Assembly (NCBI RefSeq): GCF_009914755.1
Contig: NC_060927.1
DNA length: 64,000 nucleotides
Origin: the human T2T-CHM13v2.0 reference genome, Homo sapiens
Strand: one strand, 5' to 3'
In this document: positions 1-64,000 of the stretch, piece after piece
Numbering within the stretch: the first letter of the stretch is position 1
Layout: each line of letters begins with the position of its first letter
Notes under the pieces: generated by a model
Databases searched by the model: none
What the model saw: the letters and a program-made list of their open reading frames with translations, nothing else
Told to the model about the DNA's origin: nothing
Program-made: the position numbers and the translations under genes

Positions 1-214
1 GCTGTCTATCATCCCCAATACGGCTTCTACTGTGCCTATGGGAGACCCTGTGAGTCACTTGTGACTTTCACAGAAACTCCTGAGAATGGGTCAAAATGGA
101 CTCTGCACTTAAGGAATATGTCTTGTTCAGTCAGTGGAAGGTACGAGTGTATGCTTGTTCTGTATCCAGAGGGCATTCAGACTAAAATCTACAACCTTCT
201 CATTCAGACACACG
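1..214 (+). CDS. CD96: CD96 exon 2, 3' part (IgV domain D1); begins upstream of the window
   Basis: Frame 1 reads AVYHPQYGFYCAYGRPCESLVTFTETPENGSKWTLHLRNMSCSVSGRYECMLVLYPEGIQTKIYNLLIQTH, matching human CD96 as I recall it; phase-1 donor G|GTAAGC at 214/215. Confidence 0.97.
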
Positions 215-244
215 GTAAGCATAACTGGTAGAGGGATGTGCTTT

Positions 245-1160
245 CATTCAGCTCTCTCTCATTCAACAAATGTACATTTTAAGAAAAGCAAGGTTAGGCT
301 TGGTGCTCAGCATACAAAGGTTGAGCAGAAAGAGCTACTGTCTGATAAGAGAGACAGGAAGTGACCACAGCATTTAAGTAAATAAATGTAAACTTGCAAC
401 AGTGATAAGTGTCGATAATAAATACTGTAACAGTCTTGTGAAGGAGCACATCACAGAGGCCATTGAAATTGTCCTTTAGAAATTAACACCATAGCTTAAG
501 TCTAAAGAATGAGTAGACACTACCACAATTTAGGAGGTGGGGCTGAGGCAGAGTGGGATTGTGAGTAATCCCAGAGAGAGAAAAGAGCTTGCATGAAGCT
601 CTTTGGAGTGTTTGAAGAAATGGGAAAATGCCAGTGGGACAGCAATACAGCAATTAAAGGATAAGGCAGGTAAGGACCAGATCATGTTGGACCTGGTCAG
701 CTTCCCTTTTAAAAGGTTTCTATTTTGATCTCAGAACCATAAGAAGACATGGAAGTATTTCCAACAAAAGGATGGCATGACATTTATAGGCTGACTGTAT
801 TTGTGTTGTTTAAAAAAAAAAAGTCATACTGACTTTCATGTGAAAATGAGGTGAAGATGGACAAGAAGGAGAAGGTAGAGACAACTCAGGAGACCACCTC
901 AGTAGCCCAGAAAAGAGAGAGTGGTAGTTCAGGTAGATATAGAAGGAAAATGGCAAATTTTGTTCATTGGGCATAAAACAGATATGATCATAGAGAGAAT
1001 ATAAGACAAGGGCAGTATGAAGGAAGGAGAGAAAGAAGTTAAAGGTGACATCTGGGTGTCTGGCATGCACACCTGAATGGTGGTGCTATTCACTGTGATG
1101 GAAGGTAAAGGAAGGTTTGTGGGTGAATTTATGAAAGTGATTCTGGGTATACAATATTTA
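245..1160 (-). mobile_element. Degraded L2 LINE fragment(s); boundaries approximate
   Basis: ttcattca...attcaacaaat (reverse of the L2 3' end) followed by purine-rich L2-like body. Confidence 0.5.
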
Positions 1161-1700
1161 GTCTAGGGCAGGTAAAGGGACAAAGGAAGCTGCTAACTAT
1201 GAAGCATTCACACCAAACATACTTTGGAGGCCTGCATTTAGAAGTGGGAATCCTAGATTTAAGTTCTAGCTCCTTTCTGAATAGAAATAAAATTTGACTT
1301 GGGGCCTGTGGTGTAAATTCTCTGAGCCCATTTGGAAAATGATTATAATAATGCCTGCCCTAAATTACCTGGTCCTAAAGTAAATGATTTTCATTTCTGC
1401 TAATGGAAAACAATGAAAGTGAAAGCCAACAGATGCAAAATGCACTGGCAGTGGACTGGTTCTAACTCAGGGCAAAGTGGCCTGGTAATATAAGAAAAAA
1501 AAATAACTCGTGAAGGTCATATTAAAGGGGGCATAGAGCTGTCCAGAACAAGCAACAGGTATGGATTTATAGCCTCCTCTCCATGTCTTATAACTTACTT
1601 GCTTTAAAAATATGCTGTTGGAACAGTCCACCTATAGGCCAAGGTCCCATCAACTACTATCTTATAATGCCCAATTCCCTTGCTGTTTTCCAGGAGGAAA

Positions 1701-1725
1701 ACACACCACACACACACACACACAG

Positions 1726-1759
<34 letters not shown>
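1701..1759. repeat. Imperfect (CA)n microsatellite
   Basis: About 59 bp of CA repeats with few interruptions. Confidence 0.95.
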
Positions 1760-3689
1760 TTCAGTTCAATTAAGGATGGAGTGGAGTGGGATTGAAGTAA
1801 AGAGAAATGGAAGACCTATATAGAAAACTGTTTAGCTATACATAGTTTGATTCAGGTAGCCTGTATTTGGATATTGGCTCTATCATTTACCATACGTTTC
1901 ATCATTCCCAAGTTGTTTCAAGTTTGTTACATAACAAATATGGATAATTATAGTGCTTTCTTTACAGGTATCACTAGCTTGGTGATTAAATGAGATAATC
2001 TGTGTAATGCACTTAAACATATAGTTCCTGCTAAAGGATAAGAGTTTGGTAAATGGTAGTTTTCAATTAAGAATAGTAATAATTATATTGAGCAAATTCT
2101 ATTTCTCAGTTCCAATTAAATATGAGCCCTGCTCCTTCTTTTTATATATTGACCTCATTTGGAACCCAGTAAGACATTTGCCATGTAATGTTAGTACAAG
2201 TACACATTGACCTTGGTTTCATACATAGTTTTTTTTGTACATTCTGCCTGAACCAGTAAACAATACTATTGCCTCACGGAGGACTCAGTGTTTCCTTCAT
2301 TGAGACTTGGCAACATGGACTGATGTACCTTATAGGAAATAGAATAAGTGATGCCACAAAATGAAGACAGCAATGGAGAACAGATAGTATATTATCCAGA
2401 AAGGAGGATGATGTTGCCTTTAAAGAAATGTATTTCTTAAAATAAAGAGAACCAAGGGAGTTAAGCTTGTAGCTACTAAAAACTGCAGGTCACTGGAGAG
2501 GCAGAAACCGTATCTATACTTTTTGCGGTTGGAAAATTTCCGGTCTTCTGAATGTAACTTTGCTGCTGTCATCTGGATCAGATGAAAAGCAATGGCCTCA
2601 GTGTTAGAGAAATGGTTCTGGTATTGTGATTTTGGGTACAAAGGGAGTAAAATAGAAAAGAGCAAAACAGAAGGGGGAAACATCCTTCACCACAGAGTGA
2701 CCACAAATGTAAGCCTGGTACGGAGCTACAGAGTAGGCAGCTGACTAAAGGGAGGCAGTTGCCATCTGAGAGCTCTGTCAAGTTCACAACCAATAGCATA
2801 TTTTCTTTCTACCCTTTACTGTTTTGATCTTCTCTTGCTTCTTCTCCTCTCACTTGTACAGTTTTCTTCTTATGCCCCTGTGCAATCTTTAAGTTTACAA
2901 GCTAGTTGGGTAAGCAAAACACACCTGAAGTGCAAACACTTATATAGTACATAAACAAATGCAAATTGAAGTGGTGCATAAGAACCTAATTTGAAAATGC
3001 TGAGGGACTTGAAGTGTTTGAGTTGATCATCTCTTCCTGTTTCTTTTCTGTTGCTGTTTGAGTCATTCTCTCTTGTCTGCTCACAACACAGTGTGTGTCT
3101 AAATCCTGTTCCCATGTTCCCCAAGGGCCTAGCTGTGAAAGGATTCTGTTCTCTTTTCACAATATTTTGTCTCTGTGTGTGTCTTAGTGCTCTGAGATTG
3201 TGGACAAGAGTGGAAATATAATAAACAGTGTGAGGTTTGCCTCTTTTTCGCTTTCACTTGACAGAGTTTCCTCCTAGGTTAGGAGATTTTCAGTCACTCC
3301 AAGAAATGCAGTTCTCTGAGTTAAGCCTTGGATTGTCATAATCTAGATTTCATTCATTTGAATGCTACTGGATCCCATAATGCTTCAGATTGTAAGATTT
3401 TGGTGCATTTTAAAATTTGTAGTTATTAAGATCAGTTATAAGAGTATAACATGGCTTTAATTTACTAGTTCACAGTAAATGCCTTGGTGGGCTGTTAATG
3501 TTATTGGAAGCAGTAGTAGCAGTGAATGCGGTTGGAGAAGTCATGGTCCTGGAAGTAGTAGTAATAGTAGCAATAAAATTTTGATACTACAATGTTGATA
3601 AGCTTGGTCTAAAACATGTTGTTATCCTGTCTAGTTTGTATTGAGCCTGAATGCTGGCTCTTCTTAAATTCCTGTATTTAGTCTTTATC

Positions 3690-6240
3690 CAACAAGTGTT
3701 TTTGAGTGCTTACAGTGCTAGACACTGGGCACTAGGCACAGAGTAGGCATATATGCATGACTGTGTCTTCATGAATCACAAAGTTCAATAGGAAGAAGTT
3801 GACATTCATCAAATAAGCAAACAAATATCAAATTGCAACAGTGAGAAGTGCTTCAGAAGTGAGGAAGTAGTGTATGAGAGGGTATAATAGGAAAATCAGA
3901 AAAGACTTTCTTTACTTTGTCCTTTCCTTTCCCTTCCCCCTTATTTTCATTTCCCTCTCTTCTCCCCTCCCCTCTCTTCCCCTCCCCTCCCCTCTCCTTT
4001 CCTTTCCTTTGGAAGCGCTGCTTCAACTGGAGTTAACCAAGTGAACACAGAGCTTTACAAAGAACAGGACATGCAAAGGTTCTATGGGGGAAGGAAGTTA
4101 TAACAACTGGGTAGGCAGGGGAGATTTTAAAAGGTATTATGGCTGGAGCAGAGGGATTACAGGTGAGGCAGTTGACGATAAGGTTAGAAAGATTGATTAG
4201 TCCATTTAAGGAGTTTTGTCTTTATCCTAAGAGCTGTGGGAACTAATTAAAAGGTGGTTGTTTTGTTTGATTTTTTTTGTTTTGCATTTCAAAAATGCAT
4301 CTTTGTGGTTCAAGTGTAGAGAATGAATTGGAGAAGGCAGAGACGATAGTGTGGATCAGTTAGAAGACAACAGCAGAAAGCTACATGAGAGATGCTGGTA
4401 CCATTAAGTACAGTGGCAATGAACTAGAAATAGAAGAATGTTTAGATTAGAAACTTGTGTAGGAGATTCTCCCCACAGGATCAGTGGTGGATTGCCTACG
4501 TGAAGGAAGGAATAAAAAGCAGCGTCAAGGATGATGCTTTAATTTCTAATATGTGACACAGAAAAAATAGGGGAACATTGTATTAGGGAACACTGGAAGA
4601 TGATCAGATCATACAGAAATTATTTTGCATTTAATCTTATAGATGTTGAGTTAGGCATGAAGTTGTGACATACAGAAGACGTTAGGTAAACTGGATATAC
4701 AATTTCAGATCTAGGAGAGAGGTTTAAGCTGAAGATACAGAGTCATCTGAGTGTGAGTGTTAACTAAAATTCTGGGAGTGAAAGAAATCCTCTAGGAAGA
4801 GAAAATCAAGCAAGAAAAGCCATGTGGCACTTCAGCAGAGTCCATGGTGACGGATGGAGAAAGGTGAGTCTTCAGAGGATAATGAAGAGCAATTAAAGAG
4901 GCAAAAGTAGAATCAGGAGTGAATTGGGTCACAAAAACCTGGAAACATATTACATAAAAGGAATAGCCATCAATTATAAAGTTTCTAAGAAGATAAAATA
5001 GTTATTCGAATGTATTTTAAAACATGAAGTTTTTTTTATCACCTAACAGGAACTGTTTGATGGCATTATGGAATGGAAGTCAGGCTGGAGGGAGAAGAGG
5101 AATGAGTGGGAGGCAAGGAAATGGGGACAGCACATTGATATGACTTTCAAGAAATCTGCCAGTAGTAATAGGAAGAGTAGATAGAGGTGTTCAAATGCGG
5201 GATTCTGTTGATACTACAGTAGTGATGGTGGTGGTGGTTTCAATTAATAAGAAACACTTGACTGTGCTTCAAAGTTAATGGGCAGGATCTAGTTGAAAAA
5301 GGGTAGTTAAATACACAGTATGGAAGATAAAATAATAAACCAAGGTTTCTAAGAAAATGGGGACAATGATACTCACAACACAAGTAGGACTACCCCGATA
5401 TTGAAAAAAAAAGAACAGTTTTTTTTTATTGTAACAGGTGGGAGGGAAAATAAGATGAGTGCATATGATGAGGGAGGTGCTGTCTTCTATTTCTCTAAAA
5501 TAGGAAACAAAACCATCTTCAGCTAGAGAGAGGAAGGAAGCTTCAGAAAAGAAGATTGAGGAAGGTTTGAAACAGCTGCTATGGATAGAAGGGAAATGGA
5601 TTCACTAAGTTAACACATTTGGATTTTTGGTCTGTGTTGAACATCCATTTGGGTATGGTATGAAATGGTAGTGAAAACAATTCGCACAAGGCTTTCTCCA
5701 GCAGTGATTGGCTGCTTGAGTCTGGGCATTAAAAAGTACATAGTGCCACATTTGGATTCCTTTTTAGATTGTTGCCAAAAGGAAAACAAAAAGGCAAAGG
5801 ATTTGGGGTATAAGCAAAAATATTATTGACATAATGCACTATAGAACTTTAGCTTGATAATAAGAGATGCAAAGAAAAAATAAAGCTGGTGATTTGGAAA
5901 AAAGTAGAGTGATTAACTCATTAAAAGACCAATGAGGTTGGAGAACAGTTGAAATGAAACTGGTTGCACAAACTGGAAGAAGAGATGTTTGTAGGTCTGA
6001 ATTTGTGATTTTGTAGATGAGCTATTTTACATGATAACAAGATCCAAGATGTGATTGTGAGAGTAGATGGCTAAAATGAAGTGGAGACAATTAATGAAGA
6101 TGACAGTGGGAAGAACTGAGAGTCCAGGTATTGGAGAAGTCATCTGCATGGTCACTGAAAGCACCTAGGTTATGTCAGGTTTGGGGCTGCAAAATATTGC
6201 AGTCTACATAAAAACATTTTCAAAGAAAAACGGAGTGTGA
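3690..6240 (-). mobile_element. Long degraded L2 LINE; boundaries approximate
   Basis: Starts with tccaacaagtgtttttgagtgcttac (reverse L2 3' end) and continues with purine-rich L2-like sequence; a CT-rich low-complexity tract lies at about 3920-4008. Confidence 0.55.
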
Positions 6241-6287
6241 TTGGGAGATTACAGCAGAAGTTGACAAACTTTTTCTCTGAAGGGTCA

Positions 6288-7339
6288 TGCTAAGCTTTGA
6301 ATATTTGTCCCCTTCAAAATCATTTTGAAATTTATTGTCATTGTAACAGTATTAAGACATGGGACCTTCTTTTTCTTCAAATTTTAAGTTCAGGGGTACA
6401 TGTGCAGGATGTGCAGGTTTGTTATATAGGTAAATGTGTGCCATGGTAGTTTGCTGCACAGATCATTCCATCACCCAGGTATTAAGCCCAGCATCCATTA
6501 GCTATTCTTCCTGATGCTCTCCTTCACCCCACCACACCCTCCGACAGGCCCCAGTGTGTATTGTTCCCCCTCATGGGTCAGAATGATTTATAACAGAATG
6601 ATTTATATTCCTTTGAGTATATACCAGTAACGGGATTGCTGGGTCAAATGGTATTTCTGCCTTTAGGTCTTTGACGAATGGCCACACTGTCTTCCACAAT
6701 GGCTGAACTAATTTACACTCCCACCAACAGTGTAAAAGCATTCCTTTTTCTCAGCAACTTCACCAGCATCTGTTCTTTCTTGACTTTTTAATAATAGCCA
6801 TTCTGAGTGGTGCAAGATGATATCTCCTTGTAGTTTTGATTTGCATTTCTCTAATTATCAGTGATGTTGAGCTTTTTTTCATATTTGTTGGCTGCATATA
6901 TGTCTTCTTTTGAGAAGTGTCTATTCATGTCCTGTGCCCACTTTTTAATGAGTTTGTTTTTTTTCTTGTAAATTTGTTTAAGTTCCTTTGTAGACACTGG
7001 ATATTAGACCCCAGGCCCTTTAAGAGGTGATATAAGGGCTCCACTCTCCTGGAAAAGATTTGTGGCAATATAAAAATGTGTGTTTGTCCCCCTCTTTTCT
7101 CTCTGTGGCTCTTCTGCTCTTCTGCCATGTGGGGAGCAGCATTCCTCCCTCCGAGGATGCAGCATTCAAAGTGCCATCTTGAAAGAGGACAGGACACTGG
7201 GCTCTAACCAGACACCAAACCTGCCGATGTTTTGATCTTGGACTTTCCAGCCTCAAGAACTGAGATAAACAAATATGTTTTTTAATAAGTTACCTAATCT
7301 CAGATATTCTTTTGCAGCATCACAAAACAGACTGAAATA
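6288..7339 (+). mobile_element. MaLR solo LTR (MST/MLT1A-like), interrupted by L1 at about 6370-7010
   Basis: tgctaagctttgaatatttgtcccc...gggacctt resumes as ccctttaagaggtgat...ttggactttccagcctcaagaactgaga...aacagactgaaata. Confidence 0.7.
6370..7010 (-). mobile_element. 5'-truncated older primate L1 (3' UTR and ORF2 end) with an internal deletion
   Basis: ttttaagttcaggggtacatgtgcaggatgtgcaggtttg is the reverse L1 3' end; later sequence parallels the L1 at about 11510-11920. Confidence 0.85.
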
Positions 7340-7649
7340 GTCCAAATACTAAATATTTTAGGCTTTGTGGTCCATGTAGTCTCTGTCACAACTACTCAAC
7401 TCTACCACTGTTGCATAAAAAGCATCACAGAGAATATGTAAATGAATGGGCCTGACTGTGTTCTAATTCAACTTTATTTACAAAAATAGGCAACAAGCCA
7501 GATTTGGCCCACAGGCCAAGGTTTATGACCTCTGAGTTAGAGGATAATAGCAGTGAATCAAGGAAGAAAGGGATTGTTTTGTTTTTCTTAAAATATGTTG
7601 CTCATAACTGACAATACTGGTACTGGAGATGGTTTTAGGTGATTCATGA

Positions 7650-10600
7650 AACAACTATAAAAGCTTTAATTGTGGAAAACTCTAAACAATATACAAAAAA
7701 TACATAGAATAATTATGAAAATTATATAGAATAATTTCCCACATACTGAACATACAACTTCAACAATTATCAACTCATAGGCAATCTCATTTTATTTAAA
7801 CCCTTATCAACTGCTGCCTTCCAAGATTACTTTGGAGAAAATGCAAGACTTCTTGTTTATTTTAGTATGAATCTTTAAAAGATAAAGATGTCATTAAAAA
7901 AAAGCCATAATCTACCACCAAAACTAAAAAAAAATTAGTATTTAATATTATTCAATATCCCATCAGCCTGATAATGTTATATTTTGTTTTTTTTTTTAAA
8001 TTAGGATGCAGATAAACTAGATATATTGTGATTATTTGGAAATTCCCTTTTAATCTGAAAGCTATATTACATTTGTTATTTTTCCTTTGCGATATATTTG
8101 TTGAATAAATTTGATGATTTGTCCAGCCTGGATTTTGCTCTTATAGTCCCATAGTATCTCTATGTTTTCACCTTATAGTTAGACTTATAAACTCTAAGTT
8201 ATCTTATATTCTTGACAGAGACTTGATAACATTTAGGTTTTCTTTTTTCTTTTTTTTTTTTTTTGGCAAGACTACGTGATAGATGATGCATAGTTATATG
8301 AGAGGCACATAATTCTGGTTACATGATATTAAGAGCCACTGGTGAGCCTTGCCTACATCCATTAAATCATTATGATTTGCCGAATAGAAATATTCTATCA
8401 TTCCCTAATTTATTAGCTTAAGTATTTCTATAAAGAGAAACTTCCTCTCATCAACTTATTATTTATTTGATGTATAGTTTGTATAAGAAAAGCAGAATAG
8501 ATACTTGATTCTTTCCCTTTAATCACCAGTTTTAAAAATGAGTTGGTTAACTAGTATTTTTAGAAAGTGACCCGTAAGTATTTTATGTTAAGTATCATGA
8601 ATTTATATGAACTTAAACATACTGATGAATTTCAATTCATTACGGTTATTATCCTTATTTTACTGAAAATTTCCCATATATAAAACCTATTAATCCTTTG
8701 TTATATAAGTTGCAAATATTTTCCCAGTTTGTCATTTATTCTTACTTTCTTATATTGTTTGCAATGCAGCATGTTTCTTATTTTTATTAAATAAAATCTA
8801 TTACTCTTTTCCCTTATTGGTCCTGATTTTAAGTTTTGGTCAAGAAAAGTTTTCTTCATTTCCAAATTATATAAGAATTCACTCATAATTTCTGATACTT
8901 GCATGCTTTCTTTTATGAGCATTTAAATTTGTAACATTAGGTTTCTGGTGCAAAATAAAAACACCTAAATTTACATTTTTATATATCTCTAATGCCTTCT
9001 TCTATATTTTCTACTTTTTTTCCCTTCTGTGATTCAATTAGGTATTCACCTGTCTTCCAATCATGAACTCTATCTCTATGATGTCCAATAAGTTTTTACC
9101 CCATCAAATTAGTTCTTAATTTCTGATATTGTATTTTTAAGTTATTTGATCACATTTGATAGATTTTTAATTTTTGATAAATTTGTCCACCTTTTGATCT
9201 ACTTCCTCCATTTCTTCTCTGTTTTCTTGACTATATGAAAAAGAGTTATTTTAAATCTTTGTTGGATAACTCCAAAGTCAGAAGCATTTGTTTGTCTGTT
9301 CCTATGTCTATTTTTCTCTTATTTTCTTTTTTTGCAACTTGCTCCACCGTATCTCCTCTAAACCACTCTGTATTACTAAATATACTGCATCTATATCAAA
9401 CTATAAAGTACACGTATATAATAATATATGTATTAAACTCAACAGTTCAGTGTTAAATTAAGGATTTAAAGCAGCAGTACCCAACTTTTTGACACTAGGT
9501 ACCGGCATGGAAGACAACTTTTCCATAGACTGTGGTGGAGGGGGATGGTTTGGGGATGATTCAAGCCTATTACATTTATTGTGCACTTTATTTGTATTAT
9601 TATTACATTGTAATATATAATGAAATAATTATACAACTCACCATAATGTAGAATCAGTGGGAGCCCTGAGCTTGTCTTCCTGCAACTAGATGGTCCCATC
9701 TGGGGGTGATGGGAAACAGCAACAGATCATCAGGCATTAGATTCTCATAAGGAGCACACAACCTAGATCCCTCAAATGTGTAATTCACAATAGAGTTCGC
9801 ACTCCTATGAAAATCTAATGCAGCCACTGATTTGGCAGGACACAGATCTCAGATGGTAATGCAAGTGATGGGGAGTAGCTGTAAATACAGATGAAGCTTT
9901 TCTTACTCACACACTGCTCACCTCCTGCTGTGTGGCCCCATTCCTTAACAGGCCACGGACAAGTACCAGTCCATGGTCCAGGGGCTAAGAACCCCTGATT
10001 TAAAGAATTTCATGTTCTTTAACAAAATTAAGAGAAAAGAAAAGAAAAATAAATGTATGTATAGTTTTTATTTACTCACATATGAAGACTACATATATAA
10101 TTTTTCATATTTACTCACGTATTTACCATTTTTTGTGCTCTTTATTTTATCCCATGAATTGGAGTTACTGTTTGTTGTCATTTCTTTTCAGCCTGAAGGA
10201 CTTTAGTATTTCGTGTAAGACAAATCTACTTGCAATGAATTCTTTCAGATTTTTTCATTTTTAATTTTAAAGGATAATTTCAATGGATATAGAATTCAGA
10301 GTGGATTGTTTCTCTTTCTTTTAGCATTTTGAATATATCTTTCGATCGCCATTATTTCTGATTAAAATGAGCCACTAGTTATATTATTAGTCTGCTGAAT
10401 GGGATGAGCTTTTGTTTTTGTTTGTTTGGTTGGTTGGTTTTTGCTCCTTTCAATTGCTACTTTTATAATTTAGTCTTTCTTTTTGGCTTCCAGAAGTTTG
10501 ATTATGATGTGTCTTTTGGCTTTCAGAAGTTTGATTATGGGTGTCTCTTTGTGTTTGTCCTATTCAGGTTTTGTTAAAGTTCTTGGATGTGTAGATTAAT

Positions 10601-11009
10601 TTTAAGAAAGTTTTTAAATAATCAAATATGTGAAGTTTTTGGCCATTTTTTCTTCAAATATTTGATCCATCCCCTTACTCTTTCACTTCTTTTTCTACTA
10701 CTCCTGTTTCATGTATGTTACCATACTTGATACTGTCCTATATGGCTCTGAAGCTGTTTTCATTTCTTTCAATCCTTTTTCTCCCTTGAGATTAGATAAT
10801 TTATATTGAACAATGTTCAAATACACTGATTCTTTCTTCAGCCATCTCAAATTTGCTATTGAGAACATCTAGTAAATTTCTTATTTTTGCTACTGACATT
10901 TCAACTCTAAAATATACATTTGCTTCATTTTATAGCTTTCTATTTCTCTACTAACATTTCCTATTTATTGAGTCATTGTCATATTTTGCTTTAATACTTT
11001 GAATAGACT
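7650..11009 (-). mobile_element. Ancient L1M-type fragments, continuing after about 17066; boundaries approximate
   Basis: T-rich, heavily diverged L1-like sequence, e.g. gttcttggatgtgtagattaat, aaggataattt...ggatatagaattc. Confidence 0.5.
9472..9997 (+). mobile_element. MER1A (hAT-Charlie family) non-autonomous DNA transposon, complete
   Basis: CAG...CTG termini, perfect 8-bp TSD ATTTAAAG (9464-9471 and 9998-10005), MER1 core aagcctattacatttattgtgcactttatt. Confidence 0.9.
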
Positions 11010-11236
11010 AATAACAACTTCTTTTTTTTTTATTATACTTTAAGTTTTAGGGTACATGTGCACATTGTGCAGGTTAGTTACATATGTATACATGTGCCGT
11101 GCTGGTGCGCCGCACCCACTAACTCGTCATCTAGCATTAGGTATATCTCCCAATGCTATCCCTCCCCCCTCCCCCCACCCCACAACAGTCCCCAGAGTGT
11201 GATATTCCCCTTCCTGTGTCCATGTGATCTCATTGT

Positions 11237-15091
<3,855 letters not shown>

Positions 15092-15127
15092 TTAGTTGAC
15101 ACAGTTTCTTCCTAGTCTCGATGGTCT

Positions 15128-16144
15128 TTACATTTTGGCATGATTTTGCAGCAGCTGGTACCAGTTGTTCCTTTCCATGTTTAGCGCTTCCTTCAGGAGC
15201 TCTTTTAGGGCAGGCCTGGTGGTGACAAAATCTCTCAGCATTTGCTTGTCTGTAAAGTATTTAATTTCTCCTTCACTTATGAAGCTTAGTTTGGCTGGAT
15301 ATGAAATTCTGGGTTGAAAATTCTTTTCTTTAAGAATGTTGAATATTGGCCCCCACTCTCTTCTGGCTTGTAGGGTTTCTGCCGAGAGATCCACTGTTAG
15401 TCTGATGGGCTTCCCTTTGAGGGTAACCCGACCTTTCTCTCTGGCTGCCCTTAACATTTTTTCCTTCATTTCAACTTTGGTGAATCTGACAATTATGTGT
15501 CTTGGAGTTGCTCTTCTCGAGGAGTATCTTTGTGGCGTTCTCTGTATTTCCTGAATCTGAACGTTGGCCTGCCTTGCTAGATTGGGGAAGTTCTCCTGGA
15601 TAATATCCTGCAGAGTGTTTTCCAACTTGGTTCCATTCTCCCCATCACTTTCAGGTACACCAATCAGACGTAGATTTGGTCTTTTCACATAGTCCCATAT
15701 TTCTTGGAGGCTTTGCTCATTTCTTTTTATTCTTTTTTCTCTAAACTTCCCTTCTCGCTTCATTTCATTCATTTCATCTTCCATTGCTGATACCCTTTCT
15801 TCCAGTTGATCACATTGGCTCCTGAGGCTTCTGCATTCTTCACATAGTTCTCGAGCCTTGGTTTTCAGCTCCATCAGCTCCTTTAAGCACTTCTCTGTAT
15901 TGGTTATTCTAGTTATACATTCTTCTAAATTTTTTTCAAAGTTTTCAACTTCTTTGCCTTTGGTTTGAATGTCCTCCCGTAGCTCAGAGTAATTTGATCG
16001 TCTGAAGCCTTCTTCTCTCAGCTCGTCAAAGTCATTCTCCATCCAGCTTTGTTCCGTTGCTGGTGAGGAACTGTGTTCCTTTGGAGGAGGAGAGGCGCTC
16101 TGCGTTTTAGAGTTTCCAGTTTTTCTGTTCTGTTTTTTCCCCAT
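15128..16144 (-). CDS. L1 ORF1p, intact, 338 aa
   Basis: MGKKQNRKTGNSK...; REKG, ARR and YPAKLS motifs retained; canonical length. Confidence 0.95.
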   Translation of the reverse strand: MGKKQNRKTGNSKTQSASPPPKEHSSSPATEQSWMENDFDELREEGFRRSNYSELREDIQTKGKEVENFEKNLEECITRITNTEKCLKELMELKTKARELCEECRSLRSQCDQLEERVSAMEDEMNEMKREGKFREKRIKRNEQSLQEIWDYVKRPNLRLIGVPESDGENGTKLENTLQDIIQENFPNLARQANVQIQEIQRTPQRYSSRRATPRHIIVRFTKVEMKEKMLRAAREKGRVTLKGKPIRLTVDLSAETLQARREWGPIFNILKEKNFQPRISYPAKLSFISEGEIKYFTDKQMLRDFVTTRPALKELLKEALNMERNNWYQLLQNHAKM

Positions 16145-17050
16145 CTTTGTGGTTTTATCTACTTTCGGTCTTTGATGATGGTGATGTACAGATGGGTTTT
16201 CGGCGTGGATGTCCTTTCTGTTTGTTAGTTTTCCTTCTAACAGACAGGACCCTCAGCTGCAGGTCTGTTGGAATACCCTGCCTTGTGAGGTGTCAGTGTG
16301 CCCCTGCTGCGGGGTGCCTCCCAGTTAGGCTGCTCGGGGGTCAGGGGTCAGGGACCCACTTGAGGAGGCAGTCTGCCGGTTCTCAGATCTCCAGCTGCGT
16401 GCTGGGAGAACCACTGCTCTCTTCAAAGCTGTCAGACAGGGACATTTAAGTCTGCAGAGGTTACTGCTGTCTTTTTGTTTGTCTGTGCCCTGCCCCCAGA
16501 GGTGGAGCCTACAGAGGCAGGCAGGCCTCCTTGAGCTGTGGTGGGCTCCACCCAGTTCGAGCTTCCCGGCTGCTTTGTTTACCTAAGCAAGCCTGGGCAA
16601 TGGCGGGCGCCCCTCCCCCAGCCTCGCTGCCGACTTGCAGTTTGATCTCAGACTGCTGTGCTAGCAATCAGCGAGATTCCGTGGGCGTAGGACCCTCCGA
16701 GCCAGGTGTGGGATATAGTCTCGTGGTGCGCCGTTTTTTAAGCCGGTCTGAAAAGCGCAATATTCGGGTGGGAGTGACCCGATTTTCCAGGTGCGTCCGT
16801 CACCCCTTTCTTTGACTCGGAAAGGGAACTCCCTGACCCCTTGCACTTCCCAGGTGAGGCAATGCCTCGCCCTGCTTCGGCTCCCGCACGGTGCGCGCAC
16901 CCACTGGCCTGCGCCCACTGTCTGGCGCTCCCTAGTGAGATGAACCCAGTACCTCAGATGGAAATGCAGAAATCACCGGTCTTCTGCGTCGCTCACGTTG
17001 GGAGCTGTAGACCGGAGCTGTTCCTATTCGGCCATCTTGGCTCCTCCCCG
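16145..17050. promoter_or_regulatory. L1 5' UTR CpG-rich bidirectional promoter (sense promoter on -, antisense promoter on +)
   Basis: Complete CpG-rich 5' UTR; YY1 site (ggccatcttgg on +, about 17030-17040) intact. Activity is inferred from L1 biology. Confidence 0.75.
16600..16815 (+). CDS. L1 ORF0 (antisense 5'-UTR ORF), intact, 71 aa
   Basis: ATG at 16600 in gcaATGg context; MAGAPPPASLPTCSLISDCCASNQRDSVGVGPSEPG...RCVRHPFL*; donors CAG|GTGTGG (16705/6) and CAG|GTGCGT (16790/1). Confidence 0.9.
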   Translation: MAGAPPPASLPTCSLISDCCASNQRDSVGVGPSEPGVGYSLVVRRFLSRSEKRNIRVGVTRFSRCVRHPFL

Positions 17051-17704
17051 AATAACAACTTCTTTGAAGTCTCTTAAATTCAACACCTGGGTCCACCCAG
17101 ATTCAGCTGCAATTACCTTTTTTCCTTATTATGGGTCACACATCCCTGATTCCTCCATGTCTCATAATTTTGTGTTGAAAACTGGACATTAAAAAATATA
17201 TATATATTTATAGACAGACTATAGAATATATATATATGTTGCAACTCTATATTATGTCTTATTTAGGTTCATTTTGTTTCATTTTAGTAACTTATCTGTG
17301 CTTAAATTGAATGTCTCCTTTGCAATGCAAGGCCATTGATCTCTCTTCTCGATTTTTATACTAATAGTTATTTTTTAATTTGGCTTGCAAGAAGTTGCCC
17401 CTGCATTGGCAAAGCCACTTTATTGGTCCAGCCATGATTTTGGCAAAAGTTATGCTCAAATACTTAAATCCATTAGGCTTCCTCTCTTTATGCATAGATT
17501 TGTGTGTCAATCAGGGAGTGCATTCAAAGTTGCAGCCAGTTGTCCAGACTTCCTGGGCTTTTACATTTTGCTACGCTCTTTTGGGTCTCCCTGACTCAGT
17601 GTGTAGTTTCCTAGTCAGGGTATAATCTGTGAAGTCTTTATCTTAGCCATTCCATGACTCTAGTTTCCAGGATCTCCATGTTAAAGGTCTTTCTGGTCTA
17701 GCAC

Positions 17705-18059
17705 TGTCTTTGTTTTGTGCTGCTCTAACAGAATACCACAGACTGATACATTAGAAAGGATAGACATTTATCTTCTCACAGTTCTGGAGGTTGAAAATGT
17801 CCAAGATCAAGCCATTGACATCTGGTGAGGGCCTGCTTGCTAAATCCTCTGGAGGGGAGAAATGCCATGTCCTCACATGGTGGAAGGCAGAAGGGCAAGA
17901 GACAAAAGGGGAATTAACTCGCCCTTTTATAATGGCATTAATGCCACTCATGAAAGCTCTGTCCTATCACCTCCCAAAGGTTCCACCTTCTAATACTGAC
18001 ACAATGGCAACCAAATTTCAACATGCATTTCAGAGGGGAGAAGCATTCAAATCATAGCA
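17705..18059 (-). mobile_element. MaLR solo LTR (MST-like)
   Basis: tgtcttgttttgtgctgctctaacagaataccacagactg ... attcaaatcatagca. Confidence 0.8.
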
Positions 18060-21000
18060 GCCACTCACTCCAGATGGGAATACAAACCCAAACTAACCAA
18101 GCTTCAGGTTTTAGGCACCTACGAAGTTTGCTTCTGTTATGGGAAAAGGTGAAAGGTTTCTATCCCTAGACCTAATTTAAGTCTGCCCATTGTGGAAAAA
18201 AAGCTGCTGGTTTTTGCAACCAGCTCCATGTGGCTAAAACTACATTTCTTAATGACCAGGTTGGAGAAGGGAATGGATGGAGCTGAGGCAAAAAGATTGA
18301 AGTCTCCTGCTGTTTTTACTAAAGCTCTAGTGATTTTTCAATAAGAAATGCTTTGCAATTTAATGACTACCTTTAGTCAATTTCCACGGCCCTAAAATTG
18401 TTGTTGTTTTTTTAAACACATTTCCCCAGTTTTGTACTTGTCTGTTTTTACTGACCTCCTCATGTCCCCATAACCAGAAGTCTCTCATTCCTACACCCCA
18501 TATTTTGATATTTATATTGTATCTTTATTTAAAAACATATATTCATCACTATTCCCTTTGTTGTAACAATTATATATTCTTAGTGCTAAAGGTAAATAGA
18601 TAATCAACATTTACCACTAACCTTTATGTAAATGCATCTCCAGTTTGAAATGTATTCTATTGGAGAATCCTCAGGAAAGGCTCATAGCAGCAATATTCTC
18701 TGAGTTCTTGTGTAACTCTAACATCTTTCTGTAGTCTTTATTAAAAAAGACTTTATTAAAAAAGAATATAAAATCTTTGGCTCACATTTTCTTTCCCTGA
18801 GTATATTAACTATGTTACTCTATTGTTTTCTGGCAGAGGACTGCTATCAAAAAGCTAATAACAATCAGATTTTCTTTCCCCATGTTTGACTTTGCTCGAT
18901 ACTTTTATATGAACATGCTTAAAGTTGTCCATTCTGGGTCTATTTTCCTATTTTGCAGTATAATCGTTTAATGTGCAGTTTCTAGTCATTTTAAATTTTA
19001 TTATATTTTTCTTGAATTATAGTTTTTAATATTTGTTCTGTTCCATTGCTTTCATCTTTTTTCTTTAATGTCTTTTATTGTACATATATTTTTATCTTCT
19101 TTGCATATCATTTCCTTTGAATCTCTTTTATCAACTTTTTTCTTTTTTTATAATTACATATTGCTTTATTTATTTCAAAATTTCCCTCATTCTATTTTGA
19201 AAATGAACTTCAATGAATTAACTTTTGTGTTTCTGTGTTTCTGGTTTCATTCTAATTTTGTCTTAGTTTCTGGAGTGATTTTTAAAAATTTATTATTTCT
19301 AACCCTTTCTCGAATTTCGTTACCTATGTTTTGTAAGCTTTTTTCTTCCACTGGACTCATTGGGAACTTTCCAAAATTGTGCACAATTTCATCATTTTAT
19401 TTCTTTTAGCTCATTTTGAATAATTTGGCTATAGTTTTTATTTACTTTGTTGTCGTGTCTTGATAATATGCTCTCATTGTTGTAGGAATGTTATTTTGTT
19501 CTCTATTCTTTTTTTGCTTCTGGTATCTTTATAGGTTATTCTATCTCATTCCCTTTCTATCACTCATGCTTAAGTTAAATGCATTCTTATCACAGAGGAG
19601 TGGGCCAGCCTAGCTTTTCTAGAGTGTTCAGTATCCCTAAAGCCGCCTCTTCTGTTATTTTCAAGGTAAGTAATTTACCATTGTACTTTCTGAGTGTATT
19701 TCCTTTGCTTCTATCCCTCACTTTTACCTAAATTGCCTATTTGATTTCTCTTAGTGGACCTGTCCTGTCTTATTGGATTCTATGTCCAGCAGTTTTTTCT
19801 CCCCATGGCATGTGTCCTGAGAAGTCCTTTCTGCTCCAGCACTGACAACCTTTTTCTTATTTTTCTTGAAGACACTGGTGATTTGGTGCCCGCAAACTCT
19901 CTTCTCCATTTGAGCTACTATTCTTGGATTAATCTACCTGTCTTTCCAGTGATTACCTGTTACTAGGCAGAGGGAGGTGGTATGGGTTCTCTAGTTCTAA
20001 GATCCATCAGAAGCCCAGTTGATCTTCCTCTGTTTCTGCACAGTTACTGATAGCACAGTGGTTTAGTGGATTTTTCCCCACCAATTAAGAGGGATGTGTT
20101 GTTATTTAGTGTTCGTGTAGATATGATCTATGTATTTTTAGTTTTGTTACCCTATTTATCTTCTTTGTTTTTATAGAGGGTTTCAGGTATATTCAAAAAG
20201 TAATGCCACTTATACTGCCAGCTTCCCAGATTCTGGACAAAATTTACAAAAATGTAATACTTATGTATTTGACTGATGTTCATTAAAATATAACTAACAT
20301 ATTTGGATTGCATGGACTTCAGAGATATTCAGTATATTTTAAATAAATATATATAAGTAAAACAATTACAATAATTTAAGAATAAAATTAGATAGTAGTA
20401 ATGGTCTTATGCAAATATGGCAAAAAATGATGATAGTAGAGATGGTATAGAAACAACTCCATTTGGAAGTGCTGTGATAGCTAAGTGATTTTTTTTCTCC
20501 TTAAGGGACAGGGGTCTTTTTTTTCAATTATGGGCTTGGAGTACTATTTGGAAACAGCAGTGGAGAGCAAGGAAAGCACTGATCCCACCTCCAGAACTTG
20601 AGGAATTAGAGTGCAAGAAAATATATAACCACTATTTGGAAATGCTGTGGGGAAGATGTACCCTAATGGGAAGATCTGGTTTTAATTAGGAAAAGGAGGA
20701 GGAAAGAGTTATTGGTAAAGAAGATAGATGATATTGATAAGAGATTAAAATATAACAAAGATCTAAAGGCTAGATATAAAATTTATAAACAGAAATATGC
20801 CATTAAAATGTATACTGTTATATAGCATATATTTATATATATATTTATATATATAATTTTTAGCCCTAAATTGGTGCTTTAATCTTCAGTTTCCTTTTCC
20901 TTGATCAGAAAGACTATAAAACTTCATAACCTAGCCTTTGCCTTTTTATTTTGATGGACTAATACTGTATAAAAGTTATACCGTTTTATAACATATATAT

Positions 21001-21639
21001 ATATATTCACAATGTTAGTAGCAATAAGAATGTTCATACTCAATGATCCATTAATTATACCTCAGAGAATTTATCTTAAGTAGCTGAATGGTCAGAAGAA
21101 AGCTATTAGCATGAGGATGATCCTTGCTATATAGCATGTAATGGTTTAAAATAAAGTAAAAAGTCCAAACTGAAAGAGCATAATGATTCAATAATTGGAA
21201 ATGACTAAATGAATGATGATTAGTATATATGATAAAATGACATGAAGCCCCCATAAATTTAAATCACCTGTAGTTCAAGAATCACACAAAACATTCTAAA
21301 GTAACAACATATATAACATTCATTGGTAAACAGGATTGCAGACTATGAGAATACATGCATGTATGCAAACAAGATTTGAATATAGAAAAAAGAATATAAG
21401 ATTTTTAGGATATTTAGATGGTAGAGTTGCCTTTATTTGTAAACTTCTTTTGATGCTATAGTTTAGTCACAAATTTATATGTATGTATATAAAACTTTCC
21501 CAATAGGAGAGACTACAAAATGGATATTTATCTTCTATTACCTTAAAAATGAAAATAATTAACACTGCTTCCTCAAAGTTTCCTTATATATGTTTGTGTC
21601 ATTCCTTTGTGGGAGGAATGTTTATAAACTCTGGGAAGA

Positions 21640-21985
21640 CTGTTAGATATGAAGACTGTAAAAAGAACAGAATTTTAGGGCAGGAAAACTATTATGTATG
21701 ATACTATAACTGTGGACACATGTCATTATACATTTGTCCAAACCCATAGAATGTGCAAAATTAAGAGTAAACCCTAATGTAAACTATGAACTTTGGGTGA
21801 TAATGAAGTGCCAGTGTGGGTTCGTTAATTGTAACAAATGTACCGCTGTGGAACAGGATGTCCACAGTGGGGGAGGCTGTGGGTGGGTAGAGGTAGTAGA
21901 TATACTGGGAACTTTGTACTTTCTGCTCAATTTTGCTGTGAACCTAAAACTACTCCAAAAAATAAAGTCCAACAAAATAAAAAGA
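21640..21985 (+). mobile_element. L1MC-type 3' end fragment
   Basis: catgtcattatacatttgtccaaacccatagaatgt...aaccctaatgtaaactatgaactttggg...aacctaaaactactcc plus A-rich tail. Confidence 0.75.
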
Positions 21986-22337
21986 CAGTTAAGGCTAGGT
22001 TATGAAGTTTTGTATTCTATCTGATCAAGGAAATGGAACCTGAAGATTAAAGCACCAATTTGGGGCCAAAGCAGAACATGCCAAATCATGAGTTTGATTC
22101 TGTTGGGGTCATTTCCTTGTAATTTTTCAGTGTTTAGCAACAATTCTGTGCTCCTCAGTGACTCTGTTTAGCCACTTATACAATGAGGGCTATCGTGGGA
22201 GTTTGCCTCTCTTTTTCATAGGTGTACCCTGAGGACAGATGAATCCCTATACTAAAACTGTTTTTGTCTCTTTGATAAAAAGCACTTTACAAACCAATCA
22301 GAGATTCACATATTTTCTACCTTATGTTTTGTTACAG

Positions 22338-22462
22338 TTACAGCAGATGAATGGAACAGCAACCATACGATAGAAATAGAGATAAATCAGACTCTGGAAA
22401 TACCATGCTTTCAAAATAGCTCCTCAAAAATTTCATCTGAGTTCACCTATGCATGGTCGGTG
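22338..22462 (+). CDS. CD96: CD96 exon 3 (start of Ig domain D2), 125 nt
   Basis: gttacAG|TT ACA GCA GAT GAA TGG = (V)TADEWNSNHTIEIEINQTLEIPCFQNSSSKISSEFTYAWSV; donor GTG|GTAAGT. Confidence 0.96.
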
Positions 22463-24596
22463 GTAAGTGTTGCCCTTTTCAGTGAATAACCTCAATGGTC
22501 TTTAAACATTAACGAAGTAAAATGAATAAGCAGTAATAATAGGGAAGGAAGCATACAAATAACAGGCAGGCATTATGCCAGTGGTGGGAAGAGGGGTAGG
22601 GAAGGAAGGAGAGGTCACTCAGATTCCTTCTCACAGGCAAGCCTCTGAGTCTATGAATGCAGTGAATTAATTTATAAATTTGCTTCTAAAGATTGATTTT
22701 TACTTCTATCTATATACCAAACCATGGTTACAGAAAGAACAAAGTGTGATAGTGCCCTAGAAAGGAGCCATATTCAGCAGAAGCCCCTACTCACAGATAC
22801 TTGTTTCACAAACAACATATGCAGAGCTACAGACTCCTTTCTCCAAAAACACTTATTACTACATCCTGGGAAATATCCAACATTGGGTTAGATAGGGAAG
22901 CACAGACTCTAATGCTTGTGAAATATAAGCAGCAAATGTATATGAGACGAGCAGGCCTTGTATAAGAAACAGTCACTGCCCAGCTCTTGTAATGCCACAG
23001 GGGGCTGCAGGCCTATAGTTGCATGCCTTCTCATTAAAAAACAAAAAACAGACAAACAAACAAAAGCCAGAAATCTGGATTTTTATGAAAAATTTTCCAA
23101 TTTTAAAAATGATGTGTAGAGCAAAAATGAATAGTGGTCTATTATTTTGATGTTAGAGCAAAAATAAGTACTGGTCTATTATTTTGCTAAGACACTGTAA
23201 AATATAACTCTAATTATAAATTTAAAAAATTTCACTGAGGATTCACTTTGGCAGTTATGGTGGGCCAACTATTAAGTTGCTTAACATGCTTAACATGTCC
23301 TGTGATGACTAAATTCTCCCACTACTTTTCTCTCCTTGAAATACTGCAGAGTTCATCTATACAGATCTTTATCTAATCGGATTTATGATTTAATTTGGCC
23401 TGTCCCTTAACAAAACTGCATCAGTTATCTACTTTGTCTGCCTTTGTTATTTTATCCTTAGTCTACATTGTTCTGCCTAATGCATCAGTTTATTTTTAAA
23501 ATCTAAATTTAATCTTAAAAACTAAAATTGAGCTTTTTCTCATAACACGTAAACAAAATCAACATGAGGATAATAATAAATATGAAAGAATTGTGTCATT
23601 ATAACTTTAATGTTAGTCAACCAAATGGCAGCCAGCTACTAACCAGTGTATACAGTAAACCCCTAAAACTGTTAAAAACAAATGACAACAAAGAGACAAA
23701 CACAATTATAGAGGTGATCATAAACATGATTTCAAGAATCACATAATAGGGCATTCATTTAGATGATACAGAATATGATTACTGTATGTTAATTTTTATA
23801 TTTTTGTCAAAATGAAAACAAAGGATTTAAAAATTCTTATGAAACTCACAGATTCTCATGAATGTAACAGCTGGCACAATTTGGAAAATACTGTGATTCA
23901 GATGGCTGATTATTCATATTACAAGCTACCTAGATTTTTGTGGACAGTCTTGGAAACTAGACCCTATATATAAAAACATTTCCTTGGGTTTGTGCCAAAC
24001 CCAAAATAATTGACTTGTACTAAAAACTTTAAATACAACCTACTGATAATTTTTCACTGTCTAGGTATTTTTCAGATAGTAAATAATAAAAAGAATTATA
24101 TTTTAAAATAACTTTCCCAAATGGTTGTAAAACCTACAGTATCTCTTTGTCATCTGTCACAAAACTCGTCTGCCCTTTTATAGGATTTGCTTTCCAAAAA
24201 GTAAGTCTTCCTGGACAGTAGGCCTATCATTAGGATGAGTATAAGTCCATTGTTCTTAATAAACATGATGCAACATAGTTCTGAGAAAAAGGTTAATTAA
24301 GTGAGATAATTTCAGGAGGACAGAAATGTACTATACTAAACCTTTTAGTAATGAAATGCATAGCTTGCTTAATATTTTCCACCAACAGAGCAGAAAGTTC
24401 CTATCCCAGTTATCACAAATTCATTAACAATGGCAACTGGTTTAATAAAGCCTTACTGTAGATATTTTTACTGTAGTGTTCTTATCTTGTCTCATGGGTA
24501 TGTAATCTGTTTTTCTAAGCAAATGTAAAGCCTTCAGTATGTGTCTTTTATGTGAGTCTGAGCTTCTCCTGGACAAAAAGTTGTATCTCTCATTTC

Positions 24597-26050
24597 TTTT
24601 TTTTTCCAAAGTATAAATTCATATTTTGTAGGAAATGTAGTTTACAAAACAGTATCAATCGCTACCCCCAATCCAGATGACCCACTTTCCTCCGAAGGGG
24701 GACGTTTAGGTCCTATTCCACTGGGCAAGGGTAAAATGATTCAGTAGTCTTCCAGGTTAACAGTAAATTCTTCTCCCAAGGCTGGGGCCGTCAAGGCACA
24801 GTCTGTATGAGGCTCACCCTGTCTGACCCTAGGCTGGGGCTGCTTGCTCGGTAGGCAGGAATTGGGGTGGGGGTGGGGGCTCAGGGAAGGGTCTGCACCC
24901 TGAGACTTCTGCTTACAGGAGGGTGCTGGGAAAACCCTGCCTTGGGTTGGGGAATCCCCTCTCTCCCACCTTTGGGGAATAGGGTGGGGAGGGGGTAAGT
25001 GGGACCCTGCTGCCTGGAGGGCTCAGGTCTGAGCAGCAGGGAGCCCTTAGTGCCCACTCCAGCAGACCTATTGGGAATTTACTACCTGAAGACAAATTAT
25101 AGGTCTAGGGTCTTCTTTGTGATTTTGGGGGAGTCGAGGCATTGGGGGGTGAGAGGTATGGTCTAAGGTCACAGTCTGGGAGAGGAGTCCTTGGGATCAA
25201 AGGTTGTGCAGAAGCACCTTCCCCACCTCCTGCCTCATGAGATAAGGTTGCCAGGATTCCATTATCATGGTGAATTTCTCTGGGCTCGTGGGTTAGGGGT
25301 CACAGTGGAGCCACCAAGGTAGAAATCACAAATGGGACGCATGTGTGTTAACTGACAGTGGCCTGGCCAGACATCAGGGGGCACTAGATCCTTGGCAAGA
25401 AAGCTAAGGGATCAACAGGTGAGATGTGAGACACCAGGCGCATGGCAGCTCACACGTACATGGCCCGGGACATGACAAAGCATTTGCCCTGGTAGGAATC
25501 AGAGGGGCTGCTGTAGGACAGAGCATCATAGATGGGGTTGATCTTGTCCAGATACTCTTCCTCCTCCTCCCCCTCCTCATCCTCTAGATCCAGGGAAACG
25601 TCTTCCAAAGCAGGTGGCCCTGGAGGCACCGGGATGGGGGACCCCAGGCTTGTGGCTCCAGGGTGCAAGGGTCCTGACCGCTCTTCCAAGGTGGGCAGCT
25701 CATGGTATCGAGGCATTTCCTGCTCAGTGCATGAGGCGCCAGCGTCAAAGTAGGGGGTCTTGAGTGGGCTGTGCTCTGAGGCCACCAGAGTGAAAAGCTG
25801 GGAGGGCATCTCCTGCTCCTCCAGCTTCTCTTTTGGGGTCAGCGGCTTGTAGGAGGGAGGTCCCTCCAGGCTGTGGGGTAGGAGGTAGGTCAAGTGGAGA
25901 CTAAGACCCGGGCATCCCTCTGAATCCAGGGTTACAGCACATGCTGTTCCCTCTATCTGGGTCCCCCTTTTCCCTGCCCCCTTTTCTTGCCTGGAGTAAG
26001 AGTTTTTTTGTTTTGTTTTGGTTTTTGGTTTTTGGTTTTTTTTTTTATTG
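24597..26050 (-). pseudogene. 5'-truncated, partially processed retrocopy of NECTIN2 (PVRL2/CD112, delta isoform): last coding exons, 3' UTR and poly(A)
   Basis: 25870->25450 translates LEGPPSYKPLTPKEKLEEQEMPSQLFTL...EEEEEYLDKINPIYDALSYSSPSDSYQGKCFVMSRAMYV*, nearly identical to the nectin-2 delta tail as I recall it; no introns within this stretch; GC-rich UTR; T9 at 24597-24605; TSD CTCATTTC (24589-24596 and 26051-26058). Confidence 0.93.
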
Positions 26051-26689
26051 CTCATTTCAAAAATCTCCAGCATCTAGTATAGAGTCTAGAGCATAGGTAC
26101 TCATAAATACTTAATAAATACTTGAATTAATTTATTTCTATTTGTCCCCTTTCCCCACAGTCTTATTCATTGTTCTCATATTAAATTAATGATCACTAAA
26201 TTCATGCTGTTTGATTGTTTAATGAGTGGCAGCTCATTAAGTATCAAAGACTTGACAACTGATGAGTCACCGTTTATCAAGTAGCTTCCTTTAAAGAAAC
26301 TAAGAAGGCCATGTAGACATTACCTTTGGATTCTGCCAGGACATTTAGAGTAAATGAATGCCAGAGAGTGCATCTAAGGTCACACAGTGAGAGGGTGAAT
26401 CTTAAACATCCACTAGAACCTCAAGCCATGCTGCCACTTTAAAGAATGCACCATGATACCAACAACTTGAAGAATCTTTCTAAAGAAACCTTTCTTCAAA
26501 GGGAACATGGTGTTGGCAAATGTGCTGATTAAAATCCTATGGTACATTTCCTTTCAAAATGTCAAAATCTATTTGCTCCTCTCATTTACATCTATGCCCC
26601 ACAATATTGATGGCTGTAGGATTCAGCCAGTCTATTAAACCATCTAATGTCCTTATAAAGTAGATTACATAGGGTGGTTATAGTCTCCC

Positions 26690-27223
26690 TTAAATGAGAA
26701 CAAACTTCCTAAATAAGTGGAGGGAACAAACTGCCTGACAGTTCATAAACCACACCCTGGGCTCATGGTTAGAACATCCCACAGCAAGGAAGTAAAGGAA
26801 CAGAATGGAAAAATCCCCACATTCATGCAAGTGCAGAAACCCATGATTAGTGTCTTTGGGCTGACCTATGCTCATCATAATGGTAAAAAACACACCCATG
26901 AGTAGAGATTTAAGATGTTAATGAGACATGCCATGTATCTACCCGCACGTACAACAATAGCACATGCACATCGGGAGGACCACCCCGAACATGCTTAATA
27001 GCAACACACCTTCCCAACCCTTCATGAATAATCATATGAGACTCTCATAAAGGGAGTTTCCCTAGTGTCAGTCAGCATCATCTCACCTTTGAGTAGCCCG
27101 CTGTGATCAGCGGTGAGTGTACTTTTGCTTTGCAGTAAGCTCTCTTACCTCTTTTCATTTTGAACTTGCTCTCAAATTCTTTTGTGTGGTAAAGTCAAAA
27201 ACAAACTGGTGCCACTGGCAACA
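26690..27223 (+). mobile_element. ERV solo LTR, family not assigned; 5' boundary approximate
   Basis: LTR-like layout: TATA-like cataaa, gagtgtacttttgctttgcagtaagc (degenerate poly(A) region), terminal ...ggcaaca. Confidence 0.65.
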
Positions 27224-29051
27224 CTTATATTAGGGAATAAACTACAACTCTTAGTATCATAATTGTTACATGTCTGCAAAGGACACAAATATTCCAGCCA
27301 ATCCATATTTTTGGTCTTTAATCTCTTCTTAAACTAAGAATAAGAATCATAAGATAAGCCTATTGTTCTTACAAACATATATAATCTCTTTAGAAAGAGA
27401 TTACAACATAGAAATGATGAAGGTGAGCTCAGGAGAGCAGAAACTTCCTATACTGAACTCTGGGAAGTTTCAAAGGCCTTCTGCCCCAAGTGACTCATGA
27501 AACCCTGGAAACAATTTACAAACTAAAATTATCTAAGTCACTGAAAAACAAAAGTGATGTCTTCCTGTTTGTGGAATTTTATAAAAGCTAATTAATTCAA
27601 TTATGACCCTCATAGGAAAGGTTATAATTGGGATTCTGTCTCATAAAATAAACTCTTATGCCACATCTGCCTGATCTCATGCCAAGGCTGTGTTAAGTGT
27701 GTTAATGGGACAGACTCTGCATTTTGGGAAGTTACATCGCAGGACTGGGAATACACTGAGGTAGACGGGCATCAGGTGCAAATGGACAGTGTATCTAACA
27801 TTCATCCAGCATGAGGGGTAACTAAGTAAACACAAAGGGTTAACTCTCTAATGGAAACTAATAATCTACGTGAATGGAGGAGTAATATATAAGAAATCCT
27901 AGAATATGTGTACTTAGATGGGATGCAGTTGGAAGCTGAAAGATAAGTGGTATTTTTTCCCATCTTATGCATTGGGACATAAGCATATAGTCATGAGGGA
28001 AGTTCTGCAGGCTTATTCTGGAAGCTTCTAAATATACTCTAATATTCTGTTTTCATAGCAAACTATCATCCTTGTTTCCCACAGCATGAATTTCAGTTCA
28101 GTCCAATAAACATATATGAATCTGTTTTGAGCACTAAGTCCTGCAGGGATACAAAACTATATTGGACATATTTCCTACCATGACATACACCTTTAATAAA
28201 AATGTTAAAAACGGCAGCATGGGGAAAATAGTTCAATTCCGACTAGATGAACCTGGGAAAGCTTCTTAGAAAAGGTTATATCTGAGCTGGATAATTAAAT
28301 AGTTGGCTAGCAAAAGACAGACATATACTACACCAAGACCCTGGGACCTTTAAGTACAAATTGGTAGTGCAGACGGGAAAATGCATAAGAGGGAATATTT
28401 GTTCCCAAAGTCAGTGAAAATAAAGAAATTCACGATTTTTCTCTTTAAAATCATGAAGAGAAGGACAAGAATATTTCCAATTCAAACAATTCAATATTAG
28501 TGACAAAAGCACATAACTATAGATTCTCATCTATCTTAAAATTTTTATCTATAAATATATCTTCAACATGCTCTTATTTAATATTTGTGCTATTTATGTT
28601 AAAAGGTAAGTGGTACTATAGACAATGTTTGTTATGCTTATGGATGCCTCACTATTCAGAAAACAAAACTGTAACCTCTTACCTGATGGCAGCTGATTCT
28701 AATTGTCTTTAATAAAAAAATGAAGTGCCAACCAAACTACAAAGTGTTGATAACCAACAGCAATGGTTAGAAATATATTGTTCTGGTGCTCTAGAAAATG
28801 GATGTGGGGAGCTTTGCAAGCAGCTTGCTTTGACAGCACTGACTGGATGGAGAATAAATGGAGGAAATGTGAAGATAAGAAACAGTTTGGAGAAAAAAGG
28901 AGTAGCAATCAATACAGTTAACAGCAGTTATTGAATGAGCTCTGTACACTCAGCACCTGCCATGTGCTGTGGTCAGTGCAGCCAGCTCTGACATGGAGCT
29001 GGTTTCAAGGAGCTCAGGATAGCTCAGAGATGAAATATCATCACTAAATCA

Positions 29052-29286
29052 AGGAGGTTGAACATCCCAAGTCTGAAAACCTGAAATTCAAAATGCTCCA
29101 AAATCTGAAACTTTTTTAGCGCACACATGATGCTCAAAAGAAATGTTCAATGGATCATTTCAGATTTCAGATTTTCAGATTTAAGATGTTCAACTGGCAT
29201 AATGTAAATAGTCCAAAATCCAAAACATCTGAGCCTGAAACATTTCTGATACCAAGCATTTCAGATAAGGGTTACTCAACCTGTAG
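29052..29286. mobile_element. Tigger4a/MER46-like TcMar MITE
   Basis: Imperfect inverted termini aggttgaacatccc ... gggttactcaacctgta; internal aaatgctccaaaatctgaaactttttt. Confidence 0.8.
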
Positions 29287-29602
29287 TACAAAGATTCCTG
29301 TTCTAAATTGAAAATTTTGATTCTAGTTCAAAAACAAAGCCTAAATGACTTATTTTAGGATTTGTCAAGTATTTAAGGGACATATAACAGCAGTTTCATG
29401 ATTCAATAAGATCCCTTTCAGCAGTTATCATGCTAATTATTTTATCAAGCTCCTATACATAATTTAATTATGCATTTGTTTCTTTTCTGTGGCTCCTGAT
29501 TTTCATATTTGTTTGTGTGTACATGTTTGTTCTTCTCCTTAAGTATATTTTTAGTGCAAAAAATCTATTTAAAAATTATATTTAAAAATATGAATTTTTA
29601 GA

Positions 29603-29920
<318 letters not shown>

Positions 29921-30390
29921 TAAGTAGGAAAGGCTAAGACTGTTTCTTTTACTACTTTTGTGAGACTGTATATAGCAAAGTCATTAACAGTGTGATATTT
30001 GGAGGGAAATTGCTGTTTTCAAGACCTGGATCTCCACTACTTACTGGCTATGAGACCTAAGGGCTGGGATTAGAGTGAAGCAAGGAAGGCCATTAACCTT
30101 GGAAGCAAAATTTAAAGGAGCACAAAAAGTTAGTGATCAAGATAAATATTTTAATACAACATTTTTAAAAATCAGAAGTTAGGGAAAATCCATGGTGAAC
30201 AAAACATCAAATTTGTAAATAAAGGCAGACTGTTGCTTGTGTGTTTTTCAGACCTTGCTACATTTATATTGTTTAAGGAACAGTATTTTCCAATCAACTT
30301 GTTGTTCATGGCCATTGTGTCCCCCAAGGGCCAACCCTTATGGGTTGACATTGGCAAGAGAGCAGATTGAGCTATTCATGGCTTTATAAC

Positions 30391-30775
30391 TGTCTTAATC
30401 TATTTTGTGCTGCTACATGTAACAGAATATCTGAAACTAAGAAATTTATAAACAGAACATTTATTCTCTCAAGTTCTGGAGGCTGGGAAGTCCAAAATCA
30501 AGGTGCCAGCAAGTTAGAGCCTGGTCTCTGTGCTTCCAAGATGGCACCTTGAATGCTATGTTCTCCAGAGAGGACAAAAATCTTTGTCCTCACATGGCAG
30601 AAGAGCAGAAGAGAGAGAACTCACTACTACAAGCACTTTGTAGAGTGGCATTAATCTATTTATGAGGGCAGAGCCCTTTGGATCTCCCATTAGGCTTCAC
30701 CTCCCAACACTATGCCATTGGGGATTAAGTTTCAATATGAGTTTTGGAAGGGACAAAAACATTCAAACCATAGCA
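30391..30775 (-). mobile_element. MaLR solo LTR (MST-like)
   Basis: tgtcttaatctattttgtgctgct...aagttctggaggctgggaagtcc...cattcaaaccatagca. Confidence 0.8.
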
Positions 30776-32315
30776 ATGAATCTCCGTAATTCCTCAGTTT
30801 AGCCAGGCACATAGTGAATACTCATGAGATAGCAGGTTGATCATAGGCTGGACTAGATAATAATAAGCTTGTATTATTGAACATCTATTAAGTGTCAGGA
30901 CTAGAGTAAGTATATCATATATGTTACCTCATTAAATCTATATTTCCCATTAAAATGTGGGAGTCTACCAAGGTGTGAATCCATAAAGTTTTAGAAATAC
31001 TTATTAATATTTTTTAAAGTGGACAATTTTTTTCTTTGAAGAACAGGAAAAGAAAAAACTGGTAGAAATAAGGCTGTCACATACAGGTTCTTGCCTCTAT
31101 CTGTCTGTTTCCTGAAGACTAGGTTAGCTAAGAGCATTATTATCAAGTAGGAGTTGAGGTGTGCTCTAAACACCTATCATCAAAAGTGGGCCAATATGTC
31201 ATACAAAGGCCCCTTTCAATCAACAAATTGCCCTCACCCCTGTAATCTACAACTCACATGAAAGGTTCTAGCTTTCTAAAATTTCTATTAAATTTCTCAC
31301 TGTAGATACTTCAGAAAGGTTTTTTATTTATTATTATTTTATAGTTTGGTTCTTATTAGTACAAATTGTATCTGAGACTTATTTGTCCCCGGTTCTGGGC
31401 CTCCTTGCTTTTTGATGCTGTGACTTAAATAACTCTTACTTTGTGTGATCTTTGATCAAATTTTTAACCTCAATTTATTCTACATAGTTGTAAGAAGTAA
31501 ATAAGACTTGAAAGGACTTTGCAGAATTCTTAGAATATAGTAGGTGCTAAATAAATTTAAACTATGACTAATAAGATTATGAAAGTTTAATAATGGTCAT
31601 AACATAATACTAGTATTATTTCTCCCTCTCCCAGTCCTAGGCATTTCGTTGTTTGCCTGTGCTAATTTTTTCACCTCTCCTCCCATTTGCTCTGTGAAGG
31701 CAGCCACTCATATGTAAGTTCTTGCTACTGCCCCCTTTATAACTGAAGACTCTAGAATGTCTTAGGATCTCCTTATATTGTAGGTTACGGGGCATTCTTT
31801 GCAACTGAATCCCATCTTTCCTAATGAAGGAACAAACCCTTCTTTCTGCAAAAGTCAACTGCCCAGGGGAAAAAAGCAACCTTTGGATAAGTTGGAAGGT
31901 TTTGTATTTTTTCTCTATCAACTAAACCACCTAGTCACAATCTGCTATATAATAAAGAAAAAAGCAGTTTTTCTCACCAGTCTCCAACTTCAGCATGTAA
32001 CTGCTCTTTTTCCCACAACAAAGTGACAGTTGATGGAACTGTTCCAAATGGCATTCATATACTAAATGACCAAGGAGCATTTTCAACTCTAAAATCCTGA
32101 CACACAAAAAAGCAAGAGGCTGCCAAACGTACCTGTGCCAAAAGATCTGCAGGGGGTACCTGCCTTCTTAATTATTGACCTCCAGACTTGCCAGTGCTGA
32201 GTGACATGCTCTCCACTTTCTTCTCCTGTCCCCACCCAATACTTAGAGCTCCTCTGGGGGATCCTATCTCTGTAATACAGTCTTTCTCCCTTCTTCTTTT
32301 GCTCTTCTTCCTTAG

Positions 32316-32363
32316 GAAAACAGCAGCACGGATTCTTGGGTCCTTCTTTCTAAGGGTATAAAG
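32316..32363 (+). CDS. CD96: CD96 exon 4 (48-nt alternatively spliced cassette, variant 1)
   Basis: Long pyrimidine tract, then ttAG|GAA AAC AGC AGC ACG GAT TCT TGG... = ENSSTDSWVLLSKGIK; donor AAG|GTATGT; phase 0-0. Confidence 0.95.
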
Positions 32364-33840
32364 GTATGTAAATTGCTGCAGGAAAAAGAATTCAGCAGAG
32401 TATGATTATTTGCAGGCAATAACACAATACTATCTGTATGTAAGACTGACACAAATCCTAGCCAGATTCAGCTAAAGAACGGTGTCTTACATAAGAGTTT
32501 CTACTAAGTATATTCTGGAATTTTCTATTTAAACTATTTAAGAAGTCTACCTTAGTCCATCCTCTGTTTCTGCCCATACTTGAATGTGGTTTCCATTTCT
32601 TGTAGCCTGATCTGTCTCATTTTTAAAACTAGAGATTCCAATTCATAGATCTTATCATTATTTTGTAACATTTCCCCCATTGAATGCACTCCTGTTTACC
32701 CTTCTCCATTTTACTTCCCTACATTTCCCCTGATGACTGTACACAAGGATTCATCTGTTGTTTAGAGTTAGGCCAGTAGATGTCAGCCCTGGATCTCCTG
32801 AGTACCTTAAAAGCAATTGTCCTAGCTATGGCCTTATCCCAGACAGACTGAATTAGAATCTCTAGAAGACAAGCTTGTGCATCAGAGTGTTTTAAAAGCA
32901 GCTCAACTGAGAATGTTGAGTCATACTAACAGGATATGAAGACCTAACCCATCCTCTACCCTTGTGCCCGTCAAGAATCCCCTCCTTACTGGGCCCCTAG
33001 TGAGCACTTTTATTGACATCAACCAACACTGTGACACCCCAGGGAGTTTGTCCAAAAAAATTCCAGGCACAGAGAGAATAGTAGGGCTTTTCATCACAGA
33101 CCGAAGAAAGGATACGGGATAGAAGAACCAAGTACCTCAAATATACTCTGATCTCCAAAATTCAGATTAACATTTTCAGGCTACTCTTCATGCATCCTCT
33201 TTGAAGCTAACACAAACACAGAAGAAAGGGAATAAGGTTAGGACCAGAACAAGGCTGTGAAAGGAGGCAAGGAGCTGCCCCAGGGCACAAAATTTAAGGA
33301 GGTACTCACTGTTGGGTGTCAACATTTCACTTGCAAGACTTTGAGAATGCCACTTTACCTGATCCTAGTCCAGGCTCGGGGAGGAGCTGACAAAGAGTCA
33401 TTTTCTAAAGGAATTTAGGGATAGCTGTAATCATCCAGTTTAAATGAAGATTTTATGAAATCTTCACACTGATACAGTCTTCTCATCTTAGCAGTAAGAT
33501 GTCAGAACTTCTTAAATAAAAATTAAAATCTGCCATTAGTCCTGCCCATTCCAAACCCCAAATCCTGCTCCAGATATACAGTTCATAGAAGATTATGAAG
33601 GAGAAGCTCTAGTCAGAAGAACAGAATGCTTCCATTTGTTAGGAGAGGGTAACAATAGTTTTTAACTGAAAGTCAAGTGTATCATACTTTCTCTAGTAAT
33701 ATACTAAATGTCTTCTAATTTCAATCCTTCATTCTTCCTCTCTACTTTACAAAAAGTAAATGAATCAGTGCTTGTCGAATGCCTAGTTCAGAGCTGGCAC
33801 AGTTGAGGACTCAATAACTGGTAACAATTTTTCTCACCAG

Positions 33841-34048
33841 GAGGATAATGGAACTCAGGAAACACTTATCTCCCAAAATCACCTCATCAGCAATTCCACA
33901 TTACTTAAAGATAGAGTCAAGCTTGGTACAGACTACAGACTCCACCTCTCTCCAGTCCAAATCTTCGATGATGGGCGGAAGTTCTCTTGCCACATTAGAG
34001 TCGGTCCTAACAAAATCTTGAGGAGCTCCACCACAGTCAAGGTTTTTG
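33841..34048 (+). CDS. CD96: CD96 exon 5 (D2 C-terminal part), 208 nt
   Basis: ccAG|EDNGTQETLISQNHLISNSTLLKDRVKLGTDYRLHLSPVQIFDDGRKFSCHIRVGPNKILRSSTTVKVF; donor G|GTAAGG. Confidence 0.96.
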
Positions 34049-34278
34049 GTAAGGGCTTTTGTTCTACAGACTCACTGGCATCCTCCTGTCTCCTGCCCTG
34101 CTCTTCCTTGAGGAGGAAGCACCCTATTATGCTGCAGAGCAGCCACATGTGGGTAACAGTGCTGGAGTCTGTTTCCCTGGATACTTGTCATTCTTGTTGG
34201 GCAGGGGGATGAGGGTAGGATGCTAAAGAATGATGATTCTGTTAACAGAATAAAATCATACAGAAGCCAATAATTTTC

Positions 34279-34708
34279 TGTATTGGTCAGTTTTCTGTTG
34301 CTTACAATGAAATACCTGAAACTGAGTAATTTGTAAAGAAAAGGAATTTATTACTTACAGTTATGGAGGCTAAGTCCAAGGTCGAGGGGACGCATCTGGT
34401 AAGAGCCTTCTTGCGGATGGGGACTCTCTGAAGAATCCCAAGGTGGCACACGGTATCACATGGCGAGGGGACAGAGTTTGCTAATGTGCTAACTCAGGTC
34501 TCTCTTCCTCTTCTTATAAGGCCACCAGTTTCCCTCCCATTATAACTCATGACTCCAGTAACCCATTAATCCATGAATGGATTAATCTTATTCATAAGGG
34601 CAGAGACCTCATGATTCAATCACCTCTGAAAGGCCCCAGCTCTCAATACTGCCACACTGGAGATTAAGTTTCAATATGAATTTTGGAGTGGACATTCAAA
34701 CCATAACA
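34279..34708 (-). mobile_element. MaLR solo LTR (MST-like)
   Basis: tgtattggtcagttttctgttgct...cattcaaaccataaca. Confidence 0.8.
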
Positions 34709-36623
34709 GACAGAACAATTTCCTGGTGACCACTATCTTATTTACAATGTTAATATTTCTCAGAATACTGGAAATCTCTTTAATTGTAACTGCCAAAATC
34801 TAATTGTTTAGTTGTCTAATTGTCTTAGTTGCTTGCTTGAGCAAGGTGGAGTAAAGTCAGTGAGAAAAGGAAGGTGATAAATATAGCCCCAGAGAAACTG
34901 CAGAAGTTCCTCCTCCCCTGCTATCCTGCCAAGGCCCAGCTGGGGTGAGACCATCCAGGTCCAGCCCTTCCAGCAAAGGAGCCTTTAGGAAAGGCCCTCT
35001 GAACCTGCACTCTCAGGAGTGTGGAGCTGAGCTGTGAAATCCACTGTGGCCTCACTCAAAATGCAGACTATCTGCAGCGTGCCAATTTAAGGAGGAAAGG
35101 TTAAAATTCTATTTTCCCCAGTGGTACAAGGAAGTACCACTAATTAATAAACACCATTAATGAAGGGAAGCCTCTGCCTTTGGATGTTTTTTTCATTTTT
35201 TGTGACAAAGATCTGTGTTTTTTAGAAAGTCAATTTTAAAGAAGGCAAAGAGAAAAGCAGTGAGGTGGATAGACAATTATTTTTGAAAATGAGATAAACA
35301 AAGAGAAAATAACTTCACAAACCTATGGACACAGGCTGCTAGATTGTTCCTCAATTCTCTAAAGGGCAGAGCAAGCAAAAAAAAATTATTTGGAATTGTA
35401 TTGCCCTATTATTGGCAGTCATACAATTTAGTATTTTGAAGAAAACACAAAATTGCCTCCCCCTTCCCTCCTCTGTCCTCCCCTTCCCTCTGCATCCTCC
35501 CCCTTCTCTTTCTCTTCATCTCTCCTCAGGGATGGACTAGGCAATAATCATCCCTGATGATCAGGTTCCTTACGGAGCCTAAACAGTGTCCTGTGAAGAG
35601 TTGGAAACAAGCTGTTCATCTCTTTTGCTATCACCATTTGTTTATTTACCAGGCTGTGACTGTCTTAGTGCAAACATGAAACTGCTTCATCTGGTCTATT
35701 GTCAAACCAATGAAGGCAGCCATCCTCAATGTAGAAAGAAATATCAATTTTAATCTAGGCAAGCTGTGTCCCCTATTGATCAAGACTTTTTGCATCATAA
35801 CTTGATCTAATTGCCTTGTCAACATTTATGCTGTGTCCTGTATCTCTTTGCTGCATTAAAACACCTCTATCTTGATCTTAAATGTTTTTCAGCCTTCTAT
35901 ATCTCATTTTTATCACCCTATTGGATTCTACAGCTCTTTGTCTCTACATTTCTCTTGTTTCTTCTTTGAAGTCCTTTCGGTGGATGCTTAAAAATATGAA
36001 ACCCTGCCTGCTTGTTCAGAAAATTAGATTTTTCGTGCTTCCTGGTTTTTGCATTTAGTAAATTGGCTGGGCGGGTTGTGTTTGGGTGGAGTCTCATCCA
36101 GTCCTTAACCTATTTTGAGGTGTTACCCAAGTATATATTGTGGCCCTGACCACATATCTTATAAGAACCTACTTTACATCCCTTGGTGATTCCTCATATA
36201 GAATAAGTCTCCCCAAAACACCCATGAAAACCTTGAAATCAATACCCAAATATATATCAGATCTATTCCACATGCCCTAAACCCAGCATATTTCTTCTTC
36301 CCAAACAATGTCCATTGCTCAACTCTTCATTGTCTAACAGACCAGGGACAAGAGGGGCTACTCCAGCAATTTTGCCACTTCCTGCATCTCCTTCACTGGT
36401 CTCCTTTGGTTTTCCTTTCCTTGGCAGTGAGTCACCTGCCCATCACAGGGTTCTGTTCCACTCCTAAATTCCAAATCTGATTGTCCTCAACCTCAAAGAA
36501 AATCTGTCTCACCCTGTCACCTCTGCAATTTTTAGTAGTTGTTCTTTCTTTCAGGGCTTTTATTCTGCTGGTATTTGTTAACAGGAGGTAAGAGATACCT
36601 CTCCATCCATTAGTGTTTCAGGT

Positions 36624-37075
36624 TGTATCTTGGTTTTGGGTTCCCCTGAAATAAAACATCGAGATAAGGATTGCGGTTAATTTATTTGAAAGGCCATCCT
36701 GGGAAACATCAGAAAAGGAGTGAGAAAGTGAGTCAGGAAAGGGAAGGAAGATAAGAAAATGTACAAGATTATATCAGTTAGCACCATAGGTTTAGAGCTC
36801 ATCTTACTGGGAGACAGCATAGAACACACATCAGAGTTATCCCACATGAAGGGCAAGAAAGCTGGGGTATTCATCTACCATCTCTCCATCTGTATCACTA
36901 TTAACTCTCTGGGACTCCCAGTTTTTACTACTTGTGGACTAAGTATACTCCCATAATCTCAATAAATCATTATGCAAAGAGTCATCTAGTCATCAAAGAG
37001 TTATCCCAGTAAGAGATCTTCAGTATGCCAAGGTAAATGGCTAGTGGCTGTAGCAGGCACTGACAGCATCTGTGA
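36624..37075 (-). mobile_element. Old ERVL-type LTR (LTR16/LTR33-like); approximate
   Basis: ttgggttcccctgaaa...gagataaggattg...tttatttgaaagg motif resembles reversed ERVL LTRs. Confidence 0.45.
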
Positions 37076-37374
37076 CTGGAGGTTTAGCATTCTTTCCACT
37101 GAGTCATAGAAGGCTGTGTTTGCTATGCTCAAGAATTTACTTGAAGCCACTTCTGTTCAACACGATGTACTTAATGTCTAGTTTGTGCTGGGCAGTTAAG
37201 TGCTAGAGATGAAGAAATTGATAAAATACTGGCTCAGAGGCACTTAAAATCTAGTAAAACAACAAAATCACTGAAATATTCCCTGATATTTCCTAGTGCC
37301 AAGCAACCAAACAAGAATCAAATGTTTCTCTGCTCCACTTCAGGGACCTTTATAATGAGACTTTATTTCTAAGC

Positions 37375-39635
37375 TGCATTAGTTCATTTTCATGCTGCTG
37401 ATAAAGACATACCCAAAACTGGGAAGAAAAAGAGATTTAGTTGGACTTAAAGTTCCACATGGCTGGGGAGGCCTCAGAATCATGGCAGGAGGTGAAAGGC
37501 ACTTCTTACATGGCAGCAGCAACAGAAAAATGAGGAAAATCAAAAGCATAAATGCCTGATAAACCCATTAGATCTCATGAGACTTATTCACTATAGCATG
37601 GTAAAGACCAGCCCTCATGATTCAATTGCCTCCCACCAGGTCCCTTCTGGGAGACACAATTCAAGTTGAGATTTGGGTGGGGACACAGCCAAACCATATA
37701 ATTTCACCCATGGCCTGTCCCAAATCTCATGTCCTCACATTTCAAAATCAATCATGCCTTCCCAACAGTCCCCCAAATTCTCAACCCATTTCAGCATTAA
37801 CCCAAAAGTCCAAGTCCAAAGTCCCATCTGAGACAAGGCAAGTCCCTTCTGCCTATGAGCCTGTAAAATCAAACGCAAGTTAGTTACTTTCTAGATATAA
37901 TGGGGGTATAAGCATTCAGTAAATACAACCATTCTAAATGGGAGAAATTGGCCAAAACAAAGGGGCTGCAGGCCCCATGCAAGTCCAAAATCCAAAAGGG
38001 CAGTCAAATCTTAAAGTTCCAAAATGATCTCCTTTGACTCTATGTCTTGCATCTGGGTCACACAGATGCAAGAGGTAGGTTCCCATGTTCTTAGGCAGTT
38101 CCGTCCCTGTGGCTTTACAGGGTACAGCCTCCCTCCTGGCTGCTTTCACAGGCTAGTGTTGAGTGTCTGCAGCTTTTTCAGGAGCACAGTGCAATCTGTT
38201 GGTGGATCTACCATTCTGGGGTCTGGAGGATGGTGGCCCTCTTCTCACAGCTCCACTAGTCAGTGCCCCATTAGGGACTCTGTGTGGGGGCTCCAACCCC
38301 ACATTTCCCTTCTGCACTGCCCAAGCAGAGGTTCTTCATGAGGGCCCCGCCCTTGCAGCAAACTTTTGCTGGGTATTCAGACATTTCCATAAATCTTCTG
38401 AAATCTAGGTAGATGTTCCCAAACCTCAGTTCTTGACTTCTCTGCACGCACAGGCTCAACACCATGTGGAAGCTGCCAAGGCTTGGGGATTCCACACTTT
38501 TAGAAGCAATGGCCCAAGCTGCACGTTGGCCCCTTTCAGCCATAGCTGGAATGGCTGGGACACAGGGCACCAAGTCCCGAGGCTGCACACAGCAAGGGGA
38601 CCCTGGGCCCAGCCCAGGAAACCACTTTTTCCTCCTGGGCCTCTGGACCTGTGATGGGAGGGGCTGCTGTGAAGGTCTCTGATGTGGCCTGGGGACATTT
38701 TCCCCATGGTCTTGTAGATTAACATTAGGCTCCTTCCTACTTATGCAAATTTCGGCAGCCAGCTTGAATTTCTCCCTAGAAAATGGGTTTCTCTTTTCTA
38801 TTGCATAGTCAGGCTGCAAATTTTCCAAACTTTCATGCTCTGCTTCCCTTATAAAACTGAGTGCCTTTAACAGCACCCAATACACCTCTCGAATGCTTTG
38901 CTGCTTAGAAATTTCTCCTGCCAGACACCCTAAATCATCTCTTGTAAGTCCAAAGTTCCACAAATCTCTAGGGCATAGGCAAAATGCTGCCAGTCTCTTT
39001 GCTAAAACATAACAAGAGTCACCTTTGCTCCAGTTCCCAACAAGTTCCTCATCTCTATCTGAGACCACTTCAGCCTCAACCTTATTGTTCATATCACCAT
39101 CAGCATTTTTGTCAAAGTGATTCAACAAATCTCTAGGAGGTTCCAAACTTTACAACATTTTCTCGTCTTCTTCTGAGCCCTCCAAACTGTTTCATCCTCT
39201 GCCTGTTACCCAGTTCCAAAGTTGCATCCACATTTTTGGGTATATTTTCAGCAACACTCGACTGTACTGGTACTAATTTATTGTATTAGTCTGTTTTCAC
39301 ACTGCTGATAAAGACATACCCAAGACTGGGAAGAAAAAGAAGTTTAATTGGACTTACAGTTCCACATGGCTGGGGAGGCCTCAGAATCATGGTGCGTGGT
39401 GAAAGGTACTTCTTACACAGCAATGGGAAGAGAAAAATGGGGAGAAGCAAAGGCGGAAATCCCTGATAGACCCACCAGATCTCATGAAACTTATTCACTA
39501 TCATGAGAATAGCATGGGAAAGACCAGCCCCCGTGATTCAATTACCTCTCGCTGGGTCTCTTCCACAACACATGGGAATTCTGGGAGATACAATTCAAGT
39601 TGAGATTTGAGTGAGGACAGAGCCAAACCATATCA
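37375..39635 (-). mobile_element. Complete THE1 (THE1C-like) MaLR element: LTR-internal-LTR
   Basis: LTRs at about 37375-37701 and 39282-39635, about 1.6 kb internal region, perfect 5-bp TSD TAAGC (37370-37374 and 39636-39640). Confidence 0.92.
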
Positions 39636-40132
39636 TAAGCCTTTGGACATGTAGAACATTGCTCTTTTCTCTCCCTCCCCACCACCCATCCTCCGCTTGC
39701 ACTACCAGTCTTCCACATTCCCAATTTTACTTGACTCATCACTGATAACCACATCACATCTTCCAAAAGCCTCCTCCTATCCTCCAAGGTTAGGTTAGAA
39801 AATTTATTTAAAAGCTGTCTTCAAATCCTACATGTCCTTAATCATTGCACTTATCTCAGTGTATTGTAACTTCCAGTTTGTTTATCTGTATTCCCATGAA
39901 ACTGTAGATTTCTTAAGAACAGTGAATATTATTTGTCCACATTTGTTTCCTAAGCATCTAGCATACTGCCAGGTACACAGTGGGCCTGGCAGTATTATAT
40001 TAATAAATATTAATTTATAAATATTAATATTTAATGAATGAAGATGCTTATAGACACACACACACATACACACACTAGTGGCCAGGTAGGATGACATTTG
40101 GTGCCACTAACTATGTTTTATTTGCCTTTAAG

Positions 40133-40188
40133 CTAAACCAGAAATCCCTGTGATTGTGGAAAATAACTCCACGGATGTCTTGGTAGAG
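40133..40188 (+). CDS. CD96: CD96 exon 6 (56 nt, start of D3)
   Basis: ctttaAG|CT AAA CCA GAA = (A)KPEIPVIVENNSTDVLVE; donor GAG|GTGAGT. Confidence 0.95.
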
Positions 40189-41308
40189 GTGAGTCACATA
40201 AAAGCCTTTGAAAATCTACAGTATTACATGTAAGGTGTGTCAGGTTGCATAGTTGCCAGGAATGTTCTCTCAAAGAACTTTACTCCTTGGCCCTTGACCA
40301 ATTAACTGCTAATAGGGATGAAGGGAAGCTGGGTTGTTTCTAGAAAGTGAATGGGAATTTTTACTTTTAGACTTAGGGCTCTCAGAATGTTTGATGTGCA
40401 CTTTTAGTCCTTAAATTTCTCAGAAAAAAAAATAGTCACAATTTGTTTAAACTTCTCTTTTATAAAAATTCAGGTGGATAGTGAGGACAAAGTAGGGCAG
40501 AAAGCAGTGTGAGCCCTGGTGTAAGAAGGAGGCTTTTGCTCAGCTGACGTTTAATTTGTTCTAATCCATTTCCTTTACCCACTTTCCCATTGTTTTTATT
40601 TCAAAGTGACAGGAGGAGATATGCCCTCCTGTACTCCTGCAGAACCCTGGGTATGTCTTTGGTAGTAATGAAGAAGGGCAGGAGAAAAAAGAAAATTGAA
40701 TAGGGACCTCTGACTTAACTTCTTCTGGGTGGTAGTTACCAGCCTGTAGTCACTAGGATCTGGACTCAATTTCTCGCTCTTTCTCTTGCGAGCTGTGACC
40801 TTGGGCAAATTACTTCATGTCTTTGCAGTCAGTTTCCCCATCTATATGAAGTGAATAATAATAGTATCTTCACATTGTTGCTGTTTTTAAAAATTAAATA
40901 ACATATGAAAAAATCTAAGTACAGTGTGTGACATATATTAAGTGTTTAATAAACATTATTGTTCTTGTTTTTGTTATTATTATTATCTGTGTTAATCAAC
41001 TGTCTTGTGGCCTTATGACTTTAGCCAAGCTTTTAAAAACCCTAAGTAAAAAATATACTCATTAATTCTCTAACATTTTCTATTACATGGGGCGAGAGAA
41101 AATTATATTCATTCTAGTTTCTTCTCGCACCAATAACATTAAATAACTTACAATCTCTGGTCTTACTGAATATTAGTCATTTAATTTGATAATTGCATAC
41201 AAATCATAGCTTAGATTGTTTGAGATGGTTTTGCATAACTTGGAAAAATATCTTCCAAGTAGTTGTGTCTTTTGCCAGTTTCATATATTAGTCTCTTAGG
41301 TAACTGCT

Positions 41309-43603
41309 TGTATTAGTCCATTTTCATGCTGCCAGTAAAGACACACCCAAGACTGGGTAATTTATACAGGGAAAAGAGTTTAATTGGACTTACAGTTGCA
41401 CATAGCTGGGGAAGCCTGACAATCATGGCGGAAGGCAAGAAGGAGCACATCATGTCTTACATGGATGGCAGAGGGCAAAAAGACAATGTGCAGGAAAACT
41501 CCCCCTTATAATAACCATCAGATCTCATGAGACTTACTCACTATCATGATAACAGCACAGGAAAGTCCCCATGCTTCAATTACCTCCCACCAGGTCCCTC
41601 CCACAACACGTGGGAATTCGAGATTAGATTTGGGTGGTGACACAGCCAAACCATATCATTCCACCTCTGACCTCTCCCAAATCTCATGTCCTCACATTTC
41701 AAAACCAATCATTCCTTTCCAACAGTCCCCCAAAGTCTTAACTCATTGCAGCATTAACTCAAAAGTCCAGAGTCCAAAGTCTCATCTGAGATAAGGCAAG
41801 TCCCTTCTGCCTATGAACCTGTAAAATCAAAAGCATGTTAGTTACATCCTAGATACAATGGAGTACAGGTATTGGATAAATACAGCCATTCCAAATGGAA
41901 GACATTGGCCAAAACAAGTCTGAAATCCAGCAGGGCAGTCAAATCTTAAGGCTCCAAAATGATCTCCTTTGACTCCAAGACTCATATCCAGGTCATACAG
42001 ATGCAAGAGGTGGGTTCCCATAGTCTTAGGCAGCTCCACCCCTGTGGCTTTGCAGGGTATAACTCCCCTCCTGGCTGTTTTCACAGGCTGGCATTGAGTG
42101 TCTGCAGCTTTTCCAGGCACACAGTGCAAGCTGTTGGTGGATCTACCATTCTGTGGTCTGAAGGATGGTAGTCCTCTTCTCACATCTCTGCTAGGTGGTG
42201 TCCCATTAGGGACACAAGCTCTGCCAGTGTGGCTTTGCAGGATACAGCCTCCCTCCTGGCTGCTTTCATGGTCTGATGATGAGTTTCTGCAGCTTTTCCA
42301 GGCACACAGTGCAAGCTGTCACGGATCTACCATTCTGGGATCTGAAGAATGGTGGTCCTCTTCTCACAGCTCCACTAGGCAGTAGCATAGTGGGGACTAC
42401 TTGTGGGGCCTCCAACCCCACATCTTCCTTTTGCACTGCCCTAGGTGGGGTTCTCCATGAGGGCCCCGCCTGCAGCAAACTTTTGCCTGGGCATCCAGGC
42501 ATTTCCATACATCTTCTGAAATGTAGGCAGAGGTTCCCAAACCTCAATTCTTGACTTCTGTGCACCTACAGGCTGAACACCACGTGGAAGCTTCCAAGGC
42601 TTGGGACTTCCACCCTCTGAAGCAGCAGCCCAAGCTGTACCCTTGGCCCCTTTCAGTTATGGCTGGAGTGGCTAGGACACAGGGCACCAAGTCCCAAGAC
42701 TGCGCACAGCATGGAGACCTGGGGCATCACCCACAAATCCATTTTTTCCTCCTAAACCTCTGGGCCTCTGAAGGAGGGGCTGCTGCAAAAGTCTCCAACA
42801 TGCCCTGGAAACATTTTCCCCATTGCCTTGATGATTAACATTCAGCTCCTTGTTACTTATGCAAATTTCTGCAGCCAGCTTGATTTTCTCTCCAGAAAAT
42901 GGGATTTTCTTTTCTATCACATTGTCAGGCTACAAATTTTCCAAACTTTTATTCTCTGTTTATCTTTTGAAACTGAATGCCTTTAACAGCACCCAAGTTA
43001 CCTCTTGCATGCTTTGCTGCTTAGAAATTTTTTCTGCCAGATATCCTAAATCATCTATCTTAAGTTCAAAGTTCCACAGATCTCTAGGGTAGGGGCAAAA
43101 TGCCACCAGTCTCTTAACTAAAACATAACAAGAGTCATCTTTGCTCCAGTTCCCAACAAGTTCCTCATCTCCATCTGAGACAACCTCGGCCTGGACCTTA
43201 TTGTTCATATTACTATTGGCATTTTTGTTAAAGCCATTCAGCAAGTCTCTAGGAAGTTCCAAACTTTCCCATATTTTCCTGTCTTCTTCTGAACCCACCA
43301 AACTGTTCCAACCTCTGCCTGTTACCCAGTTCCAAAGTTGCATCCACATTTTTGGTTATTTTTTCAGCAGTGCCCACTCTTCTGATACCAATTTACTGTA
43401 TTAGTCCATTTTCATACTACTGATAAAGACATACCCAAGACTGGGTAATTTATACAGGAAAAAGGTTATAATAACCATCAGATCTCATGAGACTTACTCA
43501 CTGTCACAAAAACAGCATGGGAAAGACCTGCCCCCATGATTCAGTTACCTCTCACTGGGAGTTCAAGATGAGATTTGGATGAGGACACAGCCAAACCATA
43601 TCA
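41309..43603 (-). mobile_element. Complete THE1 (THE1A-like) MaLR element with an internal duplication and one deleted LTR
   Basis: LTRs 41309-41658 and 43397-43603, perfect TSD CTGCT (41304-41308 and 43604-43608). Confidence 0.92.
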
Positions 43604-43753
43604 CTGCTATTATAATCCTGATTATACAGCAAAAGATTTAATCATTTTTGCTGTGTTGTAACTTAATTTCTAAGTGTATTAGTGAACTTCATTTCAATAG
43701 TTTACATTTCAAAAATAAGCTAATCATACAGCTTTTGGTAGGTGTTTTTGTTT

Positions 43754-44059
<306 letters not shown>

Positions 44060-45902
44060 TGTTTTTGTTTTTTATAAGGATCTCTAATAGATTCTTGGTG
44101 CCAGTGTTTACAGGTAATATGGGCTCAATCCAGATATAGGACCATAAATTGGATCCAAGAATCCCAGTTTTAAAATAAAACAAAAAACTTTACCTAATGT
44201 GCCATAAAATTTCCTCTTCTCTACCCTTGCTTTAGTGCTAACTAAGAAAACCAGAGAATTTTCCTTCCTAGAGAATTAGTGAGTAATCTTTCTCCAATCA
44301 CACATAACCAGCTACAGGACATGGCTTGTCTATGGATCTTTTCAGATCTTGCCAAACATTAGTAACTCCTCACTCTAATATTCTTACAATCCCTGCTGTA
44401 TTTTTAATAATTTATTAACTCTTCAAAGTCCTTTCACATACTTTTATCTTGTGCTGCTCCCAGTGAGCCTCTGAAATAGATAGGGCATCTGTCATTTTAC
44501 AGATGAAAAATTGGGGCCTGGAAAGTCTTAACAACTGGCTGAGTCACTAATAAGGGGCAGAGCTGGGATGCATATTTAGTGTGCCTGTATCCAGGCAGAA
44601 TAGTATTATTATGATGGAAGGATATCATGCTTCAGGGTCAGATAGCACAAGTGTCAAATTCTAATTCAACTACTTAGCTGGTTACATACCCTCATCAATT
44701 AATTAACCTCCACGAGCCTCAGCTAACTCATATCTAAAACTGGAATAATAACAAATACTTCAGAGGGTTCTTAGGAAGGTTAAATTTATGCTCTAATGGA
44801 GTTCATGGCACATAGTATACATTTCAGGAATATTTCTTCCCTACCCACTATTTATCATTTACCCACTCTCTTACGTTCATAAATCAGCTATGTGACTGAT
44901 TCTAGCAGATACTGTGGAATAATTTTTTTTAACCCAGAATACAGACTGTGGGATCTGATAGAACTAGGTTTGAATTCTCTTCCAGCACTTATTAACTCTG
45001 GCCCCTAAGAGCTCAGTTCCTTAACTTCCTCAAAAGTAAATGAGGGCAATGGCTCCAACTTCACAAGGGTGATGTTAAGGATCAAGTAAGAGAATGTATG
45101 CAAAATACCTACCATCCAGCAACCACAGGTTTTTGGTGTTGGCAATTTCCTGCCCCTCCTTCATTCCTTAGAAATTCTTGAAGTCAACATGCACACACTG
45201 TCTCTGCTACCTGTTCACTACACTAGCAGCCCGCAGTGTGGAAATACTCTGGGGACTTGGTCAGTTGTGAGCTGTGTCTTCCTGTGTTATTAGTTAAACT
45301 TACAAAGTTTATGGCTAATTTTAGTATTTCTGTAAAATACAAGACCCAAAAGCATGATGCCCCTCAGGCATGGACATGCCGTAGATGTCTAAAGAGAGTG
45401 TCACACCTGTGAATGTTGTATCTTATGCATTCCCAAAGTCAAGATTTTGCCAGGGCTCCAACTTGACACACAGCTTCACTCCTGCACTACAATGAGAAAA
45501 GAGTCTTTAACCTAAATTTCAGGGCCCCTCCATGTGGCAGGTTTTTGTATTAGAGCAAAAGATATCAAGCCAAAGAGCCCCTCAACTCACAGCTAATGAT
45601 GTAGCATAAGAAGGCACAAGAGGGATGCATAAAAGCTCCAGAGTGTACTCAGCAGTTCAGACTTTCCACAAGCCTCATACGTCTCTCACTCTTATGCTTG
45701 TGCTTTATACTTTAGCCCCGTCATCTCCATGGGTCTTGTTCATATCACTCGCTACCTTTGTTATGTTTGAAATAAATTAGGAAAAAAAATCTAAAGAAAA
45801 TTATCTGTCATGAAACATAGGAAACAAAAGCAGTTTGGGGTTAAGTTGCCTACAAAGGAAGAGAGGCTACAATATTAATAACCATGTAAAACAGATACCA
45901 GA

Positions 45903-46204
<302 letters not shown>

Positions 46205-47679
46205 GACACCAGAACCTAAATACCACACTGGTTGGCATCAGCAGAGCTCCAGCATCTTTGTGCAGAATTTGATTATTTGTGTTTATTTGGTTTGGGTTTT
46301 GCAAAGCTTGAACCCTGTGGTTTCCTCAAGCTTCCTAAGCCCCACTCCAAAAATATGTGTTTTGGTTTTCATTTTTTAAATAATTAGGTATTACAGCCTC
46401 CTTTTTTTTCCTAGCATCTTTTGCAACATAATAAGGTTCTGAGTCCAAATGTCCAGCCGTCGTCACTTGCACTGGTGAGCACCTGAGCTTGCACCACAGG
46501 TAGAGAAGGTTCTAAAAGGGCATCATACCTCTGTGGGGAGACCACATGACAAATGAAATCTTTAATATCAGGCAGATCTCTAGATAAAAAAAGAACATGA
46601 CGGGACTTCAGTGTGGCCTGGTTATTTCACAAGCCTGGTGCCTGGACTTTTGTTTGTTCTACAAACAGCTGTTAGGGAAGACAGGTCTAGAAGTGAGGGC
46701 TGCCTAGCAAGTCTAGGAAGAATATGAGTGAACTACATAGGTCAGGGCCAAAGGAGGCAAGACACCACTGTTACACAAGGACATCCTCTGCTTCCAGAGA
46801 GGTTGGTGCCCACAAAGTACTTGGGCTATCTCTGAGATAATGGGATGCTGTCTTTATCTATTCCTGTCTTCCCAAGCTCTTTCCCCACTCCATCCCCATT
46901 CCCAACCCACATTATGTTTTGTTTTTTAATGTGTGTGTTTGGTTGGAGGAGGGTGGTGTGGTTATAGAGGAATCTGTCTTCTATAACAAATATCAGGTCC
47001 AGTGCAGAGGCCAGAGTACTTTCCAGTTTGATTTTATTCTATTTCTAAATTAATATTTTAGGCATACTTTCAGCAGCCCAGGAAATTACTCTCTCCCTAT
47101 AGACTGTTAGGATCTCTTTTTTCAAAGCATCTCTGAACATTTAAAGGTAAACAGTTTTTAAAAATCAGTGAACAGTGGATTGGCATGCAGTTAGCATTTC
47201 AGAGGTATGAGTAAAATCTAAAACCTACTGTTCAAATAAATAACTGGTCTGTAGGCACAAAGCAAAATCAAGTTAACTCATTAAAATTAACTTCAGGATC
47301 TAAGAAAATGTACTCCATCCTTCCCTCATTCAGACAGTCATGTTCTCTTCCATTTTCATGATAAATTTTCCCTAGAGCACTGTCTCTCTTCCCCATCTTT
47401 GCATTTCTTCTCTATCCCATTTATTTCTAACTTTCCTTCCTCTGTTCTTTATTTCTCCTTACTTCCTTTATATCTCTGCCTTCTTTTCATTCTGAATTTC
47501 TTTCAGTTCTTCCTCACTAACTCCTTTTCCTTTGACAAACCTTAATATGAAATCAGATTATATTTTAACTATTTATGAATAAGTTTTATATAATCTATAC
47601 TGAATGTTTAAACTAAGTAAGTTGAGAGGTTTTTCATTTCTCTGTGCTAATTACACATTAATTAGTTTAAGCATTAGGT

Positions 47680-48200
47680 TGTTAAAAAGACACACCGGAC
47701 TCAGATTATACTGATGAAACAACTTTAATATAAGCAAGAAAATACATTGCAGCAATAACAGGAGAAAGAGACGCATTGGAAAGGTCCAAAGATCTGAGGC
47801 TCACAGTTCTTTGTCCTTCCACTTGCTGGGTCACACAGAACAAGCTTTTATTCATACTGGTGGTCTGGAAACTCCACCAGTACATGTGCTAAGACCTCAG
47901 TCCTAGGAAGATTAAGCTCTGCTTCCGGCAGGGTGTCTGCAAGTGAGCTGGTCACATAGGCACATTCCAGCTACCTAACCAGCCTCAGCCCTCAAAATCG
48001 TCAGCTCCACCAAAACCGAGTGCTAGGCAAAAATCTGATTATTTTGTTAAACAACGCTGACTGGCTGGTACATTCTGCCCTGAAACAACTCACAGAGTTT
48101 TACTTTGGTAGAAGCATTTATCTTTAATAGGTACATTTTAGAGTTTCGGCCAAGGGTCAGCAGAGCTCTAGGAACCTCGTAGATAAGCATTTGGTCAATT
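47680..48200 (-). mobile_element. ERVL-type LTR (MER21/MER68/MER77-like) within the ZBED2 3' UTR; approximate
   Basis: acaccggactcaga...gggtcacacagaac...gctggtcacataggcac motifs of the reversed MER21-group consensus. Confidence 0.55.
47724..47729 (-). terminator. ZBED2: Candidate ZBED2 polyadenylation signal ATTAAA
   Basis: tttaat on + at 47724-47729, about 625 nt downstream of the stop; location agrees with my recollection of a gene about 2.4 kb long. Confidence 0.55.
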
Positions 48201-48353
48201 CAGACCTGCTCAGATTAACTCATACTGTGCACTATTTCACATAAAAGCAAAATGTCACCAAACTACTTTGCTTTACATTTGAGTTGAAACTAAAATGGCT
48301 CTTTTCTACAAGTCTAGAGTCAATGTTTTCAGAATAGATTCTCCAAGCCCAAT

Positions 48354-49010
48354 TTAAACAAAATGGAAGGGATGTACTGCTGCAGGCAGCTCTTTCTCCC
48401 GCTGGCATGCCTCCTTCTCAGCCCTCACCTTCCACTTCATCTCCAGGATGGCCCTTTCCACCTCCTCCAGGGCTCGCTCCCTTTTTTCCACAGCCCTCTC
48501 CCGCCATTCCACTGCCCTTTCCCTCCTAAGCACCTCCTTTTCCCTTTGGCTGGCCCACAAAGCCATGGTGCCCACCTGCTCCAGGAGCCTACCCCAGTTA
48601 CCCTCAATGCCTGTGGGGAGCTGGGGCCCGTGGGGCCTTGGATCCTGGCGCTGCCCAGCCTGACCATGGCCACTCTTCTCCAGCTCCTCTCTGTGCATGC
48701 TTTTCAGATGCTTCCACAGTGCAGTGGTGCCCACGTTGACCCCAGGGCCACGGCTCACCTGCCTGCCACACAGGCGGCAGGTGGCATACTGGTTGGGATG
48801 GTGCCCAGCACGAGCAGGAGCTAGGTGGAAATATTCCCATGCCTCAGAGAACCGGGTGCCCTTGTTGTGGGGCATTGGAGTGGGCATAGCACTCACAAAA
48901 GGGCCAACCAGTTCTCCTGTCTCACTAATCTCTTCCTCCTCCTTCATCTCTAAGTCCCCTTTTGCCTTCATCATTGTTCCCTCCTCTTCCTCGTCTTCCC
49001 GCCTCATCAT
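48354..49010 (-). CDS. ZBED2: Zinc finger BED domain-containing protein 2, 218 aa, single coding exon, antisense in CD96 intron 6
   Basis: MMRREDEEEEG...; BED finger WEYF...CRLC...GTTALWKHLKSMH; charged C-terminal coiled coil; known to be nested in CD96. Confidence 0.97.
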   Translation of the reverse strand: MMRREDEEEEGTMMKAKGDLEMKEEEEISETGELVGPFVSAMPTPMPHNKGTRFSEAWEYFHLAPARAGHHPNQYATCRLCGRQVSRGPGVNVGTTALWKHLKSMHREELEKSGHGQAGQRQDPRPHGPQLPTGIEGNWGRLLEQVGTMALWASQREKEVLRRERAVEWRERAVEKRERALEEVERAILEMKWKVRAEKEACQREKELPAAVHPFHFV

Positions 49011-49875
49011 GTCACCTCTTCTACAGCGTTCTTTATGATGTGCTTAGATGTGAGCCAAAAGCTTATTTGAACCACAAGATTAAATATATATTTGGGAAGG
49101 GCCTGTGGTAACTCTTGGGGATTCACAATAATGGCCAAAGTCTGGCCACACCTGGGTGGTGTGAGGTTTCTTCCTTTCTGCTTCACTGGAGAGTCAGGGG
49201 TGAGTCAGATACAAGCAAAACAGCCCAAGAGTGCATTCCTTCCATGCCCCAGATACTTACTTATCCTCCCTTGACTAGGCCAGAAAGACAAAACATATCA
49301 GTTCCTGTAGCAAAGGGGTTCTCTGGTCCAACAATTACAAAGCTCTTTGATGAACTCAGTGTTTTCTGCATCAACCACCACGACAGGTATTTTTGAATAT
49401 TGAAAATTTTAGGTTTTCCTGTTTCTCCTCCTGGTTGTTTCCACTGTTTCTGTGCTTCTTATTTCCTATAATTGCATTTTGGAGGCAGGAGAAACAGCCT
49501 CAGGGTTCAGGCTTTTCAGGACCAACAGAGCTAGGGCCTCACTGGGTCTTGCTCAAAGTAGGTAAAAGCAAACACAGGCAGATGCTGGTGCAGGAGACAA
49601 TCTTGCTTCCTAAGAACTGTTGCAACAAGCAATCCAGAGTAGACAAAGCCTATGAGGATCTGGATAATAAAGTTCCCAATGCAAGGTCAGTTTGTCCTTA
49701 GAGGTGTCTCTCAGAGGCCAGGAGTCTAAGAAATCCAAAAAGCAAGCTCAGCTGTTTCAGCAGGAGGAGCTGGGATGCACAGAGGAGAAGGTGGAGCACA
49801 TCTTCACAAACACAGTGTTGCCTGGCTGTCCTTAGCAAGCAGCTCACCATACTCCACCTTCTCCACCAGGATCAC

Positions 49876-50108
49876 CTGCAAAGCCAACAGCCAATAAGAC
49901 CTTCCTGAGGCAACTTACTCCAGATGTTTTGCTCTTTACCTCATTTTAAAGATAAATAAGTAAATGGAAAATCATATTACATTTAAAAACAGCCCGACTT
50001 CTCTCTCCTTTCTTGGGTCATTTCTTAAACTAATGAGAGCTTTATTTAATCAAGCTCTGCAACCGTGAACAGTTAGGAAATTCCCCCCAGCCACAAGTGG
50101 GTACTTAC
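49876..50108 (-). other. ZBED2: Predicted ZBED2 5'-UTR intron (233 nt); short non-coding exon 1 at about 50109-50160
   Basis: Minus-strand donor TT|GTAAGT at 50109/50108 and acceptor ctgttggctttgcAG|GT at 49876/49875. Confidence 0.55.
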
Positions 50109-50660
50109 AAGCAGGCAAGGCTCTGGACTTCTCTCTGATCTTTCCTGCGCAGAGTGAAAGCACTCCTGCACACCTTGGATGTCTATTAGCTGACTCCTAC
50201 CCCCAGAAGGAGGGCACCTCCAGTTCTGGTTTCCTCCCACTTCTAGGGAAGCATTGTTTCCAGGTAGGTGTGTCTGTGCCTGTTGGGTTTTTCTGCAACA
50301 CTTAGACACAGATGCAAACCTTTTCTCCACCCCCTCCACCACCAAGAAAAGGATGTTCCTGGCATATGTCATGCAGCAAAACAGTAAGTCAAGCACCTAC
50401 AAGTCTTAGTTCTCTTTTTTGATGACTAGATTACCTAACCTCTCAAGTAAAGCAAGCGATTTGAAGGAGGAAGAGTGGGAAAGGCTGAAATATTAAATGT
50501 ATACACACATATATATTATATATATACATACATTATATATAATATGCATAATATATATATGTGTGTGTATACATATTTAGATTGAGAAGGAAAACCTACC
50601 AAGAGGAGATAGGAAGACTCTAAAGAAGGTATCAATAGAAGAAGAAAAAACTTTGTGTTA

Positions 50661-51068
<408 letters not shown>

Positions 51069-52933
51069 TTAAAATAGAAAAAAAAGATGGGGGAAAAAGA
51101 TTCAAAATAGGAATGAGACTGGGAGGAGTTTTAGAACATGAACCACATTTCTAAACCAAATCTTGGAACGCAAAGTCTAGAGAGAGTCTAGAATGTTTGA
51201 AATTTGGATCATTTCAGAAAATCTGAACCTAGAGAATTCATGAAAGTCAAATCTTTTCAAAATTTTTAGACGTTAACCAGAGTTCTTCAGTGAGCCAGTT
51301 GCCTTCGTAAAATAATAACACCCCCACTTACTCCTGATATTACCATATCGTCATCTTTGGTGGGTTAACTAAAGAGAAAGGAAATGAATCATAAGAATGG
51401 TTAATGTCACTGGATTAATGCAAAACTTTGTATCTTTTTCTTTTTTTAAAAAAACATTTTACCTCCTTTACCTTTTTGTCTCTTCCTGGACCAACTGGAG
51501 ATAAAAATCAATCTTTGGCATCTATTGAATTAAACTGAACACTCTCCTTTACTTAATAAGAATGTATTTTAGAGGATCTGGTTTTGCTTTTAATTTTTTA
51601 GTGGAGAGACTAGCATCCCTGGCCCATATATGTATCCCCATTATCTGGAAAGGCAAGTGTTGAACGGATGGGAATACTGGGAGCTACGGTGTTTGCCACC
51701 CAGCATCTTGGATATGCTAGACAACCCCCTCTGAAATTCTCTTGTTTCATTGGGATTTCTGTAGCAATGTACTGAGAAATAGTAAACTTCTGTAGGATTT
51801 CACCAGGAAAATGTTAGTTAGCATTCTCGAATTTGGTTTCTCAGCTCTATAGGCCCAGACTTCTTGGGAGTAACTAGTCTGAGGATTGGCACACAAATCA
51901 TCACATACATTTAATTGTTCTTTACATGTTAACTAGTATATTCATTAATTGTGGAAAATATCTGAGAACTAAGAACTAGGGCTGGTCATATGTAAAATAT
52001 ATACATCTCTTGATGAGAAAACAAGTAATTATAAAAGGAATTATAATTTTGAAGAGTCTCAGATAAAACAATGGGAATCCAATAATTCTCACTGGATATT
52101 TTCACCAGACTGTAAAAGAAAGTATCATCCCCCAAAGAACAAACATAGCATTGAAAATAAAACATAACTAGCCCTGCATCTAAGTTCTCTGCTTTCATAA
52201 TATAGTTACTTCTTTCATTTTTTTATTTCAATACAATTTTTATTAAAAAATATGTTGGACTGAGATTAAGGAGACATGGTTTCTAATTGTGCCATTAACT
52301 ATTTTCCACTTCCTCGAACCACTGGATGCCTTGATTTTTCCATTGGTCAAATGGCAAAAATAAGGCATGCTCTACCTATCCTTAAGATTAAGCCAATGAA
52401 TTGTTTTTAAAAATTAGGAAAATGCTTCACAAGTAAAAAGTAGGATATTTATATAAATCGTTTTCTGTGATTGTTACAAATAGTGTCGTACATTATTTGG
52501 AGCACAGAAACAGCTTGTAGATCCCCTTGAGCTTTTAATCTAACAGACTATTCTTCTCTGGCCTCTGTTTGCTATAGCTTCTTCCTTCTATTCTTTGGTT
52601 TCCATTTAGTATTATTTTATTCTGCCTACACAGAGTTAAGATTTCTCCTTTACAGAACCCAGAATCCAGACTTGGAACATTAGTATAGTCCTAGATCCTT
52701 AAGTTGACCTAGGAGTATAGCCAGAAGTTTATAACATCTCTATAGGAGATAGCCCATTTATAGTGCACGTTCTAACACAACCTATATTAAAAGTAGACAT
52801 TGCCTTCTATTTATTCAGTTAAAAATGGAGAAACTCTTTTTTGCCAACTTATGTTATATGAATGTTAGTAAGTTGTAAGGAGTACCAGTTTCTTAGGAAT
52901 TTGCAAATAATCCTTTTTCTGTCTTTACCCCAG

Positions 52934-53024
52934 AGAAGATTTACCTGCTTACTAAAGAATGTATTTCCCAAAGCAAATATCACATGGTTTATAGATGGAA
53001 GTTTTCTTCATGATGAAAAAGAAG
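52934..53024 (+). CDS. CD96: CD96 exon 7 (D3), 91 nt
   Basis: cccAG|RRFTCLLKNVFPKANITWFIDGSFLHDEKE; donor G|GTAAGG. Confidence 0.96.
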
Positions 53025-53743
53025 GTAAGGAAACTAATCAATGGAAATAAGTTCGGTACAAAAAGAAAGAAAACAAAGAACATTAGAAATTGTCATTGCC
53101 CAAGTTGATCTTGGCATTTAAGAATGATTCTCATTCCAAGAAAAACATCATTCTGCCTACCAAATGTCATTTTCTGATGCTTCATCTGTTTCTTCCAAGG
53201 GGGTGGAGTGTAACATTTTCCAGAATAAAAGAAATACAATTGATTTAGACAAACAACATCCAAATATTTTATTTAACTAGCAGTAAAAGGAATATCTTAA
53301 ATGAGGACAAAAAGTTTAAGTCTACATATATTTATTAAAACTTTTTCTGCCTTTATAACATAGCTACCTGTTTTTCCATGTCTTTCTTATTTCAATACAA
53401 TATGTTCAATTAACTTAGCACCGCTGCTTTAAATCAGCCAATAAATAATTTCTACCTTTTTATGTGAGAATCTGAGGCAGGTGTTGGTGGAGCACTAGAG
53501 AAAGCCTATGTAAAAGAGTTGGCTCCTTGACAAGGTACATGTTCCCCAGGAGGATTAAAAGTTCCTGGAGGAGGAACACACATCAAGACAAGCTCAGGTG
53601 AAAATTCACAAAGCCATGATTTTATAGATAGTAACCATGACAGCCTCTACCAGAATAATCTCAGCTGTCCCTGCCTGAACAACAGCTATTCTCCTTTCTC
53701 CTGAGTCGTTTTTCCTCCAAGTTCAATCTGTCTTCAATAATAA

Positions 53744-54081
<338 letters not shown>

Positions 54082-54251
54082 CTTTCTGAATTATTTTTAA
54101 ATGATAAAATTGAAAGCTTATGTTAATGAGTGTATTGATCACTTGATGCATTTTGAGATTATTATTGGTTTTATTAGTTTATTTTTAAAAAAAATTCACC
54201 CACAACAATGACAGAATGCAATTCTAAAAATATAGGTTAAAAGTTATTATA

Positions 54252-54548
<297 letters not shown>

Positions 54549-54809
54549 GTTATTATAAATTTATTCTCCTGTTAAATAAGCCCTGCATAGGCAAAGCACC
54601 CAGATTTCACCAAACTAGAGGCTAGATTTTGTGGTCAGAATTGCACTGGCACACAACTGCATTTAGCTATTACTTTGGTAAGTAATTACATCAGAATTGG
54701 TGTTAAGAATCTGTAATGTGAAAAAGCTGTAAGAATCCAGAAAATTCTGACATATAGTGATAGTTGGTTTTACATTAATTTTCTGCTGCCAAGTATGCTA
54801 TTTGGAGGT

Positions 54810-55400
54810 TGTACTAACATAACAGTTTAAAACAGAGTTTGATTTCTAAAGAAGACTCACAGGACCCAAAATGCAATGCTTACAAATCTACAGCTTATTT
54901 CAAGAAGAGGAGACAACATAGCAAAAAGATTACAATATGCAGCATATCCTATCCTACACTTACAGCCAGGAGTCCAGAGAAGTCAGATATGAGCTCCTTC
55001 GTCCTTCCTCTCTAAGGGCCACAGCCAGACACACTTCCTCGCTCAGATCAGAGACTACTGATATATACACAGAAGAGCTCAGAAGTGGGTAGTCCAAAAC
55101 GGAGTCCCAACTGAGATTGCTTTATATTTTACTGGTCACTTAGGTATATTCCTGCAACATAACCAGATTCCACAGCAGAGCTCTCCCAAGATCCGACCTA
55201 GACTAGGTATAAATTATCAGTCTCACAGTTGTCAACACACAATGCTGATGAGCTGGGATAATCTGCCCCAAAACATTTTGGACACATGGTCACAAACAAA
55301 GCAACACTATTAGTCAACATATTTTATACCCTGACCATGGATCAATGACATGCAGGAGCTTGAGCAAACAGCTCAAGTTAATTTCAGATCTGCTGAAATT
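54810..55400 (-). mobile_element. Second MER21/MER68/MER77-like LTR; approximate
   Basis: gaagactcacaggaccc...ctggtcacttaggtatattcc, similar to 47680-48200. Confidence 0.5.
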
Positions 55401-55539
55401 GACTCTCACTGCAGAGAAGCTGCCATTTGACCACTTTAGACTCTACATTACCACAAATTGATCATGCCATGCCTTGGCATTATTGTATGGCTCATACATA
55501 AAATGTTAGTGTTGAACCATGTTCGTATCTGTCTGGCAG

Positions 55540-55728
55540 GAATATATATTACTAATGAAGAGAGAAAAGGCAAAGATGGATTTTTGGAACTGAAGTCTGT
55601 TTTAACAAGGGTACATAGTAATAAACCAGCCCAATCAGACAACTTGACCATTTGGTGTATGGCTCTGTCTCCAGTCCCAGGAAATAAAGTGTGGAACATC
55701 TCATCAGAAAAGATCACTTTTCTCTTAG
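55540..55728 (+). CDS. CD96: CD96 exon 8 (D3 C-terminal part), 189 nt
   Basis: ggcAG|GA ATA TAT = (G)IYITNEERKGKDGFLELKSVLTRVHSNKPAQSDNLTIWCMALSPVPGNKVWNISSEKITFLL; donor G|GTGAGT. Confidence 0.96.
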
Positions 55729-57885
55729 GTGAGTTGTCTATTTAATAAGATCAACAAGAGTTTGCTAAGACTGCCATAAATTCAAAATATCTTTAATGGG
55801 AAGATTATCACTTCCATAACGTTTTAATCTCAGAAAACTTTTTATGTAACTCAAAACTATTTCAAGTTATCAAACATTTTTGACAAGTAGGACTCCAGTG
55901 AAAAGAATTCTTCAACTAAAAAGAAAATAGTTGATTCATGTTTTCACAAGAATTTCTGCTGCATACAGAAAATTTTTTGTTCCAATTTAATTCATCATAA
56001 CTCTTAATTAGTTAGCATTTTTGTTAATCCATCACATATTGAAAATTAATACTAATACTGATGATCAAGAAAGATTTAAAAGACCTAAAATTCCTTCTGC
56101 ATCATTAGAAACATTCCATTATGTACAACATATATACTTTTAATATTTAGGAATGGATAAAATGTGTACAATAAAAATACCATAAAAATAGGGATTGTAT
56201 CTTAATAATTGTAGTATCCCTAGGTTCAAGCACTATAGTTAGCTAATAGAAGATTTTTATGATTGAAAATTGATATATAGGATTACTCTAGTTATTATAT
56301 CATTTGACTAACCAGAGTATTTACTACCCTGAACCAGATGGAATAATGGAGATTTTACTACATAAAAGATGAACTAATACCTCAATAAATACAGTGACAA
56401 CAGATATGCCTGAAGAAAAATAGAAGCAATGGCAACTGTCAGATATTCATATTTAACAGTAATCTTATAAAACGTAAATAGATTTGCAAATCATTATTAC
56501 AACTCTATAGGAGCATTGACCTCTTAAACCACATCCTATTTTCAGAGATATCATAATCTATAACATACTCATAAAAACACAGAATAATTTAAGAAGGAAA
56601 CAGTTTTTCTTTGTTACAAGGGCACAACCCGCATCTTGGGTTCTGTCCAGCTCCTTCACAGGTGCAGTGGTTGGTTATGAAGAAAAGTGTACCCAGCATA
56701 AATCTATCCCTACTACTCAGAAGCAGGTGTGATTCTGATGCCGGGGCACTGGCATCGCTCCCGTAGCCTTGCCTGTGTGTCTGTGTATATGTATATGTAT
56801 GAACACATCATCCTGTGTACTTTGAGTTAATCATTCAGAAATTGTGATGTATTTACACTAAAATAGCCTTACTCAACTTCATCTAATTCCCTCAGGAATA
56901 AGTCAGCTCCTTCCTGGAAAGCTGGACATAATAGGGCTGCAGTCTTGGAACAATGTGGAGGTAGCTGATTCTCACATAGATTTGTCAGTAGCTTTGGCAG
57001 AATCTAAGGATGTGAGCTAAAGGACCCTAAAAGCTCAAATTCCTAAAAAGAACCCTATTCCCATTATAGGTAGAACCATGTCTGTAAAACTAATATTTTC
57101 TGATGTTAAAACAGTGCTTGATTTCAGTATCAGAAAATAATGAATACCTTTTTAGGTAATAGGAAGAACACTGATTCTGATACTGAAAACATACCATAAT
57201 TCCAATTGTATAGGGCAGAGCTTGATCTAGTATAATTTGGGGCTCTGAACAGGTGGTTAATTTTAAATTGCCAAATGAGTCTTTATCCTTTATGATCAAA
57301 TATTAAAGACAATTAATCTTTAGGAGTTCAGTTTCTCAAAATTATAGCTTACATTCTCATCCCATTCTGGCATATATCTATGTGACTGACTTAGAAGATG
57401 TAGTCAAGGCTCTATAAAGCAGTGTCATCACTGTATTATGTCTCCCTATTGTTGCAAGCTCTTAAACACTTACTTCCACACAGGCTGTCTGTCTGTGATG
57501 GTACTGCCGGATGCTTTATGAACTCCGGAGTAAACTTCTGATGTGTGGTGCAAGAGTCATTGCCTTACCAAGCTATTTATTGTTGACAAGATACTGAGAT
57601 GAAGACACAGAAGAAAAATCTGCCATCCCTGAGTGCTAGATTAGAGAAACGCTAAGAATATTACACATCAGGAAAGAGTTTTAGTGAGACAAGGGGAGAA
57701 GTTTTGCTCTCTTTGATCCCTTTTGCTTCCAGAAAAGGGTATTAATGTTGGAGACTGTGAGGTAACAGCCCTTTGAGGTGATTCCTTCTCCACCTACGCC
57801 CAGTCTCCCAAGTGTTCAGTGATCCCTATTCTAGAAAACTCAGACAGGGCATGGGATTAGGGTTAGGGTGATCAGTGACTCTTCA

Positions 57886-58273
<388 letters not shown>

Positions 58274-58734
58274 TCCCGCCCTGCTAGCATGTCAAAATGT
58301 CTAAAATCATGGCACTGCTGAGTCTATTTCTGGCAGATTTGAAGAGCTGGGTTTTGTGGGTTTTGTTTTGGGGAGTGGATGGGAGACATTTTGTCTTGTT
58401 TTAATGCAAATGTTGAGTGCAATACCCCCTGGGGTGGATAATATTTTGGTTGTCATCTCCCTTGACAGAGATTTGTTTATTAAATGGATTTCTGACTGTA
58501 GCTGTTGAGATCAAGACCTTTGGGATAGAAACAGAGTTAAGCATTGACAGTTGTGTAGGTGTATGTGTGTGTAAGTATGCATGTGTATCTTCGCATGTAG
58601 AAAGAGGAGTAATAAAAAGATATCTTAATAGTGGAACAGGAGGACCACTGCATATTGGTGTGGAAGATGCCAGACAAATACTTCCTGTTTCATGACTTCC
58701 CTCAGTGCAGCTGGCCTCATACCCTTGACTGATC

Positions 58735-58912
58735 CTTTCTGAGAGTATCAGTTGAGAACTTTAATATGCATATAAATCACCCAGGGATCTTGCTAAAATA
58801 CAAAAATTCTGATTAAGTAAGTCTAGGTGGGACCTGAGATTCTGCATTTGTAAAAAGACCCTCAAAGAAACATATTCTGCTTGTCTATGGACAACATTTT
58901 GAGAAGAAAGGA
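58735..58912. mobile_element. MER5A-like hAT MITE
   Basis: aatcacccagggatcttgctaaaat...ctgagattctgcattt core. Confidence 0.7.
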
Positions 58913-59558
58913 CCTAGCAAGCCCTGGGATTTGGCTTACTTCTAGGTGGATGAGATAAGGGCTTATACAAGCTCTGAGGAAACCCCGGAATTAAGCCAGT
59001 TGCCCTATGGGACAGACCCATGGCTGCTGCTGCCCATGAGGGTGGTTCTGAGAGCCCTGCCAAGCCTACTCAAATGGACACACCCAGGAACAGATGAAGT
59101 GGCTTTAGGCGGCAGCTTACCCTCTTATGACATTATGGTAAATGCAATGATCTGGAAACTGGCAGAGGTGTTTCTGCTAAATTCTGCATTTGGGTTTTGG
59201 GAAACTGTCTCTCCTTTTTAGGTTTTAACCACTCTTTTCATACCCCTGAGTTTTGTTTTGACCAAGGCAGAGTTTCCACTTTACAGTCTAATCTAAAACT
59301 AGACAGACATGTTTAGGTCCCACATTTTATGTGGAAAGCTATGTTTCCCCTCTGTCACAAGGCAAAGTGTTCATCTCAAAATGCACATCTTACAATAATA
59401 TCTTCTTAATACACTATGAGGCTGAACACCTCAGCTTACAAAATCACTTGGTGATGAAATATGGCAGAAAAGTATCCTCAAACTGAAATGTTCAATCAAT
59501 GAAAAATAAATGTTTCCCATTGTGGAAACTGAGCATAACGCACCAATATCTTCTGTTC

Positions 59559-59771
59559 CAGGAACTGGCAACCTTCTTCTGTAAAGAGCTAGATAGTAAA
59601 TATATTTTAGGCTTTGTAGACTTTTTAATCTCTATCACAATTACTCAACTCTGTCACCTTAGCACAAAAGCAACCATGGACAATAGGTTAAAAGAAAAAA
59701 AGGGAAAAACTGTGTTCCAATAAAATTTTTATAAACATGATTTCACTGTAGGCCATAGTTTGCCAACCTCT
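59559..59771 (+). mobile_element. MER58A-like hAT MITE
   Basis: caggaactggcaac...gatagtaaatatattttaggc...ggccatagtttgccaacctct. Confidence 0.75.
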
Positions 59772-61513
59772 ATTTTAATCAATATACAGAGAAAAACATC
59801 TAGGCATTTATTTTCCAAGCCAATGTCCTGTCTTATTAAGGTACCACTTTGGAAGATAATGCTTATGATCCACCAGCTGTCAGACACACACTTAATGCTG
59901 GTCTTCTTTCTTTCAGTGTTAAGAATAAATTTGCATGCATTGATTCATCTACTTCCATTTGCCAGAATCCATAAATATGGTGTGGAGCAAAACAGTGACT
60001 TCCCTTGAGGGGCATATATGATGACACAGTGATGAGGCATTTGCTAGGGTAAACACTGAGGGGTGATCACATCACAAAGATCCCCAGGCTTCCTCAGCTT
60101 GAGAAGGTACATTCAGGAAAGTTTGGGGTCAGGAAACCACATAAATTAAGATCAAGAAGTCCCAGAAGTCACAGAGAGAATATTGTGTTTCAGAAATTGG
60201 GTTGAAATATTGCTTATTGGATAGAGGGGATTATTTGAGAGAGATGGAAAAAATGATAAGCAACATCAGGAAATTGGGAGTGTAATGACAGCCCAAATCA
60301 TAATTAGACTTGTGTGTCATGCTGAAGAGTTCAAACTTATTTTGGATGTATGAAGAAAAAGGATGGTCATTTTGTTAACCTATTCATATACTTCCCATAT
60401 AACCGTCCTCCACCTCCTCAGAGATTATTTGAACAAAAGCATTCATATAGTAGTGGATCAGAGCTAGCTATGAGTGCCACCCACAGCCACTGGCAATAGC
60501 AGTGCTACTAGCAATAAGAATAGAACATACATGCATCTAGCTTAGAAAAACCAATTCCTCCCACGGGGCTATGTGCTATCAAGTGACATAATGTAAGTAA
60601 AATATACTTGTCCCTTAAAGTACATTACAGAATAGAACCAATAGTTTAATTAGTAATTAAACATCCAAATAATTGATATATATCAGCAGATGTGTAACAC
60701 TGTAACCAGTAACATTATATCTACAAAAATCATAAAATCTTCTAACTTCAAAATCATCTAAGCACATTTAACCCACATGTTCCTAAAGTCAATAGAGCCT
60801 TCTGGCATTTGTAAATTGTCCTTCCAATAGGACTATTTTTAAATACAGTAATGGAGATTTAAGGAATTGACATAAATGTAAAATATAAGTAAAACCACAT
60901 TCTAGCCTCTGTTTCAACTCCCCCCAACACAGACACACGCACGCACACACACAAAAGAAAAAGTTGTAGCCAAACAAAAATATTATGACAAAAGTTGTCA
61001 TGTTAGAAAGCAGAAAAACATCACACATTTACTAATGTTACATCCAATTGGGTAGTTGTATCATTGTTTCTACTCTTGCTGATATAAAAATTTTTGTGAG
61101 TTTATGGATTTTGTAAACTGCATGATTACTTTTCAAACACTTGAAAATATTAAATGCTATAATAGTTTTACCAGGTCTTGGTAAAGTGTAACTTTTTCCA
61201 GGGAGCCTTCTCAGACCTCCCAATCTTTATCAGTGCCCCTTCGTTGTGTTCCTGTGGCCACCTATGCTTTCCACTGTCATGGTACTCAACACAATGCTTG
61301 GCTGCCTAGTTTCCAGGCCATAGGCCCTTTAAGGACGATCCCATGTCTTCCTCATTCATCATTATATCCCACTGCCTTGACCTTAATAGGGCCCCAATAT
61401 TGATTTGTTACATGATGAATAAATAAAGGAAAGTGTATTTAAGAACTAAGTCAATACTTTATCTTTTGATTACAATATTTTGTTCATTATAAATCTCTTT
61501 CTAATCCTTTAAG

Positions 61514-61606
61514 GTTCTGAAATTTCCTCAACAGACCCTCCACTGAGTGTTACAGAATCTACCCTTGACACCCAACCTTCTCCAGCCAGCAGTGTATCTC
61601 CTGCAA
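61514..61606 (+). CDS. CD96: CD96 exon 9 (start of Ser/Thr/Pro-rich stalk), 93 nt
   Basis: ctttaAG|GT TCT GAA = (G)SEISSTDPPLSVTESTLDTQPSPASSVSPA; donor A|GTAAGA. Confidence 0.95.
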
Positions 61607-62769
61607 GTAAGAATGTTTTCACACTGAGCTATTGATTTAACCAAGCAGATTGATAACGATAAAATTTCAGCAAACTTGCATCATTCATGCCTGTTTCTTA
61701 GCTATGACTTTTTTGGGGCTGAAATTGGGTTTTATTTTTTAACAGCTTTATTGAGATATAATTCACGTCACATTAACTTGCCCATTTAAAATGTATGATC
61801 TAATGGTTTTTAGTATGTTCACAGACTTGTACAACCATGACTACAGCCAATTTCAGAACATTTTCATCATCTAATAAAGAAACTCCTAAACATATTAAAG
61901 TATCATTCTCATGGCTTCAAAGAGTTAACATAGCTTCCAAAATCCTTTACTTAAAGCCCTGGGAAAATCAAGGTAAATAAATATTCAGTGAGGAATTTAA
62001 ATTCTGTATTTATTATTAAATAGGTTAATAAATGACAGTCATTCTCCAAAACAATGTTCTCAGTGGGGAGTTTAAGAGATTGGTTGTAAATGGGGATAGG
62101 CCAAAAGAGGTTGAATCCTTTTAAATTTAAATTTGTTCTGGTTCAAATTAATGTTGACAAAGTTGACTGGTAAGGACTATGAATTCAGCCCTCCCATCTG
62201 AGGCATCATTAATAATGGAGGTCAGTCTGGGTCAGCAATGCTATGGCAAAGGAGTGGCAGTGACTCTCAAAACTTGTCATTGATGCAACAAATCATAAAT
62301 TCCCACGTCTGTGGCTTTTGTGTCTAACAAAGAACCATGGTGACTCTCTAATACACAAAAGCTTATATTCTATGTAAAGTAGAAGTATGGCTCTCATTTC
62401 TCATTTAATTAAAACTATCAATTTTAGCTCAAAATGAGAACTGAAAATGGAATAAAACAAAAGCAGTCAGTAGGAATGAACAATTCCTTTGGCTGGTAAC
62501 CTTTGGCATGTAGCCTGCAGTCGCTGTCACAGGTTGATACTTCTCAGAAAATGAAGCAAGTGGCAGAAAAGCTTGCAAACCACCCATCAAAAGTTTCATA
62601 TCCATCTGATTTTCTCATGTTCTTAATGTTTTGTAATTTTTCTTTTCTTCTTTTTTTGAAGCCTCTTTTTCTTCTACTTTTAACTCACCGCCGGTTAATC
62701 ATGGCATTTTTCATTTAACAAGTATTAGCATATTCAAAAATAATAAAACCTTAAATCTCTCTAGTATCC

Positions 62770-63260
62770 TGTGTATTAGTTATCCATTGCTGCATTAAAA
62801 ATGCCCCAAATTTTAGCAAAACATATATTGTCGCATATGGTTTCTGGGGGTCAGAAATTCAGGAGCAGCCTAGCTGGAAGGTGCTAACCTGGGTTCTTTC
62901 ATGAGGTGCAGTCACACCGTTGGCTGAGGCTTCAGTCATCTGAAGGCCTGACTGGAACTAAAGAATCTGCTTCTAAGCTCTAGCATATAGATGGTCTCAG
63001 TTCCTCAGCACATGGTCTTCTCTATAGCTCTGCATACAATATGGCAGTTGGCTTCCTCTGGACCAAGTAATTCAAGAAACAGTGTGACTAAGTCAAAAGC
63101 CATATTGCCTTTTTATGGCTTAGTCTCCAAAATTGCATGTCATTACTTCTGCTTTATTTTATCTACTAGAAGTAAGTCACTAGGTCCATCTTATACTCAA
63201 GGGGATGAGAATTAGGCTCCAAGTCTCAAAGAATCTGTGAACAAATTAAAGCCACCATAC
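62770..63260 (-). mobile_element. MLT1-family MaLR LTR; approximate
   Basis: tgtattagttatccattgctgc...ggggtcagaaattcaggagcagc...gtcatctgaaggcctgactgg. Confidence 0.7.
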
Positions 63261-64000
63261 CCTGTCATTTAGAAGTGTCTGTAAATAAAAGGCAATGTGG
63301 TTTGATCTTTATTATGAGTGGTAGACAGAGCAAGCATTATTGTTCCCACTTGCCAGATGGGGACTTTAAGACACTGAGAGCTTAAGTGATCACATACCTA
63401 GTAAGTGACAGTGTTTTGCATTCACACCACAGTGTTATGACCAAATTTAGTTCTCACCACATTAGACACCATTTTTTCTCCAGTTGGTCTAAACATATCG
63501 TGAGAACAGGAACCGTATTTGTTTTTCCTCCTAGCACAGAGTAGAGAGTCAAAAACTATTAGTTGAATAACTAACTGAATGAATGAAATAATTAATAAGA
63601 ATAATGTTCCTTCACTATGTAGATGTTATTTAATAGATTATTTAATGCTAAAGAAAAAAGATAAAAATAGATTTCTGCCTTCAGAAAGGTTGCAGTCTAC
63701 TTGGAAGAGAAGGTATACACACATAAAAATAATAATTCAAAATACTAAGATGAAAGGTGGTGTACCTTACAGAATTAAAATGCCCAGGGAGAGGTACAAA
63801 CCAGTAAGTATTAGACTTTGAAAGTTCTTTGTGAGTTCATGGGCTCAGAAAATGTTACCCGGGAGAGATGAAATAACTTGACCTTTGAAGTATGTATTGT
63901 ATATATTTGACTCAGTGGAGAGCTCGAAAGAACGTTCTAAACAGAGAAAACAAAGTGAGCATTTGTGCAGTGACAAAGATGTTTATGGGCATTTGAGAAA

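What the first reader, a model, noticed from the sequence alone, without database searches (positions are those of the whole stretch)
24597..26058. A NECTIN2 (CD112) retrocopy lies antisense inside CD96, a receptor of the same nectin immune-checkpoint axis
Seen: about 1.27 kb matching the nectin-2 delta cytoplasmic tail and 3' UTR, with poly(A), an 8-bp TSD and a TTTC/AA L1-endonuclease-like site, on the minus strand of intron 3. Established: CD96, TIGIT, CD226 and PVRIG bind PVR/nectin ligands; CD112 is a ligand of CD226, TIGIT and PVRIG. Inference: every CD96 pre-mRNA carries a long stretch complementary to NECTIN2-delta mRNA, so receptor transcription in T/NK cells yields a possible trans-antisense or endo-siRNA source against a ligand of its own pathway. 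The location could be coincidence.
Basis: partly seen in the sequence, partly recalled or inferred. Interest (0 to 1): 0.75.

Follow-up and report, generated by a model that had tools for sequence, protein, structure and literature searches.

The report
NECTIN2 processed pseudogene in CD96 intron
A dead, reverse-transcribed copy of the tail end of the NECTIN2 gene lies backwards inside an intron of CD96; it is real and already annotated, and nothing in its sequence suggests that it does anything.

Summary
Window 24597-26050 (minus strand) is a 1,454-nt L1-type retrocopy of the 3' end of NECTIN2 delta mRNA. RefSeq annotates 417 nt of it as NECTIN2P1. Over 1,401 nt it aligns without gaps to three pieces of the chr19 NECTIN2 gene (48 mismatches, 3.4%). 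Two GT..AG introns are removed exactly. The copy ends at the parent's poly(A) site with a 10-nt A-rich tail and is flanked by an 8-bp target-site duplication (chance about 0.001) at a TTTC/AAAAA nick site.

New details: the 5' 180 nt is a retained NECTIN2 intron fragment plus an expanded A-rich microsatellite, not tail or UTR. Five of the six amino-acid differences arose in the copy at positions kept in 11-12 of 12 mammals. The copy carries three catarrhine-only residues and keeps an ancestral residue that human and gorilla NECTIN2 have since changed.

The regulatory idea (trans-antisense or endo-siRNA against NECTIN2) gets no support from what could be tested:
- Mismatches are evenly spread.
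- 1,301 human retrocopies lie antisense in host genes, so the layout is generic.
- The papers read name CD155 and CD111, not CD112, as CD96 ligands.
- Somatic RNAi is inefficient.

Expression could not be tested. Best reading: a neutral passenger pseudogene. Interest is low.

The parts
26051..26058 (-). 5' target-site duplication, GAAATGAG
   Evidence: Read directly. Pairs with 24589-24596 (family D13). An exact shared 8-mer at such boundaries has P about 0.001 (21 of 20,000 random pairs).
26008..26050 (-). 5' end of the insert: CAAT followed by an A-rich microsatellite (A-runs with CC or C interruptions). The parent intron has only (G)AAT plus five A here.
   Evidence: Side-by-side reading of the copy and C19:47710380-47710540. 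The expansion of about 39 nt relative to the parent is inferred to have arisen after insertion.
25871..26007 (-). Retained fragment of the NECTIN2 intron upstream of the third-from-last delta exon, including its polypyrimidine tract and AG acceptor
   Evidence: Ungapped match to C19:47710521-47710657, 10 mismatches of 137. In the parent this lies between the delta transmembrane exon (ORF at C19:47706880-47707086) and the exon starting at 47710658.
25450..25869 (-). Coding remnant: the last 139 codons plus stop of nectin-2 delta (cytoplasmic tail ending in the C-terminal ...AMYV). It derives from three exons: 25870-25807, 25806-25720 and 25719 onward.
   Evidence: Both junctions match exact removal of GT..AG introns of 132 nt and 1,890 nt. 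There are 14 mismatches of 421 and 6 amino-acid differences of 139; the frame is still open. RefSeq NECTIN2P1 is 25453-25869 (hub table).
24607..25449 (-). Complete NECTIN2-delta 3' UTR
   Evidence: Ungapped match up to C19:47713943, 24 mismatches of 843. The homology stops exactly where the A tail begins.
24597..24606 (-). Remnant poly(A) tail (G plus nine A)
   Evidence: Read directly. It is absent from the parent locus, which continues with unrelated sequence.
24589..24596 (-). 3' target-site duplication, GAAATGAG. The + strand nick site reads TTTC/AAAAA.

Best explanation
This is NECTIN2P1, a 5'-truncated processed pseudogene.

How it arose (inferred from the anatomy): a partly spliced NECTIN2-delta transcript had its last two introns removed and the preceding intron still present. 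The L1 machinery reverse-transcribed it from its poly(A) tail at a TTTC/AAAAA nick in what is now CD96 intron 3. Copying stopped, or the cDNA was joined, about 140 nt into the retained intron.

When: in a catarrhine ancestor, after the split from New World monkeys and before the human-gorilla ancestor. From the divergence, roughly 15-35 million years ago (inference, using recalled neutral rates).

Since then it has drifted as non-functional intron DNA. It is transcribed only passively, as part of the CD96 pre-mRNA, and is removed with the intron. The antisense orientation and the NECTIN2/CD96 pairing are coincidental.
For: Shown:
- Exact loss of two GT..AG introns.
- The copy ends at the parent's polyadenylation site with an A tail.
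- 8-bp TSD, P about 0.001.
- Parent on another chromosome, identified as NECTIN2.
- GC 55% inside versus 33% and 38% in the 2-kb flanks.
- No signal peptide, ectodomain or transmembrane exon is present. The copy starts inside an intron, so no parental promoter came with it.

Relaxed constraint: 5 of the 6 amino-acid differences are changes in the copy. At codons 10, 14, 29 and 88, 12 of 12 mammals keep the parental residue, and at codon 130, 11 of 12 do. I chose these 12 sequences from the 95 hits.

No preserved block: the longest identical run is 148 nt, P 0.20-0.30 under random placement. CpG observed/expected is 0.18, so it is not a CpG island.

Other negatives:
- No Rfam family reached its gathering score: 0 of 4 weak matches, E 0.36-0.74.
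- None of the exons the hub table lists for CD96 falls in 24589-26058.

Dating:
- The copy shares catarrhine-only residues at codons 45, 90 and 105.
- It keeps E at codon 18 like 11 of 12 mammals, while human and gorilla NECTIN2 have A.

Base rate: 1,301 human retrocopies lie antisense in host genes (PMC7290577, passages).
Against: - The 139-codon frame is still open, and there is no indel in 1,401 nt despite 48 substitutions. From recalled indel-to-substitution ratios I would have expected a few indels, so this is mildly unusual and unexplained.
- Exonic divergence (38 of 1,264) is lower than in the retained intron piece (10 of 137), Fisher p = 0.021. Constraint on the parent explains this most simply, but constraint on the copy is not excluded without an outgroup.
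- Landing in a gene of the same receptor-ligand network is unlikely a priori for this one pair. CD96 spans 4.0e-5 of the genome.
- No expression data of any kind could be consulted.
Confidence: 0.9

Rival explanations
1. The antisense NECTIN2 segment in CD96 pre-mRNA, or in a stable intron fragment, pairs with NECTIN2-delta RNA in cells expressing both. This would lower NECTIN2-delta through endo-siRNAs, ADAR editing, nuclear retention or dsRNA sensing.
For: - Complementarity is long and high: 1,264 nt at about 97%, a longest perfect run of 148 nt, and 19 runs of 21 nt or more covering 1,081 nt.
- Antisense pseudogene RNAs do silence their parent genes in mouse oocytes (PMC11239679, passages).
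- Retrocopy-derived trans-NAT candidates are catalogued in human: 295 candidates, 78 with correlated expression (PMC7290577, passages).
Against: - There is no region of preserved pairing.
- The sequence is intronic. No CD96 exon or other transcript is annotated over it (hub table), whereas the catalogued trans-NAT candidates are exonic or lncRNA-borne.
- Somatic RNAi is inefficient, limited by Dicer and by innate dsRNA sensing.
- NECTIN2, PVRL2 and CD96 are absent from the one held supplementary file of that catalogue (0 occurrences; the file may be incomplete).
- CD96 is not described as a CD112 receptor in the papers read.
- The layout is shared with more than 1,000 other retrocopies.
Confidence: 0.04
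2. The copy is transcribed on its own (minus) strand as a NECTIN2P1 RNA. It would act as a microRNA decoy through the copied 3' UTR, or be translated from the 207-codon open frame (26073-25450) into a soluble nectin-2-delta tail carrying the C-terminal motif that in nectins binds afadin's PDZ domain (recalled).
For: - The frame is open from an ATG in the upstream flank through the intron fragment to the parental stop.
- The full 843-nt 3' UTR is 97% preserved.
- The last nine residues are unchanged.
Against: - No promoter came with the copy, and CpG observed/expected is 0.18.
- The same frame is also open through the corresponding intron stretch in the parent (ORF C19:47710485-47711024), so the long frame is largely inherited.
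- There are five changes at positions invariant or nearly so in mammals, one of them G130C close to the C-terminus.
- RefSeq calls it a pseudogene with no exons given (hub table).
- No paper mentions NECTIN2P1 or PVRL2P1 (0 hits each).
Confidence: 0.03
3. The insertion matters in cis for CD96, not for NECTIN2. A GC-rich 1.4-kb block with T-rich tracts on the CD96 strand could alter elongation, splicing around the alternatively spliced 48-nt exon at 32316-32363, or act as a regulatory element.
For: - Sharp GC contrast, 55% versus 33-38%.
- On the + strand, the reverse complements of the A tail and of the A-rich microsatellite are pyrimidine tracts.
- Nested retrocopies are discussed as sources of transcriptional interference and new exons (PMC7290577 and PMC2584115, passages).
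Against: - No annotated CD96 exon among the 16 transcripts, and no RefSeq functional element, falls in the segment; the silencers lie at 41379-41839 (hub table).
- The copy is more than 2 kb from the nearest exon (22462) and more than 6 kb from the next (32316).
Confidence: 0.04

Closest known systems
L1-mediated processed pseudogenes (retrocopies) of the human genome, as catalogued in RetrogeneDB and GENCODE
   Same: Spliced, polyadenylated, 5'-truncated, flanked by a short TSD at an A/T-rich nick site, on a different chromosome from the parent, and nested antisense in a host-gene intron like 1,301 others (PMC7290577).
   Different: It starts inside a retained intron, so the template was an incompletely spliced transcript. 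The usual template is a fully processed mRNA. It covers only the last three exons.
Antisense-pseudogene endo-siRNA sources of mouse oocytes (Tam 2008 and Watanabe 2008, as cited in PMC11239679)
   Same: A pseudogene sequence lies antisense within a longer transcript and is complementary to the parental mRNA.
   Different: Those are stable lncRNAs in oocytes that express a truncated, dsRNA-proficient Dicer. Here the sequence is intronic in a gene of T and NK cells, and no stable RNA or small RNA is known.
Retrocopy-derived trans-NAT candidates, for example KRT18P29 exonised antisense in PPP1R1C (PMC8071448) and PTENP1 antisense RNA
   Same: A retrocopy lies antisense to its host, or is transcribed antisense, and so is complementary to its progenitor.
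   Different: In those cases the antisense piece is part of a mature transcript, as an exon or a lncRNA. No such exon is annotated for CD96 at this site.

Membership tests
L1-mediated processed pseudogene | Parental introns precisely absent | tested here: met
   Two introns (132 nt and 1,890 nt, both GT..AG) are removed to the base. A third, upstream intron is partly retained.
L1-mediated processed pseudogene | A tail beginning at the parent's polyadenylation site | tested here: met
   Homology ends at C19:47713943. The copy continues with G plus nine A, while the parent continues with unrelated sequence.
L1-mediated processed pseudogene | Target-site duplication flanking the insert | tested here: met
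   An 8-bp exact repeat at both boundaries. 21 of 20,000 random pairs did as well.
L1-mediated processed pseudogene | Insertion at an L1 endonuclease-type site (consensus TTTT/AA, recalled) | tested here: met
   The reconstructed empty site on the + strand reads TTTC/AAAAA. The consensus comes from memory, not from a call.
L1-mediated processed pseudogene | Dispersed from the parent, without the parental promoter | tested here: met
   Parent on C19, copy on C3. The copy begins in an intron downstream of the transmembrane exon.
L1-mediated processed pseudogene | Evolves without protein-level constraint | tested here: met
   5 of 6 amino-acid differences are derived in the copy at positions kept in 11-12 of 12 mammals. 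The counts are small: 5 versus 1 has binomial p = 0.22 on its own.
Functional trans-antisense or endo-siRNA source against the parent gene | A stable antisense RNA containing the segment, and small RNAs or duplex-dependent marks derived from it | not testable with these tools
   No expression or small-RNA data are available. Only passive inclusion in the CD96 pre-mRNA can be inferred, from the annotation.
Functional trans-antisense or endo-siRNA source against the parent gene | Complementarity preserved above the neutral expectation, in whole or in a block | tested here: inconclusive
   No block stands out (longest run P 0.20-0.30). Exonic divergence is lower than intronic (p = 0.021), but constraint on the parent explains that. 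No primate outgroup DNA was available.
Functional trans-antisense or endo-siRNA source against the parent gene | Co-expression of host and target in the same cell | not tested
   No expression resource was available in the tools, and I made no literature search on NECTIN2 expression in T or NK cells.
Protein-coding retrogene | Complete or functional ORF under purifying selection, with its own promoter | tested here: not met
   Only the last 139 of the roughly 538-540 residues seen in full-length primate proteins are present. There are changes at invariant positions, no CpG island, and RefSeq types it as a pseudogene.

The most novel reading that the evidence does not exclude
In cells that transcribe both genes (activated T or NK cells, or CD96-positive leukaemic cells), the 1.26-kb antisense segment of nascent or excised CD96 intron 3 pairs with NECTIN2-delta RNA. 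The resulting long, nearly perfect duplex would be edited, sensed or diced. CD96 transcription would then tune the delta isoform of a ligand of its sister receptors CD226, TIGIT and PVRIG. This would be a catarrhine-specific, retrocopy-born link within one checkpoint network.
Probability: 0.03. Interest if true: 0.6.

Novelty: already known. Interest (0 to 1): 0.1.

Why it matters
As it stands, it matters little. It is one more annotated processed pseudogene, and the report mainly closes a lead.

Small gains:
- The true extent of NECTIN2P1 is 1,454 nt plus TSDs, not the 417 nt annotated.
- Its template was an incompletely spliced delta transcript.
- It dates to a catarrhine ancestor and preserves an ancestral NECTIN2 residue.

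Practical point: the copy is 97% identical to the NECTIN2-delta 3' end. Reads, probes, primers, siRNAs or guides aimed at the NECTIN2-delta tail or 3' UTR can therefore cross-map to CD96 intron 3, in the antisense sense. That could create spurious 'NECTIN2 antisense' or CD96-correlated NECTIN2 signal in T and NK-cell total-RNA data.

If the regulatory reading were true, it would be a rare somatic case of a host gene regulating a pathway partner through a nested retrocopy.

Tried and rejected
- PDB sequence search with the copy's 140-residue tail found 0 hits at E up to 1. I identified the parent through its V-domain exon instead.
- Other NECTIN2 retrocopies: the genome search with the copy found only the parent and itself, plus two X/Y segments and short A-rich matches (10 matches). 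The alpha-isoform last exon has no second copy, only itself and 10 short low-complexity matches.
- The X and Y matches are not retrocopies. Their homology runs about 129 nt past the NECTIN2 poly(A) site.
- Rfam with a permissive threshold gave 4 matches, all far below their gathering scores.
- Literature: 'NECTIN2P1' 0 papers, 'PVRL2P1' 0, CD96+pseudogene+NECTIN2+intron 0. The held supplement of PMC7290577 has 0 occurrences of NECTIN2, PVRL2 or CD96. It is one file of 4.0 M characters, and other tables may not be held.
- A possible microhomology between the 5' TSD and the parent intron just upstream of the truncation point (6 of 8 bases by eye) does not give a clean junction. I make no claim from it.
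- Polarising the nucleotide differences was not possible, because no primate DNA is held. Only amino-acid states could be polarised.
- The CpG asymmetry (8 parent-only, 11 copy-only) suggests both lineages changed at similar rates. This sits uneasily with strong constraint on the parent UTR, and it keeps the age estimate wide.

Full report
**What is there.** On the minus strand, window 26058-24589 has seven parts in order:
- an 8-nt repeat, GAAATGAG;
- CAAT followed by an A-rich microsatellite;
- 137 nt that end in a polypyrimidine tract and an AG;
- a 139-codon open frame ending ...AMYV plus stop;
- 843 nt of non-coding sequence;
- G plus nine A;
- GAAATGAG again.

A search of the window's own genome with 24597-26058 found, apart from itself, three collinear pieces on contig C19: query 52-252 at 93%, 252-340 at 96%, and 337-1452 at 97%.

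**Identity of the parent.** I fetched 45 kb of C19 and translated it.
- The region contains a signal-peptide exon and Ig-domain exons.
- It has an alternative last exon ending ...RRAVYV and a transmembrane exon.
- It also contains the three exons matched by the copy.
- The V-domain exon aligns to PDB 5v52_C 'Nectin-2' at E 2.8e-86, with identical residues through the domain. The poliovirus receptor and nectin-1 follow far behind, at E 6e-22 and weaker.
- The copy's frame finds 95 database proteins at E up to 1e-5. The sources name almost all of them nectin-2, and one is a marmoset 'isoform delta' at 89% identity over 100% of the query.

The parent is therefore NECTIN2 and the copied isoform is delta.

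**It is a retrocopy.** With exact exon boundaries, copy 26007-24607 and the parent pieces 47710521-47710721, 47710854-47710940 and 47712831-47713943 are both 1,401 nt. They align without a single gap.
- The two parental intervals that are missing begin with GT and end with AG, and the copy joins the exons to the base.
- Homology stops at the parent's last transcribed base, where the copy has its A tail.
- The 8-nt direct repeat sits exactly at both ends. In 20,000 random pairs of sites at the same spacing in this window, 21 shared 8 nt or more within 12 nt of the boundaries.
- The reconstructed empty site reads TTTC/AAAAA on the CD96 strand. This is a one-base variant of the L1 endonuclease consensus, which I recall from memory.
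- GC content is 55% inside against 33% and 38% in the 2-kb flanks.

The 5' end is not tail or UTR. The copy begins about 140 nt inside the NECTIN2 intron that separates the delta transmembrane exon from the third-from-last exon, at an AATAAAAA stretch of that intron. In the copy this A-run has grown by about 39 nt into an A/C microsatellite.

The template was therefore a transcript whose last two introns were already spliced while the preceding one was not, and reverse transcription or joining ended inside it (inference). No exon upstream of this point is present, so the copy has no start codon of its own gene, no ectodomain, no membrane anchor and no promoter.

RefSeq's NECTIN2P1 (25453-25869) marks only the coding remnant. 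The whole insert is 24597-26050.

**Host and intron.** Window 1-213 (+) encodes residues 50-120 of CD96 domain 1 (PDB 6arq_A, E 1.5e-46). None of the CD96 exons listed in the hub table overlaps it.

**Divergence and age.**

| Region | Mismatches | Share |
|---|---|---|
| Whole alignment | 48 of 1,401 | 3.4% |
| Retained intron | 10 of 137 | 7.3% |
| Coding part | 14 of 421 | 3.3% |
| 3' UTR | 24 of 843 | 2.8% |

(All.) Intron versus exonic differs with Fisher p = 0.021.

In the coding part, 7 codons differ synonymously and 6 change the residue. I aligned the tails of 12 mammals, chosen by me from the 95 hits: four primate groups plus six other orders.
- P10L, A14E, G29V and V88L are changes in the copy at positions where 12 of 12 mammals keep the parental residue.
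- G130C is a change in the copy where 11 of 12 do.
- At codon 18 the copy has E like 11 of 12 mammals, while human and gorilla NECTIN2 have A. This one difference arose in the parent after the copy was made.
- The copy also carries the residues found only in the four catarrhine sequences at codons 45, 90 and 105.

So the copy was made after the platyrrhine split and before the change shared by human and gorilla.

With recalled neutral rates, 3.4-7% pairwise divergence suggests roughly 15-35 million years (inference). CpG sites were lost about equally on both sides, 8 only in the parent and 11 only in the copy.

**Is anything preserved?** The mismatches are spread as chance predicts. The longest identical run is 148 nt, and a run this long or longer occurs in 20% (all 1,401 nt) to 30% (exonic part) of random placements. 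Other checks:
- CpG observed/expected is 0.18.
- Rfam gives nothing at or near its gathering scores: 4 weak matches, E 0.36-0.74.

Two mild oddities remain. The 139-codon frame is still open, and there are no indels in 1,401 nt. Given the small number of substitutions, neither is compelling.

**The regulatory idea.** It is true by construction that a CD96 pre-mRNA reading through intron 3 contains 1,264 nt about 97% complementary to NECTIN2-delta mRNA, with 19 perfect runs of 21 nt or more. Four points weigh against reading this as function.

1. The arrangement is common. Of 4,554 catalogued human retrocopies, 2,139 overlap genes and 1,301 lie on the opposite strand (PMC7290577, passages). Every one of those hosts carries antisense to some parent gene.
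2. The candidates for trans-antisense action listed there are exons of mature transcripts or lncRNAs, not bare intron sequence. NECTIN2, PVRL2 and CD96 do not occur in the supplementary file that is held, though other tables may not be held.
3. Long-dsRNA RNAi is limited in mammalian somatic cells by Dicer and by innate sensing. The pseudogene precedent is from mouse oocytes (PMC11239679, passages).
4. The 'own pathway' link is one step removed. The passages I read name CD155 and CD111 as CD96 ligands, and CD96 tetramers appreciably bound only CD155-high cells in a panel that also held CD112 transfectants (PMC7618557). A CD96 review states that human CD96 does not bind nectin-1 (PMC5966540, passages), and its only mentions of nectin-2/CD112 that the search returned are in the reference list.

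**Coincidence.** CD96 spans 4.0e-5 of the genome. For this one pair the chance is small. But suppose each parent has functionally linked genes spanning some 0.3-3 Mb (my assumption). Then thousands of retrocopies would give on the order of 0.4-4 such pairs genome-wide by chance. A scan that reads every window will meet them.

**Verdict.** The object is an already annotated processed pseudogene, and its full anatomy is now described. The best-supported reading is a neutral passenger in CD96 intron 3 (confidence 0.9). The trans-antisense reading is not excluded, because no RNA data could be consulted, but nothing in the sequence favours it (about 0.03-0.04). No paper in the searched library mentions NECTIN2P1 or PVRL2P1, or links CD96, NECTIN2, pseudogene and intron.

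Noticed in passing
L004 (G000:C23:2542927-2543222) and L005 (G000:C24:13259258-13259548): A segment of about 300-320 nt on chrX and chrY is 79% and 75% identical to the genomic 3' end of NECTIN2. The homology spans the poly(A) site and runs about 129 nt beyond it, so it is a DNA-level relationship and not a retrocopy. Only four places in the genome match: the parent, NECTIN2P1, X and Y. The origin is unexplained. It could be an old low-copy repeat or a small duplicated fragment.
   Followed up: partly
window 25450-26073, minus strand: A 207-codon stop-to-stop frame with an ATG at its start runs from the flank upstream of the TSD, through the microsatellite and the retained intron fragment, into the nectin-2 tail. 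The same frame is also open through the corresponding intron stretch of the parent (ORF C19:47710485-47711024), so the length is largely inherited.
   Followed up: partly
window 24607-26007 versus C19: There are no insertions or deletions in 1,401 aligned nt despite 48 substitutions. The only length change is the expansion of the A-run at the 5' end. This is mildly fewer indels than I would expect from recalled pseudogene indel rates.
   Followed up: no
C19:47710659-47710721 (parent), codon 18 of the tail: Human and gorilla NECTIN2 carry A where the pseudogene and 11 of 12 mammals examined carry E. The pseudogene thus acts as a molecular fossil of the ancestral catarrhine sequence.
   Followed up: yes
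window 47709-50155 (-) and 10998-17051: According to the hub table, ZBED2 is another gene nested antisense in CD96, and a masked block of about 6 kb (possibly a full-length L1) lies about 7.5 kb upstream of the pseudogene in the preceding intron. I examined neither.
   Followed up: no
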